In this document: in pieces, positions 1-64,000 of the stretch
Position numbering within the stretch: position 1 is the stretch's first letter
Layout: each line of letters begins with the position of its first letter
Origin: Escherichia phage anhysbys
Length of the DNA: 64,000 nucleotides
Sequence record: NC_052656.1
Direction: 5' to 3' (one strand)
The notes under the pieces: generated by a model
Database searches by the model: none
Told to the model about the DNA's origin: nothing
What the model saw: the letters and a program-made list of their open reading frames with translations, nothing else
Program-made: the position numbers and the translations under genes

Positions 1-10
1 TTATTTAACG

Positions 11-943
11 GTGAATGCTGTTGCGGGAAAGGAGTTAGCTCCATCTCCGAGTAGTAGCTTAACGGTTCTAAACGGATATTTCAACCACTCGGCAGATGGG
101 GCAATTACGTTCCCAATTTTATCGGGTACTGTCACACCAGCTAACTTTGTAGTTAAGGTGGATGATGTTGTAATACCTTCAAATAAAGTAATATTTAGAA
201 ATAAAGCTTTCTCTACAGTGGATAGTTATCCAGCAGGAGAATATAGACTGGCTATTGAATTTGCAAGTGCTTCAGTAGTGAATAGTGTTGATGTGTCTAT
301 GGAAGCAAATCCAAATCTTTTAGAATTATGGGGCGGCAACAGAATTGGTTATTCTACAAGCCCAGCCTCACAATTCTTAAAAGGTTGTGCTAACTTAAGA
401 CGAATAACTTCTGATTGTTTTAGTAACACATCTTACACCGGAACATCTATAAGTGGTATCTTCTCTGGCTGTACAAGTTTGACAGCTATCCCTGAAGGAT
501 TATTCAGTGATGCTTTATTTCCTTCAATGACAACAATGTCAAGCACGTTTGAAGGTTGTACATCTTTAACATCTATTCCTTCAGATTTATTTAAGAATCT
601 ATCAAAAGTTACAAGATATTCTTACACCTTTAAAGATTGCACCTCTCTTGCAGAAGTTCCAGCAGGAATGTTTGATAATATTCCAACGAAAGTAACCTCC
701 TTAACAGCTACATTCCAAGGTTGTTTAGCACTTACAGATTTTAATAAAATCTTTAATGACAATCCAGGGTTAACTGTTTGTGGTAAACGTGGAGCATTAT
801 CTTCTTTCTTTAGTGGATGCACAAATCTTACAGGAACAGGAACAACATTAACAAATACATTAGGCGGAGTAGCTAATAGTTACCTATTCAGGTATTGCAC
901 AAAACTTTCTGATTATAATAATATTCCTTCGGGTTATAAATAA
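11..943 (+). CDS. BspA-type leucine-rich-repeat protein; frame is open to the window edge so the 5-prime end may lie upstream
   Basis: Repeated CTSLxxIPxxLF/CTSLAEVPAGMF units; ORF ends at TAA 941-943 followed by a hairpin terminator. Confidence 0.5.
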   Translation: MNAVAGKELAPSPSSSLTVLNGYFNHSADGAITFPILSGTVTPANFVVKVDDVVIPSNKVIFRNKAFSTVDSYPAGEYRLAIEFASASVVNSVDVSMEANPNLLELWGGNRIGYSTSPASQFLKGCANLRRITSDCFSNTSYTGTSISGIFSGCTSLTAIPEGLFSDALFPSMTTMSSTFEGCTSLTSIPSDLFKNLSKVTRYSYTFKDCTSLAEVPAGMFDNIPTKVTSLTATFQGCLALTDFNKIFNDNPGLTVCGKRGALSSFFSGCTNLTGTGTTLTNTLGGVANSYLFRYCTKLSDYNNIPSGYK

Positions 944-944
944 G

Positions 945-973
945 AAAAGGAGCCATTTGGCTCCTTTCTTTTA
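945..973. terminator. Bidirectional rho-independent terminator between convergent genes
   Basis: Hairpin ggagcc-attt-ggctcc flanked by A-run upstream and T-run downstream. Confidence 0.6.
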
Positions 974-999
974 TAAAAACTCTTTATAAATCAATAAGA

Positions 1000-1887
1000 T
1001 CAGAACGGAATATCATCATCGAAGTCCATTGGAGGTTCTTCTTGATTACTTGGAGTTGGTTCTGGTTGTGGTTCAGGCTTTTTAACTTCTTTCTTCTCTT
1101 CTTTCTTAGGTTGTTCTGCGGAACCACGAATGGCAGCAGCAACTTTATCAGACAGAGCTAGAACTTTACGAGCAGAGTCAATCAGATCTTCTACGGATAC
1201 AGTCTTAATGGTATGGTCTTTACAAGCATTGAGAATAGCGTGACCAACAGATGCCCCAAGATCATAATCATTAATATCAACGCCACGAGATTCAGCAATT
1301 TCTGATTTCAGCGTGACAGTTGCAGATTGAACAACCCCAGCGATATCGAAAGCATCGCCTTTAACACCATTACGAATCAGTTCCAGTGCACCATTTACTG
1401 CGTGACCAGTTTCCAGACCTACAGTATCACGTTTTTTATAGGATTGCTTAGGAGCAGCATCGTTGGAACCTTTATTGCCAGAAGATTTGTTAGACTTCTG
1501 AACACCATCGGTAGACAATACTGTAATACGAGATTTTTTAGTATTGTAGTAAGTTTTACCGCCTTTATTATCAACGCGATCAATATCAATACTTACTTCT
1601 ACGCCTTTTTCAATAGTGATCCAATTATCACCTTCTTTGACTTGCAGGTTTTCATAACCTTCTTTCAGTTCAATGTCACCAAGAGAAATCCAAACACCTT
1701 TCTCATCTGGTTTAGCACCTTTCTCTTTCAGAACAAGAGAAGCTCGGTGAGTTGAAACAATCGTTTTTCCTTCCCAATGGAAAGTTTTAGGTTCAGCGAA
1801 TTTATCCAGTTTAACGTAGTCTACGATACCAGTTGCATAAGTTACGGTTTTGCCTTTACGATCAGTTTCAGTATTAATTACGGACAT
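1000..1887 (-). CDS. ssb: Single-stranded DNA-binding protein-like, with host-SSB-type acidic C-terminal tail
   Basis: C-terminus PSNQEEPPMDFDDDIPF matches the E. coli SSB tail (MDFDDDIPF); basic/Pro-rich linker; N-terminal region not recognisable by eye. Confidence 0.55.
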   Translation of the reverse strand: MSVINTETDRKGKTVTYATGIVDYVKLDKFAEPKTFHWEGKTIVSTHRASLVLKEKGAKPDEKGVWISLGDIELKEGYENLQVKEGDNWITIEKGVEVSIDIDRVDNKGGKTYYNTKKSRITVLSTDGVQKSNKSSGNKGSNDAAPKQSYKKRDTVGLETGHAVNGALELIRNGVKGDAFDIAGVVQSATVTLKSEIAESRGVDINDYDLGASVGHAILNACKDHTIKTVSVEDLIDSARKVLALSDKVAAAIRGSAEQPKKEEKKEVKKPEPQPEPTPSNQEEPPMDFDDDIPF

Positions 1888-1903
1888 TATTATCTCCTCT
1901 ACA

Positions 1904-2296
1904 TTACATTAATTTTGCACAGAAAGAGCGGAGTCTTTCCATATCATCTTGCTCTAACAGGTATTTACCTTTACCTATTCCAACTCCAATTTCACCATTA
2001 GGAAAATGAACTATTTGCACTGGGAAACCTCCGAGTTTAATTGTGGCAGCTTTGCCTTCTTCGTCTATAACGTTTCGGATTGTATCTTGCAGTGAAATGA
2101 ATTCTTTGTTTGTAACAGTGGTTTCAATTATTTCAGATGTTTCGACACGAGCAGTTAGCTTCTTGTTTCCACCTTGAATAACCAAAATTTGAAAATAAAA
2201 AGAGTTGTCAAGACCTACAACATTTTTCTCAACTAGTGTCAAACTGGTATAGTTTCCATAAACAGTTTCAACAGCTATCTTAGAACGTTCAGTCAT
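1904..2296 (-). CDS. Hypothetical protein
   Basis: 130-aa ORF tightly packed in minus-strand operon. Confidence 0.4.
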   Translation of the reverse strand: MTERSKIAVETVYGNYTSLTLVEKNVVGLDNSFYFQILVIQGGNKKLTARVETSEIIETTVTNKEFISLQDTIRNVIDEEGKAATIKLGGFPVQIVHFPNGEIGVGIGKGKYLLEQDDMERLRSFCAKLM

Positions 2297-2341
2297 TGGA
2301 TGCTATCCTATCATAAAATGTTTAATATTGTCAAGCTTTAA

Positions 2342-2935
2342 TTACCAAGGAATATCATCTTCTTCCAATCTGGTATCTACTTGAGGTGGACGTGGAACCT
2401 TAACCTCTTTCACAAAACGAAGATATGGGAAACGTGTAGCAATTTTAATAACATGTTTGGCATCTTCTCTAACATCTTTGTGCAAGAAGCAGATCCCTGT
2501 TTCCAAGGTTGTTTCAAAATCTTTAGAATAATAACAGTCCTTCCCATCAAATGCAGCCTGGCAGATGGACAGATCGAACTCATTTAGAAAGGTTGTCATT
2601 ACGCTTGGTTCCATAATCATAAGGTTGCAAAGCTGACCATCACGTTCAAACTCAAAAACGTGTTTAAGACCAGTAACACCTTCATAATTGTCAGAAGCCT
2701 CTTTGTTCCCTAGTTTACGAATATTGGTTCCCATTAAAGCAGATGCAATTAATCCTTGTATTTGTTCTTCAGTCCGATGTGCAGGAAGGGATGTATAGAA
2801 ATCCAGATCACGTCCAGCAATATCAAGAATACGCCAATCACGAACAGCACCGCCAGCCAAGACAGAATTAGGATCAGCGATCTTTAATATGGTAAGAATT
2901 TCTTTGGCAATATTGATTTGTTTTGATTTAGTCAT
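2342..2935 (-). CDS. Minimal nucleotidyltransferase of the CCA-adding/poly(A) polymerase head-domain type
   Basis: Motif LAGGAVRDWRILDIAGRDLDFYT matches the GGxVRD...DxD signature of class II tRNA nucleotidyltransferases; only 197 aa. Confidence 0.5.
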   Translation of the reverse strand: MTKSKQINIAKEILTILKIADPNSVLAGGAVRDWRILDIAGRDLDFYTSLPAHRTEEQIQGLIASALMGTNIRKLGNKEASDNYEGVTGLKHVFEFERDGQLCNLMIMEPSVMTTFLNEFDLSICQAAFDGKDCYYSKDFETTLETGICFLHKDVREDAKHVIKIATRFPYLRFVKEVKVPRPPQVDTRLEEDDIPW

Positions 2936-3146
2936 TGATACGCTCCACAGTTACTTTTACAACATCGTCCATATTAATCTCATCCCCCAAGACCTCAATA
3001 ACACCTTCCTCATAAAGTCGAGCACATTCTTCCCACACTTCAGCTTCCGTCATTCCACCTGCAATCTTATTTGCAAGACCTTTAATAACATCTTCATTTT
3101 GTTCATCAACAAGAATTGAAACATTAAAGCTCACTAATTTACGCAT
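2928..3146 (-). CDS. Hypothetical small protein
   Basis: 72-aa ORF, start overlaps upstream gene end. Confidence 0.3.
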   Translation of the reverse strand: MRKLVSFNVSILVDEQNEDVIKGLANKIAGGMTEAEVWEECARLYEEGVIEVLGDEINMDDVVKVTVERIND

Positions 3147-3323
3147 TGTTTTCTCCTTATACTTCTAAACGGAAAGTTTCTTTAGATACAAAATCGTATC
3201 CACCTTTTTCAAGCCAATCATTGTAAACCTCATCGGCTTGAGACTCTATCATAAAATACCGAGTGGTAACTTCGTCTCCGACAATACGCACAATTTTATA
3301 GCAAATCATGATACCATTTCCCA

Positions 3324-3515
3324 TTAATCTTCCTCCAGATCAATTTCATTATAACAATGTATACAGAAACCATCATTGTGCATATGTTGTTCATAAGACA
3401 TATCTTTACCACAAGACCAACAACGGATATCCCCATCGTCCCATTCACGTTCTTCTTCACCTTCAAATTCATCTGGTAGGTAAGGCATACCAAAATAATC
3501 TAAATCGTAACTCAT
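3324..3515 (-). CDS. Small zinc-ribbon protein (start moved to internal ATG with AGGAG RBS)
   Basis: CWSCG...CIHC pairs of cysteines; RBS aggagaagat before ATG at 3515. Confidence 0.4.
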   Translation of the reverse strand: MSYDLDYFGMPYLPDEFEGEEEREWDDGDIRCWSCGKDMSYEQHMHNDGFCIHCYNEIDLEED

Positions 3516-3528
3516 ATCTTCTCCTATA

Positions 3529-3546
3529 AAGGGGCAGAAGCCCCTT
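3529..3546 (-). terminator. GC hairpin downstream of DNA polymerase stop
   Basis: aaggggcttctgcccctt on the minus strand; weak U-tract. Confidence 0.35.
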
Positions 3547-3564
3547 ATAAAACAATACGTTAGA

Positions 3565-6500
3565 TCAATGACAGGATGCCCAAGAATTACCCACATCATA
3601 TCCGGCAGTAAGCTGAACATTAAGATTGTAAAATTCTCCAGCCTTAGTAACAGCTAAGGCAGCAAGTTCACCTGCCCGACTATAGGCTGTAAACCATCCA
3701 CCTTTGGGAGATTCATGAATGTTAGCCCAAATTTGTCCCGTCTCTTTTTCCTTATTATGCTTCCATTCTTCAACTTTAGCAAGGCATTCTTTATCAATTT
3801 TCTTTTGTTCTTCAGGATCGTCTACTTTCTTCCAACCTAACGATTCAGGTGAAAACCATTTGAATTCTACAAGGTTACGAGAAACTTCAAGCTGGGCTTC
3901 ATCGTGATATGCGATCATTTGTTGCACGAAGTCTTTATTCTTCCAGTCATCTTTAAAGAAGTCAACACTTAGTCCTTCTTCTTCGATCATGTCGTCATAA
4001 ATAACCATTGCACGTTTAGCACAGATAACCCCACCACTTTGGAACAGAGAGTTAAGAATCGCGTGAGCAGAACGAGTAGGAACCTTACGACCGTCAATAC
4101 CCAAAACATATTGTTTACCAGTCTTAACCCAGAAATCGTTTAAACGTTCTTTAAGACGCGCCAATGGGAATGCAGCTTCCCAGAAAGCATCGAACACCAA
4201 TTGACCTGTAAACTTATCGCTACCAATTGTTTTAGCAACCTTGTCGGCTTGTGCACCATAGGTAATACCATACTTAACAGATTTAGCAGGACTACGTTCA
4301 AATTTACGTCCAATAGTTTCAGTGATACGTTTTGCCATCATTGTGTGAACATCATTAGGTTTCTCTAACAACAGAGCGTTACAATATTCGTGTGGCTCCG
4401 GCTCGTACCGCCAACAGTTTCCTGTGATGGTAATGCAGTCTTTCTGACGCATGACCCACGTACCAAGTTCTGTTTGTGGACACCAAACATCCTCTACACC
4501 CCACTCTTCAATAGTCAAACTTTGAACAGGAATGTGAGAGCGGTTAGTCAATGTTGCCACTTTTACTTTCTGCTCTTTTGTATTGAAAGCTACAGAGATA
4601 TTGCCTCCATGCACCAGGTACGAGGCAGTTAAAGCTGCTTCAAAAAGTTCACCTGGGTTCTGCGCCCAACGCCAAACAGGTTTTTGTTTATGTTCGTGCC
4701 AGTAACCATCTGCAATCAAGAAACCTTCCAAGAAAGCTACACGCTCGGCATGAGACATATTAACTACACGTTCTACCCACGGAACATCCCATTTACCTTG
4801 TTGAACAGAAGTTAAACTATTTACCTGATCTTGTTCCATGTTAAATGGAGCATTACAAATAATGTTATCTCCTGTGCAAAGCTCGGCAGTTGTTCTGACT
4901 TTAGGCACATAAGTATTCCCTTTACTACGGGTATTAACATACCAACGGTGATCTGCTGTTGCACGGTAAGTGTGTGATTTCCCTTTAATCTCAAACGTCT
5001 TACTATTTTTATAGAAGACCTTACCTTTTACTTTAGTCCATTCTTTCAGACCTGTTTCAGCATTGTACCCTAAAATCTCATCCCCTTCCTTCAGGTCGTG
5101 ATATCCTACCCAACCTTTACGAGTCAAAGCTTGAGCATCCATCGGCACACAGTAGTGTGATTCAATTTTTGCTTCCAAAGAGTCGAAGTCGTAGCCAATC
5201 TGGAAGTACTTAGGAACCTCTACACCAAACAAGTTACGCATCTCCCATCCAAACAAAGATGTGACACGAGGAATATTAGCTACAGACCTATGCTTCATAC
5301 GAGAGGTTGCAGCATCACATGTAGCTGCTGGGGTAGGAATACGACCATCCGCCCTTACTGCGGCTAAGAAACCTTTATCATATTCTTGATCTTCCTCATC
5401 TTCTTCCCAATCAGCACCACCGCCTAAAATAGAGTTCCTACGATGCTTATACGTTAAGTATTCTACAATCTGTGTAGCATAAGGGAATTTCTCACCTAAA
5501 GCTTGCAGGTTAGGACAGATTTCTTTTTCCTGACCTTTGGTAAAACATGGGTTAGTCAATACTTTAAGACCGCGACCCTTACCTTTTGCTATACGCTCTT
5601 GAATCTTCCTCTCCAAGGTTTCCGGTGTGCACTCCAGATGATCACAACGATCCTGACAAAAATTAGAAGACAGAGTTTGCTCAACGTAAGCTCGAATACC
5701 TTTCTGAAGTTCTTCCTCGCTCTTTTTAATCTTGGTGCCAGATTTAAGAGTCAAGTCTTTATCTTTATATTCAGACGGTACCCAACCTAATCCTACAAGC
5801 CAGTTTTTAATATGGGTAGTATCGTTCAATGTTGCAGGGATATTAGGATCACACAAAGGCTCATCTGCTGCAACTGGTAGTTTCCACTCTTTCCCCAACA
5901 TAACTAACCACCAATCGCCATCCCTCTCTTCCAAATGACCATCATGTTTCTTAGCAAAATTGATCATATGGTTAGTTGGCTCTAAGTTCTTTTTAATTTG
6001 CAACTTAGGTGGAATAAAAGCCTTAAGATAACCTTTTGTTGCTGGTTTAGGTGGCAAAATAGGCTCAACGAGTAAACGAAGACGCTCCATTTCTGCATCC
6101 AAAAAAGCAAGGTTCTCTTCTGCTTGCTTCATGTTAAAAGCAAACCCACGGTGTTCCTGGCGTGTAATAATGTCTGCTACACGTTGTTCAAGTTCAAATG
6201 GACCTTCCCATTTATCATAATCACCCCATTCTTCCATAAGGTAATTATATACGCTCGTATTGGCTTTGTTGTCATAGATACAGTAATAAAGCATATCCGC
6301 AGCAAAAGTCTTAAATCGATCTTCTTCTGGAATCTCTTTACGGAAATCTATTTTTACATCACCACCTGCTTTTCGAGAAAGTGCTGCCAAGCTATGTCCT
6401 GATTTGCCCTCAATCTTTCGATCTGGGTTTAACACTTTACTCAAAATCAAGGAGTCAATAAGTTTTACCTTATTTTTGCCCCACGTATTATATTTAACAC

Positions 6501-6897
6501 TGTAATCTAAACCATAAAACAGTTTTGTAGCCAACCAGTCATAGTTGATACCGTTGTGAGCCACAGCCATTTCAACCAGATATTCAGGCTTATCTTTAAA
6601 ATAACCTTCATGATTAATAAAGTCTGGGAAATCTTTTAGTTGAAAATGTGTGTAATCTTGCGCCACATACTCTTTAAGAACATATGTGTATTTACCATCT
6701 GACTCTTCATAAGGACGCCCATCAAAGATGTATTTAGGGCCATCGTGGAAAGCTACTATTTCTCCTGTTTCATGGTTCTCTAAGACAATACAGTGCATTT
6801 GAAATGTGTCTTTGAGACGATAAGGACTAGCTAAATAATCGATAGTGTCATTATTCAACAATCCGTTTGCTTCAATATCCCATGTAAACTTACTCAC
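3565..6897 (-). CDS. Family A DNA polymerase with 3-prime-5-prime exonuclease domain, interrupted in frame by an intein
   Basis: Exo motif DIEANGL; motif A GYDFDSLEAKIESHY (cf DYSQIELRIMAHL); motif B RSPAKSVKYGITYGAQ; motif C AYHDEAQLEV; 245-aa insertion between motifs A and B. Confidence 0.85.
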   Translation of the reverse strand: MSKFTWDIEANGLLNNDTIDYLASPYRLKDTFQMHCIVLENHETGEIVAFHDGPKYIFDGRPYEESDGKYTYVLKEYVAQDYTHFQLKDFPDFINHEGYFKDKPEYLVEMAVAHNGINYDWLATKLFYGLDYSVKYNTWGKNKVKLIDSLILSKVLNPDRKIEGKSGHSLAALSRKAGGDVKIDFRKEIPEEDRFKTFAADMLYYCIYDNKANTSVYNYLMEEWGDYDKWEGPFELEQRVADIITRQEHRGFAFNMKQAEENLAFLDAEMERLRLLVEPILPPKPATKGYLKAFIPPKLQIKKNLEPTNHMINFAKKHDGHLEERDGDWWLVMLGKEWKLPVAADEPLCDPNIPATLNDTTHIKNWLVGLGWVPSEYKDKDLTLKSGTKIKKSEEELQKGIRAYVEQTLSSNFCQDRCDHLECTPETLERKIQERIAKGKGRGLKVLTNPCFTKGQEKEICPNLQALGEKFPYATQIVEYLTYKHRRNSILGGGADWEEDEEDQEYDKGFLAAVRADGRIPTPAATCDAATSRMKHRSVANIPRVTSLFGWEMRNLFGVEVPKYFQIGYDFDSLEAKIESHYCVPMDAQALTRKGWVGYHDLKEGDEILGYNAETGLKEWTKVKGKVFYKNSKTFEIKGKSHTYRATADHRWYVNTRSKGNTYVPKVRTTAELCTGDNIICNAPFNMEQDQVNSLTSVQQGKWDVPWVERVVNMSHAERVAFLEGFLIADGYWHEHKQKPVWRWAQNPGELFEAALTASYLVHGGNISVAFNTKEQKVKVATLTNRSHIPVQSLTIEEWGVEDVWCPQTELGTWVMRQKDCITITGNCWRYEPEPHEYCNALLLEKPNDVHTMMAKRITETIGRKFERSPAKSVKYGITYGAQADKVAKTIGSDKFTGQLVFDAFWEAAFPLARLKERLNDFWVKTGKQYVLGIDGRKVPTRSAHAILNSLFQSGGVICAKRAMVIYDDMIEEEGLSVDFFKDDWKNKDFVQQMIAYHDEAQLEVSRNLVEFKWFSPESLGWKKVDDPEEQKKIDKECLAKVEEWKHNKEKETGQIWANIHESPKGGWFTAYSRAGELAALAVTKAGEFYNLNVQLTAGYDVGNSWASCH
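4417..5151 (-). mobile_element. Intein (Hint domain with LAGLIDADG-like homing-endonuclease motif) within the DNA polymerase
   Basis: Starts CVPMD (Cys codon at 5149-5151), block B TADHRWYV, LAGLIDADG-like AFLEGFLIADGYW, ends ITGN followed by Cys; extein resumes CWRYEP. Confidence 0.6.
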
Positions 6898-7691
6898 TAT
6901 TCCTCCTTTCTAATGTTCTCCAGAACCCACTGAAGTTCTTTTAAACTTAAACTTCTTACTCCCGCAGTTTTACTAGCTTCAGCTTTAAGTAACGGGTAAG
7001 CCTCAATGATACGCGTTTTAAGATCAGAAGTCAAGGCTTTTAAAAAATAGGTAGATGCTTCAGATAAAGAATCTTCTTCTGATAACACTTTACCTGCACT
7101 TGCTCCCGCTCTCCTAACGGCTATATCGTAGTCTTTACTGTTACCTAATACGAATAGTCGATTCTCTCCTAAAACAACGGGAGAACGCTTCTCGTTGCGT
7201 TTAATCCATATCTGGAATACACAAGGAACATCCCAAGGTTCTCCATGAAGAATAAAAGATCCTTTTGGACATTCTTCTTCGTAAAGAAGATGCATGTGGG
7301 GATTTAGTTTGTGTGCAAAAAAGATTTTTTGAAATGTGCGAGGCAAGATAAAACAAATACCACCTTCGTTATCCAGCATTTCAGCACAATGGTTAAAGAA
7401 TTTAATGGCAAGACTAGCATTTTTTCCAAATGGAGGATTACCGACAAAAGCAGTTACACTACCAACAGACTCAACAGATTGAGCTAAAAAATCTGCCTCA
7501 ATACAATCTTCAAACTTAGGGTCAATATCAAAAGAAGTTATGTTTTTAAAACAAGAAGAGAAAGCTCCTTCTCCCGCAGATGGTTCTACGTAGTTAGCTT
7601 CCTCTCCAAAAATTTCTTTGATCTTATCACATAAGAACCCCGCATAAGCGGGGTTAGTGTAATATTGATCAAGTGTGTTCAACTTGCTCAA
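6897..7691 (-). CDS. N6-adenine DNA methyltransferase
   Basis: SAM motif EPSAGEGAF and catalytic motif NPPFG. Confidence 0.7.
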   Translation of the reverse strand: MSKLNTLDQYYTNPAYAGFLCDKIKEIFGEEANYVEPSAGEGAFSSCFKNITSFDIDPKFEDCIEADFLAQSVESVGSVTAFVGNPPFGKNASLAIKFFNHCAEMLDNEGGICFILPRTFQKIFFAHKLNPHMHLLYEEECPKGSFILHGEPWDVPCVFQIWIKRNEKRSPVVLGENRLFVLGNSKDYDIAVRRAGASAGKVLSEEDSLSEASTYFLKALTSDLKTRIIEAYPLLKAEASKTAGVRSLSLKELQWVLENIRKEE

Positions 7692-7700
7692 TAGTCCTCC

Positions 7701-8132
7701 TTAGTTGTTAGCGAACTCAATAGTGAGGTCCACTTTACCATCATCAGAAATAACCATGTTTTTTGTATTTTTAAAGATGATATCTACTTTACCTTCACTT
7801 ACACGACAGAATGCAACACCATCTGCAACTTTATCAATATAATATTTGTAAGAAAGAATACCCACTTTACTACGACCAGCACCTTTTGTGAAAGAAGGGC
7901 TTACATCGAAACGGAAACCTTTAGAAGAAACAACACGGTAAGAACGTCCAGTTGGGATATGTTCAATAACAGAGACATTGTTCTCAACAACTTTTACAGC
8001 AAACTCTTCAGGATGATCCTCAACAATCATATGTGGGATGGCAAATGCCAACGCTTGTTTGTGTTTAATAACACCAGCACCCAGAGCACCAGCAGCTTTA
8101 ACTTTTGCATTCAGATCGATTGTCATACGCAT
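7701..8132 (-). CDS. Hypothetical protein
   Basis: 143-aa ORF. Confidence 0.4.
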   Translation of the reverse strand: MRMTIDLNAKVKAAGALGAGVIKHKQALAFAIPHMIVEDHPEEFAVKVVENNVSVIEHIPTGRSYRVVSSKGFRFDVSPSFTKGAGRSKVGILSYKYYIDKVADGVAFCRVSEGKVDIIFKNTKNMVISDDGKVDLTIEFANN

Positions 8133-8210
8133 TTTTACTTCTCCTCTTGTTTGGTTGATGAGACAAGTATAAGTCCCTTCCGCAAAGTTGTCAACAGGTA
8201 TTTTTAATAA

Positions 8211-8226
8211 AAGGGCCGAAGCCCTT
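8211..8226 (-). terminator. Hairpin at primase-helicase stop
   Basis: aagggcttcggccctt followed by uuauuaaaaa on minus strand. Confidence 0.4.
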
Positions 8227-10003
8227 AATAGTTGCTATCCGTAGGCAAATTAGCAGGATTGTTGAAATACTGCTCTTTGTCATGCAGAGTTGCAGTTCTA
8301 ATGTCATAGTAAAACTGCCCTGCTGGACCAGTCTCTGAGAACTCACGGTTTTTTAGGATAAAGCAATGAGTCGTATTTCGTTCTACAGGGTCTTCAGCGG
8401 CTTTATCTCGTTCCAAAGCCAAGGTAATACCAGCACCTTTAGCCAAGAAACTACTACCCATTGCATCGTCCTCTGTTAAGTGTTCATTGCCACCATTAGC
8501 CGATTTCTTAACGTGTGAGATGACGATAATAGTTATAGCATACTCTTTCATGATGCGCTTCAACCATGTTGCTAACTCTTCCTGGGCTTGAACATCCATA
8601 CCAGAAAGCAAATCAGAATAAGGGTCGATAACAAGAATTGTTACTCCAAAATAGATGATCATCTCCAAAACTTTTTCTTTGATAGACTCCACATCTGCTC
8701 CACGATCATCACACACATAAAAACGTGGTGATCCATCTTCTCTTTCGTAAAAATCTAGGATTTTTTCTTTATTCTCTTCCAGGATTTGAAATTTCTCTTC
8801 CGGTGTTTTCCTATGTAGAGGAATGTGCAGGAAAGAGGACAACAGGTTACGAGAATATTTCTTATAGGTTGCTTCCAATGACAGAATACCGAGGGTATGT
8901 TCTGGGTGTGCAACGATAATATGTTTGGTGATCTCGTTCACCATCAAAGTTTTACCGATACTGGTCTTTGCCAGGATAACTGTAATCTCTTCCTCTACTA
9001 AACCACCACCCAGCATATTTGCAGCAACACGCATAAAAGGAGGCAAGGTAATCATCTTGGATTCCAAGCATTCTAATGCAGCTTCATACAAGACATTAGA
9101 AGCATAAACACCTGCTGGGGTGTATAGACGAGCACTCCAAAAAGCTTTTACGAAATCCTTTGCACGACCTTCTTCCAGATACTGATTGGCATCCTTAAGA
9201 TCCATCTGCATACGGTAGACTTTGTTACGAGGCAGCACCTTAACAATATTTTCAAATGCCTCATTACCTGCTTTGTCATTATCCATGCAAACAATAATCT
9301 TCTTAAATTTTTCAAAAAAAGGATATTGTGCCTGAACTTGTTTATACATACTGGTTTCACCAGTTGTGCCACTAACTACTGCTGGAAGTTCATATTTGTT
9401 GTCCAAGTTTTCAGACAGCATTTGATAAGCTGCCAGAGCATCGTGTTCACCACCTGTAATTACCACAGTATGAGAACGGTCTGCAAAACGAATTTGTCCA
9501 AAAAGATCTACATCTTTACCTACTTGACCAATAGGTTTACTGAAATCTTTAGGATGAATACGACGCTTAAAACCAACCAATTCTTTACCGATAGTAGTTG
9601 GATATAAACAACTTTCTACTACCATCTGATCCCCTTCCTGACGGTATTCATAACGAACACCATAGAAAGATGAAACTTTTTCTTTAATGCCTCGATAACC
9701 ACGTGGGTTGGTTGATGTTTCTTGAACAATTTTACGATGAATCTGTTTATTAAATTCCGAACCCACAATCTCCTCCTCTTCTTCTAAAACTTCACCATTT
9801 TCTCGTAACCATTCTACGCTAGGAATAGTGTATTCACACGCAAAGCACTTAGCACCTTTATGCTCTCCATTAGAATCTAATCCATAAACCATCAGGTTAT
9901 TACGAGAGCGATCCTTGCCATTTTTCATGCAGCGCGGACAACCTGTATGCCCTTCCTTGCTAAGATCAACATCAAATCCATATTTAGTTATAATGTGCGA
10001 CAC
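8225..10003 (-). CDS. Bifunctional primase-helicase (T7 gp4-like)
   Basis: N-terminal zinc-binding CPRC...CFAC; TOPRIM-like VVITGGEHDALAAYQ; DnaB-type Walker A AKTSIGKT. Confidence 0.8.
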   Translation of the reverse strand: MSHIITKYGFDVDLSKEGHTGCPRCMKNGKDRSRNNLMVYGLDSNGEHKGAKCFACEYTIPSVEWLRENGEVLEEEEEIVGSEFNKQIHRKIVQETSTNPRGYRGIKEKVSSFYGVRYEYRQEGDQMVVESCLYPTTIGKELVGFKRRIHPKDFSKPIGQVGKDVDLFGQIRFADRSHTVVITGGEHDALAAYQMLSENLDNKYELPAVVSGTTGETSMYKQVQAQYPFFEKFKKIIVCMDNDKAGNEAFENIVKVLPRNKVYRMQMDLKDANQYLEEGRAKDFVKAFWSARLYTPAGVYASNVLYEAALECLESKMITLPPFMRVAANMLGGGLVEEEITVILAKTSIGKTLMVNEITKHIIVAHPEHTLGILSLEATYKKYSRNLLSSFLHIPLHRKTPEEKFQILEENKEKILDFYEREDGSPRFYVCDDRGADVESIKEKVLEMIIYFGVTILVIDPYSDLLSGMDVQAQEELATWLKRIMKEYAITIIVISHVKKSANGGNEHLTEDDAMGSSFLAKGAGITLALERDKAAEDPVERNTTHCFILKNREFSETGPAGQFYYDIRTATLHDKEQYFNNPANLPTDSNY

Positions 10004-10015
10004 TTTGTTCTCCTG

Positions 10016-10294
10016 TTAAAATGGTTCGTTAGTCTCCATCATATATTCTGCTTCTAGTTCTTCCATGTGCTTTCTAAATTGGAAAGCAATTTCTGCTACA
10101 GTTACATTTAAATCTTTTTCAAAAACTTCTGTAGAGCCTTCATAAAAACGAATACCGTCAATTAAAAGCCCTCCGTGGTAATCCCAATCACTTTCACGAG
10201 AAAGCGGGTTAGGCTCTTCATAATAGTAATCCACCTCCACGACTAAGGCTTTCCCGTTACGAGTGGTGTATTCAAAATCAAAAGTGTTAATCAT
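10016..10294 (-). CDS. Hypothetical protein
   Basis: 92-aa ORF. Confidence 0.35.
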   Translation of the reverse strand: MINTFDFEYTTRNGKALVVEVDYYYEEPNPLSRESDWDYHGGLLIDGIRFYEGSTEVFEKDLNVTVAEIAFQFRKHMEELEAEYMMETNEPF

Positions 10295-11238
10295 TATAGC
10301 TCCTCAAATAAAAGTCTACGACGCTCATTCAACACATCAATGTGATAATGAGTCCTGACATACTTAGCTAATGCTAATCCTTTCTCCATGCAAACATCGG
10401 GAGCACTTAATAAGTATTCCGTAATATCTTTCCACTCGGAAGGTGTTTCAGCAAAGAATAACAAATCTTTAAACTCTTGTGTATGATAATTCTCACGAGG
10501 AGAACAAATCAAAGGTAAACCCTTAGCACCTGCCTCAAGAATTTTAAGATTGCTTTTTGCATTATTAAACACGTTATCAATCAATGGCGCAAGACTGACT
10601 TGATGACCATCGTAAGATTCCATGTAGTTGGCATATGGTCTTACACCTTCATAAACACAAGTTGGTGCTACATTTTCTCTGATTACAGACCATTCACGAC
10701 TACTTAAAACTTCAGAATCCCTACGAAAACCACATATTGTAAGATCTTTACCAAAATCGGGCAAGATAGCCAAATCTTGTTTATGTGTTTCACTTCCAGC
10801 CCAGACTAATGGAGTTTTGGAGTAGCGATCACGGGTCAACACAAATTGACCTTCATCGTAAGGAAGTCCATTAGGGATTATGTGCACATTATCATTGTAT
10901 TGTGAAAGTTCAACTTGCAAAGCAGGTGTCGTAGTTGTAACAAGATCGCTATGCTCTAAAAACCATTTTAAATGTTCACGAATACCTGATTCAAAAATAC
11001 CTTCTAACATGTGTCCTTTTGGAATGACTAAAGAGTCATCCAAATCCATAACCATTTTAAAGCCTAGGTTTTTAAGGGCTAAAAAGCCCTCTTTACCTTT
11101 TGTTGGCACCCCGTTAAAAACGAAAACGTTGTGTTTAGGTTGTGAAGAGAACTGCCTTGAGTAAGGCAGCACTACCCTATGGAAATCGCAGACACTATAA
11201 TTGATTCCGTTACGATTGTCAAGAATTATTTGTCCCAT
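10294..11238 (-). CDS. Glycosyltransferase (GT-B, family 1/4-like), paralog A
   Basis: C-terminal NLKILEAGAKGLPLICS motif; paralogous to next gene. Confidence 0.5.
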   Translation of the reverse strand: MGQIILDNRNGINYSVCDFHRVVLPYSRQFSSQPKHNVFVFNGVPTKGKEGFLALKNLGFKMVMDLDDSLVIPKGHMLEGIFESGIREHLKWFLEHSDLVTTTTPALQVELSQYNDNVHIIPNGLPYDEGQFVLTRDRYSKTPLVWAGSETHKQDLAILPDFGKDLTICGFRRDSEVLSSREWSVIRENVAPTCVYEGVRPYANYMESYDGHQVSLAPLIDNVFNNAKSNLKILEAGAKGLPLICSPRENYHTQEFKDLLFFAETPSEWKDITEYLLSAPDVCMEKGLALAKYVRTHYHIDVLNERRRLLFEEL

Positions 11239-11245
11239 ACTTCAC

Positions 11246-12193
11246 CTACAAACTTTCAATAACCTGGCGTCGCAACTCGTTTGCATCTGCCAGATTGTAA
11301 TGTGTTCGAACATGTTCAGCCAAGAACAAGCCACGATCTTCCCGATAGTTTGGATTGCGAAGAAGCTTAACAATTTCGTAATGCCATTCTGCTTTATTCT
11401 CTGCGTAAGTAACAGCACGAGCATCTACAGGGTTAAAATAAGGTAATACCTTAGAACAAACAATTGGAATACCTTTTGCTCCAGCTTCCAGGATTTTGAG
11501 ATTACTTTTACAATTATTAAAATCATTATCTACCAAAGGAGCTATAGCAATAGCATGACTTTCGTAAACACTCATGTAATTATCTAAATCTTTTACAGCG
11601 GCTTTATATTTGGCATTTGGTAAATTTCTGCGAATCTTAATCCATTCTTGTCCCGTGATGCTCTGTGATGCTTCATATCCCGCAATAGTAAGAAGTTCAT
11701 CATCGAAAGTATTAGAGACTAGTCGTAAATCTGGCTCGTGACTAGCACCGCCAGCCCATACAACAGGGGTACCGGATGAACGATCATTTGACAAAGTGAA
11801 TTGTCCACTATCAAAAGGAAGTGCATTTCGGATCACAACAACATTCCTATTTAAGTGACGGATCTTATATGCCAAATATTCTGTAGTCACAATAACCACA
11901 TCAGCAAGCTTAACCATAGCTACAATAGCATGAGTGTTTGACTCGTATAGACTTGCTAAATAATGTTCTGGATTAAGTTGGTAGAAATCATCTAAATCTA
12001 CAACAATCTTAACACCTTGACGTTTCAAAGATAAAACGTATTCTGCACCTTTAGAGTGGATACGGTTAAACACAACAACATCTTTCTTAGGTTGAATATT
12101 ATTGTTGTTAAAAGGTATAACAATACGATGATAGTCACAACCGCTATGAGGTTTTGCATCAATTTTTAGTTTAGACCATTTTTTATTTGACAT
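11246..12193 (-). CDS. Glycosyltransferase (GT-B, family 1/4-like), paralog B (start moved to ATG 12193 with GGAGG RBS)
   Basis: VVWAGGASHEPDL and NLKILEAGAKGIPIVCS align with paralog A. Confidence 0.5.
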   Translation of the reverse strand: MSNKKWSKLKIDAKPHSGCDYHRIVIPFNNNNIQPKKDVVVFNRIHSKGAEYVLSLKRQGVKIVVDLDDFYQLNPEHYLASLYESNTHAIVAMVKLADVVIVTTEYLAYKIRHLNRNVVVIRNALPFDSGQFTLSNDRSSGTPVVWAGGASHEPDLRLVSNTFDDELLTIAGYEASQSITGQEWIKIRRNLPNAKYKAAVKDLDNYMSVYESHAIAIAPLVDNDFNNCKSNLKILEAGAKGIPIVCSKVLPYFNPVDARAVTYAENKAEWHYEIVKLLRNPNYREDRGLFLAEHVRTHYNLADANELRRQVIESL

Positions 12194-12866
12194 GTGCCAG
12201 TGCCTCCTCATAGGAAATTCGGATTTTCCCATTTTTAATATCCTCTAAAGATGCTTTATATTCTTCCCAGTTAATCCCGATAGCAGCTTCTTTCTCTTCT
12301 TTTGTCAGGTTAGCAAAAGGCATAGGATTGTTTCCAAAAACATCGTCTGGGTGGATATAAGCCATGATACGAAGTGGACAAGGTGTTGCCTGAATACCAT
12401 GATTCAAACCAGCAGCTTTCAAACGGTGTCCCCATTCAGCATCTTCAAAACCATAGCCGTGAGTGTAAGGGCGGAAATAACCCATCTTCTCAACAACGGC
12501 ACGAGAATACATTGCAAATTGACACATTGCAAGTTCCCAGAGAATAACTTCTCCTTTGCTTCCAACAACTTTATCTTTGAAGTACTCCGGCATACCAAAG
12601 AAATCCCATCTTCCAGAAACAGCTTGATCTACAAAGTATGTTTCCCATCCTTCCATGACTGGGTAGCAATCGTCGTCAAAAATAAACCAATAATCATAAC
12701 CTTCTTCATAAAACTGGTGCATAAGTTCATTCCTGGCATAAGCTACACCTTTACGGTCTGGATCGTTGAATACTCGAAAATCTGCACGTGGATCTGTTAC
12801 AAGGTAGTCTTTAAGTGGACGGACACCTACAGTGATAACACCCACTCCGATTTTAATATTTTCCAT
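12183..12866 (-). CDS. Glycosyltransferase-like (GT-A type, DxD motif)
   Basis: FIFDDDCYP acidic motif. Confidence 0.4.
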   Translation of the reverse strand: MENIKIGVGVITVGVRPLKDYLVTDPRADFRVFNDPDRKGVAYARNELMHQFYEEGYDYWFIFDDDCYPVMEGWETYFVDQAVSGRWDFFGMPEYFKDKVVGSKGEVILWELAMCQFAMYSRAVVEKMGYFRPYTHGYGFEDAEWGHRLKAAGLNHGIQATPCPLRIMAYIHPDDVFGNNPMPFANLTKEEKEAAIGINWEEYKASLEDIKNGKIRISYEEALAHVK

Positions 12867-12874
12867 TTTCTCTC

Positions 12875-13438
12875 CTAAATAGTTTTACTGTGATCGTGAC
12901 AGTGTAATAAATGATGTATAGACCGTTGAGGATTTGTTTGACCTAATCTGTAAATGTGAAATAGATACATTCCCCGCATCAATCCTAACCTCTTTCCTTT
13001 TTCATGTAAAGTGCGAGAGAAAATTAAGTCGAATTGGATAGATTTTTCTTCGAAAGGAATTTCATTCCACAAGGATTTTCTAAAAAGCAAAAAGAAACCT
13101 GCCAGAGGTGTTCCGAAAGGAACTTCTTCAACACTCACTTTATGATATTCTCTTGCAATCTTAGCATATTCTATATGGTTTAGAATATCTGGATCATCGT
13201 TAATTTGGTTAGAGAAAAGCTGATAACCACTGCCTAACCTGTTACAAGTTGCACCTATTACATCAAAAGGTGGGTTTGACATAACAAGCTCTTCAAGCAT
13301 AGATGGTTGATCAGGTAGGAGGAACATTGTATCGGTATCTCTTAAACACACCCAACTATCATCTGGAAGAACGGCAATGGCTTCATTGATAGCCTTGCCG
13401 ATATTTCCTGTCAGATAGGGAGTAATATAATAAATCAT
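12875..13438 (-). CDS. Putative glycosyltransferase-like protein
   Basis: CLRDTDTMF acidic motif; adjacency to three glycosyltransferases. Confidence 0.3.
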   Translation of the reverse strand: MIYYITPYLTGNIGKAINEAIAVLPDDSWVCLRDTDTMFLLPDQPSMLEELVMSNPPFDVIGATCNRLGSGYQLFSNQINDDPDILNHIEYAKIAREYHKVSVEEVPFGTPLAGFFLLFRKSLWNEIPFEEKSIQFDLIFSRTLHEKGKRLGLMRGMYLFHIYRLGQTNPQRSIHHLLHCHDHSKTI

Positions 13439-13454
13439 TCTCCCCTCCGTTATA

Positions 13455-13646
13455 TTAACTGTCGGCTACAATCCCGCGTTTAATCATTTCCTGTTGGATT
13501 TGGATGACACGATCTCGTGCTTCCATGTATTCTTTAAAAGATTCTTGAAGATGGTCACGAGCTACGTCTCGTAGCTTAATCAGTTTGTCGTTTGTCACTT
13601 CTTGAAGAGAGATTTCGCCAGTTTCATTGGTCCCAAGCGTTTTCAT
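13455..13646 (-). CDS. Hypothetical small protein
   Basis: 63-aa ORF. Confidence 0.3.
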   Translation of the reverse strand: MKTLGTNETGEISLQEVTNDKLIKLRDVARDHLQESFKEYMEARDRVIQIQQEMIKRGIVADS

Positions 13647-13902
13647 TTACAACCTCCTTAATAGCTACTGCACAGTTCTTACAAATACATTGACCTTTGT
13701 TCTTAGAAATTTCAATGTAAGGTTCATTTTCGTTTTCTCCGCGTCGTGAATCGTATATTACAGTATTGAAGCAGACAACGCAAATGTTTTTAATAACGAC
13801 ATATTTTTGCACTTTCTGTTTAGTGCGAAAATTGACTTCAATGACTTCTCCCATCAGTGAATCTCCCCTAAAATGTTGTTTTGAGACATTACTGCGGAGC
13901 AT
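13624..13902 (-). CDS. Small Cys-rich (zinc-binding) protein
   Basis: CVVCFN ... CICKNC. Confidence 0.35.
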   Translation of the reverse strand: MLRSNVSKQHFRGDSLMGEVIEVNFRTKQKVQKYVVIKNICVVCFNTVIYDSRRGENENEPYIEISKNKGQCICKNCAVAIKEVVNENAWDQ

Positions 13903-14201
13903 TCTACAGCATCATGAGTCCTTGCAAAACGCTCCCACAACACAGCATCTACTTTAAGAACCATACAAGGATAAATACTGTCGTTGATCATGTCAATGCT
14001 ATATTTATCTACATCCTTTTCATCTTCCATAAACAAAGTAGCGTATGCTTCTAAATGCTTACGGGTGTAGTATACATCCTCTTCAGTAAGACCGACAACC
14101 AGGTAACTTGCTACAACAACAGTATTATCTTCTTGCATTTTAACTCCCCTTTGGTAGATAGAAACCATGCACTTTATCTCGATAAACAAGACGCATATCA
14201 C
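13854..14201 (-). CDS. Hypothetical protein
   Basis: 115-aa ORF. Confidence 0.3.
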   Translation of the reverse strand: MICVLFIEIKCMVSIYQRGVKMQEDNTVVVASYLVVGLTEEDVYYTRKHLEAYATLFMEDEKDVDKYSIDMINDSIYPCMVLKVDAVLWERFARTHDAVECSAVMSQNNILGEIH

Positions 14202-14661
14202 GTTCCCAGTGTGTCCTTATATTCCGTTTCTTGAAGTATAGAGCACCTTTAGTAACATCTAAAACAGACCGCAATTCAGGAAAATGTTTCTCTAAATAAA
14301 GTAAACGCTCCGCTATTGCTTTTGCTTCCTGCCACTTATCTTTCTCTGTTACGTTAAAAGTTTTCGCATATGAGAATTGCCCTTTCTGGAACAAGACTCC
14401 TCTGACTGTGTTAGGGAAGTAGGTATCGTTTCTTCTGTTGATTACCACATTCCCAACGGCATTCATTCCTTTTTTACCCAGACCGCGACCTTCTGCGTAA
14501 ATTGCACAAGCTAATAGAATTTTATCATTATATTGCTTTGTACATTTGTGAACTACTTTAGCGGTTTTTACGTTTGCAGCTTCGGCTTTCGCCACAACAG
14601 GTGTAAATGTAAAAGCAGTTAAGGATAGTAACGCAACTGTTACAAAGTTTTTTATCAGCAA
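14140..14661 (-). CDS. Secreted cell-wall hydrolase (SleB-like), TTG start
   Basis: Signal peptide LIKNFVTVALLSLTAFTFTPVVAKA; motif CAIYAEGRG...NAVGNVVINR...FPNT...QFS; RBS AAGGAGG. Confidence 0.55.
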   Translation of the reverse strand: MLIKNFVTVALLSLTAFTFTPVVAKAEAANVKTAKVVHKCTKQYNDKILLACAIYAEGRGLGKKGMNAVGNVVINRRNDTYFPNTVRGVLFQKGQFSYAKTFNVTEKDKWQEAKAIAERLLYLEKHFPELRSVLDVTKGALYFKKRNIRTHWERDMRLVYRDKVHGFYLPKGS

Positions 14662-14693
14662 ATTTTGCCTCCTTTTTAAGTTAACGAATTTCT

Positions 14694-14722
14694 AGTATAA
14701 CACGATAGAGGCTTTATTGCAA
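14694..14722 (-). promoter_or_regulatory. Sigma70-like promoter TTGCAA-17-TATACT for the hydrolase gene
   Basis: Read on minus strand; -10 TATACT, -35 TTGCAA. Confidence 0.45.
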
Positions 14723-14742
14723 GAGGGGGATTTCTCCCCCTC
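14723..14742 (-). terminator. GC hairpin downstream of terD-like gene
   Basis: gagggggagaaatccccctc; no clear U-tract. Confidence 0.3.
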
Positions 14743-14760
14743 AAAATCATTTGTTAATTA

Positions 14761-15363
14761 TTATGGACATTCATACCATTCTTTTTTACCACCGAAGGCC
14801 ATCACCACATCACAAATATCCAGACCAGCTTTACCTACACCATATGCTTTCAGCTTCCATTCCCCATCTTCACGAACCAAGGAAGCCACGTGGCAGATTG
14901 TGTTGCCAGCCACTTCAGGAGCCAGGAAGTCAAAATCCAGAATTTCCACATTGCGCTCGGAGTCGAAGATTTTAAGCATACCTTCAGAAGCATGACCAAA
15001 ACGTTTCAGACCTGTATCATCATCAATGGTCAGAACAAAGGCAATCTCTTGTGCATCAGGGGAGATTTTAGCCAGAGTAATATCAATCTGCTCCATGCTG
15101 CCAGTTCCATCACGAACATCGTCACCAGCGAAGGTAGAACGTTCAGGATCAAACTTGTTAGCATAGCAAACCAGGTGACGTGCAGACAGCATTTCAGGAT
15201 TGCCAGCGGCATTATGACGACAAACCAGTGCACTTACATCCAGATCCAGTTTAGAATCAGATTTCCAAGAGAATTCCAGGCGCAGTTCTTTCAGAGCCGG
15301 AGCAACTTTCTTCAGGGAAATTTTTTCGCTAGAGCCTTTTTTCAGGGAAATTTTATCAGTCAT
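14761..15363 (-). CDS. terD: TerD-domain protein
   Basis: TerD-like core FAGDDVRDGTGSMEQIDITL; N-terminal duplicated EKISLKK. Confidence 0.65.
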   Translation of the reverse strand: MTDKISLKKGSSEKISLKKVAPALKELRLEFSWKSDSKLDLDVSALVCRHNAAGNPEMLSARHLVCYANKFDPERSTFAGDDVRDGTGSMEQIDITLAKISPDAQEIAFVLTIDDDTGLKRFGHASEGMLKIFDSERNVEILDFDFLAPEVAGNTICHVASLVREDGEWKLKAYGVGKAGLDICDVVMAFGGKKEWYECP

Positions 15364-15378
15364 CTTTTGTCTCCTCTA

Positions 15379-15648
15379 TTATTTAAGTGTAATACCAGTT
15401 ACAGTCAATTCTACTTCCAAAAGCTTAGATGTGTTTTGGATTGATACTAATTGTGCATGATGGTTTAGTTCTACAGCAGAACAATCATTTTCCCCATCAT
15501 CTACTTTTAAATAAACAATGATTTCACTAAGGTCTAAACCATTTTCGTCAAATGCATTTTCATAGACGAAAGTATCTCCTACATCCAAATCTTTAATGGT
15601 AAGGCATCGTTTATTTACTTTTTGCTCATCAATTTCGAAGTTTAACAC
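15379..15648 (-). CDS. Hypothetical protein, paralog of 16670-16948
   Basis: Shared KDLDVGxTF ... VTGITLK pattern. Confidence 0.4.
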   Translation of the reverse strand: MLNFEIDEQKVNKRCLTIKDLDVGDTFVYENAFDENGLDLSEIIVYLKVDDGENDCSAVELNHHAQLVSIQNTSKLLEVELTVTGITLK

Positions 15649-15877
15649 TTCTTCCTCCTAATGTTATCTCCGGTTTGTATATACGAAGAATTATAGCATT
15701 TTCATTTTCTTTGTCAACCCACTCTTCATAATCGGGCCATACATGAATCTCTACTCTACTTACAACATCTTCCATTCGCACAGTCCCAATGAAATACTCT
15801 TTGAGACTGCGCATAATGAAAGCTTCTCTCTCGCGCCAATAATTTTCTACGACTTGAGAGGCAAGCTCGTCGATCAT
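15629..15877 (-). CDS. Hypothetical protein
   Basis: 82-aa ORF. Confidence 0.35.
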   Translation of the reverse strand: MIDELASQVVENYWREREAFIMRSLKEYFIGTVRMEDVVSRVEIHVWPDYEEWVDKENENAIILRIYKPEITLGGRSVKLRN

Positions 15878-16668
15878 TTTTTAGCACCTACTTTAACAAC
15901 CCACTCTCCGAACTCTTCAGATAAGAGTTTGTCATAAAGCTCTGAATCTGTCAAGTCTAAATCTTTAATGCCAATAAAACCAACATTATCATAAGCATTT
16001 GCCAGTTCTTTCAGGAAGCCAAACTTCTCATTACCAACGCCAACCATGAACCAATAAATAGGTTTATTCTTATTCTCTTCAATAAGACGACGAACAGCAC
16101 TAGGATCACCATTCTCACCATCCGTCTGGAAGAATACAACACCAGGGGTAACGTCAGCACCTGGTTCAGACACAGCTACAATCTTTTCACGCTCTACAGA
16201 TACTGTTTCAGTTTTACCAAGCAGACGATTAAAGAAGCCTTTCTTTGGAGCCTCCTCTTGTACCACTTGTTTAGTGGTAATATATTTGGTAACAGTGCCA
16301 AAATACTCATCGTAGATATCTGCCATTACAGGGGCGTAATTTGTTCCACCTCCGATACGAACATTACGCATACATTTACCAACATAGTCATCGTAAACGT
16401 CTGCTGTTGCTGGAGTAAGCTCTTGAGAACTCGTATTGAAGGCCCACATGTCAATTTGTTCATTATCGTCGAACAGCATACCAAAAGGAAGCAGTTTACC
16501 TACAAAATCACTCACTACCCCACGAGCATATAAACCATGCATACTACCAGAAATATCTAGAGCACATGCTACACGAAGAACAATCTTACCTTCGTTCAGG
16601 TTCTTATTCTTTTTCAGAGAGAAAGCAAGGTTTTCTTGACGTTTTTTCAGGCTGATTTTCTCGGACAT
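15874..16668 (-). CDS. von Willebrand factor A domain protein (TerY-like)
   Basis: MIDAS motif LDISGSM; N-terminal SEKISLKK shared with TerD gene. Confidence 0.6.
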   Translation of the reverse strand: MSEKISLKKRQENLAFSLKKNKNLNEGKIVLRVACALDISGSMHGLYARGVVSDFVGKLLPFGMLFDDNEQIDMWAFNTSSQELTPATADVYDDYVGKCMRNVRIGGGTNYAPVMADIYDEYFGTVTKYITTKQVVQEEAPKKGFFNRLLGKTETVSVEREKIVAVSEPGADVTPGVVFFQTDGENGDPSAVRRLIEENKNKPIYWFMVGVGNEKFGFLKELANAYDNVGFIGIKDLDLTDSELYDKLLSEEFGEWVVKVGAKK

Positions 16669-16669
16669 A

Positions 16670-16948
16670 TTATTTCTCCTTCTTAAGTGTAATGTTGGTA
16701 ACTTCTAAATCTACTTCCACCATATTTGTATCTGGTGGGATGCAATGAGTATAGCCTCGTTGTGCTAGTGATCCATTAATACAAATCGCACTGTTTGTGG
16801 AATTTTTAATGAACACCAAGTTACGGTAGGTATCCAACCCTGCGTCTTCATAGGCATCATAATACATGAATGTGGCCCCTACGTCAAGATCTTCGAAAGC
16901 AATAGGTAAATCCTGACTTTTTTCTTCTTGAATATTGAATCTAAACAC
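16670..16948 (-). CDS. Hypothetical protein, paralog of 15379-15648 (GTG start with GAGGAGG RBS)
   Basis: EDLDVGATFMYY ... VTNITLK. Confidence 0.4.
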   Translation of the reverse strand: MFRFNIQEEKSQDLPIAFEDLDVGATFMYYDAYEDAGLDTYRNLVFIKNSTNSAICINGSLAQRGYTHCIPPDTNMVEVDLEVTNITLKKEK

Positions 16949-17504
16949 GCATACCTCCTCTACCAATTTTGAAGCCCAAATCGTAAGCTTCCTTAGTGAT
17001 CTTTTGTAACTCACTTATAGGAAGTGTTACAAGAGGATCATCTTCTTCAATTTCCATCTTGTCATCTTCTGTTTCAATGAGAGTATTATGCACTTTGTGA
17101 TAAGGGTTGTCAACACGTTTAAACTTATTCTTTTCTGTGCTGAAAAAACAATCTGGATCTTCTTCACCATCACCCCAACCTTGGTTAGGATCTCCGTCAG
17201 ATTGTTCTGTAGGGATTTCACCTGTAAAGTACTCTTCCAGCACCATAGCGATACCGTCCCTTGGATTTGAGGAATGCATCAAATCACAAACCTTACTCCA
17301 ATCCATAGCCCATTCAAATCGTTCACGAACACCATTTTCATCCTCCTTTCCAGAGAAAACACAACCATAACTATCATAGTTCCCATACATCTCTTCAATA
17401 ACAACACCGTCCTTCAAAAGAAAGAGGTAGCAAGGTGATCCGTCGAAAGAAGTAGAAAGGGCAGCTTTGCCCGATTCTTTGCACAAAAAGCTAAAACAAC
17501 CCAT
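16941..17504 (-). CDS. Hypothetical acidic protein
   Basis: 187-aa ORF. Confidence 0.4.
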   Translation of the reverse strand: MGCFSFLCKESGKAALSTSFDGSPCYLFLLKDGVVIEEMYGNYDSYGCVFSGKEDENGVRERFEWAMDWSKVCDLMHSSNPRDGIAMVLEEYFTGEIPTEQSDGDPNQGWGDGEEDPDCFFSTEKNKFKRVDNPYHKVHNTLIETEDDKMEIEEDDPLVTLPISELQKITKEAYDLGFKIGRGGMRV

Positions 17505-17902
17505 TACAAACCCTCCTTCAGATTATCAAGAGCTACAGTGGTTTCACAAAATTCTCCATAAGCTTTATGATGTTCCAGAAAAGCTTCGGGTCCACCCCAA
17601 TCATTATCTTGTGTATTCCAGCCATCAATAAAAGCATCTTCAATGATTGTGATCAGTTCCTGTCGAGTCAGCGTAATGGTATCAGGTTTCTGCGTAGTTT
17701 CCACACGGAACCCTGGTTCTTCATAAAAACCTTTAGTTACAATGGACTCTAACTCTTCTGCATCACAGAGGAAGTAGCCACAAAGATAACACCAACCGTC
17801 ATCATCTTTCATTACTTCATAAACTTCACCACTTGCCAAATTAGTGAAAAGAGTAGGGTCTGTTACTGTAAGTTTTAAAAGAATACCTGTTGGATTATAC
17901 AT
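17504..17902 (-). CDS. Hypothetical protein
   Basis: 132-aa ORF. Confidence 0.4.
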   Translation of the reverse strand: MYNPTGILLKLTVTDPTLFTNLASGEVYEVMKDDDGWCYLCGYFLCDAEELESIVTKGFYEEPGFRVETTQKPDTITLTRQELITIIEDAFIDGWNTQDNDWGGPEAFLEHHKAYGEFCETTVALDNLKEGL

Positions 17903-18067
17903 CTTCTTCCTCCTCTAAAATATGGAACCCGTAATTACAATAATCCTGAAAGGTTTCGTGTGCAAGATCTTCTATATCCTCTTGAGACATATCATCTTCA
18001 ATTTCGATATCCACAACCTCATTGCATCCACACCAAGCAGTTTCAATATTCACTCGTAATATTTTCA

Positions 18068-18265
18068 TTACTCCTCCTCCTCATTGAAGTCAATATCTGC
18101 AAGGAGTTCGAATTTACGGAAGTTACGACAACCTTCATAAATATAACAATCACGACAAACTGCTAGAACACTTGGGGGATATATACCTCCCATCGGTGCG
18201 AATCGTTTTTCGTCATCATAACGGACACCAATGTCTTCATCAATTATATAGATACGGATTCTCAT
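18068..18265 (-). CDS. Hypothetical small protein
   Basis: 65-aa ORF. Confidence 0.3.
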   Translation of the reverse strand: MRIRIYIIDEDIGVRYDDEKRFAPMGGIYPPSVLAVCRDCYIYEGCRNFRKFELLADIDFNEEEE

Positions 18266-19374
18266 TTACCAAGCCCTCGTTTCACAGCAGCTACCATCCC
18301 GTCTTCCAGAGATTGAACTTCATTAATATAATCAACACGAGCAGCACGGGCTTCCGTATTGATGCGGTTAGTTTCTTCCAGCATCTTAACCAAGTTTTCC
18401 TGATCGTGACGCAGAGTTTCAATATCCAACACTTGACGGTTAGCCAGTGCTGCTGCTTCGATCTGATTCTGTGTGGCAAGATCGCTACCCAGTTTAATTG
18501 CCAAGTTAAATTCATCAAGAACGTTATTCTGCGTCTCTGCTGCTTTCATTTGACGTAAGCTCTCGATATACATTGAGAAGTTAGCAGAGTAAGCAGGAAT
18601 AACATTATTTACTATGTTACGCGCAGATCGCATTAAGCTTGCAGAAACTTTTTGCATACCTTGTACACGCGGTCCCATTTGGACACACAGTAGGCGCAAT
18701 GCTTTTAAATCTGCAATACGAATCTCCAAGAGATCCAAAGTATCTCGGATCACTTGTCGCTGTTCTACTGCATCTTCTGGAAGAGCAGCCAAAGCTTGTT
18801 CTTCTTTTTCATAGGTTGCTGTTAGAAGCTGCATATCTCGGTTCAAACTTGCAGCATATTGTCCAATAGCTTGATGTAGCTTTTCAAGATATACCAAGGA
18901 ATCTTCTTCTTTGCGAATATCCATTTGAAGGTTCTTTACCAACTCTTCAATACGGTTATTAACATTATCAAACTCCCCGAACAGGTCTTCTTTCATACCC
19001 ATAACTTTTTTAATGAGTTTAGTAATACCTTTGCTTTGTTTAATAGAGTTTGGATCAAGTTGTTTTGCCTGTTTAATCAAAGCTGTGAGTCGTTCACTCA
19101 TCTGATCGCCTTGATTACTACGTTGATGTTTTAACACCTCGGCATTCAAGGAACGCAAGGTTGTTCCTGCCTCTGCCCCAATCTCTTCGATCTCTTGTCG
19201 GGTCATAGAAGGCAAAACTGGAACTTCTTGCGGTGCCGCTGGTGCATAAACAGGACTGGCATCTAACACGCTTGGAGCGAATACAGATTTACTTGCATCT
19301 GTTGTTGCAGCAAATACGCTCATTTCAGGCTTCTTCTGACCGCCAGTAGCTGCTTTTAAAAATGGACTTGTCAT
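18262..19374 (-). CDS. TelA-like (toxic anion resistance family) coiled-coil protein
   Basis: 370-aa alpha-helical protein; family assignment by overall resemblance only. Confidence 0.45.
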   Translation of the reverse strand: MTSPFLKAATGGQKKPEMSVFAATTDASKSVFAPSVLDASPVYAPAAPQEVPVLPSMTRQEIEEIGAEAGTTLRSLNAEVLKHQRSNQGDQMSERLTALIKQAKQLDPNSIKQSKGITKLIKKVMGMKEDLFGEFDNVNNRIEELVKNLQMDIRKEEDSLVYLEKLHQAIGQYAASLNRDMQLLTATYEKEEQALAALPEDAVEQRQVIRDTLDLLEIRIADLKALRLLCVQMGPRVQGMQKVSASLMRSARNIVNNVIPAYSANFSMYIESLRQMKAAETQNNVLDEFNLAIKLGSDLATQNQIEAAALANRQVLDIETLRHDQENLVKMLEETNRINTEARAARVDYINEVQSLEDGMVAAVKRGLGK

Positions 19375-19961
19375 TCTTCATTCTCCTCTTCTGCATCTCT
19401 TATATATGGTGAAACACCGTACTCTTTAGCTACTTTAACCCAATCGTCCCATTTATACAACCATAATTTTCCTTCGGTCCCTTCTTTATCTGATTTCAAC
19501 CACATATTAGGTTGCTTACCTGGGTACATGCGATTAGGTTTACGATTATAACCTCTAACACATCTTGTCGCAAACCTATCTACCAGAACAAGAACATATT
19601 TATACTCGTGGTTCAACGGCTCTTTGGAAGTGGCTTTAGGATTAGCCCCTAATTCTGCTGCCAGTTTTTGCCAATGAGCACCGTGCCTACTAAACTTACC
19701 CATACAACCATCAATAGCATGAGCAATTTCGTGCTTCATTGTATCCACGATCATATCTCTTGTGGAGTTCTTATGCAAGTGCCAATTTACAACAACAATT
19801 TTATCTCGGTAGTTGCACCAACCGAAAGAGTTATTCACTTTGTTTCTAACACAAGCTTTATATCCTGCTTCACGTAACATGCTGTAGTAAACAGGAAAAT
19901 CTTCTTTTATTTCCTGCATCACTTCCCACCACAAGAGTTGCAAGTCTCTCTCGGTATGCAT
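19371..19961 (-). CDS. SprT-like zinc metallopeptidase
   Basis: MKHEIAHAIDG ... HGAHW (HExxH ... HGxxW). Confidence 0.45.
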   Translation of the reverse strand: MHTERDLQLLWWEVMQEIKEDFPVYYSMLREAGYKACVRNKVNNSFGWCNYRDKIVVVNWHLHKNSTRDMIVDTMKHEIAHAIDGCMGKFSRHGAHWQKLAAELGANPKATSKEPLNHEYKYVLVLVDRFATRCVRGYNRKPNRMYPGKQPNMWLKSDKEGTEGKLWLYKWDDWVKVAKEYGVSPYIRDAEEENEE

Positions 19962-19964
19962 AAC

Positions 19965-20558
19965 TTACACCTTAAAAGCGAAATGCGTGGTCGTGGCTTC
20001 AAAATCAGGACCAGATAAACTTGCACTGAAATCTGAAATATTTGTAATTAAAAAGCTTTTATGCATACCTAACACAGCCACGCTTTCAATATCTTCTACT
20101 AACATTTCAATCATGTTAGAAACATGACTGAACGTATAGTTTTGTTTTTTGATGGTGTAGAAAGAAAGACTCCCACCTGCTGTATAAGATACCTCTTCAA
20201 AATCTTTAATCGTATATTGTGTGCCATCAGTAAAGAAAATGGTAGCTTTATTAGTAGCACGTTTCTTGTTTTTTGGTCCTTTTTTACGTTTACTGCGAGT
20301 AGGCAAACCATTTGGAAATACTGTAGCTACAAATTCTTCAGGAGAAACCTCCTTACCGAAATCATAACCGTAAGAAACAGCGTCTATAAACTCGTCGTCT
20401 TCATTTTTAAAATAATGAAAATAGGGCCAATTTGAGAGATTATCGAGCATCTTATGCTCATCCACAGCAGAGAACGTATCCCTCAAAGCACGTGTGATTT
20501 GCAAAGCATTAGGCAAACTTTTAACACCTGTAATGGAAGTACGAATAGAAATTGTCAT
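19965..20558 (-). CDS. Hypothetical protein
   Basis: 197-aa ORF with basic patch KRKKGPKNKKR. Confidence 0.4.
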   Translation of the reverse strand: MTISIRTSITGVKSLPNALQITRALRDTFSAVDEHKMLDNLSNWPYFHYFKNEDDEFIDAVSYGYDFGKEVSPEEFVATVFPNGLPTRSKRKKGPKNKKRATNKATIFFTDGTQYTIKDFEEVSYTAGGSLSFYTIKKQNYTFSHVSNMIEMLVEDIESVAVLGMHKSFLITNISDFSASLSGPDFEATTTHFAFKV

Positions 20559-20572
20559 TGTTTTTCTCCTTA

Positions 20573-21010
20573 TTAACGTCGCTTGCTACGAGATGAACTC
20601 TTTTTACTTAAAGGGCTATTGTAAGATTTACGAGTTGTATAGCTACTATTTGTTTTAAAAGTTTGTCTCGGCTTTTCATAAGTTTTTATCTCTTGCTTAG
20701 GCTTACCATAAAAATTAGTTTTCGGTTTAGGTGTATTATAATGCTTATTAATAATCGTTCTGTTATCGTTATAATCCCCACTGTTACGATTACTACCACC
20801 ACTCATCATATGCCCTAACAACATACCTGTAGCAAACTCACCGACACCGCTACTACTAGAACCGCCACCATTGTTGATAATAGTTGTATCTCCGTCAGAT
20901 CCTTGTTGAGCGTATTGTTGAGGAGGTTGTTGGTATTGTGCAGGATTTGTTTCATCCTCGCAAGCTGTTAAAAAGATACAACCAATTAAAATCAGGGCTA
21001 GTTTTTTCAT
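20573..21010 (-). CDS. Lipoprotein, Gly/Ser-rich (start moved to MKKLALI)
   Basis: Lipobox LTAC after hydrophobic leader; RBS GAGGAA. Confidence 0.5.
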   Translation of the reverse strand: MKKLALILIGCIFLTACEDETNPAQYQQPPQQYAQQGSDGDTTIINNGGGSSSSGVGEFATGMLLGHMMSGGSNRNSGDYNDNRTIINKHYNTPKPKTNFYGKPKQEIKTYEKPRQTFKTNSSYTTRKSYNSPLSKKSSSRSKRR

Positions 21011-21193
21011 ATTTGCTTTCCTCATTTTGACTATTAATACACCTGTGTTTGAAATCTCCAGAGAAGCAATAAAGTTGCTCTCCATCTCGGTATAAACTCA
21101 CTTTACTGCCGTTGATTACGCTTGTCAATACAAAAATTACAACAAACAACCCTATTGCAAAACAAATATTTTCAAACACAACCAACAAGTATT

Positions 21194-21544
21194 TCATTTT
21201 AAAAATACCTCATCATCAGTTTCATTATCCCAGAAGAACAAATCCCAACCATTCGGATCATTCCATTTGGCTGCTGGAGAAGTCCATATTTGTTCGATAT
21301 CAATATTCAAAACTTCACCGTTTCGTTTTGAAACAGCTTTAGTTAATTCCCAACGAGATACAGGCTCTACTTCTCCTGAACCACTTCCACAACAAGCTAC
21401 AACATTAGGAGGCAAATTAATTGGATCTTTGGTCACAATCATAACGCTTACCCCAGGGTAAACTTTTGAAAGATAATCTAAAACGTAATCCACATCACCA
21501 GATAAATCCCAAATAAGTTCTTGAATTTCATCAAAATTATTCAT
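21194..21544 (-). CDS. Hypothetical protein
   Basis: 116-aa ORF. Confidence 0.4.
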   Translation of the reverse strand: MNNFDEIQELIWDLSGDVDYVLDYLSKVYPGVSVMIVTKDPINLPPNVVACCGSGSGEVEPVSRWELTKAVSKRNGEVLNIDIEQIWTSPAAKWNDPNGWDLFFWDNETDDEVFLK

Positions 21545-21561
21545 AAGTCTCTCCTATAAAA

Positions 21562-21579
21562 TAGCCTCCCGAAGGAGGC
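21562..21579 (-). terminator. Hairpin downstream of terC
   Basis: agcctcc-ttcg-ggaggct then U-rich auuuuau. Confidence 0.45.
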
Positions 21580-21586
21580 TCATCTA

Positions 21587-22561
21587 TTAAACAGCAGCTT
21601 CTTCTTTTTCAGGGAAGATAAAGCTTGCAATAACACCAAGAGCTAATGTGCCTAGAACAATCATCAGACTTACGTTAGGGGAAATATCATGCGGGAGGAA
21701 TGACCATTTGGCATGAAGTGTTTCACCGAACGGGTGATACATAAGTTTAGCACCGACAAACACCAGAACCACAGCAACAGCTTTCTCTAAGTGAACCAGA
21801 TATTTCACAGCTACACTTAACACAAAGAAAAGTGCACGTAAACCAAGAACAGCCATCAGCATTGCAGAATAAACTAGCAGAGGTTCTTGTGTCACACCGA
21901 TCACAGCCGGAACTGAATCAAAAGAGAAGACAATATCTGTAAGCTCAATAACAAACACACAAAGAAGAGCAGGAGTTGCATATTTAATACCATTCTTAAT
22001 GGTGATGAACTTTTCACCATCCAGTGCATTGTGCACAGGCAGAACTTTACCTACTAAACGAACAGCCCAATGCTTAGAGTAATCAATATCCTCTTCTTCG
22101 TCACCACCTTTGATGATAGCCACGGCAGACCAAGCTACAATCAAACCGAACAACACTTGGACCGACCAATGAAGGTTAAACAAAGCGGTCCCTGCTGCAA
22201 CAAAAATACCTCGGAAGACAATGGCTCCTGCAATCCCCCAAAGTAAAATCTTATGTTGGAGATGTGTGCTCTTAATTCCAAAGCTTGCAAAAATTGCCAT
22301 GAACACCATCAGGTTATCTACAGAAAGACTCTTTTCCAACACATAGCCACTTAGGAAAAGCGCGGCAAACTCTTTACCATGTTCTACCCAAATGAATGCG
22401 TAATACCCTAAAGCTAAAGCAATCCAAAAAACAGACCAAAGCAAAGCAGATTTAATTCCAATTTCTTTATTCTCTTTATGACCAAAGAAATCGATACCAA
22501 TAGACAATGCCAAAATACCAACTAAAACAACTACATCAATAATTGGGAAACCGAGTTGCAT
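21587..22561 (-). CDS. terC: TerC-family integral membrane protein
   Basis: Multiple TM helices; EKSLSVDN motif. Confidence 0.65.
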   Translation of the reverse strand: MQLGFPIIDVVVLVGILALSIGIDFFGHKENKEIGIKSALLWSVFWIALALGYYAFIWVEHGKEFAALFLSGYVLEKSLSVDNLMVFMAIFASFGIKSTHLQHKILLWGIAGAIVFRGIFVAAGTALFNLHWSVQVLFGLIVAWSAVAIIKGGDEEEDIDYSKHWAVRLVGKVLPVHNALDGEKFITIKNGIKYATPALLCVFVIELTDIVFSFDSVPAVIGVTQEPLLVYSAMLMAVLGLRALFFVLSVAVKYLVHLEKAVAVVLVFVGAKLMYHPFGETLHAKWSFLPHDISPNVSLMIVLGTLALGVIASFIFPEKEEAAV

Positions 22562-22578
22562 TCTTTTCTCCTCTCTTT

Positions 22579-22637
22579 GCGGGGAACTATTCCCCGCTTC
22601 ATGTGATACATCTTACTCTTTTTAAGAACTGTGTCAA
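22579..22637 (-). promoter_or_regulatory. Promoter plus 5-prime stem-loop cassette (same type as in the 44-54 kb array) driving terC
   Basis: Minus strand reads TTGACA-16-TAAGAT-gtatcac...gcggggaatagttccccgc-aaagagaggagaaaaga-ATG. Confidence 0.55.
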
Positions 22638-22640
22638 CAC

Positions 22641-22862
22641 TTATTTTGTTGAATGAGAGGAAAAGATTCCTCGTAATACCGCCAGAATAAACGAAACACA
22701 AACCACGGTCCAGAAGGTTACTGGGACAGTGATATCTGCATGACCCATAACTTCAGCAACATAGTTGTAAGCCAGCAACAGTAACCAAGCTGGAATCAAA
22801 CTAAGCATAAAAGCAATAACAAAAAAGCTTACCACTGCAACAATACCTGCAAAAACACCCAT
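22641..22862 (-). CDS. Small membrane protein
   Basis: Two hydrophobic helices. Confidence 0.4.
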   Translation of the reverse strand: MGVFAGIVAVVSFFVIAFMLSLIPAWLLLLAYNYVAEVMGHADITVPVTFWTVVCVSFILAVLRGIFSSHSTK

Positions 22863-22874
22863 ACTAATCTCCTC

Positions 22875-23348
22875 TTAAAGTTTATAAATAGTCACATCGT
22901 GACCTGTTTTTACTAAAGTTTCTTCAATCATCACTTGGATGATAGCCCAATTACCTCCAGCATATCCAGCGCCAATCATAGGTAAGCCGATCTTACATTT
23001 TTGGTCACGGAGAAGCAAATCGTTAGCCATAGCTATTAGTGCATCGTAAAGTGCATCATAGTCCAACTGACGACCTTTAGCATTATATCCGTAACGGTAT
23101 TGCCCGTATAGATTATATACCAAAGGGTCTGATTGTTCGTCTGGCACCCCTAAACTAAAAGAACCTAACTTACTTTGATCACCAGCCATTGTGTCTAAAT
23201 CTGCCGCATATGCATAAGGGAATGCTCGTTTAATTTGCGGAGCAATTCCTGCTCCCATATTACACATACAATTGCAACAATGAGCAATAACAGTTACTTC
23301 ACCTGCTTTAGCGGCATCAATAAGATTACCTGTTTTCGTTTTAAGCAT
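22875..23348 (-). CDS. Macro-domain protein (start moved to ATG 23348 with AAGGAG RBS)
   Basis: VIAHCCNCMCNMGAGIA and GLPMIGAGYAGG resemble macro-domain ADP-ribose binding motifs. Confidence 0.5.
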   Translation of the reverse strand: MLKTKTGNLIDAAKAGEVTVIAHCCNCMCNMGAGIAPQIKRAFPYAYAADLDTMAGDQSKLGSFSLGVPDEQSDPLVYNLYGQYRYGYNAKGRQLDYDALYDALIAMANDLLLRDQKCKIGLPMIGAGYAGGNWAIIQVMIEETLVKTGHDVTIYKL

Positions 23349-23361
23349 TTTTAGCTCCTTA

Positions 23362-24189
23362 TTACAAGATGTGTTGTTTTGTGTAACGATCCAAGAATTC
23401 AAAGTTTTCAGCATACTTTGAAATTCGGTTGTAACCTTCTCCCAAACATCCGAAGAAAAGTTGCTCTACATAGTAGTGTGGCAATTGGCTAAGAATGATT
23501 TTGAAGTCTTCGTGATTTTGGCCCATAAGATACTTAATAGGACGAACAAGGCACTGTGCATCACGTTCTTCATTAATCATTTTAACAAACGCTTCTGGTG
23601 TATTAATGTAGTTAAAATTCAGTTTAGCTTCGGTATCTGCTTGATTACCTTCATATTTTGCAAAATACAAGAAGTAAACATCATTTTTAACTTGATTTTC
23701 ATCAAGGATCTCAATCAGTTTGTCTTCATGAGTTCCAGTGATATTTACATCATCAATAAACACAAGCTTCTTATCACCCCAGAATTCTTTGTTGCAGTAG
23801 AATGTATCCCCATCAATAAGTTTCTTACGACTAGCTTTATCCAAGAAACCATAATCGTTGATATAGCTAACTTTACGATGAATAATATCCAGTTCTGCTG
23901 AACGACCTTGATCATATTGTGATTGCAACATATTAAAGTAATTAATAAAATGATCTGTCATCATTGTTGCAGCATTATGCACATGGTTGTAAGGAGAAGG
24001 GATGATAACAAATTGTTCCCCAATATGTTTCATTGCCACTTGAGCAAAAAACTGAAGTGCCAATTCTTTACCCATACGACGCGCAGCCTGGTTACTACCA
24101 AATTTCAATTTTGAATAATCTTTAATATCAAAAGTAGCAGTTTCCAGGTCATCAAATTTATTTGCAAAAATTTGAGTTTGATTACGCAT
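23362..24189 (-). CDS. Type I phosphoribosyltransferase-like protein
   Basis: PRPP-binding loop KKLVFIDDVNITGTH. Confidence 0.5.
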   Translation of the reverse strand: MRNQTQIFANKFDDLETATFDIKDYSKLKFGSNQAARRMGKELALQFFAQVAMKHIGEQFVIIPSPYNHVHNAATMMTDHFINYFNMLQSQYDQGRSAELDIIHRKVSYINDYGFLDKASRKKLIDGDTFYCNKEFWGDKKLVFIDDVNITGTHEDKLIEILDENQVKNDVYFLYFAKYEGNQADTEAKLNFNYINTPEAFVKMINEERDAQCLVRPIKYLMGQNHEDFKIILSQLPHYYVEQLFFGCLGEGYNRISKYAENFEFLDRYTKQHIL

Positions 24190-24838
24190 TTACAATTTCT
24201 CCTCTTTTAAGTTTCTCTAGTAAGTCGTTAGGGTTCTTAATATGACAGAAGTTAAATCCTAAGTCAACACATTTTCCATCATATTCTTCACTATCGCCTA
24301 CGTGCAATACTTCGTGCCCTAACAGAGGGATCGGAGAATACGTGAGCGTGCGAGCAAAGAATCGCGGATCTGGTTTACAAAGTAAAGCTTCATCCGAGAA
24401 ATGGGTGAACTCAAAACAATTCCAACTATCAAACTTACAAGCACGACGCAGGATATCCCCTGATATGAAGTTGGTATTGCTCTTAATACTCAAATCATAA
24501 CGCCCCGAAAGATACAGCAAGTACATCGGCAGATACACGGCTACGTGTGGTGGAAACTTAAGGAACCACTGTTCACACTCGAAACGAAGCTTTGCAGACT
24601 TCCAAGGCGTTATCCCAAGTTCAGAACCAAGTTTTTCCCAGGCGTATGCTGCACACTCGGCTTTGCCTTGAAGTGCTGCATTATCCAGTTCCTTTTTGAT
24701 CTTCTTATAAGCTGCTCTTGCTTCCACTTCCGTAATATCTCCATATTTTGCGATAGTCCAGGCTCGCATATCTGCGTAATTGGAGTTTGCTGTGATCAGT
24801 GTGTTCCATACATCAAAAGAGATATGTTTAATAGTCAT
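24182..24838 (-). CDS. HAD-superfamily hydrolase-like protein
   Basis: N-terminal FDVWNTL (motif I variant) and HVGDSEEYD (motif IV-like). Confidence 0.4.
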   Translation of the reverse strand: MTIKHISFDVWNTLITANSNYADMRAWTIAKYGDITEVEARAAYKKIKKELDNAALQGKAECAAYAWEKLGSELGITPWKSAKLRFECEQWFLKFPPHVAVYLPMYLLYLSGRYDLSIKSNTNFISGDILRRACKFDSWNCFEFTHFSDEALLCKPDPRFFARTLTYSPIPLLGHEVLHVGDSEEYDGKCVDLGFNFCHIKNPNDLLEKLKRGEIVNA

Positions 24839-24839
24839 A

Positions 24840-25445
24840 TTAAGCCCACCATGCGTCTAAGTTAAGATTACTGTCCACTACCACTTGTTCTATGTGGTAG
24901 CCTTTTATCTGTATCCCACTGTTCAAGAGCATATCATACGCTTCATTGAAACGCAACTTATCTTCTGCGGAATATAAGCGAGCATTATAAAATCGGTAAT
25001 CAATTTCTTCAGCATTAGAAGAAATACGGAAGAAGTTTGTTTCTACTTCGGGATCACTTGCTGAAGTCTTAATGTGAACTTCTCCGTAATTTTCTTTACT
25101 TAGATCCATGAAAAGAACACAGGCAACATGTTTAAACATTCGTTCCAGTTTGTAACGAACAACATTGAAACCTGCATTCTCAAGTTTTTCTACACACTGC
25201 AACATTAAAGTAGTGTCGAGATCGCTTTGATACTTTGTTAACATACGATCACGTTGAGACTTTGTATCCCGATGTAAATCAATTGTTGTGCATTTGGCAC
25301 CAATAATCTTAGCTGCTTTCATCAACTCTTCAGAACTAACGTTAGATAAAGTAAGATGAAAATGGGCTTTCCACACTTTTTTAGCAGGGACACCAAAAGA
25401 TTTATCCCCACTATTCGGCATGTTGACTACTACACTATGTTGCAT
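24840..25445 (-). CDS. Putative 2H phosphoesterase (LigT-like)
   Basis: Two HxT/S motifs (HLTL near residue 30, HIKT near residue 125) at typical 2H spacing. Confidence 0.3.
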   Translation of the reverse strand: MQHSVVVNMPNSGDKSFGVPAKKVWKAHFHLTLSNVSSEELMKAAKIIGAKCTTIDLHRDTKSQRDRMLTKYQSDLDTTLMLQCVEKLENAGFNVVRYKLERMFKHVACVLFMDLSKENYGEVHIKTSASDPEVETNFFRISSNAEEIDYRFYNARLYSAEDKLRFNEAYDMLLNSGIQIKGYHIEQVVVDSNLNLDAWWA

Positions 25446-25460
25446 TACTTATCTCCTCAC

Positions 25461-25652
25461 TTAAAATGGAAGTCTTTGAAGTTCATCTCCTCCGATATCA
25501 AGTAATTTAGCAACATCTCGATCAGAAAGCAACTCTTTTCTTTGTAAAATATCCACAAGGGTTGCAAGAATGTCCTTAACGTCCCGATCACTGTTCTTCA
25601 AAAGTTCTCCTGCCGTCCCTACTCTATCTCCTACAGCAAAATATGTAACCAT
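25461..25652 (-). CDS. Hypothetical small protein (start moved to ATG 25652 with AGGAGG RBS)
   Basis: 63-aa ORF downstream of nrdG. Confidence 0.35.
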   Translation of the reverse strand: MVTYFAVGDRVGTAGELLKNSDRDVKDILATLVDILQRKELLSDRDVAKLLDIGGDELQRLPF

Positions 25653-25665
25653 GAAACCTCCTAAG

Positions 25666-26136
25666 TTAATCTGATTGCCAACCACTTGCCGTTTTGGTCC
25701 ATAATCTTTGATTATCTGACCCTCTGAAAGGTTTTGTAGTTGGATTGTTTATTTCATACTTTCCGTCTACAATGATGTCAACAAGATTTTTAATATACAA
25801 AGGCACTTCCTCAAAAGTATATCCTGTATACACCATTATATCTTTGCTTGACCCATAAACATCTCTAACCTTTTCTATAAGGTTTTTAACGTTGTAAATA
25901 TTCTGCGGATCTAATGGCTCTCCTCCTAAAATTGTTAAACCTTTTACAAACGGTCTTGACAAATCTTTTAAAACTTGCTCTACATTTTCGTGAGTGAACG
26001 GTTTCCCATAAGAATAAGACCAGGCTTTTTGGTTAAAACAGCCACGACAACCGTGGCTACAACCACTAACCCAGAGGGAGCACCTAACTCCCTCGCCATT
26101 AATAAGATCTACAGGTTCATATCCTGCAAAATTCAA
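25666..26136 (-). CDS. nrdG: Anaerobic ribonucleotide reductase activating protein (radical SAM)
   Basis: CSHGCRGC radical-SAM cysteine cluster; immediately downstream of nrdD. Confidence 0.8.
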   Translation of the reverse strand: MNFAGYEPVDLINGEGVRCSLWVSGCSHGCRGCFNQKAWSYSYGKPFTHENVEQVLKDLSRPFVKGLTILGGEPLDPQNIYNVKNLIEKVRDVYGSSKDIMVYTGYTFEEVPLYIKNLVDIIVDGKYEINNPTTKPFRGSDNQRLWTKTASGWQSD

Positions 26137-27947
26137 AGATGTTTCTCCCTTTGCAAAACTTCCTGCATTTTACCTTTGTTGTAAGGGCGTGAATTAGGGG
26201 CAGAAAGATACCCTGACACACGTCTAACTACAGAAATAGTTTCTTCTTCATGGTTGCCACAATCAGGACACTCAAACCCTTTAGCCGTTGCCTTAAATTC
26301 TCCATGAAAACCACACTTAAAGCATTGATCCACGGGCTGATTAATACCAAAATAGTGAATATGTTCATAAGCGTAGTCTACTAAAGTCTCCAAAGCTTCT
26401 AAGTTATTCTTTAAGTTTGGTGTTTCGACATAACTTATGTTACCACCATTACTAATCTGTGCAAAACCTGCTTCATAATCCCATTTTTCAAAAGGATTTG
26501 TTACCAACCACACAGGTTGATGAAAAGAGTTAGTAAGATAGTCTCTTTCTACCAAACCTGGGTATTTTTCATTTAAAGCTGTTGCAAACTTATAGCACAA
26601 AGATTCTGCTGGAGTTCCATAGAGACTAAACGCCAAATTAGATCGTTCTTTAAACACAGCACACACATCTTTCATATGTTGCAGAATGTTTTTACCAAGT
26701 TCCTTTTTATCTTTTTCTTCTGGATAAAGGATTTCCAAAGCTTCGGCAAGACCTACATAACCAATACTAATAGAAGCATAACCACCTTCAAACAAAACAC
26801 CAATTTCATCGTTGGCATTTAAACGCGCTAAAGCCCCTTCCATGAAAAGAATAGGGTTTTCAGATGCTTTGGTATGTCTGATACGGTTTACACGTAGCAT
26901 GTGAGCATCGTAGGCTATCTCCATATGTTTATTAAGAAGATCGGTGAAAGATTCTCCTTTACTTCTCGCTTCCGCAGCGATCAGAGGTAAGTTGATAGAA
27001 ACTACTCCAAGGTTGAATCGTCCATCGTATTTTTCTCCTTGTTCGGTGGCATAGTACGACAAAAAGGAACGACAACCCATACTCGTAACAGTGCCATCTG
27101 CTGATCCCGTAACTTCTTTGTTCAAAGGAACAGAAATAAAATCTGGATAAATACGATCAGCACAACATGCCAAAGCTTGTTGCTTAAGGTCATAGTTAGG
27201 ATCACTAGGTTTCATGTTAACACCTTCTTGTAAAAAGAAAATAACTTTAGGGAATACAGGCGTTACATGATCTTTGCCTAGACCATTACTATGCACTTTA
27301 AGATAGTTAGCTGTGATCATTCTGCCAAAAACAGAGGTATCCAGACCCATACTGATTGTAATAAAAGGAGATTGTCCATTAACACTCATTAAAGTATTAA
27401 CCTGATACAAGAGAGTTTGCATAGCATCATATACATCTTGTTCAGTCATTTCCAGGGCTTCTTTCCTTGCATAACAACCGTAGCGACGTTTGGTTATCTC
27501 CATGTTTTTAAGGAAACTAGCTTCAACATAAGGACTAAGACCTTTATCAATGTGCGCACACGTCTGACCTCCATACTGACTGGAGGCAACAGCTTGGATA
27601 ATTTGAGTTAGCACTGTGGTAGCTACTCCAATAGATTTTGGTTTTTCTATCTGTGCGGCTCCGATCTTAAAACCATTCTCTAACATATCTTGATAATTAA
27701 CAAGACAACAGTTTGTAAGAGGAGAGAGTAGATAATCCAAGTCGTGAATATGTCCAAAACCTTCTGTATGCCATTCTGACAAGTTTTTTGGCAGTATCTG
27801 TGTCATTGCCATATGTTTGCTTAAAATCCCCGCCAAGAGATCCCTGTGCGTGTTAACAAGGTGGGAAGGTTTGTTTGCATTCTCTCTAGTGTATGTTTCT
27901 GAAGTGCGATCTAAAAAAGAAAAAACATCTTGGTACAAATCTTTCAT
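26133..27947 (-). CDS. nrdD: Anaerobic ribonucleoside-triphosphate reductase (class III)
   Basis: 604 aa; C-terminal zinc ribbon CFKC...CPDC and glycyl-radical motif RVSGYL. Confidence 0.85.
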   Translation of the reverse strand: MKDLYQDVFSFLDRTSETYTRENANKPSHLVNTHRDLLAGILSKHMAMTQILPKNLSEWHTEGFGHIHDLDYLLSPLTNCCLVNYQDMLENGFKIGAAQIEKPKSIGVATTVLTQIIQAVASSQYGGQTCAHIDKGLSPYVEASFLKNMEITKRRYGCYARKEALEMTEQDVYDAMQTLLYQVNTLMSVNGQSPFITISMGLDTSVFGRMITANYLKVHSNGLGKDHVTPVFPKVIFFLQEGVNMKPSDPNYDLKQQALACCADRIYPDFISVPLNKEVTGSADGTVTSMGCRSFLSYYATEQGEKYDGRFNLGVVSINLPLIAAEARSKGESFTDLLNKHMEIAYDAHMLRVNRIRHTKASENPILFMEGALARLNANDEIGVLFEGGYASISIGYVGLAEALEILYPEEKDKKELGKNILQHMKDVCAVFKERSNLAFSLYGTPAESLCYKFATALNEKYPGLVERDYLTNSFHQPVWLVTNPFEKWDYEAGFAQISNGGNISYVETPNLKNNLEALETLVDYAYEHIHYFGINQPVDQCFKCGFHGEFKATAKGFECPDCGNHEEETISVVRRVSGYLSAPNSRPYNKGKMQEVLQREKHL

Positions 27948-28047
27948 TATTAATCCTTATTTTGTGAGTAGAACTATTATTCTACCTCTTCCAACCGAAA
28001 AAAGCTTTGAGGAAAATCAAAAAAGGCGCAAAGTGCGCCTTTAAGTT

Positions 28048-29394
28048 TTATCGTTTGGAGAGGAATTGTCTTCCCATGATCTTACCGTTCTTTACAGCGG
28101 TCCCATCGTGTCCATTATAATCCCAAGTTCCATCAATGTTACGCAAGAAGCTATCACGAACAGTGTAGGCTTTACCGTTCTCTACTTTACTTTCTTCAAC
28201 AATGATTGCCATAACAAGCTTATTTTCAATTTCGGTAGTAACCGATTCTTTAATACCCTCTGTAACTTCACGATCATATTGGATATAAACTCGCTCCTCG
28301 GTCACTTGCACGTCTACCACATTTTTAAATGTGTATGTCTGCTGTGTAGTGTAAAGGACACGAACGACACTCTTCTTACCTACTGGCGGCTTCTGACGAC
28401 GCTTGCGGTAACGGGGAGACGGGTTAAGTTTAATATAACCTACAATATCTGATCCATCTCCAGAGTGGCTCCAATAAAACGTCTCTGCCAAACCTTTTCC
28501 TTGGTCCCCATTTCGAAAAAGAACATTAACAGGACCATCACAAGGGCGTCTACCTCCGATGTGGGCTTGGTATTTTGCTGTTCTTGGGAGAACAAAATAT
28601 TCTTCAATCTGCCATTCACTGTCGTATTTCTCCCATTCGAAGTGGTTGGCTTTGCATACTTCTAAAACACCATTTTTGTAACGGACTTGAACAAAGTCCT
28701 CACAAGGTTGAATACCTGTATTAGGAATATAGGTAGGCTCTGTGTCTTCTGGTTCAAAAGTCTCTTTTTGTTGTTCCACATCTTCCACTTTTCTTACATG
28801 CTTAGTATAAAACATATCTTTAAACTCCTGTGCTTCAACCTCAACTGCAAATCCATGTTCTCTAACAGCCGGAGGCACAAGGCTTCCACACTCAAGATGG
28901 AGAGCATCCAGACCTGCCATTTTATCGTAAAAGATAACTTTTCGATACTTCTTACCGTCTTCTGGAATAGCAGGGTCTACTCGTTTAAGACGGGAAGCAT
29001 CGTTTTTAGTCCAAAAACTCTTCCCTGTTGTATTATTGAAAGTAGTAATCATTTCTCCAATTTCTTCTTCAGAAAGGTTACTAGTGTCTGTGTAAACATC
29101 TTCAATTTTTAGCATTTTAGTTTTCTTAAAAATTAAATCTAGCATTGCATCTCCTGTAAAACGTAGTTCATTATCTCCTACTGTCGGCTCTCCAGAAAAT
29201 TCATCGGTCCCGACTGTGTGACAGATGTATGGAAAATTTGTGCAACCGTGTAAAAGAGCATATTGTCCTGTAAGTTTAGGATCTGTCTCTTTAGTCCAAC
29301 CATATGCAATCTCAATAGCTTTGCAAAGCCTATCGAACAAGCCCCGATTGTTTGCCGCTGTTACCAAATCTTGCTTATGTGCATATACATTCAT
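28048..29394 (-). CDS. Hypothetical protein (448 aa)
   Basis: Long ORF, no motif recognised. Confidence 0.45.
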   Translation of the reverse strand: MNVYAHKQDLVTAANNRGLFDRLCKAIEIAYGWTKETDPKLTGQYALLHGCTNFPYICHTVGTDEFSGEPTVGDNELRFTGDAMLDLIFKKTKMLKIEDVYTDTSNLSEEEIGEMITTFNNTTGKSFWTKNDASRLKRVDPAIPEDGKKYRKVIFYDKMAGLDALHLECGSLVPPAVREHGFAVEVEAQEFKDMFYTKHVRKVEDVEQQKETFEPEDTEPTYIPNTGIQPCEDFVQVRYKNGVLEVCKANHFEWEKYDSEWQIEEYFVLPRTAKYQAHIGGRRPCDGPVNVLFRNGDQGKGLAETFYWSHSGDGSDIVGYIKLNPSPRYRKRRQKPPVGKKSVVRVLYTTQQTYTFKNVVDVQVTEERVYIQYDREVTEGIKESVTTEIENKLVMAIIVEESKVENGKAYTVRDSFLRNIDGTWDYNGHDGTAVKNGKIMGRQFLSKR

Positions 29395-29945
29395 AATAAC
29401 CCTCCTCGTTTTATTGCAATAGATGCCCTAGGCTCTGCGATACCAGTGGCGTATAAATATGGATGACCTTGTGGAGAAGTTCTCATCCCAAACGAACCTA
29501 ATTCTAACCCATACATATCTTCCACGTCAAGACCAATATCTGTCTCTATGATTTGAGTTTGAACTTTGTAATACGTCCAAAAGAAATAGCGCATAGTTTC
29601 GGCATATTCTTTGACGGACGCTCCTGGATAAAACTCAATAATTTCCAACTTTAAGAAAATGTTAAAATGAGCATCATCCAACTCTTCTTCTGTTCGGTAG
29701 CAAGGTGTTAGAGCCATATAAGGATGATCTGTTGAAAATTCAAACCCATCTTTCTCCATCTGGAGGAAAGACTGCTCTGCACTGGCTACGTAGAACTTAC
29801 CATTAGGATGCCCCAAGGGGCAATCCTCTTTACCTTCTGGTAATGTATATGCAAGGATATCCGCATCTACAAGATAAGGGACTTCCAACATCTCCGCAAA
29901 TCGCCCATAGTAATCAATAGCTTGAGCAATAACAGCTACGTTCAT
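29391..29945 (-). CDS. Hypothetical protein
   Basis: 184-aa ORF. Confidence 0.4.
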   Translation of the reverse strand: MNVAVIAQAIDYYGRFAEMLEVPYLVDADILAYTLPEGKEDCPLGHPNGKFYVASAEQSFLQMEKDGFEFSTDHPYMALTPCYRTEEELDDAHFNIFLKLEIIEFYPGASVKEYAETMRYFFWTYYKVQTQIIETDIGLDVEDMYGLELGSFGMRTSPQGHPYLYATGIAEPRASIAIKRGGLL

Positions 29946-30193
29946 GATCTTCCTCCTGTGCGGAAAGCGCGTTTAGTAATGTTGGACATAACGATTAAAT
30001 CTTGTAAAGTCATGTCTGGGAACTGTTGTTCTAAAACTCCCTCAACAGCACCTATAATATCTGACAATTCAACAAGTTGCATTATTTTGCAATCCTGCTC
30101 AACAGCATCAAAAAGTTCTTCTACTTCCTCTTTAATCTTTTCTATGCTGCCATAAGGTTGTTTCTTAATGTCTGTTATGTGATACCCTGCCAT
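29942..30193 (-). CDS. Putative MazG-like nucleotide pyrophosphohydrolase
   Basis: All-alpha EE-x-E pattern IKEEVEELFDAVEQ ... ELSDIIGAVEGVL. Confidence 0.35.
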   Translation of the reverse strand: MAGYHITDIKKQPYGSIEKIKEEVEELFDAVEQDCKIMQLVELSDIIGAVEGVLEQQFPDMTLQDLIVMSNITKRAFRTGGRS

Positions 30194-31786
30194 TTAACGA
30201 TCCTCTCTGATTTGATTAATCTTACGAGCAAGGGCAGCTATAAGCTTATCTTCTTCAGATACAGGAGCCGTGCTCTTACCTAAACGATGCATGTCTAGAA
30301 TCTCTTGAACAGTCCGGTTCCATTGTAGACATTTAATACAACGTGTATGTGCAACATACAGAAGATTTCGTTCTGATTCTTCAAGACCTACCCACTCACC
30401 CTTCTTATCATAATTAGAAGGAAAGTCATTTGCAACAATAACCTGATCCCATTCCAAACCTTTTGATTTGTGGGCTGTAGTTAAAGTAACTTTAGCCGTT
30501 GGAGAGTTACGGTGCATACGTAAAGTGTATGCAATATTATTAGCTTTACCAGAAACAACAATGTTTAAAAGTCGTTTTGCATCAGGATCTGATTCTGCAC
30601 ACTCTACAAATTCTTCCCAAGAAGTGTAAGGTAGAACTGTCTCATGCTTAACTTTGTCCAAATCACCTCTACGTAAAGCATTAACACTATCAACCATAGA
30701 AATGAAATCTTTGGTATCTACGTTAATAATAATCTCTTCTCCGTTAGCGATTCGGTCCATAGCTTCGAGCAACAAAGTCAAATTCTTACGGAAAATAATG
30801 GTGTAAGGTTTACTATAATCTACCACATCAGAATGAAAACTTCCAGTGACAGTATCATAACCTTTGCCTACCAGCGGATGCTTCAGAGGTGAACGATCAG
30901 AAAGGATCGCATTGGCAATGTCCGCAACTTTAGGACCAAAGCGAAAACAAGCTGTCAGAGGCAACTCAACCCCATATGTAGCCGTTTGCTTCATCATGTT
31001 CTGGCTTCCACGGAACTGATAAATACTCTGAAATTCATCACCCACAACAACAATACGTTTAGCCGATTTAGCATTGCGAAGGATAGACAGGAATGCAGGG
31101 TTAACATCCTGGAATTCATCTCCAAAAATAATATCGTATCCTAAGTCTTCTTTGCTCAATTCAAAGAGTTTCACATAGGTGTCATGAGTCATAATGGTTT
31201 CTGATTTAGGATCAATACGCTCACGCCAAAGTTGCTTCGCATATTTAACAACTTCGTTAATAAGTTTTTGTTCGTTGATGTTTTTACGTTTAAGATCTGA
31301 CATATGCACTTTAGGAAAATGTTTATGTCCAATATGTTCATCGTCAGAAAACTCATATTTAGCTAAAGTTTGTTTTACCATTAACCCGATCATTGCACGA
31401 GTCAGTAGCACTTTACCATTCTTATCAATCAAATTCTGAATCTTGAATTTTTTGGCAATCTCACTACCAGTTCCAGCTACGTTAACATATTGACCTTCTG
31501 GACGAGACAATTTGTGTCGAAGGTTTTGTGGAAGACGTTGGTAACAGATTGAATGTAGCGTTCGGCACATAACGTTAGGCGGCATTTTACGTCGAGCTTC
31601 CTCTGCCATACTTTTGTTAAACGCCAAGTATAGAATACTATCATTTGTGCCATTAGCCAACATATACAGTGTTGACGTTTTACCTGATCCAGATTTAGCT
31701 TGAATTGTAACGAAACGATTTTCTTTATACCCGCTTTCAATAGCGTATTGTTCCTCGGTAGGTGTAAAACTCAATTGTGTAGACAC
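30194..31786 (-). CDS. SF1 DNA helicase (UvrD-like)
   Basis: Walker A AKSGSGKTST; DExx IFGDEFQD; QSIYQFRG; TAHKSKGLEWDQV; VAHTRC. Confidence 0.75.
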   Translation of the reverse strand: MSTQLSFTPTEEQYAIESGYKENRFVTIQAKSGSGKTSTLYMLANGTNDSILYLAFNKSMAEEARRKMPPNVMCRTLHSICYQRLPQNLRHKLSRPEGQYVNVAGTGSEIAKKFKIQNLIDKNGKVLLTRAMIGLMVKQTLAKYEFSDDEHIGHKHFPKVHMSDLKRKNINEQKLINEVVKYAKQLWRERIDPKSETIMTHDTYVKLFELSKEDLGYDIIFGDEFQDVNPAFLSILRNAKSAKRIVVVGDEFQSIYQFRGSQNMMKQTATYGVELPLTACFRFGPKVADIANAILSDRSPLKHPLVGKGYDTVTGSFHSDVVDYSKPYTIIFRKNLTLLLEAMDRIANGEEIIINVDTKDFISMVDSVNALRRGDLDKVKHETVLPYTSWEEFVECAESDPDAKRLLNIVVSGKANNIAYTLRMHRNSPTAKVTLTTAHKSKGLEWDQVIVANDFPSNYDKKGEWVGLEESERNLLYVAHTRCIKCLQWNRTVQEILDMHRLGKSTAPVSEEDKLIAALARKINQIREDR

Positions 31787-31800
31787 GTATTTCTCCTCTC

Positions 31801-32316
31801 TTAATAAAAACTCTTGACAATCCTCATCATTTCCTTAGCTCTGCTGGCATAAGGTTCTTTTAGATTAGGTGGCAAATGTGCATTAATGTACCCCATTTGT
31901 TTTTCCCATGTCCATTTATCTTTAAATCTTGGCATGGTGTCTCCTGCTAAACTGTTTTCTTTTCGTGTTTGAATAATCCAATTGCATGGAAAATGCACAC
32001 CACCTTTACGGAAGGGAATATAATGTCCCAATGTGAATGCCTTATTGTTCTTTAAACGTCCAGCTAAATTAAGATTAACAATAAGACTACGAAACACGTA
32101 GTATTGATAAAGATTGTCAACAGTATATACAGAGTAGTATGCTCTAAGTGCATTATCTCTACTAAGATTACCAACATCCAAACTGCACCAGTTTAAATTA
32201 CTTGGATCGTAGTTGTGATTATCAATCCATTCTTCTCTTTCCTCAAATTCTGCATTAACAGCAGACTGCCCTGCTGTAGATACAAAAAGAGAATTTGCAT
32301 CAAAGAACATACTCAC
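31801..32316 (-). CDS. Hypothetical protein, weak HNH-nuclease-like motif
   Basis: GHYIPFRKGGVHFPCNW. Confidence 0.3.
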   Translation of the reverse strand: MSMFFDANSLFVSTAGQSAVNAEFEEREEWIDNHNYDPSNLNWCSLDVGNLSRDNALRAYYSVYTVDNLYQYYVFRSLIVNLNLAGRLKNNKAFTLGHYIPFRKGGVHFPCNWIIQTRKENSLAGDTMPRFKDKWTWEKQMGYINAHLPPNLKEPYASRAKEMMRIVKSFY

Positions 32317-32325
32317 TCCCCCTTT

Positions 32326-32736
32326 TTAGTTTACATCGTTTAGAGCATTACCAATCTTTAAGATAATAACATCATTAAGAGCTTCTTCTCCATTAAGACC
32401 AGAGAAAGCAGGAGTAACGAAAGTTACCATATAATAATGGTCTTCTTGTAGGATTGCGATAACGCCGTCTAGTTTAACATCTCCTGTGAAACGAAAAACT
32501 TTCAACTTTTGTTCTAAAGGAAGATCTCCTTCAACATTTAAAACCATATCTCCGACACCAAACTTTTCTGCCCCGATGTAGATGTAAGCTTGGTCCTCTT
32601 TTTTATGATAATACAATGTTGCTTGTTTGTCTTGTAGTGTTGTGATACCAAACACATCTACATCAATAATATTTTTCAAAAATTCTCCTCCCAAATCCAA
32701 TAATTGTCTACATAAGTGGGATGCCTTTTGTCCCAC
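32326..32736 (-). CDS. Hypothetical protein
   Basis: 136-aa ORF. Confidence 0.4.
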   Translation of the reverse strand: MGQKASHLCRQLLDLGGEFLKNIIDVDVFGITTLQDKQATLYYHKKEDQAYIYIGAEKFGVGDMVLNVEGDLPLEQKLKVFRFTGDVKLDGVIAILQEDHYYMVTFVTPAFSGLNGEEALNDVIILKIGNALNDVN

Positions 32737-33044
32737 TCTTTTCTAGCCCAAGCTACGGCTGCTACCAATACATCTCCATGACAAGGTTGAGGTGAGCAGA
32801 AGCAAACTAAATCTTTCCCTTCTAACTCTAATAAATCTTCAAGAGTGATCTTACCACAACGAATTTGCTCCCACAACCACTCTTTATACCTTTGTATGGT
32901 TGATCCTCGTGGTTCATCATCTTTTAACTTAAAAGGATTTGCAAACTTAGAGGCTTTTAGTCCCATATGTGGCATTGCTCTACCAATATAAACAGCACTC
33001 TCTGGGATTGTTTTGCCTAAATGGTAAAAGTTTAATACCTTCAT
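32676..33044 (-). CDS. DUF4326-like small protein
   Basis: YIGRAMPHMGLKASKFANPF and LVCFCSPQPCHGDVL signature. Confidence 0.4.
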   Translation of the reverse strand: MKVLNFYHLGKTIPESAVYIGRAMPHMGLKASKFANPFKLKDDEPRGSTIQRYKEWLWEQIRCGKITLEDLLELEGKDLVCFCSPQPCHGDVLVAAVAWARKEWDKRHPTYVDNYWIWEENF

Positions 33045-33045
33045 A

Positions 33046-33408
33046 TTAACCTAAACACATACGTGCGATCAGACCCTGGATAAGTTTATCTGCTTCTTCG
33101 CGATCATAGTCGGTATCTTCTATACCACCATCTTCGTCACGATAAACTTTACCTTCCAGGTACCCAGCATCGATCAAACCAATAATCAAATCGAACTGCC
33201 AGCAAGAGTTACCGAAAGGGCGTTTTCCACTGAAATTATCTTCTTCTTCCCAAAGCGTAGAGAGCAGTCGTCTGAAATATTCACGCACAGTAACAGTGCC
33301 AAGATCATCGTCTTCAAAAACAACATCTAAAGCATCTGGTTCAGCTTTCTCTACAACAGGCACATAACGTTGACCATTAATAACAACATCTACGATTGTT
33401 TCTCTCAT
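33046..33408 (-). CDS. Hypothetical acidic protein
   Basis: 120-aa ORF. Confidence 0.4.
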   Translation of the reverse strand: MRETIVDVVINGQRYVPVVEKAEPDALDVVFEDDDLGTVTVREYFRRLLSTLWEEEDNFSGKRPFGNSCWQFDLIIGLIDAGYLEGKVYRDEDGGIEDTDYDREEADKLIQGLIARMCLG

Positions 33409-33767
33409 TTTTCCTCCTTTTTGTATTCAATGAACATATCTGCATAGTAAGCTTTACGTTCTTCAAATTTAGCAGGGTTTACCACAATGAACAAAACCTT
33501 TCTGTTGTCTTGTGGTTCTTTGACTGTAATATATAAATCTTTTGTGCAATAGAAACCTGTGGCTTTGTAAGCGTCACCCCAATTATCCACTCCACGATCT
33601 ATACGATCAAACTTGCAGTTATACTTTTTATCATCCACCTGGTAGACAGCTTCACCACCATACCAAGTGAAGAATTGGCTACCTTCCACCCCAATCTTGA
33701 AACCATCACGGGCGGCTGTAGCATTGGTGGCAATCATCAACATCAGGACACAAAGTAGCCTTTTCAT
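33405..33767 (-). CDS. Secreted protein
   Basis: Signal peptide MKRLLCVLMLMIATNATAA. Confidence 0.45.
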   Translation of the reverse strand: MKRLLCVLMLMIATNATAARDGFKIGVEGSQFFTWYGGEAVYQVDDKKYNCKFDRIDRGVDNWGDAYKATGFYCTKDLYITVKEPQDNRKVLFIVVNPAKFEERKAYYADMFIEYKKEEK

Positions 33768-34073
33768 TTAGAATTCCTCTTCAGTCTTCTGTCGGTTTTT
33801 GAAGAATACTACGTCATACACCTCTCCGTAACCATCATTTACACAGAACATAATAAAACGATCATCTTCTGCTGTTGGTGCGCGATGTTCAAGTTCAAAA
33901 CTTTCAATAAAACCGCGTGAATTTACGTAGTAGATTTCATCCTCACCAGAGAACATCCAATCCCTGTCTATCAGATAGAAAGCTAAACTCACAGGCGACA
34001 ACTCATCCTTCACAGAATCATTGTACAGCATGTGGGCTGCAACTGCCAAACTTAAAGTCGTATTGTGCTGCAT
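33768..34073 (-). CDS. Hypothetical protein, tandem paralog 1
   Basis: TLSLAVAAHMLYNDSVKDE ... EHRAPTAEDD aligns with next gene. Confidence 0.4.
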   Translation of the reverse strand: MQHNTTLSLAVAAHMLYNDSVKDELSPVSLAFYLIDRDWMFSGEDEIYYVNSRGFIESFELEHRAPTAEDDRFIMFCVNDGYGEVYDVVFFKNRQKTEEEF

Positions 34074-34384
34074 TACATCTCCTCGTCGGACTTCAAGGCT
34101 TTAGAGAATACTACATTAAACGTTTCACCGCAACCATTATTAACATAATACATGATGTGATTGTCATCTTCGTCTACAGGCGCACGATACTCCAGTTCAT
34201 AACTGTATAAATTAGAGTCACTTGTGCAACCCTGTGGATACCAAAAGTAAAGTTCACCACAAGATTCTACCCACTTAAGACCAGTTCTATCTTCAAACAC
34301 CAATGTAGAAGGATTTTCTGAATCTTTCACAGCTTCTTCATACTGTTGATGTACCATGACTGCTAATGATAATGTACTCATCAC
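34073..34384 (-). CDS. Hypothetical protein, tandem paralog 2
   Basis: TLSLAVMVHQQYEEAVKDSE ... EYRAPVDEDD. Confidence 0.4.
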   Translation of the reverse strand: MMSTLSLAVMVHQQYEEAVKDSENPSTLVFEDRTGLKWVESCGELYFWYPQGCTSDSNLYSYELEYRAPVDEDDNHIMYYVNNGCGETFNVVFSKALKSDEEM

Positions 34385-34584
34385 GCCTCCAAATAGTGTT
34401 TACAAATGACAAAACGCCATGTTTGTTTATAATAGTCTCTTTTTTCAAGAGCCTCTTTGTAAGAGGGTATACGTTGCGACAGAAGCATCCATTCACAATC
34501 TGCACCCATTCTTCCATAAAGCGCGTAACGGATGTTACTTTGTTTATCTCCCATAAATGCCTCCTTAATCTTGTTTACAAGCAT
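34381..34584 (-). CDS. Hypothetical small protein
   Basis: 67-aa ORF. Confidence 0.3.
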   Translation of the reverse strand: MLVNKIKEAFMGDKQSNIRYALYGRMGADCEWMLLSQRIPSYKEALEKRDYYKQTWRFVICKHYLEA

Positions 34585-34597
34585 ACCCTCTAATTAG

Positions 34598-34795
34598 TTA
34601 CACTTTTTCCCAAGTACCAAAAGCACAGGAAGGGTAGATTCCAACTTGAGGGTTTCCGTTATCATCTTTGAAAGTAAAACTGTTGTTGTCTTTATCAAGA
34701 ACTGTAGAATAAATCTTACCAACAGTAACGCAGTTGGAAGCTTGACCCAGTTCAGTGAGAGTAAGACATTTCATTTTCTGTTTCTTTGTAGCCAT
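34598..34795 (-). CDS. Hypothetical small protein
   Basis: 65-aa ORF. Confidence 0.3.
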   Translation of the reverse strand: MATKKQKMKCLTLTELGQASNCVTVGKIYSTVLDKDNNSFTFKDDNGNPQVGIYPSCAFGTWEKV

Positions 34796-34877
34796 TTATA
34801 AAATCTCCTTAGTAAGTGAATCTTTATTCTACACAAAGAGCTTTGCACATGTCAAGTAACTCTTTGTCAGATTAGTC

Positions 34878-35147
34878 TTAATGATTAGTGATGTTGATGA
34901 CAATCTTAGTTTCAACCTTAGCCCAACAGTAATCTGCTTCATTAAAACGACTAGTCACAATGTATTCTCCTGCACGAGAACCTGTTAAGCACACTGCACC
35001 TGTATCTGTAGCTAAGTAGTAGTCCCGTTCTTGTTCACTTACTTCTGAATCGTAGTAGTAGAAAACAGACATAGGTTCAATTTCAGATAAACGGTATAAC
35101 TTTGGAACAGGGGATTTCTCGATAAACTCAACAGAAGTTTTACTCAT
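34878..35147 (-). CDS. Hypothetical protein
   Basis: 89-aa ORF. Confidence 0.35.
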   Translation of the reverse strand: MSKTSVEFIEKSPVPKLYRLSEIEPMSVFYYYDSEVSEQERDYYLATDTGAVCLTGSRAGEYIVTSRFNEADYCWAKVETKIVINITNH

Positions 35148-35341
35148 TTGTTTTCTCCTAGATCTAAACTAATTAAGAAGTCACGAAGGATGATCATTTG
35201 TTCTGTAGACAATGATAGTACACCTTCTCCATAAATATCACCAGACCATTCAGCAGTTAGATCTAGTGTACCAGTACCAGGAAACCAATCAACAGTGATC
35301 TGATTACCATTAGAGTCAGGTAATATTTCACTGACTAACAT
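35144..35341 (-). CDS. Hypothetical small protein (start moved to ATG 35341 with AGGAG RBS)
   Basis: RBS aataggagagtgtgtt ATG. Confidence 0.35.
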   Translation of the reverse strand: MLVSEILPDSNGNQITVDWFPGTGTLDLTAEWSGDIYGEGVLSLSTEQMIILRDFLISLDLGENK

Positions 35342-35517
35342 AACACACTCTCCTATTATTGTTCTTGATCTTACGATCATCTACCGATAAGAACAAGTAC
35401 TTAAATCTCTGTTCTTCGAACATCTAACGATAGAGATTAATCTATTACATAATCTATACTCGCTATCGCTCGACCCTTCGGGGTTAGGGTAGCATATTTT
35501 TTGAAAAAAGTCAACAC

Positions 35518-35868
35518 TTATTTTTTGGTAAGTAGATAAATCAATTGTTCACCTGCTTCTGGTGCATATAGTGCTTTAGTATCGAAGTCAAAGAAGTGAG
35601 TGACTCCTGTTACTTTGGATGCATGAATAGATAATCGTGCAAGCTTAAGCAGATTATCCATTTCCGCAATCTTTGCACGAAATACTGCACGTGTAGCGTC
35701 AAAAGCTGCATGTGGCATGTATTTACGATTTAGACTACTACGCTTAAATTTACGATAATCTGCAATGATCCTGTTACGTTCTTTGTTCAAATGTTTTACC
35801 AGTGCAGTATATACATGTGGTTCTTTGTTAGCCATTGTTAATCTCCTCTTCATATGTTGGTAGTGCAT
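35518..35868 (-). CDS. Hypothetical basic protein
   Basis: 116-aa ORF. Confidence 0.4.
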   Translation of the reverse strand: MHYQHMKRRLTMANKEPHVYTALVKHLNKERNRIIADYRKFKRSSLNRKYMPHAAFDATRAVFRAKIAEMDNLLKLARLSIHASKVTGVTHFFDFDTKALYAPEAGEQLIYLLTKK

Positions 35869-36040
35869 GGTATGCGATCACAGGTGCCAAGTCAAAATAA
35901 AAATGACCATTGATAACAGCTATCGTGCCATTGCGTGTTTTGTTAACTTCACAGAATCCCTTCTTGCCGTTTGCCATGATTACAAGCCACTCTCCGATAG
36001 GAACATCCTCGGTACCAGATACTTTAATCCATCCACTCAC
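35828..36040 (-). CDS. Hypothetical small protein
   Basis: 70-aa ORF. Confidence 0.3.
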   Translation of the reverse strand: MSGWIKVSGTEDVPIGEWLVIMANGKKGFCEVNKTRNGTIAVINGHFYFDLAPVIAYHALPTYEEEINNG

Positions 36041-36297
36041 TTTACTTCCCCTTTGTAATCGGACACTATACCAGGTCTTACTTTTGCCTTAAGATGTTTC
36101 AACTCTGCCATAGGAGTTGCCACTTGTATAAGGTTAATAATTTCAACCTCGTAGATAGTATACTCATAACCCGCATACTTCCCGATGGAATGTAGGTATT
36201 TGATAGCATGTTCAGGCGAATCTGCTTCAACATACCCCAAATCTTTTGTAGTGCGGCCTTCACAGTCGCCTTCTGTAGTTACGTGATAAAGTGTCAT
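36037..36297 (-). CDS. Hypothetical protein
   Basis: 86-aa ORF. Confidence 0.35.
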   Translation of the reverse strand: MTLYHVTTEGDCEGRTTKDLGYVEADSPEHAIKYLHSIGKYAGYEYTIYEVEIINLIQVATPMAELKHLKAKVRPGIVSDYKGEVK

Positions 36298-36439
36298 AAA
36301 ACCTCCTCATAGTAAGGTAAAGCCTTGATCAGTTGTTCTGAAGTGCCATTTTGCACCCACGTAACACCCTTGTCAAGAGAAACATACCCTTTCTTATTGA
36401 TAAATTTACGGAGACAACCAGTGAACTTGTTTTTGTAGA

Positions 36440-36883
36440 TCATTTCTTCTTTCCTTTCTTTAATTTGTTGTGACCTTTACCCTTATAAAGCTTGTGATTA
36501 CGAGTAGACGGGTTATTTTGGTTCTCCAGTCGGCTAACAGGTGTATTCCAAAGGTTTCCTGCTACAAAAGATGCTGCCACAAGTTCTTCCAGGTATACAA
36601 AATCCAAAGCAGGTATCTTTGTTTCCCTCATCTCGCGTTCTACATTAGACAACACGCCTTCTTCCTTACTGTCTTCTTTTTCAATTACAGACCAACCCTC
36701 TTCCTGCCAAGCTTCCCCTCTGAACCAAGTTTCCATGTTATAACCTTGTTCGTCGAGAATAACACCATCTCGCATCTCAAACCATTCACCACCACAAAAA
36801 TGGTGGTGCTCAACACGTCTACCTTCCTTCATTGCTTCTTTAGCTTCGGGCCAAGTCAGTTTGATGTTTTGGATGTTTTGCAT
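36440..36883 (-). CDS. Hypothetical protein, first gene of the minus-strand block
   Basis: 147-aa ORF with RBS aaaggagaaaacaa. Confidence 0.45.
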   Translation of the reverse strand: MQNIQNIKLTWPEAKEAMKEGRRVEHHHFCGGEWFEMRDGVILDEQGYNMETWFRGEAWQEEGWSVIEKEDSKEEGVLSNVEREMRETKIPALDFVYLEELVAASFVAGNLWNTPVSRLENQNNPSTRNHKLYKGKGHNKLKKGKKK

Positions 36884-36913
36884 TTGTTTTCTCCTTTTGT
36901 TTGGTAGGAGTTG

Positions 36914-36941
36914 ATCTTAACAAGATTAAAAAGTATGTCAA
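36914..36941 (-). promoter_or_regulatory. Sigma70-like promoter TTGACA-16-TAAGAT for the minus-strand block
   Basis: Minus strand reads TTGACAtactttttaatcttgtTAAGAT with TGn extension. Confidence 0.5.
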
Positions 36942-36997
36942 TACTTGATCTGAAATTATTTTCAGGTATCATGTATGAACATTAACAAGAGAGGTAG

Positions 36998-37291
36998 ATG
37001 ATGAACATTACTTTAGCAACTAAGAATATTTCTGAAACAATTAACGGTTTTGGTGTGATTGTAGCCTTGCACGGTAACAATGAGAAATGGTTGGCTTCTT
37101 TTGAAGAGGATCGTCAACACAACATTATTTTAGATGCCCCTATAAAAGTTATGCATATCGTTGGTGAAAGCAAAGTGCTCACTTCCTCCCGTTCAAAAGA
37201 ACAAATTACAAATGAATTAGTAAAACTGCTTGACAATGTTCTTAACATGTTTGATAATGCACCCATCGATACAAAACGTGTCTTAATGTGA
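36998..37291 (+). CDS. Hypothetical protein
   Basis: 97-aa ORF, first plus-strand gene. Confidence 0.4.
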   Translation: MMNITLATKNISETINGFGVIVALHGNNEKWLASFEEDRQHNIILDAPIKVMHIVGESKVLTSSRSKEQITNELVKLLDNVLNMFDNAPIDTKRVLM

Positions 37292-37303
37292 GAGGAGAAC
37301 AAA

Positions 37304-37591
37304 ATGTACTATTCACAAGACGAAGTAGCAAACATTAAACTGGCAGTGGGCGATCTTATTGTGTCACCTAACTACTATTGGGATAACACAGATTTGGTTG
37401 AAGTAGTAACCTATGTTGGAGTTGAAGGTATTGTGCTCTACACATTAGGTGGAGGTGTTGTTGGGGAAATGGAACGTTATACGACAACGAAGAAACTGGT
37501 AAGCTCTTATCACATGTTTTTACACCAAGGTTCGGAAGAGTATACAGCTTTCTTGTTGAAATTAGATGCAGATCGGGAGAAGGCACGATGA
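37304..37591 (+). CDS. Hypothetical protein
   Basis: 95-aa ORF with RBS. Confidence 0.4.
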   Translation: MYYSQDEVANIKLAVGDLIVSPNYYWDNTDLVEVVTYVGVEGIVLYTLGGGVVGEMERYTTTKKLVSSYHMFLHQGSEEYTAFLLKLDADREKAR

Positions 37592-37944
37592 AAATTGTAC
37601 ACGATGAAATTCAAATAGAAGAAAGTGACCTGATGGATTTGGATGCAGCTTTGGGGAAGGTAATCTATGCAGGAATTAAAGCCTTCCGTGAGAAGGCAAA
37701 CAATAGCACGTTTGTCATGATCCCCACTAAACTGATGCGTGTTTTGTATCCAAATAGAAGTGCGCCGTATACAGATGAAGAAGAGGAGACAGGTAGAAGA
37801 GAGTGGTTAAATATTTTAGAAAAGATGGAGAATGCTTTTATTGATAGTGGTAATCCAGAAATCGTGTATGCTGAAGATCAAAGGAAGGCACGATTAGAAG
37901 GCCGTCTTTTATTCGCTAGTTATTTTGATAATCTTTGGAGCTAA
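37588..37944 (+). CDS. Hypothetical protein
   Basis: 118-aa ORF, ATGA overlap. Confidence 0.4.
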   Translation: MKIVHDEIQIEESDLMDLDAALGKVIYAGIKAFREKANNSTFVMIPTKLMRVLYPNRSAPYTDEEEETGRREWLNILEKMENAFIDSGNPEIVYAEDQRKARLEGRLLFASYFDNLWS

Positions 37945-38123
37945 ATATGTCTGAATTCTTCACAATGGCTTTCTTAGGGATCTATTTGATTATTAGTGCT
38001 GTTGGCTTAATCATGTCTCTAATAGAGGAAATGGGAATTAAGTGGAATTGTGTATTCGGTATAGCTCTTATGCTCACTCCAGTTTGGATTTACATTTGCA
38101 AATCGGTTGAACTAATTGGTTAA
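37935..38123 (+). CDS. Small membrane protein
   Basis: Two hydrophobic helices. Confidence 0.35.
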   Translation: MELNMSEFFTMAFLGIYLIISAVGLIMSLIEEMGIKWNCVFGIALMLTPVWIYICKSVELIG

Positions 38124-38472
38124 TGGAGGTAATATGTTTAGTAAAGAAATGAGAGAGGTGATCGCTACTCTGGTAGTTGATCATGGTGTTGAAGTTGAGC
38201 GTCACGTTTGGAAAGATGAGCCTCCTTTCTTTGATTTGGCATCACGGGCTAAAAGTCACATGTATCTCCTTGAAGATGATAAGGATTTTATTCTGCGTAT
38301 GCGTTATGATCGAGAGTTTAGAATTCCTCTTGACACAGATCCTGATGATGTAGTATTGTGGTTGGCAGAGCATTTCGCATTTAACGCTCTACATGGAAGA
38401 AGTTTTGGTAATGAACGTTGGGATACCATTTGTCGTAAACATAATATTGAACCAGAATACGGGAGTATGTAA
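38116..38472 (+). CDS. Hypothetical protein
   Basis: 118-aa ORF. Confidence 0.4.
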   Translation: MVNGGNMFSKEMREVIATLVVDHGVEVERHVWKDEPPFFDLASRAKSHMYLLEDDKDFILRMRYDREFRIPLDTDPDDVVLWLAEHFAFNALHGRSFGNERWDTICRKHNIEPEYGSM

Positions 38473-38723
38473 TGTTAAGCGTTAAGCCTAAGATGATCAG
38501 TGAAGACCAGAAAGATTTCATTTACAAGTGTGGACGAATCTGGAGAGAGTATACCAAGGGTAACGAGGTCGTGGTGGTTACTGAACACCAGATTGAAATC
38601 TCTGATCTTTTCGGTGATTATTTGCAAGTGATCAAATTAGGCATTGACAGAGGTTTGGTGCAGGTGTTAACATTATCCCAAGTTGAAGCAGAACACTTAG
38701 ACAAAATCATTGTCGAGTTCTAA
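38472..38723 (+). CDS. Hypothetical protein
   Basis: 83-aa ORF. Confidence 0.35.
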   Translation: MLSVKPKMISEDQKDFIYKCGRIWREYTKGNEVVVVTEHQIEISDLFGDYLQVIKLGIDRGLVQVLTLSQVEAEHLDKIIVEF

Positions 38724-38736
38724 GAGGAGAAAGAAT

Positions 38737-38901
38737 ATGATCTCTTTAGAATCAATAGCTTTTAAGAAAGGGTATACCGCAGGGTTCAAGTTTGGTATGT
38801 TTAATAAAGTAAATCCATATTGTCCAAAGACACACAAAAAGGAATTCGAAGAATGGGAAGATGGATTTTCTAAAGGCTATCAGGCAAAAGGTTGGTTGTA
38901 A
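38737..38901 (+). CDS. Hypothetical small protein
   Basis: RBS gaggagaaagaat ATG. Confidence 0.3.
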   Translation: MISLESIAFKKGYTAGFKFGMFNKVNPYCPKTHKKEFEEWEDGFSKGYQAKGWL

Positions 38902-38910
38902 GGAGAGAAT

Positions 38911-39075
38911 ATGATTTTAAACTTCATCATCAACTTGTGTTTGACATTGGGATTACTCTGTGCAATAGTATCCCCTCTGGTTGGTGAATATTGTTCTGAA
39001 CTGGCGATGTTTATAGTTCTTGGTGCGGCTATTGCTAATATGTTTGTCGCTGCGATTTGTATGTTGTGGGAATAG
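38911..39075 (+). CDS. Small membrane protein (54 aa, below ORF-track cutoff)
   Basis: RBS aaggagagaat ATG; hydrophobic. Confidence 0.3.
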   Translation: MILNFIINLCLTLGLLCAIVSPLVGEYCSELAMFIVLGAAIANMFVAAICMLWE

Positions 39076-39086
39076 GAGGGAAGTTT

Positions 39087-39443
39087 ATGAAAAAACTAAT
39101 CTTAGCCACATTGCTGGCTACCGTAAGCTTCACCACTTACGCTCAAAAATTTGTAGCAGTTAAAACGGATATTGGTAAAGATGTTGTGATCACAGGCAAC
39201 AAATTTTACTATACACCTGGAAATGGTGTTCTGGAAGAGTGCCAAGATGTTGAGGCATATACAGGAAAAGAAGATAACACGGAACGTCCTTTTTATTCGA
39301 TTATAGCTACTTGCAAAAATGAAATAGTAGCTATTAAACAATACAAAGATGCCCCTGGAGGAGAATACTTGTTAGTCAAGAATATTAAGAGTGAAAAAAC
39401 TGCAAAGTTTACAGTAATTATTTTAAAAGGAGAAACGTTCTAA
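39087..39443 (+). CDS. Secreted protein
   Basis: Signal peptide MKKLILATLLATVSFTTYA. Confidence 0.45.
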   Translation: MKKLILATLLATVSFTTYAQKFVAVKTDIGKDVVITGNKFYYTPGNGVLEECQDVEAYTGKEDNTERPFYSIIATCKNEIVAIKQYKDAPGGEYLLVKNIKSEKTAKFTVIILKGETF

Positions 39444-40582
39444 TGAAATACACTATTTTTGGAGATGTAGCTGTTGTAAATAAGGAATATGGCGTTGAAG
39501 CTAATAAACTTCCTGCTGGAGTTTGGGTTGTCAACTGCGATCCGCACGGTAACTACTCTTTAGTGCGTGGCGAAAGTTTCTCTCTTCCGAACACTCTTTA
39601 TGGGGAAACTAAAGATCGCGCCGCACATGTTATTAAAACATTTGCTCGTCGTAGTAAAGAAGGTAAAAATACTGGGGTGTTACTGACAGGGACAAAGGGC
39701 AGTGGTAAGACGATGTTAGCTAAACTGATTAGCATGTCCCTAATGTCCACAGAAGGTTTAGGTATTCCAACCATTTTGGTGACACAGCCTTACACAGATG
39801 CTGGATTCTTAGAATTTATGAGTAAAATTACAGATCGTGCTGTTGTTTTATTTGACGAATTTGATAAAGTGTACGCTAAGAAAGAAGATCAGGAAGCACT
39901 GTTGACCTTGTTGGATGGAACAGGAAGTGGGAATAAACTTTACATCCTAACTAAAAATAGTGGTTATATCTCGGAATATTTTGTAAACCGTCCTAGTCGT
40001 ATCTATTATAGTTTCAATTACGATAAACTGTCTAGTGAAACTATGTTAGATTACTTGGATAAGAACTTGGTAAATAAAAAACACGTAGATAACTTCCAAC
40101 GTTTATGGGATGTTAGCACAGAGTTGTCTTTCGATGTTATTCAAGGTATTGTAGAAGAATTGAATTTCTATCCAAAAATGACTTTTAAAGAATGTCTTGA
40201 AATGATGGGTATTTCTTTAGGCAACGATGCTAAATGGAATGTGGCTTCTATCGTAGCTAATGGCAAAACCTTGAAGGTGAATTGGATCAATAACTGGCAC
40301 GACTTCACCCCTACTAAGTTTTTGTCGGGTGCTTGTTCCCTGAACATATATCTGCAAAGCTTGAAAGATGATGAAGTGGAAGCAATGGAAACCAACAGTT
40401 ATGTTATCCTGGATGAAGATGGTGATCCACATATTGATCTATGTGCAACTGCTGATGGTCTAACTTGTGATCTGATTGAAGGTGGTAAGATTCTGGTGAT
40501 GAGCACCACACCAGGAAACACTCTGCGAGTGGTACTGGAGCCTGTAACACAACGTTCCACCACACTGGGTAGCGTGTTCTAA
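39443..40582 (+). CDS. AAA+/P-loop ATPase
   Basis: Walker A GTKGSGKTMLAKLI, Walker B VVLFDEFDKV. Confidence 0.55.
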   Translation: MKYTIFGDVAVVNKEYGVEANKLPAGVWVVNCDPHGNYSLVRGESFSLPNTLYGETKDRAAHVIKTFARRSKEGKNTGVLLTGTKGSGKTMLAKLISMSLMSTEGLGIPTILVTQPYTDAGFLEFMSKITDRAVVLFDEFDKVYAKKEDQEALLTLLDGTGSGNKLYILTKNSGYISEYFVNRPSRIYYSFNYDKLSSETMLDYLDKNLVNKKHVDNFQRLWDVSTELSFDVIQGIVEELNFYPKMTFKECLEMMGISLGNDAKWNVASIVANGKTLKVNWINNWHDFTPTKFLSGACSLNIYLQSLKDDEVEAMETNSYVILDEDGDPHIDLCATADGLTCDLIEGGKILVMSTTPGNTLRVVLEPVTQRSTTLGSVF

Positions 40583-40587
40583 TAAAG

Positions 40588-40610
40588 ATGCCCCACAAGG
40601 GGCATTTCTT
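40588..40610 (+). terminator. Rho-independent terminator
   Basis: atgcccc-acaa-ggggcat then ttctt. Confidence 0.5.
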
Positions 40611-40623
40611 ATAGGATGAAATC

Positions 40624-41832
40624 ATGAGTAAAGCTAAAAGTTGGGAAGAATATAAAGCAGAATGCGAGATCATAGCTCTCTCTAAAGGATATAAAATTTT
40701 AGGCCATAAAGAATGGAAAGGGTGTGAGACTAAACTCCTGATAGAATGTCCTGTGCACGGTGTATGGGATACTTGTAAAATAGCTAACTTTAAAAGTGGG
40801 AAGTCTTGCCCTTCTTGTGGTGAATTAACAAAAAGGGAGAAGAGAACGAAGAGCAGGGAGGACCAAGAGAAAGAGTGTGAAGAAGAAGCGTTAAAAAGAG
40901 GTTGGCGCTTCTTGGGTATCTACGGAGAATGGCTCAAAGCTAAAAAGACACGAGTAATCTTACGTTGTGACAGGGGTCACGAGTTTAACACATCTACCAT
41001 AGACAACTTTAAGAATAATAAACAAGGTTGTCCAGTTTGTCGTTTAGAGGATATAGGTAAACACCATAAGCTTTCAGACGATCAGCACATACAAGATTTC
41101 ATGCGTACGGGTGTGTTTCCCGAAGGCACTACCTTCACTAATACAGGGGAAAGAGCTGGGAGGAGCGAAATACTTTGGAGTGTATTTTGCCCTATCTGTG
41201 CTATAGATGAGTTTTCCAAAGCTGGGGTAGGAACGGGATATTTTATCGGTAGAGGTAGTTCATTAAAACAGGGTATGCGCCCTTGTCGTTGTTCTGCCAG
41301 TTACAAATATTCTGAAGAAGAGATGACATTTAGAGCAAAAAGTGACGTAGAACGTAGAGGGTACGTGTGGTTGGGGTGGATCGGGAAAGCTTCTATACTT
41401 GGGGATTTTGAATATGGTTGCAAGGATCATGGGAAACATGTGTGTAGTGCTAATAATTGGTTAAATAAGGGGTGTGGTTGCCCTGGTTGTGCAGGTATGA
41501 ATCAACAACAAGCCTACATTAATTATATTTACGATGAGCAAGATATTATCTGTGCACTGAAGTTTGGTATTGCTAATAATAGTGATCGCCGTATCAAAGA
41601 ACAAAATAGTCGTAATGTGTTTACTATGAAACAGAACCAAGTGTGGCACTTCCCTACTGTGAAGCAATGCAAAGATGCAGAGAAGCGTTGTAAACGTGTC
41701 CTTAACACGGAAGCGGTGAGCAAATATGCTATGCCAGATGGCTACACAGAAACAGTAGAGTTATCTTGCATGGCCTCAATACAAAACATTTATAAACTTT
41801 ATGGTGGAATATTACAGGAGGAAACATGTTAG
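40624..41832 (+). CDS. Multi-zinc-ribbon protein with C-terminal T5orf172/GIY-YIG-like domain
   Basis: Four C..H/C ... CPxC modules; C-terminal YINYIYDE...KFGIANNSDRRIKEQ. Confidence 0.4.
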   Translation: MSKAKSWEEYKAECEIIALSKGYKILGHKEWKGCETKLLIECPVHGVWDTCKIANFKSGKSCPSCGELTKREKRTKSREDQEKECEEEALKRGWRFLGIYGEWLKAKKTRVILRCDRGHEFNTSTIDNFKNNKQGCPVCRLEDIGKHHKLSDDQHIQDFMRTGVFPEGTTFTNTGERAGRSEILWSVFCPICAIDEFSKAGVGTGYFIGRGSSLKQGMRPCRCSASYKYSEEEMTFRAKSDVERRGYVWLGWIGKASILGDFEYGCKDHGKHVCSANNWLNKGCGCPGCAGMNQQQAYINYIYDEQDIICALKFGIANNSDRRIKEQNSRNVFTMKQNQVWHFPTVKQCKDAEKRCKRVLNTEAVSKYAMPDGYTETVELSCMASIQNIYKLYGGILQEETC

Positions 41833-42191
41833 TTGACGTTCAAATTATGCGCAACGAAAGAATGGACTTCTTTGAAGCAGTAGAGAAACATCTGATTCGA
41901 TGGGACTATGAATTTGTTCCTGCTGGATGTGGACCAGTAGAGCATTTAGCGGAAGACGATGATGTATACATGATCATTCGTCAAGTGTACCAGACAGACC
42001 AGTGTGAAGAAACTCCTGAACTAATTTTGTTTGAGTGCAAAGATCTTGCAAAATATTTTGACTATGGCGGAAAAGAGGGTCATAATCTCTCCAGATACAA
42101 TAAACGTCTACTTATCTTAGACTACATGCGGAACAACAAACACAAACTCATCGACGCAGACGCAGTTTATGGCTACTGGTGGATGGATTAA
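41826..42191 (+). CDS. Hypothetical protein
   Basis: 121-aa ORF. Confidence 0.4.
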   Translation: MLVDVQIMRNERMDFFEAVEKHLIRWDYEFVPAGCGPVEHLAEDDDVYMIIRQVYQTDQCEETPELILFECKDLAKYFDYGGKEGHNLSRYNKRLLILDYMRNNKHKLIDADAVYGYWWMD

Positions 42192-42204
42192 CAAAGGAGA
42201 AACT

Positions 42205-42393
42205 ATGGCACGTTTAGCAGATAACCCTGTATTCTACCCCGTTCTTGATCTTTATGATGAATTGACATATGTTGTGGAGCGGTATAATTACAATGAAGAC
42301 CTCTTGGAGACAAACCTTAAAGTAGTTCTGATGAAAGCCTATCAGCAAGGGCAACGTGAAATTTTGGAGAGTATGAAAAATGCGAATAACTGA
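42205..42393 (+). CDS. Hypothetical small protein
   Basis: RBS aaaggagaaact ATG. Confidence 0.35.
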   Translation: MARLADNPVFYPVLDLYDELTYVVERYNYNEDLLETNLKVVLMKAYQQGQREILESMKNANN

Positions 42394-42922
42394 TGAATAT
42401 GTATTCTTCTTTTCACATAAAGATGTGTTTAGTAATTGGTATATTGCACCCTTTACAGAAACCGAACCAGGTTACAATCAGACATTTAATTGTGTCGAAC
42501 AATACATGATGTGGCGTAAAGCTTTGCTTTTTAATGATCACAACACTGCACAGGCTATTCTGACTCATAGTTTGATACGGAAAGATGAGAAGATCCAAGC
42601 TTATTACAAACGTATGGGTAGGGCAGTGTCAGATTTTGATAACAACGTATGGGAAGAGAACCGTGAGCGTATTGTTATGCGAGGTTTATGCTTGAAATAT
42701 GTACAGAATCCAGATTTGTATGCAGACTTACACCTTTACCAATACAAAACGTTTGTTGAAGCAAGTCCTTACGATAAGGTTTACGGTATTGGAATGGGAA
42801 TGTATGAACCAGGGGTGCTAAATCCGGTCAACTGGAAAGGGCAAAATCTTTTAGGTAAATATCATAACAAACTGATCGAAATACTTTTCCCAGACAAAAT
42901 ACCGCAGAGACGATATTTGTGA
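42380..42922 (+). CDS. NADAR-domain protein (YbiA-like)
   Basis: VFFFSHKDVFSNW, CVEQYMMWRKA, DKVYGIGMG, GQNLLG align with the E. coli YbiA pattern. Confidence 0.6.
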   Translation: MRITDEYVFFFSHKDVFSNWYIAPFTETEPGYNQTFNCVEQYMMWRKALLFNDHNTAQAILTHSLIRKDEKIQAYYKRMGRAVSDFDNNVWEENRERIVMRGLCLKYVQNPDLYADLHLYQYKTFVEASPYDKVYGIGMGMYEPGVLNPVNWKGQNLLGKYHNKLIEILFPDKIPQRRYL

Positions 42923-42976
42923 TATTTTAACTTTTTTCATTTTTAGAACAAAGGCGTCACTTTGTAGCACAGAAAT

Positions 42977-43011
42977 AAGGCTCCTACAGCACCGTAGAGA
43001 GCCTATTATTT
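42977..43011 (+). terminator. Terminator after the NADAR gene
   Basis: aggctcctac...gtagagagcct stem then attattttg. Confidence 0.45.
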
Positions 43012-43162
43012 TGTCCTATACAAACCCTTGTCTTTTTCAGTTTGCATCACTAGGATTCGATCTGAGTGGGTTCCTGAAGGTCTGCCAATAAGATTAAAGG
43101 TTATCTCAAATTCCCATTACCTATTATCTCAAAAATCCCTCAAATTATTTAAACTTTTTAAG

Positions 43163-43350
43163 AATTTACAAAAGTGAAAGTTGAAAACCAAAATTTAAAG
43201 TTTAGGAAAATTATCTTAAAATGTTAGATACAAAACAAAACTCAAAAGTCAAGGAAAATTTTAAAAATTTTGCGCGCCCACAGTATTTAAAGTTTTTTTG
43301 CTTTTACAAAAATGAAAGTACAAAAGCAAAATTTAAAGTTTACAAAAATT
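43163..43350. repeat. AT-rich direct repeats (about 45 bp, two full copies plus one partial)
   Basis: ttacaaaagtgaaagttgaaaaccaaaatttaaagtttaggaaaatt vs ttacaaaaatgaaagtacaaaagcaaaatttaaagtttacaaaaatt. Confidence 0.6.
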
Positions 43351-43390
43351 TATGCAGATGGGGATGAGAAGAGTTCTCATGTGGAAATGC

Positions 43391-43469
43391 AAATGATAAT
43401 GATTCGCATTTAGGTTTATAAATGAGAATGATTCTTATTTAATAAAGTAAATGATAATCATTCTCATTT
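43391..43469. promoter_or_regulatory. Three Fur-box-like palindromes at 29-bp spacing
   Basis: aaatgataatgattcgcattt / aaatgagaatgattcttattt / aaatgataatcattctcattt; core AATGATAATCATT identical to the Fur box consensus GATAATGATAATCATTATC. Confidence 0.45.
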
Positions 43470-43727
43470 AGAGAATGACGCGCAGGGGCGGTGTTTGTCT
43501 CGCGCTCCCGTGTCCCCTCGCCATGTAATAAGAATAACAGATCCAACCAGGAAAGCAAGCGATTATTTTATCTTTACATTTCTTTACGAATATATAGCGC
43601 CCAGCCTACCGGCGATCAACCTTCCAACCAGTGCCCCTGGTATGTTAGCCCCGCCTTTACGCCGTGGGGTGGCGCTTCCTCTTCTGTATGTAAAACAGTA
43701 TAAGCCCTATCCCTGGGCTTGTCAAGA

Positions 43728-43994
43728 TTATTTTTTGTTTTCTTGCCAGGTCAGGACACCTAGCCAAAAATGAATATCACCTTTTCCCCAATGTGGTATA
43801 TTGCTTTCTTTCCCACCTTCACGCGCCCAGGTAAAACCGCCCGTGTAACTTTGTAATTGATAACTATCCTCGACCTTATAATCTGATAGGTTGAGAACGG
43901 TTTCAACCTTTAAGCCCGTTGCGCTTGCTACCTGGTGTACCGTGCCGCCTTGCCAGCCCAATGAGTGCATAAGGTGTAATGTAGTAGTTGTCAT
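43728..43994 (-). CDS. Hypothetical protein, isolated minus-strand gene in GC-richer segment
   Basis: 88-aa ORF. Confidence 0.35.
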   Translation of the reverse strand: MTTTTLHLMHSLGWQGGTVHQVASATGLKVETVLNLSDYKVEDSYQLQSYTGGFTWAREGGKESNIPHWGKGDIHFWLGVLTWQENKK

Positions 43995-44103
43995 GGTATC
44001 GCCCTTTCTTTGTTGTGCGCCCTGGTTGGCGCGGTAGAAAGATGATAGCCTTTTCCTTTATATATAGCAAGCAAAAAGAAAATAAAAAAGATTGAAAAAG
44101 TGG

Positions 44104-44132
44104 TTGACGTTCCTCACCTGGTAGCGTAGTAT
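44104..44132 (+). promoter_or_regulatory. Sigma70-like promoter TTGACG-17-TAGTAT
   Basis: Upstream of 44268 gene. Confidence 0.4.
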
Positions 44133-44267
44133 TCATCTTGTCGAGGGGGGCGCGGCACAACGACAATAAACAACAGGAGGGCGCAATGTAGGACGGGCAA
44201 AGGTGAGGATCTCCATAATCCACCGTCAACCAACAAAAAACATCATTCATCACCTGGAGTTAAAATC

Positions 44268-44465
44268 ATGGCAACATTGCACATAGTAGCGAAAGCAGGA
44301 CAAATCAGCGTCGTGGTAAACGGTTTTACTGAGTTCAGTCATCCCCAGGATGATCATGAAACGGTTTTATCTTTCATTGATTCCCTGTTAGAAATGGGAG
44401 TCATTACAGAAGACCAGCACGCTACAAAGTGCAAGCGCGTTAATCAAATTGCAGGGATAGAATAA
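44268..44465 (+). CDS. Hypothetical small protein (array gene)
   Basis: 65-aa ORF. Confidence 0.45.
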   Translation: MATLHIVAKAGQISVVVNGFTEFSHPQDDHETVLSFIDSLLEMGVITEDQHATKCKRVNQIAGIE

Positions 44466-44471
44466 AAAGTA

Positions 44472-44530
44472 TTGACAACAAACAACAACCTGATAAGATG
44501 TATCACATAGGGCGGGAAGTGGTTTCCCGC
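44472..44530 (+). promoter_or_regulatory. Promoter-stem-loop cassette
   Basis: TTGACA, TGaTAAGAT extended -10, hairpin gcgggaa-gtggt-ttcccgc. Confidence 0.6.
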
Positions 44531-44555
44531 TCGTAACAGAAGAGAGATTATCATC

Positions 44556-44828
44556 ATGGCATCATATAGCGCAACAATGATCGTAGCTGGCACAACTGGT
44601 AAACCTATGAGCGGTGGCGGATCTTTCGCTAATATCAACATTGACGGGCGTTTATCCCTGGACGCAGCGATCACCGTGGCGCGGGAAACATTTAAGAAAG
44701 AATGTAAATTCAATAAACAAGATTATCTCGGTTTCGCTATTGAAAAAACCGCGCGTTTTGTTGATTATAAAAGCCCAAAAATGGTTGATACTACACTAAA
44801 AGCGCAAGATGTAGCGTTTTTGCTTTAA
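44556..44828 (+). CDS. Hypothetical small protein (array gene)
   Basis: 90-aa ORF after cassette and RBS. Confidence 0.5.
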   Translation: MASYSATMIVAGTTGKPMSGGGSFANINIDGRLSLDAAITVARETFKKECKFNKQDYLGFAIEKTARFVDYKSPKMVDTTLKAQDVAFLL

Positions 44829-44831
44829 GGC

Positions 44832-44886
44832 TTGACATTAACGAATAATTTGTTAATATGTTACATAAAGCGGGAATAGTTCCCGC
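44832..44886 (+). promoter_or_regulatory. Promoter-stem-loop cassette
   Basis: TTGACA, TAATAT, hairpin gcgggaa-tag-ttcccgc. Confidence 0.55.
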
Positions 44887-44904
44887 TATTTGTAAGGTGG
44901 TAGA

Positions 44905-45162
44905 ATGTTTTACATCAAATTAAAAGGTCACGTGATCGCGTTCAAAGATAACGCTTTTTACAGATTAGCAAAATATGCGTTAATACATCCCCACTATGTT
45001 TATATAAGGGGGCGTGATGAAATAAATATCTTTGATCAAACAACATGCGAGAACATCGAGATCCGCAAGGTTGGCGTACGTGATTATCGTACATCTTTCT
45101 ACCCTTGCAAGGATTCAGCAAGTCTTTTTAAAGTATGCCAATTGTTGAAAAAAGGTGGTTAA
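44905..45162 (+). CDS. Hypothetical small protein (array gene)
   Basis: 85-aa ORF. Confidence 0.5.
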   Translation: MFYIKLKGHVIAFKDNAFYRLAKYALIHPHYVYIRGRDEINIFDQTTCENIEIRKVGVRDYRTSFYPCKDSASLFKVCQLLKKGG

Positions 45163-45163
45163 T

Positions 45164-45721
45164 ATGGGCCGCGAATATGTGATCCAGTCTTGGGTAAAAC
45201 ATGAAGCAGATGATCCGCGCATCGTTCCCGATCATCTTATCGATGAATCCACGGGATATAGCGGTGAGCAAATAGGTAACAGATTAGCACGTAGTAACGG
45301 CAACGTAAAAGCGCGTTATGTGCGCCCTGGTTGGCTGGCAAATGGTAACGCTGATTTATCCAGTGCGGAAGATGCGAGCGACGGCGCGAAAGATAATCCT
45401 TTGTACAAAATTGATCCGGCTTTTCGTGTCCTGGATGAATACCCCAGCAAGATAGCGGCGCTTGATGAAGCTCTGGAAAGTAAGCGCATCACCTGGACCG
45501 CTTACAACATGGCAAAAAACGTACTTGATGGTAAATTGATTCAAGCCGAAAGAAAATTAGCCAAAATTGCAGCCATAGCCCAGGAGGAAGACGAGGAGAC
45601 AACGGAAGAGGAAGAGTACGAAGAGATCCCGCCGTTGTTGTGTGTTGATGCTTTTCCTGATTATCAGCCGACAGAGGAAGAAAAAAGGATCGCACTAGAA
45701 AACTTTGAAAATAGTCTTTGA
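45164..45721 (+). CDS. Hypothetical protein with highly acidic C-terminal region
   Basis: EEDEETTEEEEYEEIPPLL ... EEEK. Confidence 0.5.
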   Translation: MGREYVIQSWVKHEADDPRIVPDHLIDESTGYSGEQIGNRLARSNGNVKARYVRPGWLANGNADLSSAEDASDGAKDNPLYKIDPAFRVLDEYPSKIAALDEALESKRITWTAYNMAKNVLDGKLIQAERKLAKIAAIAQEEDEETTEEEEYEEIPPLLCVDAFPDYQPTEEEKRIALENFENSL

Positions 45722-45774
45722 CATATCGCCGCCACTGGCATAATATTTACCACGTAGGGCGGCAATGGTGCCGC
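45718..45774 (+). promoter_or_regulatory. Promoter-stem-loop cassette
   Basis: TTGACA-17-TAATAT, hairpin gcggca-atgg-tgccgc. Confidence 0.6.
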
Positions 45775-45803
45775 TCATAGTGAAATTATGCAAGAGGTTT
45801 ACA

Positions 45804-45899
45804 ATGATTAATAAAGAAAATAGCTTGACGGTTGGAACGATTAACGCTATCATTTTCGCCGTTCCATTTTGGGTTGTAGTAGCGGCTATTATTTTCTAA
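45804..45899 (+). CDS. Small hydrophobic peptide (31 aa)
   Basis: RBS caagaggtttaca ATG; own cassette. Confidence 0.35.
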   Translation: MINKENSLTVGTINAIIFAVPFWVVVAAIIF

Positions 45900-45908
45900 A
45901 AAATATTC

Positions 45909-45969
45909 TTGACAACGTTTTTTAATCTGATAAGATGTATCACATAGGGCGGCGGAATACTTCCCCGCC
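45909..45969 (+). promoter_or_regulatory. Promoter-stem-loop cassette
   Basis: TTGACA-16-TAAGAT, hairpin ggcggcggaa-tac-ttccccgcc. Confidence 0.55.
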
Positions 45970-45989
45970 AAAACAAAAAGGGTAACACA

Positions 45990-46352
45990 ATGAGCAAGCA
46001 AATTAATACTATCATGTTTAATCTGGTATCTTTCCGCGACGATATGAAAAATTTACCACGTGAAACGGTTGATATTCATGTTTCAGCTTATCGCGCCCTT
46101 ATTGACATGTTACCGCTAAAACGTGATCAATATGCCGCTAACACGATGCTTAATGCTATGCTTAAAAAGATGATTCAAACGGATCTCACCCTAGCGTATG
46201 AGTATCAAGGGCGCTTATATGCAACTTATAACAAGGCGGTACCTGGTCTGGGAAGTACCGAAGAGTTGCACGGCTTAAACCTGGATCAAAACACTTGGGA
46301 TAGTATGCGCCGCGTTATGGTATGGGCCGAAAGCGGTAAAATTTACGAATAA
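45990..46352 (+). CDS. Hypothetical protein (array gene)
   Basis: 120-aa ORF. Confidence 0.5.
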   Translation: MSKQINTIMFNLVSFRDDMKNLPRETVDIHVSAYRALIDMLPLKRDQYAANTMLNAMLKKMIQTDLTLAYEYQGRLYATYNKAVPGLGSTEELHGLNLDQNTWDSMRRVMVWAESGKIYE

Positions 46353-46358
46353 AAACGG

Positions 46359-46417
46359 TTGACACTGTTTAAACTTCTGGTATAGTTTACCACATAGGGC
46401 GGGAAGTGGTTTCCCGC
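46359..46417 (+). promoter_or_regulatory. Promoter-stem-loop cassette
   Basis: TTGACA-16-TATAGT (TGg extension), hairpin gcgggaa-gtggt-ttcccgc. Confidence 0.6.
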
Positions 46418-46440
46418 CAACAATGAAAAAGGTTATCATC

Positions 46441-46806
46441 ATGGCTATTAATATTAATGTTTCCGCTTATGCTACCCTGGCTGCCACGGCTAAAATTGAA
46501 TTGTCCAGCATTGAGGCGGTGCACATTAGCGCCCGTCGCTGGTTTCAACAGTCTTACGGTAACACATATTTTTCTTTAATGGTTGACGTTGAGATCGGCG
46601 GTAAACTGATCGAGGTGGTTAACGTTCCGTTTCAATATGGCTATGGTGATCATTTTGATACCGTCGCCCTGGAAGAATTTAGCAAGGTTATTAATATGGA
46701 AGGTAAAGAGTTTTCACGCGGCGCGTATCTTTCCCGTTTTTGCCGTGACAATGGGATCACTGTATACAGTCATGCGAGCGATGTTAAACGTAAAAAAGAT
46801 TTATAA
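46441..46806 (+). CDS. Hypothetical protein (array gene)
   Basis: 121-aa ORF. Confidence 0.5.
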   Translation: MAININVSAYATLAATAKIELSSIEAVHISARRWFQQSYGNTYFSLMVDVEIGGKLIEVVNVPFQYGYGDHFDTVALEEFSKVINMEGKEFSRGAYLSRFCRDNGITVYSHASDVKRKKDL

Positions 46807-46812
46807 AAAGCA

Positions 46813-46871
46813 TTGACAGCACGAATAAAAAGAGTAAACTGTATTACATAGAGAGCGGGAACACTTCCCGC
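46813..46871 (+). promoter_or_regulatory. Promoter-stem-loop cassette
   Basis: TTGACA-16-TAAACT, hairpin gcgggaa-cac-ttcccgc. Confidence 0.55.
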
Positions 46872-46895
46872 CTCACTGAAAAAGAGAGAAAAATC

Positions 46896-47135
46896 ATGGC
46901 TAAATCTAAAATGTACAACGGTCACAAAAACAAAACTCATTGGAATGTAAACCTTTGGATTAATAACGATGAATCGTTATACCGGTTGGCCCAAGATTTT
47001 ATTAACGCTAATGCTAATCGTAATGATGCGGCGCGGGATATGATGCTTTTTCTGGAACAAACTGGACAAGATAAAACGCCAGACGGTTTCAAATATAGCA
47101 CTACTGCGATCCGTGCCGCGATGGTTGGAATGTAA
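46896..47135 (+). CDS. Hypothetical small protein (array gene)
   Basis: 79-aa ORF. Confidence 0.5.
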   Translation: MAKSKMYNGHKNKTHWNVNLWINNDESLYRLAQDFINANANRNDAARDMMLFLEQTGQDKTPDGFKYSTTAIRAAMVGM

Positions 47136-47144
47136 TAAAAACAG

Positions 47145-47203
47145 TTGACAACGTTTAAAATTAGTGTAAGATGTATCACATAGGGCGGGAAGTGGTTTCC
47201 CGC
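47145..47203 (+). promoter_or_regulatory. Promoter-stem-loop cassette
   Basis: TTGACA-16-TAAGAT, hairpin gcgggaa-gtggt-ttcccgc. Confidence 0.6.
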
Positions 47204-47225
47204 CAAAACAGAGAGATTAAAGATT

Positions 47226-47453
47226 ATGGCTATCAATATTGTTCGCGTATCTGGCACCGTTGGCACTTCCCAGGTCATTGCCGTTGTAACAAACAAAAAG
47301 ATTAATGATGTATGTGAGATCTTGAATAAGTGGGCTGTTGCTAATTTTGGGGAATATGCAAGCGTTGAGTACATCGAATCCTACCAGGTGCCAACCATCA
47401 GCCTAACCGATCTCAACGTTGATCGCCTGTTATGCCTGGACGAATTAATCTGA
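47226..47453 (+). CDS. Hypothetical small protein (array gene)
   Basis: 75-aa ORF. Confidence 0.5.
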   Translation: MAINIVRVSGTVGTSQVIAVVTNKKINDVCEILNKWAVANFGEYASVEYIESYQVPTISLTDLNVDRLLCLDELI

Positions 47454-47463
47454 AAAAGATTGT

Positions 47464-47520
47464 TGACACCGGAAAGAAAAAGAGTAAACTGTATTACGTA
47501 GGGCGGCAATGGTGCCGCTC
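47464..47520 (+). promoter_or_regulatory. Promoter-stem-loop cassette
   Basis: TTGACA-16-TAAACT, hairpin gcggca-atgg-tgccgc. Confidence 0.6.
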
Positions 47521-47543
47521 ACAACAGAAGAGAGATTATTACG

Positions 47544-47759
47544 ATGGCCAATATCCGCACACTGTTAAAAAATGCAAGTCAAGTTTTATTTTCAGATGAC
47601 GAGTATTTCAATAAAGACATTACAGGCGTAAAAAATCTTAAAGATGTAAAGGATGTGATAGGTATTCGCGGATCTTTACGTAAAGGTGACTACTACGGCA
47701 ATAAAGTACAATATAAATTAAATCAGTCTTATGATTTTACTTTGACAATTATTTCATAA
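47544..47759 (+). CDS. Hypothetical small protein (array gene)
   Basis: 71-aa ORF. Confidence 0.5.
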   Translation: MANIRTLLKNASQVLFSDDEYFNKDITGVKNLKDVKDVIGIRGSLRKGDYYGNKVQYKLNQSYDFTLTIIS

Positions 47760-47764
47760 AACCG

Positions 47765-47827
47765 CTTGCAATCTTAATAAAATAAAGTAAACTGTATTAC
47801 ATCAAGGCGGCGGAATGGTCCACCGCC
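47765..47827 (+). promoter_or_regulatory. Promoter-stem-loop cassette (TTGCAA -35 variant)
   Basis: TTGCAA-17-TAAACT, hairpin ggcggcgga-atgg-tccaccgcc. Confidence 0.5.
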
Positions 47828-47851
47828 TAACAAAGAGAAGAGGAAAACACC

Positions 47852-48019
47852 ATGATCACTTTCGCTACCCGTGAAGCCGCTCGCAACGTTGCCCGTAAAG
47901 TTAACGCCGCCAACCTGGGCGCTACGTTTAAAGCACCTGTAAAAGATGAATCAGGAAAATGGATCTTCCCTGGTCTGCGTCACGCTGATAAGCTAGGCAC
48001 TTTAAGCCTTAAAAAATAA
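47852..48019 (+). CDS. Hypothetical small basic protein (55 aa)
   Basis: RBS agaggaaaacacc ATG. Confidence 0.4.
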   Translation: MITFATREAARNVARKVNAANLGATFKAPVKDESGKWIFPGLRHADKLGTLSLKK

Positions 48020-48022
48020 TCG

Positions 48023-48060
48023 TTGACTTTTCGTTATAGCGCCTTATAATGGGCGCTATA
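48023..48060 (+). promoter_or_regulatory. Consensus promoter TTGACT-16-TATAAT embedded in a DNA palindrome (operator-like)
   Basis: tatagcgcc TTATAAT gggcgctata inverted repeat brackets the -10. Confidence 0.5.
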
Positions 48061-48093
48061 GAGAAGAGAAACCACTACTGACAAGGAAACACC

Positions 48094-48315
48094 ATGATCA
48101 CTTTCGCTATTGTCGCCGTTGTTGCTGGTCAAGTTTACGTAAACGATACATTCACCACAGAAGACAAGGCCGCAGGAGATATAACCGCCGTTTACAACGA
48201 GTGCAAGGCAGTAGAAAGGATGTTAGCGCCTTGTATGTTAATGAGTGAACGCCAGGACGGGATAACAGTGTTTACTAACATTGAGACAGGGTACCAAATG
48301 GTAGTAACAAAATAA
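48094..48315 (+). CDS. Hypothetical small protein (array gene)
   Basis: 73-aa ORF. Confidence 0.45.
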   Translation: MITFAIVAVVAGQVYVNDTFTTEDKAAGDITAVYNECKAVERMLAPCMLMSERQDGITVFTNIETGYQMVVTK

Positions 48316-48318
48316 AGC

Positions 48319-48375
48319 TTGACACGGATTTAATTTTCAGTAAACTGTTACACGTAGGGCGGGAATAGTTCCCGC
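48319..48375 (+). promoter_or_regulatory. Promoter-stem-loop cassette
   Basis: TTGACA-16-TAAACT, hairpin gcgggaa-tag-ttcccgc. Confidence 0.6.
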
Positions 48376-48393
48376 TAAAAAGAGAGAAAAACC

Positions 48394-48747
48394 ATGAAAG
48401 CACAAAATGCAATTAAAGAGTACATCCTTGCCGCTATCGATTTTAATGATTACGGTATTACAACCGAAAAAGAGAAGATCGCGGAATTGATGCGCCGTTT
48501 TAATTCCGAGTACTGGTACCCTGATAACCAATCACGTTTTAATTATAGTATTGTTAAAGCACTTGCATCATGGTTACAAGGTTTGCCATCAGATATTAAT
48601 ATCGCTTTCGAATATTGGGAAATTGATCGCTTGTTAACATCCTGGGGATACATTAAAGAGAATAGCAGCGATGATAAAATCCAACGAGAAAGGGAAAATT
48701 ATTGGCTTTATATTGCAGGCGTGATCCTTGCTTGCTCTTATGAATGA
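48394..48747 (+). CDS. Hypothetical protein (array gene)
   Basis: 117-aa ORF. Confidence 0.5.
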   Translation: MKAQNAIKEYILAAIDFNDYGITTEKEKIAELMRRFNSEYWYPDNQSRFNYSIVKALASWLQGLPSDINIAFEYWEIDRLLTSWGYIKENSSDDKIQRERENYWLYIAGVILACSYE

Positions 48748-48753
48748 TAAACC

Positions 48754-48806
48754 TTGACAATTTTACAAAACAGTTTAAATTAATAATATAGCGGCAATGG
48801 TGCCGC
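48754..48806 (+). promoter_or_regulatory. Promoter-stem-loop cassette
   Basis: TTGACA, AT-rich -10, hairpin gcggca-atgg-tgccgc. Confidence 0.5.
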
Positions 48807-48826
48807 TCATATAAAGAGGAAACAAA

Positions 48827-48973
48827 ATGAATACATCTAATCGCGCAGAAAAAATCCAATCTTCCAAGATCCGCAAGGCCTGGAACGAGGAAGTGATCCG
48901 CAAAGGCGACAAGCGCAATAAAACAAAGCGCGGGAAGAGTGACAAATATAATTGGATGGATTTAGAGGATTAA
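48827..48973 (+). CDS. Small basic protein (48 aa)
   Basis: RBS aaagaggaaacaaa ATG; followed by terminator. Confidence 0.4.
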   Translation: MNTSNRAEKIQSSKIRKAWNEEVIRKGDKRNKTKRGKSDKYNWMDLED

Positions 48974-48980
48974 CATAACA

Positions 48981-49007
48981 AGGGCGCACCAAGCGCCCTT
49001 TCTTTTT
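48981..49007 (+). terminator. Rho-independent terminator (same sequence as 53865-53890)
   Basis: agggcgc-accaa-gcgccct then tttcttttt. Confidence 0.7.
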
Positions 49008-49028
49008 ACATGTAGAGGATAAACAAAG

Positions 49029-49214
49029 ATGACTTTAAGCGAGCTTAAAACAGCCTACAACGCAACGTTAAAAATAGCCGTGCGTTACCGTGATGCGTAC
49101 GGTTTTATCGCGCAGGGCGTGATCCTGGGCTTTTCTGACGATGGTTTGATCTATGTTGATGCACATTATAACAAGGTAAAACCTGAAAACGTCATTAGCA
49201 TAAAATATCTTTAA
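49029..49214 (+). CDS. Hypothetical small protein (array gene)
   Basis: 61-aa ORF. Confidence 0.45.
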   Translation: MTLSELKTAYNATLKIAVRYRDAYGFIAQGVILGFSDDGLIYVDAHYNKVKPENVISIKYL

Positions 49215-49220
49215 AAGTGG

Positions 49221-49280
49221 TTGACACCATAACCGGACCTGTTAAACTGTATTACATCAGGCGGGGAATAGTTCCCCACC
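49221..49280 (+). promoter_or_regulatory. Promoter-stem-loop cassette
   Basis: TTGACA-16-TAAACT, hairpin ggcggggaa-tag-ttccccacc. Confidence 0.55.
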
Positions 49281-49299
49281 ATACAAAAAGGTAAATATT

Positions 49300-49506
49300 A
49301 TGATCACCGCAAAACAAGAGAAAATCATTATCGACGTTGCAGCCGTTGCCGCTATTGCTATTATTGGATCTTATTATGATACCCGTTTCCCGTCGGCTAT
49401 GCATGAGATCGCCGCCGTTGCATCAGTTGGCGTACTGTTTTACGTTGGTAAACGCTATTTATCACCAATGATTAACAAGCTGACACCGTGGAAAAATAAA
49501 GGTTGA
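49300..49506 (+). CDS. Small membrane protein (array gene)
   Basis: Hydrophobic IIIDVAAVAAIAIIG. Confidence 0.45.
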   Translation: MITAKQEKIIIDVAAVAAIAIIGSYYDTRFPSAMHEIAAVASVGVLFYVGKRYLSPMINKLTPWKNKG

Positions 49507-49558
49507 TCCTGTTTTATATTGTGTTATAGTTATCGTGTAGGGCGGCAATGGTGCCGCG
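49503..49558 (+). promoter_or_regulatory. Promoter-stem-loop cassette (TTGATC -35 variant)
   Basis: TTGATC-16-TGtTATAGT, hairpin gcggca-atgg-tgccgc. Confidence 0.5.
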
Positions 49559-49577
49559 CCCCTTTGAGGATGCAATC

Positions 49578-49862
49578 ATGAGTAAAGCTAACACCGTGCT
49601 AATGTTTTCCCTGATTAATGATCCCGCTTACTTGTCCAACATGACGCAGGAGGGTAACACATTAACGGCAACATTCACCAATAAGCTTGACCGGGTGATC
49701 ATCATCTCACTGAAAACAGTTAGTAAAGGCTTTTACTCGTTAGCTTATCATTGGATCACCGATACCGATGAGACAAGCCAGGACTATAGCGCCCCTTTCC
49801 CTGAATCAATGGCACGGGAGATCATCGCCGCCGTTGTAAATGATGGTTTGTTTACTGCATAA
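49578..49862 (+). CDS. Hypothetical protein (array gene)
   Basis: 94-aa ORF. Confidence 0.5.
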   Translation: MSKANTVLMFSLINDPAYLSNMTQEGNTLTATFTNKLDRVIIISLKTVSKGFYSLAYHWITDTDETSQDYSAPFPESMAREIIAAVVNDGLFTA

Positions 49863-49880
49863 AATAATTTAGAAAAAGGC

Positions 49881-49937
49881 TTGCAATCATTTTGAGATAG
49901 TGTATATTTAATTCATAGGGCGGCGGGAATAGTTCCC
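49881..49937 (+). promoter_or_regulatory. Promoter-stem-loop cassette (degenerate)
   Basis: TTGCAA-16-TATATT, hairpin gggaa-tag-ttccc. Confidence 0.4.
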
Positions 49938-49960
49938 AAAGCAAACGAGAGGATTACACG

Positions 49961-50080
49961 ATGAGCAAGTACACAGTAGAATACACGGTAGAAAATCCGG
50001 CAGTATCCGAAGGTAAAAAGATGACATTTGCCATCAGTATAATCGCTTTCGTTGTCACTATCTTATCAATCATCTTATAA
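49961..50080 (+). CDS. Small membrane peptide (39 aa)
   Basis: RBS gagaggattacacg ATG; hydrophobic C-terminus. Confidence 0.35.
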   Translation: MSKYTVEYTVENPAVSEGKKMTFAISIIAFVVTILSIIL

Positions 50081-50090
50081 GGTGCACACC

Positions 50091-50252
50091 ATGAAAACAA
50101 CAGATATTATCAAAGAGATCGCCCATGCCGCTGGCGTTGAGATCGAGGAAGTGATCGCGCTCAATCTTACAGAAAACGATCTGCGCAACTATGAAGCGGA
50201 AAGCGTGAAAGCAAGCGGCGCGGTCCTGGTATATGATCCGGCTAACAAGTAA
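50091..50252 (+). CDS. Hypothetical small protein
   Basis: 53-aa ORF. Confidence 0.35.
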   Translation: MKTTDIIKEIAHAAGVEIEEVIALNLTENDLRNYEAESVKASGAVLVYDPANK

Positions 50253-50261
50253 GGGGATAAC

Positions 50262-50372
50262 ATGAATCCGAAAGATATGCAAGCATGGAAAGGGTACGAC
50301 GATCTAAGCGCCTTGCGCAATAAGTCAAGCCGTAACCTTAGACGGTTGGAAGCAAAGAAAAAGAAAAAATAG
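50262..50372 (+). CDS. Small basic peptide (36 aa)
   Basis: RBS aaggggataac ATG. Confidence 0.3.
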   Translation: MNPKDMQAWKGYDDLSALRNKSSRNLRRLEAKKKKK

Positions 50373-50373
50373 T

Positions 50374-50430
50374 TTGACAAGTCCGCCTAGTCTGATAATA
50401 TGTATCTTGTAGGGCGGCAATGGTGCCGCT
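50374..50430 (+). promoter_or_regulatory. Promoter-stem-loop cassette
   Basis: TTGACA-16-TGaTAATAT, hairpin gcggca-atgg-tgccgc. Confidence 0.6.
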
Positions 50431-50450
50431 CACAAGAAGAGAGAAAAATC

Positions 50451-50735
50451 ATGAAAATCACAAAAAGCCTAACTAATTATGCAGCACGTCGCGGATTATG
50501 TTTAACCGTTGAAAACTTAGGGAAAGAAGACTTTTTGTGTTTTTGGGAGCTTGAAAATGATTGCGAGTGGATGTTTTCTTATTCTATCTGCGAAGATCAA
50601 AACGGTTGTTTGTTAACCTGGCGCGGTAATATCTATTTACCGGAAGAAATTAAAGAAGAGTTACCAGGTACGATCATGACAGAGAGACAGCTTAAGGAAA
50701 TGATTAATTTTGTAGGGCAAAACATTAAAAAATAA
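50451..50735 (+). CDS. Hypothetical protein (array gene)
   Basis: 94-aa ORF. Confidence 0.5.
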   Translation: MKITKSLTNYAARRGLCLTVENLGKEDFLCFWELENDCEWMFSYSICEDQNGCLLTWRGNIYLPEEIKEELPGTIMTERQLKEMINFVGQNIKK

Positions 50736-50736
50736 T

Positions 50737-50797
50737 TTGACAGCACGCAAACAACGTAGTAAAGTTTACCACATAGGGCGGCGGAATGGTCCACCGC
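50737..50797 (+). promoter_or_regulatory. Promoter-stem-loop cassette
   Basis: TTGACA-17-TAAAGT, hairpin ggcggcgga-atgg-tccaccgc. Confidence 0.55.
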
Positions 50798-50820
50798 TCA
50801 CAACAGAAGAGAAACAAATC

Positions 50821-50991
50821 ATGATCCCGACTATGTTTTATGTATCGCGCAAAGGTCACAATATTTTTTGGTCTGAAGATTTAAATGAAGCTATGACGTT
50901 TGCCCGTGATCGTGTTGCTATCGGTGGCGTTAACATCACCGTAACCGATGAAAATGGCATTGAATACTATAACGGCGACGATGAAGAATAA
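50821..50991 (+). CDS. Hypothetical small protein (array gene)
   Basis: 56-aa ORF. Confidence 0.45.
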   Translation: MIPTMFYVSRKGHNIFWSEDLNEAMTFARDRVAIGGVNITVTDENGIEYYNGDDEE

Positions 50992-50999
50992 TTAATGAG

Positions 51000-51020
51000 G
51001 CGGGGGAGTATTCCCCGCCG
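51000..51020 (+). promoter_or_regulatory. Promoterless intergenic stem-loop of the cassette type
   Basis: ggcggggga-gta-ttccccgcc, no -35/-10 upstream, no U-tract. Confidence 0.4.
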
Positions 51021-51038
51021 TCAATAAAGAGGTAAATC

Positions 51039-51308
51039 ATGAAAATATCATTGGACGTTGCAATCAAGGCCATCGAATCCGGTTACATCCTGGTAAAAGA
51101 TGATAAGGCTAAAATAGTGCATCATGTTAACAAGGAAACAGGCGAAAGCATGATCACATATAAAGCCGCCTACTTTCTCCAATCAGTAGCAGATCCGCGC
51201 GTACAACGCCAGGTTATGGCGGCTATTGCTAAAAAATTATGTGCTTTACAGGGTACAAGTTTTAACGAGATCGCCCCGTGTTTTGAGTGGTCAAGCTTGA
51301 AAAAATAA
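51039..51308 (+). CDS. Hypothetical protein (array gene)
   Basis: 89-aa ORF. Confidence 0.5.
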   Translation: MKISLDVAIKAIESGYILVKDDKAKIVHHVNKETGESMITYKAAYFLQSVADPRVQRQVMAAIAKKLCALQGTSFNEIAPCFEWSSLKK

Positions 51309-51309
51309 T

Positions 51310-51371
51310 TTGACAACAATTATAAATCGGGTAGAATGTATTTCGTAGGGCGGGGCAATAAAGCAACGCCC
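51310..51371 (+). promoter_or_regulatory. Promoter-stem-loop cassette
   Basis: TTGACA-16-TAGAAT, hairpin gggcg...cgccc. Confidence 0.5.
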
Positions 51372-51389
51372 ATTAATGAGGGTAGAATC

Positions 51390-51494
51390 ATGTTAGAGAA
51401 AATTTTCACGGTTGTAATAGTGGGCCTGGCGTTATCGGTTGGAGTGGTTGCAACTATGGCTAACATGATCCTATCTTCCCACGGTATCGGTTAA
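51390..51494 (+). CDS. Small membrane peptide (34 aa)
   Basis: MLEKIFTVVIVGLALSVGVVATMANMILSSHGIG. Confidence 0.35.
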   Translation: MLEKIFTVVIVGLALSVGVVATMANMILSSHGIG

Positions 51495-51504
51495 GGTGAA
51501 ACAA

Positions 51505-51720
51505 ATGATCACGAACAAAACAGGCAAAACGGAATTTTTACGCGGCTTACAAGTTGGTAAGCCTGAGATCTGGCATTGCACGAAGTCCGCGCATAATGAA
51601 ATGAAAGATTTTACCGCTACTTTACAACGTGTTAAAATATCTATCACACAGAAAAAAGCCTTGTTAGTAGTAGAAAACGAGATCCCGCAAACTATTATTA
51701 TTGTCGAGCGTACAGCATGA
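51505..51720 (+). CDS. Hypothetical small protein
   Basis: 71-aa ORF with RBS aaggtgaaacaa. Confidence 0.45.
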   Translation: MITNKTGKTEFLRGLQVGKPEIWHCTKSAHNEMKDFTATLQRVKISITQKKALLVVENEIPQTIIIVERTA

Positions 51721-52103
51721 AAACAGAAATCATTATTGAAATCATCAACGGCTATAAAGAAGCCTTTATTTTTGCTGAATCAGCAAGGGATCATGAAGGT
51801 AATTTTATTGATAACTTAGACGATTATGATTTTTCTCCTAGCGCGGATCAACGGATCGCACAGGATGTAACAGCCTTTATTAATGCTAATCTTGCCGCTA
51901 TCTCTGAGGCAATGAGCGACGGCGCAACAGCCAACCAGATCGGGAATGATTTACATTTTACCCGTAACGGTCACGGCGTAGGCTTTTGGGATCGCCCTGA
52001 AATATACACCACTAACACGGCGAACCGCCTAACCAATGCAGCTAAGTTTATGCCGAACGTGTCGGCTTACGTTGGTGAAGATAATTTTATTTATATTGAA
52101 TAA
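51717..52103 (+). CDS. Hypothetical protein
   Basis: 128-aa ORF, ATGA overlap. Confidence 0.5.
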   Translation: MKTEIIIEIINGYKEAFIFAESARDHEGNFIDNLDDYDFSPSADQRIAQDVTAFINANLAAISEAMSDGATANQIGNDLHFTRNGHGVGFWDRPEIYTTNTANRLTNAAKFMPNVSAYVGEDNFIYIE

Positions 52104-52109
52104 AAAGTA

Positions 52110-52166
52110 TTGACACAGATCGCCAGTGTGCTAATATTTACCACGTAGGGCGGCAATGGTGCCGCT
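52110..52166 (+). promoter_or_regulatory. Promoter-stem-loop cassette
   Basis: TTGACA-16-TGcTAATAT, hairpin gcggca-atgg-tgccgc. Confidence 0.6.
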
Positions 52167-52187
52167 CCCCGAAAAAGGTAAAACATT

Positions 52188-52379
52188 ATGAAAACTATCA
52201 GCTACCTGGAATCGAATAACATGTTTTTTGCGCCCGTTGATGAAATCATCGAAGCATTAAACAACGAGGAAGGGATCAATGGTTTATCTTATAGCCAGCT
52301 TTTAGGAATGGTTGCAGCAAATGAGGAGCTTGCTTACTATGTTGAAAATTTTGATGAAGCTGTAATCTTTACAAAATAA
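52188..52379 (+). CDS. Hypothetical small protein (array gene)
   Basis: 63-aa ORF. Confidence 0.45.
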   Translation: MKTISYLESNNMFFAPVDEIIEALNNEEGINGLSYSQLLGMVAANEELAYYVENFDEAVIFTK

Positions 52380-52382
52380 TCC

Positions 52383-52439
52383 TTGATCTAATCTCTCAGA
52401 TAACTTATATTTAATGCGTAGGGCGGCAATGGTGCCGCC
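52383..52439 (+). promoter_or_regulatory. Promoter-stem-loop cassette (TTGATC -35 variant)
   Basis: TTGATC, TTATAT, hairpin ggcggca-atgg-tgccgcc. Confidence 0.5.
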
Positions 52440-52457
52440 GATAATGAGGAAAACAAA

Positions 52458-52757
52458 ATGGAAACTATCGCTATTGTTACCGTAGAAAAACTGGTTGTTG
52501 GTGATGTATTCGCGTTAATGGTGCCTAACAGCAGCAAGCTGGGCGCTTATGAAGTAATGGATCATAAAAATGAATCATTTGGCGACGGTTGCACAATGGC
52601 GGTAAAATCTTTAAAGGATGGAATCATCCGCCAGGCTAACTGGCACAAAGGGAATCAAGTCGGTTTAATATCAGCTAATTTCTTGCCAGAAGAGCAAACA
52701 TTAGATCAACTATCAGGCGGTAAGACGTTAGCCGAACTACTGGAAACAGCGATCTAA
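52458..52757 (+). CDS. Hypothetical protein (array gene)
   Basis: 99-aa ORF. Confidence 0.5.
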   Translation: METIAIVTVEKLVVGDVFALMVPNSSKLGAYEVMDHKNESFGDGCTMAVKSLKDGIIRQANWHKGNQVGLISANFLPEEQTLDQLSGGKTLAELLETAI

Positions 52758-52765
52758 TCGACAAG

Positions 52766-52781
52766 GGGCGGCAACGCCCCC
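52766..52781 (+). promoter_or_regulatory. Promoterless intergenic stem-loop
   Basis: ggggcg-gcaa-cgcccc. Confidence 0.4.
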
Positions 52782-52810
52782 ATTAAACGCAATAGGAAGA
52801 GGATAGACAC

Positions 52811-53095
52811 ATGAAAAAGATGATCGCAGTAGTTGCCCTGGTTGTTGGTATTAACGCGCCTGTAATGGCGAAAGAGTTGCCAGAATCCATCACGTTAACC
52901 GATATTAACGCAGTGAATCGGATCGGTGTTAATTATCGCCTATGCCTTGCCGCTAAAACTTTCCAGGACGGCACAACAGAGTACTACGGATTCGAGGGTA
53001 TCCGCTGCGGTGAGCTTTCACGCGACCTTAAGGAAGATCCAGACCTTGAGGCCATACCGATGACCGTAAACGGTAAAGCCCACGTAAACCGCTAA
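52811..53095 (+). CDS. Secreted small protein
   Basis: Signal peptide MKKMIAVVALVVGINAPVMA. Confidence 0.5.
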   Translation: MKKMIAVVALVVGINAPVMAKELPESITLTDINAVNRIGVNYRLCLAAKTFQDGTTEYYGFEGIRCGELSRDLKEDPDLEAIPMTVNGKAHVNR

Positions 53096-53097
53096 CC

Positions 53098-53232
53098 ATG
53101 AGAAAGGTAATCATCACAATGGGGATCGTAGTAGCAACGCTGGCGCTTATCCCTTTCATGGTTGAATATGTGCTGATTAATGTTGTCCTGGTAGTCAGTG
53201 ACCTATTGGAAACGGTTGGCACCTGGTTTTAA
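53098..53232 (+). CDS. Small membrane peptide (44 aa)
   Basis: Hydrophobic; followed by weak terminator. Confidence 0.35.
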   Translation: MRKVIITMGIVVATLALIPFMVEYVLINVVLVVSDLLETVGTWF

Positions 53233-53406
53233 GATAATAAATAGGGCTTGCAATAGTCCTATTTTTTGTTATACTTATTGAACGGGCGGCACCTGGGAGC
53301 AGGGGAAGATAATCACCGGAAGACCCCGCTATATATTGATAACTAACGCCTATCAAACAACAAAACATCAAAGGAACAAACTATCAAATCTTTACAATTC
53401 TACCTA

Positions 53407-53467
53407 TTGACACCGGATCACGCTTACATTATTATTTATCACGTAGGGCGAGCAATACAGCAAGCCC
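53407..53467 (+). promoter_or_regulatory. Promoter-stem-loop cassette (degenerate hairpin)
   Basis: TTGACA-17-TATTAT, then gtagggcgagcaatacagcaagccc. Confidence 0.45.
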
Positions 53468-53484
53468 ACAAAGAGGAAAAGAAG

Positions 53485-53853
53485 ATGAGCAAATCAGCAA
53501 TTAAAGCAGTTGAAAAAGCGCAAGAAGTGATCGCAACGTCTACCACTGGCGCAAAGGTTAATCTGATCGGTTATCTGACAGATGAAACTATCCGTAAAAA
53601 TTGGCGTAATGCTGATTTACTGGCTTGCTTATTGATTAATAGTGTCGCTAATGCTTTCCAGTGTGAAACAGCCGAGAGCCTGGAGGAAAACTTGTTTGAT
53701 AATATGGATCAAGCCATTGAAACCTATATACAATCAAACCTGGATAGCTGGAACAGTAAAACATGGCCAGACAGTTTACGCGATACAACTGATCAACTGA
53801 TCCGCCTTGCCGTGATGGTTGAACGCGATAACGTTTACAACAGCACAAAGTAA
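53485..53853 (+). CDS. Hypothetical protein (last array gene)
   Basis: 122-aa ORF with RBS aagaggaaaagaag. Confidence 0.5.
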   Translation: MSKSAIKAVEKAQEVIATSTTGAKVNLIGYLTDETIRKNWRNADLLACLLINSVANAFQCETAESLEENLFDNMDQAIETYIQSNLDSWNSKTWPDSLRDTTDQLIRLAVMVERDNVYNSTK

Positions 53854-53864
53854 GATTATACAAG

Positions 53865-53890
53865 GGGCGCACCAAGCGCCCTTTCTTTTT
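53865..53890 (+). terminator. Rho-independent terminator closing the array
   Basis: gggcgc-accaa-gcgccc then tttcttttt. Confidence 0.7.
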
Positions 53891-54923
53891 GCCCGAACAA
53901 TGTTGATAGCTTTCGCCTATGAAAAACCGACACAGAACAAAATTGAATAAATCGCGGTATCGAGCTAATCAACCATTAAACGAATAACCATACCTCCCAG
54001 GGTAACAGGCTGTTAGAGAGCCATTTATAGCGGTTAAAATCGATCAACAACCAACAACAAACCATCAAAAACACCCTTTTACCTCCTTTCTAGTGCAATG
54101 ATAACCATTATCATCTACCCATGATTATCTATGCAATATAAGCGCATAATTATAATGTTGATAATAGTTCGCAACAACTAACCAACAAACAACATAAAAC
54201 AAGAAGCAAACTAATCATAATCAAAGGAATAATAGCAAGATGATTGATAACGACAAACAATCAAACCATGATGAATACTAAGCAAGATAACGATAACACG
54301 ACAAAACAACCAACTAACGAACAATAACAAACGAAACCATTAAAATAATAACTATTGCCATAATAGTGACTGAATGAAATCATTACAAAACGAATCATTC
54401 CCAGGATCATCATTAGCACGCTATGCCGGACACATAGCGAGCTAATAATAAGCCAACTACACCCCAACAATCATAACCATCGGTGATGGTTATTTCTTGT
54501 TACTGCGTAGCTTGCAATAATTGCAAGCGTAATTACGCTTACACTTATTGCGCTGGCTTATTATTAGCATTATATGTAATTACCAAGATCATAACATTAA
54601 CGCAATAACAATAATCATTGTAATGGTTACAATATGAAATCATTGGCAAGATGAATAATTGCACGTAGCAACATGAGCGAATAGCGACAGGTTGCATAGT
54701 GTGCACATAATAGAATAAAAGTCAATAATTTTGGGGGCGAAATGTTACCGCCACAGGCGGGAATGTTGAGCACTAAGAAAAGAGATAAACCTTAATCATG
54801 GGGGCGTAAATATCCGCAGGATTGCCAACGGCGATCCGGTAGGATGTTGAGCATCTTCTCTTAAACGTAAATAAAATCAGAAAATTCTTGATTTATTTTA
54901 GTTTTTATGTTAATAAACGTTTA

Positions 54924-54943
54924 AATAATAATCATTCTCATAT
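54924..54943. promoter_or_regulatory. Fur-box-like palindrome
   Basis: aataataatcattctcatat. Confidence 0.35.
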
Positions 54944-55101
54944 GAATAATAGTCTGCTTGTCATGAGCGGGATTAGTTGACATTGTTCCGTCATATGATG
55001 AGGTTGCCAACCTATTGATAAATAAGTGTTTGTGTGATTTATAATCAAGTGGCCCACCTTGTCGCTATGTTGGCATGAGCCTTGCATAAGTCATTGAATA
55101 C

Positions 55102-55122
55102 GAATGATAATTATTCTCATTC
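55102..55122. promoter_or_regulatory. Fur-box-like near-perfect palindrome
   Basis: gaatgataattattctcattc. Confidence 0.4.
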
Positions 55123-55462
55123 GCATGATATTTGGGAATTGTCGCTGCGTGGACCTGACGGCCCGAAAATTCGCGTTAAGCACTTCTTACGTATGCGCCA
55201 TGATTTTTGCCATATGATATTGATTCTATTAGATATTCTTGCCATGATTGCCATGAAACAGGGTGTCCCGAAATAATCTCTCCCCGTAGATATTTTGGGT
55301 TACTTTTTATACAAGAGTGGGGTGTCAAAAATAATCGATATATATGGGATAATTGATAGGAATCCCCTATGGTAATTCGATTGTAATTGCCGAAGATTGA
55401 TCGTATGATGTTGGTGATTGATGATTGCCATGAAAGATGGCTAACGATGAGAGGAGATTGTC

Positions 55463-55807
55463 ATGCAAGAGAGTAAAAATGTTCCGTTAAGTAGTTTACG
55501 TCTAATGAAGTTTTACAAAGCTTGGCTTGCTGGTGAGGTAGAAGGTCACACAACGAGTGGTTTGTGCATATGTTTGATTAAGTATGTGGAGGGAACATAT
55601 CCTGATGAACTGTTACCTCGTCTACAACAAGAGATGAAATCCCAGTTTATTGGTGCAGGACTAGATTACAATTTTCCGTTTAATGAAGGTGGTTATGAGG
55701 AATACACCTTCGAACATAAAAAACATATTTGCCATAAAAACAAACATCGTATACAATGGGTGTTAGATAGAATTCAGGATTATGAAGGAGAGAAAAATGA
55801 CAAATAA
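55463..55807 (+). CDS. Hypothetical protein, paralog family A member 1
   Basis: FYKAWL...TSGLCICL...QF..AGLDYNFPFNE...RIQWVLDRI. Confidence 0.5.
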   Translation: MQESKNVPLSSLRLMKFYKAWLAGEVEGHTTSGLCICLIKYVEGTYPDELLPRLQQEMKSQFIGAGLDYNFPFNEGGYEEYTFEHKKHICHKNKHRIQWVLDRIQDYEGEKNDK

Positions 55808-56165
55808 TATTCCGTTGAGCAGTGCAGCATTGCTTCGCTTCTACAAAGCATGGATTGCCAACTATCCTGCAATGAATCGCACAACGAGTGGCTTATGTGG
55901 TTGTCTGGTAGATTATGTAGATGATTTTGTTGGTGAGACAACTAGAGAAGAAGATAGAAGATGGCGGGATAGTTTGTTAGACCGTTTGAAATATGAAATG
56001 AGGAAACAATTTACATGTGCAGGGCTGGACTACAATCTTCCGTTCAATGCAGATTGCATGGATTACCTTTCAGAGTGTATAAACTTGGCGTGTCATACCA
56101 ACACGTTACGTCTTCAATGGGTGAAAGATCGCATTGAAGATGCAAATAATGCTTGCATTGAATAA
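55797..56165 (+). CDS. Hypothetical protein, paralog family A member 2
   Basis: FYKAWI...TSGLCGCL...QFTCAGLDYNLPFN...RLQWVKDRI. Confidence 0.5.
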   Translation: MTNNIPLSSAALLRFYKAWIANYPAMNRTTSGLCGCLVDYVDDFVGETTREEDRRWRDSLLDRLKYEMRKQFTCAGLDYNLPFNADCMDYLSECINLACHTNTLRLQWVKDRIEDANNACIE

Positions 56166-56223
56166 AAATGTCTGTATAGTGGTTTGCATACCGCGCATAA
56201 CAAATAGCCAATGAGGAGATGAA

Positions 56224-56445
56224 ATGAAGAATTTGAAAACTGTCACAATGTTCTTGACTGATCCTACACGTGTGCAAGCACTGGCTAAAGCCAGCCGTGT
56301 AGCTGTAGAATTCCAAAACTTTAAGCCGTCCGTTGTGACAGGCAGTGAAACGTGTGTTATCGATTTCATTAACGAATACTTCCGAGGGAATCCGGTTAGT
56401 CGTTACTTCATTAAAAACTTGAAGGATGTGGAGCAGGTACAATGA
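56224..56445 (+). CDS. Hypothetical small protein
   Basis: 73-aa ORF with RBS. Confidence 0.4.
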   Translation: MKNLKTVTMFLTDPTRVQALAKASRVAVEFQNFKPSVVTGSETCVIDFINEYFRGNPVSRYFIKNLKDVEQVQ

Positions 56446-56681
56446 TCCTTCCAGTAGATAATGAGATAGCTATGAATGTTCTGGATACAGAATACTTCTA
56501 CAATCACTACTCTGAGACAGAGTGGATGAACACGCAAACTCTAAAAGAGAAGACGCAAGCTTTGATTAAGTGTGATCGCTACTTGCAACGTGCCGAGGAA
56601 GATAATATAACATTAGCATCTCGCGCACGACGCGTTTCCATTTTCAATAAAATGTTAGCATTATGGGGAGGTAGAAAATGA
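56442..56681 (+). CDS. Hypothetical small protein
   Basis: 79-aa ORF. Confidence 0.4.
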   Translation: MILPVDNEIAMNVLDTEYFYNHYSETEWMNTQTLKEKTQALIKCDRYLQRAEEDNITLASRARRVSIFNKMLALWGGRK

Positions 56682-57139
56682 GACAATTCACTATACTGGC
56701 AGCTTATGTGCAATGTGTTCACGATTATGTTAGTGCTCATACAGGTGTGCTGGAAGTTACCAGTAAAATTGAAGGTAATATGGGTACTGTCTGTGTGCAA
56801 CATACTTTATCCAATGTGCCGTTTAAAGTGTTCACTGTTGTAGCTGCCGATTACAATCGCGTAGATGTGCGTTTCTTGGATCGTAATTTTCGTAACGCAC
56901 TAGATAATATCGAAGATTATCTTCCCGTGAAACCTTTGTCATTTCCACCGAGTCGTGCAAATAATGTAGTGACAAATCTTAATGAAAGAAATGTGGCTAT
57001 GCACAAAAAAGTCCGTCAATTGAAAATGCTGATGGAAATGCAAGAAGAGATTGAAAAAGAACTAAAAGAAGATTTTGGTATGCTTCCAAAAGACGCTTTG
57101 AAATGGTATGATGAACTAGGAGGAGAAAGCTATGAATAA
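56678..57139 (+). CDS. Hypothetical protein
   Basis: 153-aa ORF. Confidence 0.45.
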   Translation: MRQFTILAAYVQCVHDYVSAHTGVLEVTSKIEGNMGTVCVQHTLSNVPFKVFTVVAADYNRVDVRFLDRNFRNALDNIEDYLPVKPLSFPPSRANNVVTNLNERNVAMHKKVRQLKMLMEMQEEIEKELKEDFGMLPKDALKWYDELGGESYE

Positions 57140-57326
57140 AGGAACTACTGTATATTTAGTGACTAAGAATACCCCAGGTTGGAGCCAATGCAGCACTGTT
57201 CCTTACAAGATCTGTGCAACATTAGAACTAGCACAACGTGCAGAAGCAGAAGTTGATGCTATGCGATACAGCTACGGTGAAATCATTCCTTTTACTCTTG
57301 AACAAGAAGGAGCACATCATGTTTAA
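57132..57326 (+). CDS. Hypothetical small protein
   Basis: 64-aa ORF. Confidence 0.4.
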   Translation: MNKGTTVYLVTKNTPGWSQCSTVPYKICATLELAQRAEAEVDAMRYSYGEIIPFTLEQEGAHHV

Positions 57327-57774
57327 AGTAGGGTTTACTTATAAATTCAAAAGTGTTGTTGACCAAGGAGCTATGGCAACACAGGACAAAGCAAATATTG
57401 CTGTTTGCCAAGCAATTGGAAACGAAGTTTTCAAAGTTATGAATACAGATGATAAGTATGGTCATGTTCTTGAGTTTTATATCAATGGTACCCTCTATAC
57501 AGCAGGTGTTACCCCAGGGTTTAATTCGTATACTTATTTGATTGATAACGAAGAATTTAAATATTTTGAAGAAGTAAAGGAGGAAACAATGGGTAAAGCA
57601 GAACCACAATGGCATGTTGTGATCGTAGGATCAGAGTGTGTAGATGTTTGTTCTAGTTTTGAAAAAGCTTCTGAAGTCGCTACAAAAGCTAAGAAGGATT
57701 ATCCGTCGAAGACGGTTGAGATTTACGCTCGTGTTGCAGTAGCAAACGCCACAATCACTATTGATAAGGAGTAA
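57319..57774 (+). CDS. Hypothetical protein, paralog family B member 1
   Basis: Starts MFKVGFTYKF; C-terminal WHVVIVGSEC... Confidence 0.45.
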   Translation: MFKVGFTYKFKSVVDQGAMATQDKANIAVCQAIGNEVFKVMNTDDKYGHVLEFYINGTLYTAGVTPGFNSYTYLIDNEEFKYFEEVKEETMGKAEPQWHVVIVGSECVDVCSSFEKASEVATKAKKDYPSKTVEIYARVAVANATITIDKE

Positions 57775-57779
57775 AGCCA

Positions 57780-58235
57780 ATGTTCAAAGAAGGTCATGTC
57801 TACCGTTTCCAGGATGAAGATTATATGCGATTATATTCTACCTTTGATAACAGTATGGCTGCTATCATTGGAGAGAATTTTTTCGAGGTGTTGAGCACTG
57901 ATGCAAATGGTAATATCTTGTCAATTGTTGTGATAGGGAGAGACGGTATTATCACTGCTAGTGATGGGGATCGTTACATAATCAATTCTGCTCATATAGA
58001 TTATTTTGTTGACGGTGGTATTCGTGGTAGTCGTGGAAAACCCCAAGAAGAACCTGTTGATACAACAAAAGAAGAGTGGTATGTTGTAATGACTGATGAC
58101 ACCTGTATTTCTGGATTTGAAAGTTATGAAGAAGCTTTGAAAGAAGCAGCAGAGCATAAAATGGCTAATCCTACAGAAGAGGTTGAAGTTTATAAACGTT
58201 TGGTTGTTGCTACCATCGGCGTATCTTTTGTTTAA
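57780..58235 (+). CDS. Hypothetical protein, paralog family B member 2
   Basis: Starts MFKEGHVYRF; C-terminal WYVVMTDDTC... Confidence 0.45.
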   Translation: MFKEGHVYRFQDEDYMRLYSTFDNSMAAIIGENFFEVLSTDANGNILSIVVIGRDGIITASDGDRYIINSAHIDYFVDGGIRGSRGKPQEEPVDTTKEEWYVVMTDDTCISGFESYEEALKEAAEHKMANPTEEVEVYKRLVVATIGVSFV

Positions 58236-58247
58236 AAGGGGAATGTT

Positions 58248-58685
58248 ATGTTTAAAGTTAATGCTGTTTACTGTTTCAAAAGTAAAGCTGCCTGTGAAGC
58301 TTTCTCTATGATCTCTGATGAAAATTTCAAAATGGCAGCTTTGATTGAAGGGTCTTGTTTCCGCGTCGAAGATGTTAGTGAATCAGGTTCTGTTTGCTCA
58401 TTGACTTTATTGGACAGCGGGGATATTATTGAAGCTGGACAGTATCCGTTCAGAAGTTGGGAGATATTGTTAGCTCGCGGAGAGCGTAACTTTTTTATGT
58501 GCGTGTCTGCGGGGGAAGTTGTGAAAGAAACTAAGGATGTTTCTGTTTACAATTCTGAATTTATAAGTTATAGTGAGTATCAACATCTGGAAGGCATTGT
58601 TGGTCACTTGTTATCTCTGATTGACATTGAATGTGACTTGCCTGAATCATTGAAAGAAGAGTTGAAAGCATTAGATCTGCTGTAA
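58248..58685 (+). CDS. Hypothetical protein, paralog family B member 3
   Basis: Starts MFKVNAVYCF. Confidence 0.45.
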   Translation: MFKVNAVYCFKSKAACEAFSMISDENFKMAALIEGSCFRVEDVSESGSVCSLTLLDSGDIIEAGQYPFRSWEILLARGERNFFMCVSAGEVVKETKDVSVYNSEFISYSEYQHLEGIVGHLLSLIDIECDLPESLKEELKALDLL

Positions 58686-58712
58686 TGTTTGACACAACGA
58701 AAGGAGAATAAG

Positions 58713-59012
58713 ATGAATCTGACTGAACAGTTACGCCGTATTGCAAAAGAAGCTTCCTTCAACTTCCCTGTTGAAGAAGTGATCGAGACATGTTTTGCTG
58801 AAGCACGAGCGGGAAACTCTTCAAGAAATTTCACACCATCTGATTTTGGTTTGGATAATTCTCCTACTCATCCAGGGGAAATCTACAATCAGGTGAAGTG
58901 GATGGATGAAGCAGTAGCAATTCTTCGTGAGCGTGGGCTTATTGTTTATAAAGAAATGGATCTGAACGGGGCATACGAGTGGATCACTATTGATTGGTCC
59001 GAGGTGAAATGA
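58713..59012 (+). CDS. Hypothetical protein
   Basis: RBS aaaggagaataag ATG. Confidence 0.45.
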   Translation: MNLTEQLRRIAKEASFNFPVEEVIETCFAEARAGNSSRNFTPSDFGLDNSPTHPGEIYNQVKWMDEAVAILRERGLIVYKEMDLNGAYEWITIDWSEVK

Positions 59013-59245
59013 TGAAAGGTAACAAGATGAAAGTTAATCAAGTGCCGAGCGCATACACTTTGTGGCTTGCGCGAGCGTTACACCAGACGATCAAAAACCC
59101 TAAGAAGCCAATGAAGAGCGGGAAGAAGTTTATGTCTAAGGGCAAAACAACCTTTGGCTTCACTCGTATGTCTGTTAAGATGAAAAGACTGGGGTACAAG
59201 CCAAACTACGCTCGTTACCCTTCTGAATACAACTGGTTTGACTAA
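59009..59245 (+). CDS. Hypothetical basic small protein
   Basis: Lys-rich 78-aa ORF. Confidence 0.4.
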   Translation: MMKGNKMKVNQVPSAYTLWLARALHQTIKNPKKPMKSGKKFMSKGKTTFGFTRMSVKMKRLGYKPNYARYPSEYNWFD

Positions 59246-59257
59246 AAGGAGAAAGCA

Positions 59258-59731
59258 ATGGCAGGTTTGAAACTGGAGATGTTGACAAAGCAAGAATTTG
59301 TTCCCGAACACGGTGAAACTTACATTGCTTTCTTGATTAGTGATTTTTATGGGGATTTAGAGTATGTTGAACTGGAATGTGAGTTTCACTACCAAATGAT
59401 TGACGCAGAAACTGGTCATTGTCTGGGTACGTCTGCGGTGTATAATGGTGATAATGGCATTCCTTTTCATACCCCAATGAGGTACGAAGCGAAAAACCGA
59501 TTCAAACTTCTCACAGAAGAAGAAAAAGAGACATATAAATATCACGAAGAGGAGGATCAACGCTTCTGGTGGGAGAAAACTTGGTTCCTGTCTGATCGCC
59601 GTAATCTTCAGATTCACCCAGAAGAACTGGATGAAATGTCTATTGGCATTATGAAGAAGAAAGACTTCATGTTCCAGGTGAGAGAAGCTAATAAGCTCCG
59701 TATTGCAATTAAAGAGGAGAACAAAACATGA
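59258..59731 (+). CDS. Hypothetical protein
   Basis: 157-aa ORF with RBS aaaggagaaagca. Confidence 0.45.
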   Translation: MAGLKLEMLTKQEFVPEHGETYIAFLISDFYGDLEYVELECEFHYQMIDAETGHCLGTSAVYNGDNGIPFHTPMRYEAKNRFKLLTEEEKETYKYHEEEDQRFWWEKTWFLSDRRNLQIHPEELDEMSIGIMKKKDFMFQVREANKLRIAIKEENKT

Positions 59732-60012
59732 AAACATCTATTCGCGTAAAACATGATCCAAACAGCAGTTACCCATACGCGGATGTTGAACGTCATGAAG
59801 GAGACTATTACACCATAAAACGTAAAGTCCCAACTGATACAGGGTTTAACTTTGATGTTATTGCGCTGGATGATCAAGGTGTTGATAATCTGGTGAACGC
59901 ATTACTCGCATTGAAGGAAGTACGACATGAAAATCAGACTAAAGGTAAAGTGGCTTTCGATTCTTGTGATCGTTTAGCCGAAGAGATTGCCGAATGGCGT
60001 GACACTAACTAA
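59728..60012 (+). CDS. Hypothetical protein
   Basis: 94-aa ORF. Confidence 0.4.
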   Translation: MKTSIRVKHDPNSSYPYADVERHEGDYYTIKRKVPTDTGFNFDVIALDDQGVDNLVNALLALKEVRHENQTKGKVAFDSCDRLAEEIAEWRDTN

Positions 60013-60027
60013 AACAGGAGAAAGATT

Positions 60028-60204
60028 ATGGCTACTTTTCAACAACTGAAAGATGTTTCACGTTTAGTAAGAAAAATCCGAGAAGCAGACGCTGCTGTGC
60101 GGAATGCACTAACGCCAGCAGAGCGTGAAGATCTTGAAGAGGAGGTGAAAACAGCCGAGAATGCTTTTGCTGTGTATCTTGCAACACTGCATACAGGAGG
60201 TTAA
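60028..60204 (+). CDS. Hypothetical small protein (58 aa)
   Basis: RBS aaacaggagaaagatt ATG. Confidence 0.35.
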   Translation: MATFQQLKDVSRLVRKIREADAAVRNALTPAEREDLEEEVKTAENAFAVYLATLHTGG

Positions 60205-60519
60205 ATGTCAGAGGAACTTAAAGAATTTTATCAGGCATATCATAACTGGCTATTAGCTGGTGCTCCAGATAATAATCCTTTCTGGCATGATAAAGGATTA
60301 TGTAGTTGTCTCTACCTTTGGACTGGTGGTTACGATGATCTAAATTATGAAATGCAAATGCAATTTCGAGAAGCAGGGTTGTCTGAAGAATACCCGTTTG
60401 ATGACGGAGACTGGTTTAAATATGATTTTGCACAAAGAAACGGGCTATTGCATTTGAATGCTGCCCGTATAAAATGGGTAAAAGATCATGCTACACAGGA
60501 GGATGTGCAATGCCAATAG
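60205..60519 (+). CDS. Hypothetical protein, paralog family A member 3
   Basis: FYQAYHNWL...GLCSCL...QFREAGLSEEYPFDD...RIKWVKDH. Confidence 0.5.
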   Translation: MSEELKEFYQAYHNWLLAGAPDNNPFWHDKGLCSCLYLWTGGYDDLNYEMQMQFREAGLSEEYPFDDGDWFKYDFAQRNGLLHLNAARIKWVKDHATQEDVQCQ

Positions 60520-60710
60520 TGTTTAGTTTCTTGGTAATTGTTATGGTTGTTCTTTTCGCAGCATGGCTTTGGGATTTTGACCCAGGAGCAGCGCAGCAAA
60601 GAGCTACAGACTGGAAAGAACAATGTATTGTGCTCAAACATGAACGAAATGCGGAGAAATTTCTTGACCTGGAGTGTGATCGCCTTGTAAGATACAAGCA
60701 AGATAAATAA
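60510..60710 (+). CDS. Small membrane protein
   Basis: MPIVFSFLVIVMVVLFAAWLW. Confidence 0.4.
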   Translation: MPIVFSFLVIVMVVLFAAWLWDFDPGAAQQRATDWKEQCIVLKHERNAEKFLDLECDRLVRYKQDK

Positions 60711-60724
60711 CTTTGAGGTGCAAA

Positions 60725-60913
60725 ATGGTAATTGAGATTAAACTTGAATATGCTGGCGCTGTTGCTCTGATCGCACAAATGCTTGGAGCAAAGATTGAAG
60801 AAGTGTATATCAATGCCTGGAGCGTAGAGATTGATGTTCCTATGGACAACATTGCTAATCGCTTGCTGGTGGCAGAGTGTGAACGCACCAACATAATCTA
60901 CAAAGGAGCATAA
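60725..60913 (+). CDS. Hypothetical small protein
   Basis: RBS gaggtgcaaa ATG. Confidence 0.35.
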   Translation: MVIEIKLEYAGAVALIAQMLGAKIEEVYINAWSVEIDVPMDNIANRLLVAECERTNIIYKGA

Positions 60914-60914
60914 T

Positions 60915-61136
60915 ATGAAAATTAGAGTTTGTGATGTATTGGGTTATGTTGGTTTTGAGAATGTTCAGATTCCTTTTGTTGTTGAAGCACATCTTGTTAG
61001 CGATGACATGACAACATTCTTTGTTACGATAGAAGAAATGTCCAAAGTTGAGGGATGGGAGTGGTTTGAAGAAGATGTTTGGGAAGGTTGTGATTACGTA
61101 TTTTTCTCTGATGAAGTGAATGTTCTTTCGGAGTAG
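60915..61136 (+). CDS. Hypothetical small protein
   Basis: 73-aa ORF. Confidence 0.4.
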   Translation: MKIRVCDVLGYVGFENVQIPFVVEAHLVSDDMTTFFVTIEEMSKVEGWEWFEEDVWEGCDYVFFSDEVNVLSE

Positions 61137-61138
61137 GT

Positions 61139-61345
61139 ATGTCTTGTTTTACAAAAGCAGTATCCATATGTAAGAAACAGTATGAAAGTGACTACGGAAT
61201 ATTTAATATTCCAGTGGATCATACGGAGTATTGTTCATGTGGTGGCAGAATGAAGAAAACAGTGATTTATGCGGATAATGGAGATGAACTTGTTCCGGTT
61301 ATGGTTTGCAAAGCTTGTCATTCTGTTAAAACATTAAAAGCGTAA
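61139..61345 (+). CDS. Small zinc-ribbon protein
   Basis: C..C...H..CSCGG ... CKAC. Confidence 0.35.
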   Translation: MSCFTKAVSICKKQYESDYGIFNIPVDHTEYCSCGGRMKKTVIYADNGDELVPVMVCKACHSVKTLKA

Positions 61346-61440
61346 GGAGTCGGGACACCCGACGATTGGAGCTAAAAATTTTGCGTACAACCCTTTCCGC
61401 CCAACAGGGGCGCGTCGGGTAAATAAAGAGGAGAGTTTAT

Positions 61441-61839
61441 ATGAAAAAGATCATCGTAGGTTTATTGTTACTCATTGCGTCACTTGGAACAGCAAATGCG
61501 TCTCAAGTTTATGAGTGTGTGTCAGATGTGGTTGTTAAAAATCTGAAAGGTGAAGTGATTTCTGGTCCTAAGAAAATGGCTTCTGTTGTCATTAATAAAG
61601 ATAACTCCTTTATCCTTAAAAATTCAGGTGGTGCTTTGATGAGTGGCATTCTGCAATACACAGGAGAAAAAAGTAAAGATGGTAGTGCTATGTACGGTTC
61701 GCAACAGTTTATTGGCACTACTGAAGTTGTGATGATGCGCACAGAGTATCGAGACACTTTAGCTTGGTTTGCATTTCTAAAAAATGATAAAACAATAACG
61801 AATGTTCTTACTCTAGAAGCTGATTGTACGCAACGATAA
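61441..61839 (+). CDS. Secreted protein
   Basis: Signal peptide MKKIIVGLLLLIASLGTANA. Confidence 0.5.
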   Translation: MKKIIVGLLLLIASLGTANASQVYECVSDVVVKNLKGEVISGPKKMASVVINKDNSFILKNSGGALMSGILQYTGEKSKDGSAMYGSQQFIGTTEVVMMRTEYRDTLAWFAFLKNDKTITNVLTLEADCTQR

Positions 61840-61849
61840 GGGGGTATTT

Positions 61850-62296
61850 ATGACTAAAGTGCGACATTATGCTGTAAACTGCAATGATGTTTGGCGTTTG
61901 TGTCCTGATGATCCGACAGAAGGCACATTTGTAAAATATGAGGATTATAAAGAGTTATCGGATGCTGTGATCGCATTGTTAACTGATATCCGTTCACGTT
62001 ATCCAGGACAAGATTTCACTTGCCCTCACATCAAACTTCTTGCTTGTCTGGTAGAAGATGAGAAAGAAGTGGAAGATGGCTTCAAGCGTGTAGAGTATCA
62101 AGGTGAAACTTTAGATGTTCCTGAATTTGTTAATTATATTGCAACAGACTCGGATGGTGATCGTTATGGTTACAGCCATAAGCCAGAGATTCCTGATTGG
62201 ATTCCCGCTTGGCGTATTTCCGTTAGTACCGGAGACTATATCTTCCTTGGCGTAGGTAGTAGTAAGGATTGGCGTTTCTCTTTGACAGAGGTTTAA
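61850..62296 (+). CDS. Hypothetical protein
   Basis: 148-aa ORF. Confidence 0.45.
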   Translation: MTKVRHYAVNCNDVWRLCPDDPTEGTFVKYEDYKELSDAVIALLTDIRSRYPGQDFTCPHIKLLACLVEDEKEVEDGFKRVEYQGETLDVPEFVNYIATDSDGDRYGYSHKPEIPDWIPAWRISVSTGDYIFLGVGSSKDWRFSLTEV

Positions 62297-62300
62297 TAAT

Positions 62301-62564
62301 ATGAAAGAGACATTGCCAGCAGCATACCGTTTGAATGATGAGCGTATTTGGGAGTGGACCGACGTTTCTTGTTTTTACCCTGAGATAGTTCAATATTGGC
62401 GAGCGAAAGGGTGTGTTGTAGTTATCAACCCTTGTGGACCAGTAGATGAAGATTGCTTGTATCTCGATGGAAAGTGGCACAGTTATTGTCGCTGGCCTTT
62501 TGAGTGGATGTGTAAAGAAGATCTCCCAGAGGGTTGGGAGTATCCAAAAGCAAATAGGAGATAA
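62301..62564 (+). CDS. Hypothetical protein
   Basis: 87-aa ORF. Confidence 0.4.
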   Translation: MKETLPAAYRLNDERIWEWTDVSCFYPEIVQYWRAKGCVVVINPCGPVDEDCLYLDGKWHSYCRWPFEWMCKEDLPEGWEYPKANRR

Positions 62565-62565
62565 T

Positions 62566-62928
62566 ATGTCTAAAGATTTTGTTGAAGTATTTGTCAAAGA
62601 TGAAGAAACTGGTTTAGGCACGGGTTTCATTTGTGAAGAAACTTTTAAGCGTGAACAAGAAAAAGCCATTCTTATGCACCGCTATGATCATGCATTAGAA
62701 CAATGGAAAAATGCAGAACAAAAATGCAAAAACCTTTACGCAGAAAATAGAAAACTACAAGATCAAATGGAGTTGTTAGCTATCAGTTTACGATCTCTCA
62801 TTTTGGCTGTAGAAGATGGTTTTAAAAATCCAGATGGTTTTCCTGTGAGCGATATTGAACATGATTTGTATCTTGCTCGTGGTGCTTACTTTTATGTTAA
62901 ACAGAAGCCTGTAGAAGGAGAGAAATGA
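62566..62928 (+). CDS. Hypothetical protein
   Basis: RBS aataggagataat ATG. Confidence 0.4.
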   Translation: MSKDFVEVFVKDEETGLGTGFICEETFKREQEKAILMHRYDHALEQWKNAEQKCKNLYAENRKLQDQMELLAISLRSLILAVEDGFKNPDGFPVSDIEHDLYLARGAYFYVKQKPVEGEK

Positions 62929-63125
62929 TGGAAGAAAAACTGGAACGTATTATCGAGTTAGCCATGTCTATTGGCTACGACGATTGTTTTCTCCAAACTA
63001 TTGGAGAAACACAGAACGATTACGACTCTTGGGTGAAAGAGTTGGAAGAACTCAAAACTTCCTTGATTGCTGACTTTGCTTACGCAGAGAATAAAGCAGA
63101 TCGTTACAACTATCTGTGTCGATAA
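62925..63125 (+). CDS. Hypothetical small protein
   Basis: 66-aa ORF. Confidence 0.4.
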   Translation: MMEEKLERIIELAMSIGYDDCFLQTIGETQNDYDSWVKELEELKTSLIADFAYAENKADRYNYLCR

Positions 63126-63127
63126 GC

Positions 63128-63160
63128 CTTGACATTTATTTTATGTATGGTATACATACA
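63128..63160 (+). promoter_or_regulatory. Promoter-like TTGACA-17-ATACAT overlapping a palindrome
   Basis: atgtat-ggtatac-atacat. Confidence 0.35.
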
Positions 63161-63187
63161 TTATCAACGTGAGAAAGGTGGTGTAAT

Positions 63188-63460
63188 ATGAATAAAGATC
63201 GGTTTCTTTCTTTAGTCGCGGAAGCGCCTTTTGATGTTCTTGGGGTGAGATTATGGAAAGACAGAAACTATGGGTTAGATGTTCAAACATATTCTCTTTG
63301 GTTGGTTGGGGAGCACAGCTTAGATGAAAGCTTGTGCATGGGTAGGGATTCTCGTTCCCTTTGTTTAAAGTTTAGAAGCTTAGAACGCGCAAACAAAGAG
63401 CAAGAAAAACTAACGAGGTGGCTAAATGAAAACAAGCGCAGGGTTGATGGAGTTTTATAA
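63188..63460 (+). CDS. Hypothetical protein
   Basis: 90-aa ORF with RBS. Confidence 0.4.
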   Translation: MNKDRFLSLVAEAPFDVLGVRLWKDRNYGLDVQTYSLWLVGEHSLDESLCMGRDSRSLCLKFRSLERANKEQEKLTRWLNENKRRVDGVL

Positions 63461-63752
63461 AATTTATCTAGCATGGATTGATGTTGGTGCTCCTGATGGT
63501 AAACCTTTTCGGCGAGATTGCGGTTTGTGTGCCAACTTGTTCGATTATGTGCACGCAGATGGCTACAATCTCCTTATAACAACCTTGTCAGACGAAATGC
63601 ACTCACAGTTCTACTACAAAGGGTTGAGTCAACAACTCCCTTTCAATGAGAACTACGATGCATATGTCTTAGAATCAGATGCAGAGGTATGTCACCTGAA
63701 CGTGGACAGGATTAATTGGGTAAGAGATCGTATTGCAGAGGAGGATGAATAA
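63426..63752 (+). CDS. Hypothetical protein, paralog family A member 4
   Basis: FYKIYLAWI...CGLCANL...QFYYKGLSQQLPFNEN...RINWVRDRI. Confidence 0.5.
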   Translation: MKTSAGLMEFYKIYLAWIDVGAPDGKPFRRDCGLCANLFDYVHADGYNLLITTLSDEMHSQFYYKGLSQQLPFNENYDAYVLESDAEVCHLNVDRINWVRDRIAEEDE

Positions 63753-63979
63753 TGTCGGATTATAACTGGTATGAACTTGAGGCTGTTTGTCAGTTTTATG
63801 ACTCAATAGTTCTGCGTGATCCAATCTGTCAAGAATTGAGTCGCCGTGCAAGTGCATTGGCAATCAATGTTAAAGTGCACGATTGGAACGCAGATCTGGA
63901 AAAAGAATTGGAATTCCTTTTGGAAACAACCTGTGTCTTCCATAAAGTGTTCCCTGAATGGTTTGAGATGGAGGAATAA
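63752..63979 (+). CDS. Hypothetical small protein
   Basis: 75-aa ORF. Confidence 0.4.
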   Translation: MSDYNWYELEAVCQFYDSIVLRDPICQELSRRASALAINVKVHDWNADLEKELEFLLETTCVFHKVFPEWFEMEE

Positions 63980-64000
63980 GCATGTGGATTGTCCGTCTTA

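Follow-up and report, generated by a model that had tools for sequence, protein, structure and literature searches.

Four homologous genes in an array of small genes

The window, meaning the whole 64,000-nucleotide stretch of the Escherichia phage anhysbys record (NC_052656.1) that we analysed, carries four related genes on the + strand, here called A to D, and a Shine–Dalgarno (SD) site was found before all four. Paralogue A (55463–55807) encodes 114 residues with a pI of 6.2 and has the SD site GAGAGGAG; B (55797–56165) encodes 122 residues (pI 5.0; SD AAGGAG), C (60205–60519) 104 residues (pI 4.5; SD CAGGAGG) and D (63426–63752) 108 residues (pI 4.5; SD GAGGTG). A and B are arranged in tandem, with the start of B overlapping the 3′ end of A by 11 nt. 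Note that B has an alternative in-frame ATG upstream, at 55782. Because AAGGAG precedes 55797 and no SD site precedes 55782, we took 55797 as the start, and the annotations of Mt1B1_P17 and ESCO13 begin the B orthologue at the equivalent ATG. All four genes lie within a long array of small + strand genes that follows a strong terminator (53862–53884) and a non-coding, ORF-poor stretch of about 1.5 kb, past which A is the first gene. We take this array to be the early host-takeover region, on the basis of gene position and analogy. No Rfam match was obtained anywhere in the 64-kb window.

The initial annotation had described these genes as a dispersed, four-member paralogue family of proteins of about 105–125 residues that share a sequence motif. 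An all-against-all BLASTP comparison of the 202 ORFs of the window confirmed the homology, since each of the six A–D pairs was significant (E values from 1e-8 to 1.6e-31, with 34–48% identity), and the four constitute the largest paralogue family in the window. Their MAFFT alignment has 25 invariant columns, and a profile HMM built from A–D and searched against the six-frame translation of the window recovered exactly these four, the next match having an E value of 0.11. The lengths (104–122 residues) agreed with the description, and the quoted motif was essentially right, although some of its elements are missing from single copies. Specifically, the Trp four residues past FY.A(W/Y) falls in a four-residue gap of A and B, GLC.CL reads GLCANL in D, and DRI reads DHA in C. 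"Dispersed" holds only in part, because A and B are tandem and overlapping, and "four-member" proved to be an artefact of the window, since the near-identical complete genome of Mt1B1_P17 has seven copies.

Membership of a large catalogued phage family

We then compared the four proteins with family catalogues. PHROG 2510 was the best match of each protein (E values of 5.6e-26, 5.6e-25, 8e-29 and 6.1e-31 for A, B, C and D, respectively), ahead by more than 15 orders of magnitude. The match spans positions 5–113 of the profile; with 219 positions in all, the profile evidently covers two-domain forms as well. Orthologues in phage ASO2A carry the annotation pVOG VOG7392 (pVOG 7392). At the level of membership there is no difference between A–D and these catalogue families, whose entry comes without a function, fold or motif description, and every database homologue seen was labelled "hypothetical" or "uncharacterized". 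Judged by these profile matches, A–D are members of an already catalogued, large and functionally undescribed phage family.

With clustering at 50% identity, an exhaustive HMM search gave at least 1,657 clusters, most of them of 95–125 residues, and the top 150 clusters included about 18 two-domain fusions and one three-domain fusion. The family occurs across many unrelated virulent phage groups whose hosts are alpha-, beta- and gamma-proteobacteria, and plasmids almost lack it (1 of 72,556). A pattern scan of 185,579 genomes matched one MAG contig, and a pattern scan of IMG/VR gave 5 loci; since both patterns were narrow, these scans bound the distribution weakly. On these sequence searches the family appears restricted to phages and nearly absent from bacterial genomes, the bacterial part of this statement being drawn from the narrow pattern scan.

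Searches of the A–D proteins against Pfam, NCBIfam and PADLOC gave no family match, and a sub-threshold match to YaeQ (E = 0.049) was judged spurious. Likewise, a Pfam scan of all 123 members aligned below and of 10 longer members yielded no family and no informative fused domain; in the same scan, one member showed a weak C-terminal zinc-ribbon and a few had N-terminal hydrophobic extensions. A word-indexed protein search returned only close relatives with uninformative names. No homologue was found in the early region of LUZ7 or the whole genome of T1, and in the CRISPRi-ART phage-fitness paper the annotation tables for T4, T5 and SUSP1 contain no phrog_2510 gene. Our literature search found nothing on the PHROG 2510/VOG7392 family.

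Conserved residues and predicted fold

To number residues we used the D protein, and the domain, which we call N4 gp3-like, was defined by a 123-sequence alignment (A2). The signature Tyr11, Gly33-Leu34-Cys35, Pro72-Phe73, Arg95 and Trp98-Val99 is present in all four of A–D and is invariant or at least 97% conserved across the 123 diverse members, with Cys35 and Arg95 found in every one; conservation is 93% or more for Asn92, Glu57 and Gln61. Copies F and G of the Mt1B1_P17 genome, the most divergent of its copies, keep Cys35, Pro72-Phe73, Arg95 and Trp98-Val99 and have lost Glu57 and Gln61. Copy D is the nearest of the four to the family consensus. Copy B has an insertion of 13–17 residues in the loop between helices 2 and 3.

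The family proteins are predicted to be cytoplasmic, all-alpha proteins of about 105 residues and five helices. The AF2 model of D, the sole copy of A–D modelled, was computed from alignment A2 with a pLDDT of 96.6 and a pTM of 0.88, and has helices at 5–19, 34–44, 48–64, 77–85 and 93–107. Homologues in BFVD superpose at TM scores of 0.75–0.89. In every helix the conserved residues line a single face, and entropy on the opposite side exceeds 3 bits; from this helical periodicity we infer that the conserved residues occupy the inner faces. The model of a two-domain fusion (P0007; pTM 0.79) is compatible with packed domains. No significant relative was detected in a fold search of the solved structures in a PDB copy to April 2026, and sequence profile searches of the PDB with alignments A1 and A2 gave no match.

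Two assignments suggested by the Cys residues were rejected. A zinc finger or zinc ribbon does not fit, as only Cys35 is invariant, position 37 being Cys in 13 and position 89 in 53 of the 123 members; the "C.C ... CH" pattern of copies A and B is not a property of the family. A papain-like or other Cys-His hydrolase was set aside on the grounds that His90 is only 80% conserved (other members have Tyr, Phe, Trp or Met, for example Tyr in the A orthologue of Mt1B1_P17 and Met in F), that the predicted fold is all-alpha, and that neither Pfam nor the PDB gave a match. As regards the uniformly very acidic surface that marks DNA-mimic anti-restriction proteins, acidity varies among the copies, with C and D at pI 4.5 (net charge −10) and A at pI 6.2, against a family median of 5.6 and a 10–90% range of 4.6–8.5.

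Copy number and selection

The window belongs to a Phapecoctavirus and is about 97% identical to Mt1B1_P17, whose complete genome contains three further copies (E, F and G) just downstream of the equivalent of the window end. Copy E lies about 0.7 kb downstream of D and is its closest paralogue (52% identity), while A and B are mutual best paralogues (46% identity), and an A/B chimera is present in phage ASO2A. Related large, rV5-like phages carry 4–10 copies per genome, and 2–3 tandem copies are found elsewhere. Each of C, F and G has dozens of homologues in unrelated phages that are nearer to it than any of the paralogues sharing its genome; for C, more than 45 members from other phages are nearer. 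Of all the copies, just the pairs A/B and D/E have the appearance of local duplicates.

The initial annotation had proposed that the copies are diverged and under diversifying selection, and named dN/dS across related phages as a check. We computed pairwise Nei–Gojobori dN/dS from 3–6 related genomes per copy, all Phapecoctavirus except for one Justusliebigvirus included for B. Each copy has a well-conserved orthologue in the compared genomes, and dN/dS stayed below 1 throughout (0.03–0.09 for A, 0.13–0.45 for B and 0.13–0.63 for D; overall range 0–0.63). The C protein is 100% identical in five phages, with 0 nonsynonymous against 1–14 synonymous differences. Constraint is thus strongest on C and evolution fastest in D, and every orthologue group is under purifying, not diversifying, selection. 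The paralogy and the strong divergence of the copies were therefore upheld and diversifying selection was not. Since C, F and G are nearer to outside homologues and only A/B and D/E appear local, the A–D set is, on these relationships, several ancient lineages, each individually constrained, rather than a recently diversifying array.

Variation among D orthologues clusters in loops and at exposed positions of helices 1 and 3. Between copies, the outer helix faces and the 43–53 loop are hypervariable, and within orthologues they are conserved. That different copies engage different targets, as had also been suggested, is plausible from such sequence patterns.

A homologue in coliphage N4

Coliphage N4 gp3 (YP_950481; 104 residues) matched the family HMM with 70 bits (E = 5e-21). 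Like A–D, it has the G-L-C, P-F and C-H-L-N-x-x-R-I-x-W motifs, is of the same length class, and is encoded in the left-end early/middle region; identity is about 30–35% at best, and N4 has one copy as against four in the window and seven in the whole genome. Arg95 and Trp98 are kept, Val99 is replaced by Ile, and Phe10-Tyr11 by Leu-Met. In N4-like contigs, family genes form arrays of small same-strand genes adjoining homologues of N4 gp1 and gp2 and lie between the gp2 homologue and RNAPII, one contig having four tandem copies. N4 gp1, gp2, gp15 and gp16 are described as early gene products (PMC4496689); a function for gp3 was not found in that review or in our literature search.

Proposed function and alternatives

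The best explanation in our judgement, to which we assign a probability of roughly 0.45, is that the genes encode a set of non-redundant early accessory modules for host interaction or counter-defence, in which the scaffold is common to all and the surfaces are particular to each copy. Each copy would be a small soluble protein produced early in infection. The residues conserved throughout the family (Tyr11, Trp17, Gly33-Leu34-Cys35, Glu57, Gln61, Pro72-Phe73, Asn92, Arg95 and Trp98) would form the helical core together with a single internal polar site that the copies have in common, and the solvent-facing helix surfaces and 43–53 loop, which differ per copy, would give each protein its own stable partner from the host or its defences. 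It is this combination of a common core with individual surfaces and putative partners that makes non-redundant accessory modules the best reading. Since tandem genes are frequent, as are natural fusions of two or three domains, the domains probably work as pairs. Purifying selection would maintain the family, and tandem duplication, unequal crossing-over and, probably, horizontal exchange would alter its copy number. Known anti-defence families gave no match in PADLOC, which is a weak test because that library holds defence systems rather than proteins that counter them.

As a counterpoint to the scaffold model, about a dozen polar residues, including the invariant Cys and Arg, recur in phages whether the hosts are alpha-, beta- or gamma-proteobacteria, which suits a shared ligand or catalytic site no less well than a scaffold that only binds. 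Such breadth across hosts points to host-independent chemistry or a host-independent ligand. In one alternative, the domain would be a small enzyme, or would modify or trap its target covalently, with Cys35 as nucleophile or redox centre aided by Arg95, Asn92, Glu57 and Gln61, and with paralogues that share the chemistry and differ in substrates, as do the three ADP-ribosyltransferases of T4. The invariance of Cys35 and Arg95, the near-invariance of the other three, the survival of Cys35, Pro72-Phe73, Arg95 and Trp98-Val99 even in F and G, and the position of Cys35 at the N-terminus of helix 2 in the AF2 model are all in keeping with this possibility. However, Glu57 and Gln61 are absent from F and G, the obvious general base, His90, is replaced in a fifth of members (including the Mt1B1_P17 orthologue of A and paralogue F), about 105 purely helical residues are few for an enzyme, the Pfam, PDB and fold searches found no kinship to known enzymes, and every conserved residue could be structural instead; we consider an enzyme unlikely. 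A broader and bolder proposal, which we hold as a speculation that is probably wrong, is that the N4 gp3-like domain has an unrecognised fold whose Cys35/Arg95 site performs a new thiol catalysis or covalent capture directed at a universal bacterial component or immune signal, with each of the 4–10 non-redundant copies in rV5-like phages neutralising a different host factor.

Two other alternatives appear more doubtful. The proteins may be cofactors of the phage's own transcription or replication rather than host-directed, the paralogues being stage- or promoter-specific variants; the extreme constraint on C (dN = 0) is as expected of a core function, and we nevertheless regard this reading as improbable. 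We give very little weight to oligomeric "sponges" that sequester signals of host immunity (cyclic nucleotides or ADPR derivatives), with paralogues tuned to different signals. The proteins are indeed small, phage-only and encoded in the early region in several non-redundant copies per genome, pairing is probable from the fusions (pTM 0.79), and the conserved aromatics Tyr11, Trp17, Trp98 and Phe73 together with Arg95 and Arg30 are residues of the base-stacking and phosphate-binding type seen in sponges. Against this, the heptad spacing of those aromatics is that of a hydrophobic core, known sponges do not have an invariant Cys as a feature, and no similarity was found to solved structures in the PDB copy to April 2026, in which Tad1, Tad2 and Acb2 are assumed to be present.

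Significance and comparison with known systems

The family is large (at least 1,657 clusters) and spread over many virulent lineages, including the model phage N4, and yet no Pfam entry, solved structure, structural relative or described function was found for it. Seven distinct copies under purifying selection in one phage represent a heavy investment in the domain, and the carrier, Mt1B1_P17, infects the mouse-gut E. coli strain Mt1B1. Solving the binding or catalysis of the domain would give annotations to thousands of early genes now called "hypothetical" in a single step and could expose a new principle of host takeover or anti-defence; if the novel-fold reading of Cys35/Arg95 were true, the family would be a new and very widespread class of counter-defence or host-takeover effectors. 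N4 is genetically tractable and has a single copy, which makes gp3 an obvious experimental entry point.

Among small early phage proteins of host takeover or anti-defence, T4 AsiA, the sponges Tad1, Tad2 and Acb2 and the DNA mimics Ocr and Arn resemble A–D in size (about 90–130 residues), early-region location and phage restriction, and further in probable oligomerisation and, for C and D (pI 4.5), in acidity. None of these known sponges and inhibitors was retained as a relative, as the searches of the PDB copy showed no sequence or fold similarity to a solved member. A further parallel is the poxvirus Bcl-2-like family, which we liken to A–D by analogy and not by homology: the hosts belong to a different kingdom, and sequence or significant fold similarity is lacking, with Bcl-xL and Mcl-1 appearing in the Foldseek search only at E values of 5–10 and TM below 0.25. 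One poxvirus genome likewise encodes a number of small, all-alpha Bcl-2-like paralogues (N1, A46, A52, B14 and K7) that share little identity with one another. Each of them is conserved between related viruses, and each is presumed to use the common helical scaffold to bind its own host factor.

Four paralogous genes in the window

The four family genes of the window, all on the + strand and all preceded by a good Shine-Dalgarno sequence, are copy A (55463-55807, 114 aa), copy B (55782/55797-56165), copy C (60205-60519, 104 aa) and copy D (63426-63752, 108 aa). The Shine-Dalgarno AAGGAG of copy B stands before the ATG at 55797, indicating a 122-aa product that overlaps copy A by 11 nt; the annotation of Mt1B1_P17 and ESCO13 has the same start, as had the initial annotation. 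Identity to copy A was 36-50% in a MAFFT alignment, in which 25 columns were invariant across copies A-D. Pairwise BLASTP gave E values of about 1e-15, all six pairs were significant in an all-vs-all comparison of 202 window ORFs (E 1e-8 to 1.6e-31), and an HMM built from the four copies matched only these in the six-frame translation of the window (next match, E 0.11). Alignment, BLASTP and HMM thus agreed that the paralogy initially claimed is real, and chance similarity or non-genes were excluded as explanations. The motif then quoted was accurate save for small details, namely GLCANL in copy D, the DHA end in copy C, and four residues after helix 1 that are absent from copies A and B. The family copies encode soluble proteins of acidic to neutral pI (4.5-6.2).

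Genomic context and copy number in relatives

Downstream of a strong intrinsic terminator (53862-53884), approximately 1.5 kb is free of credible ORFs, up to 55462, after which copy A heads a long series of small + strand genes. This A/C-rich stretch contains short dispersed repeats and palindromes, and a GGGGGCG...ATGTTGAGCA element occurs in it twice (54733-54772 and 54800-54853); judged by eye, both elements could form internal hairpins. Several GenBank records of related phages begin within the stretch, and sigma70-like hexamers were found upstream of copy A, although such matches were only marginally enriched. No Rfam match was obtained for 53862-55462, which may hold the genome end, the early promoters or an unannotated RNA. 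Note that a second tandem pair of paralogues, encoding hypothetical proteins of ~150-170 aa, lies between copies B and C on the + strand (57256-57774 and 57780-58235; BLASTP E 5e-13, 26% identity); the next gene, 58248-58685, has a similar MFK..Y.F start, the similarity being not significant. Adjacent paralogue pairs were also found on the - strand at 34073-34381/33768-34073 (E 9e-19, 43% identity) and 11246-12232/10294-11238 (E 4e-75, 41% identity). Two + strand ORFs near copy C look envelope-directed: 60474-60710 (78 aa or shorter), which overlaps the end of copy C and has the hydrophobic segment MPIVFSFLVIVMVVLFAAWLW, and 61441-61839 (132 aa), with the signal-peptide-like N-terminus MKKIIVGLLLLIASLGTANA. 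Both may be early proteins of the membrane or periplasm, acting for instance in superinfection exclusion.

The 9 kb region was ~97% identical to genomes of Phapecoctavirus (Stephanstirmvirinae; ~150 kb E. coli myoviruses of the phAPEC8/Mt1B1_P17/ESCO13 type), where all genes of the matching region are annotated as 'hypothetical protein'. Two database records, 'Campylobacter phage B15' and 'Acinetobacter phage vB_AbaM_ABPW7', were likewise ~97% identical to window 55000-64000; mislabelled hosts or contamination are the probable explanation. Copy D lies 250 bp before the end of the window, and the family HMM found seven copies in Mt1B1_P17, the orthologues of A-D and three further paralogues, E, F and G, located 0.7, 3.6 and 4.9 kb downstream of D. 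The initial description of a four-member family therefore holds within the window and does not give the true copy number. In the corresponding region of relatives, phiWec179 has 9 copies, ESCO13 7, ZCKP1 and ASO2A 6 each, Paula (Justusliebigvirus) 4, a 153 kb IMG/VR contig 10, and Av-05 (Avunavirus) 1 in the part of its genome covered, with tblastn matching two places in the Av-05 record. In ASO2A, a single gene (6660-7031) replaces the tandem A+B (55463-56165); its product has the A-like start MQESKNVPLSS and is B in the remainder, this chimera bears the mark of unequal crossing-over between tandem paralogues.

Family size and distribution

All of copies A-D matched PHROG 2510, a family of unknown function (E 1e-25 to 1e-31), and the ASO2A record places orthologues of D and G in pVOG 7392; Pfam, NCBIfam, PADLOC and PDB sequences gave no match. 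When 1.84 billion cluster representatives were searched exhaustively with HMMER, 1,657 proteins matched at E ≤1e-3 and 770 at ≤1e-10, mostly of 95-125 aa. Among the top 150 matches, ~18 were two-domain fusions (187-244 aa) and one had three domains, and other IMG/VR phages also showed tandem pairs or triplets. By tblastn, 242 phage records carried the family, including rV5-like, N4-like (Achromobacter, Erwinia, Delftia, Klebsiella) and Rhizobium phages as well as several ~43-48 kb coliphages and Klebsiella phages; BFVD extended it to Burkholderia, Pectobacterium and Pseudomonas KPP10/CHA_P1-type phages. A family copy was present in only one of 72,556 plasmids, and among 185,579 prokaryotic genomes a narrow pattern scan picked up one small MAG contig.

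Gp3 of coliphage N4 (104 aa), an unannotated ORF at 1214-1528 in the left-end early/middle region, was a clear member (70 bits). In two N4-like metagenomic contigs, family genes directly follow gp1/gp2 homologues and precede RNAPII, and one N4-like metagenomic contig has four in tandem. No member was found in the early region of LUZ7 or anywhere in the T1 genome. The literature searched gave no function for either N4 gp3 or the PHROG 2510 family.

Domain anatomy

In an alignment of 123 family sequences (copy D numbering), Tyr11, Cys35, Pro72, Phe73, Arg95 and Trp98 were invariant, Leu7, Phe10, Trp17, Gly33, Leu34, Glu57, Gln61, Phe62, Leu67, Asn92 and Val99 were at least 90% conserved, and His90 was 80% conserved. 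The extra cysteines behind the 'C.C...CH' look of copies A and B were poorly conserved (Cys37, 11%; Cys89, 43%), and a zinc-finger family was rejected for this reason. At position 90, the Mt1B1_P17 orthologue of A has Tyr and paralogue F has Met, and both F and G lack Glu57 and Gln61, which excludes a canonical Cys-His dyad for at least some members. By helical periodicity, a single face of every helix carries the conserved residues, including those that are polar; entropies on the opposite faces exceeded 3 bits, and the 43-53 loop varied in length. The model of a natural two-domain fusion (pLDDT 88.9, pTM 0.79) was compatible with packing of its two domains against each other. This model, the tandem genes and the natural fusions together suggest paired action of the domain.

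Selection and history

Diversifying selection had been proposed, to be checked by dN/dS across related phages. With orthologue groups set across eight genomes, pairwise Nei-Gojobori dN/dS was 0.03-0.09 for A, 0.13-0.45 for B, 0 for C (five phages share one and the same protein despite 1-14 synonymous changes), 0.13-0.63 for D, 0.04-0.75 for E (with few changes), 0-0.04 for F and 0.03-0.46 for G, indicating purifying selection, with no value above 1 for any copy. Substitutions in copy D cluster in loops 20-33, 45-47 and 65-76 and at exposed positions of helices 1 and 3; helices 2, 4 and 5 are nearly fixed. By BLAST ranking, A/B (46%) and D/E (52%) were mutual best paralogues, and for each of C, F and G tens of family members in other phages were closer than any copy of the same genome. 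On this ranking, the array holds two local duplications on top of at least five ancient lineages, and is not a recently diversifying cluster. The proposal was rejected on both grounds.

Discussion

The analysis established homology and distribution, the predicted fold and conservation pattern, and the copy-number dynamics and purifying selection; the mechanisms that follow are proposals. Our leading reading, to which we assign a probability of roughly 0.45, is that the copies are early-region accessory proteins. They would share a conserved helical core with a putative internal polar site around Cys35 and Arg95, and copy-specific surfaces on this common core would engage different partners from the host or its defences; the domains probably act as pairs. 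The copies would be non-redundant and hence retained by purifying selection. That the proteins instead form a small thiol-dependent enzyme or a covalent trap seems unlikely to us; less likely still are a role in regulation internal to the phage and a sponge for nucleotide signals.

The window genes have near-identical counterparts in the databases, and the family was already catalogued, though uncharacterised. The present analysis connects the family to N4 gp3, gives the true number of copies and the family size, shows that Pfam and PDB lack it, and adds a confident predicted fold without relatives, the invariant Cys/Arg signature, and the rejection of diversifying selection. Since paralogous families of small early genes are common in large virulent phages, this family is a good experimental target and not surprising in itself; N4 gp3 offers a single-copy, genetically tractable way in, from a classic model phage.
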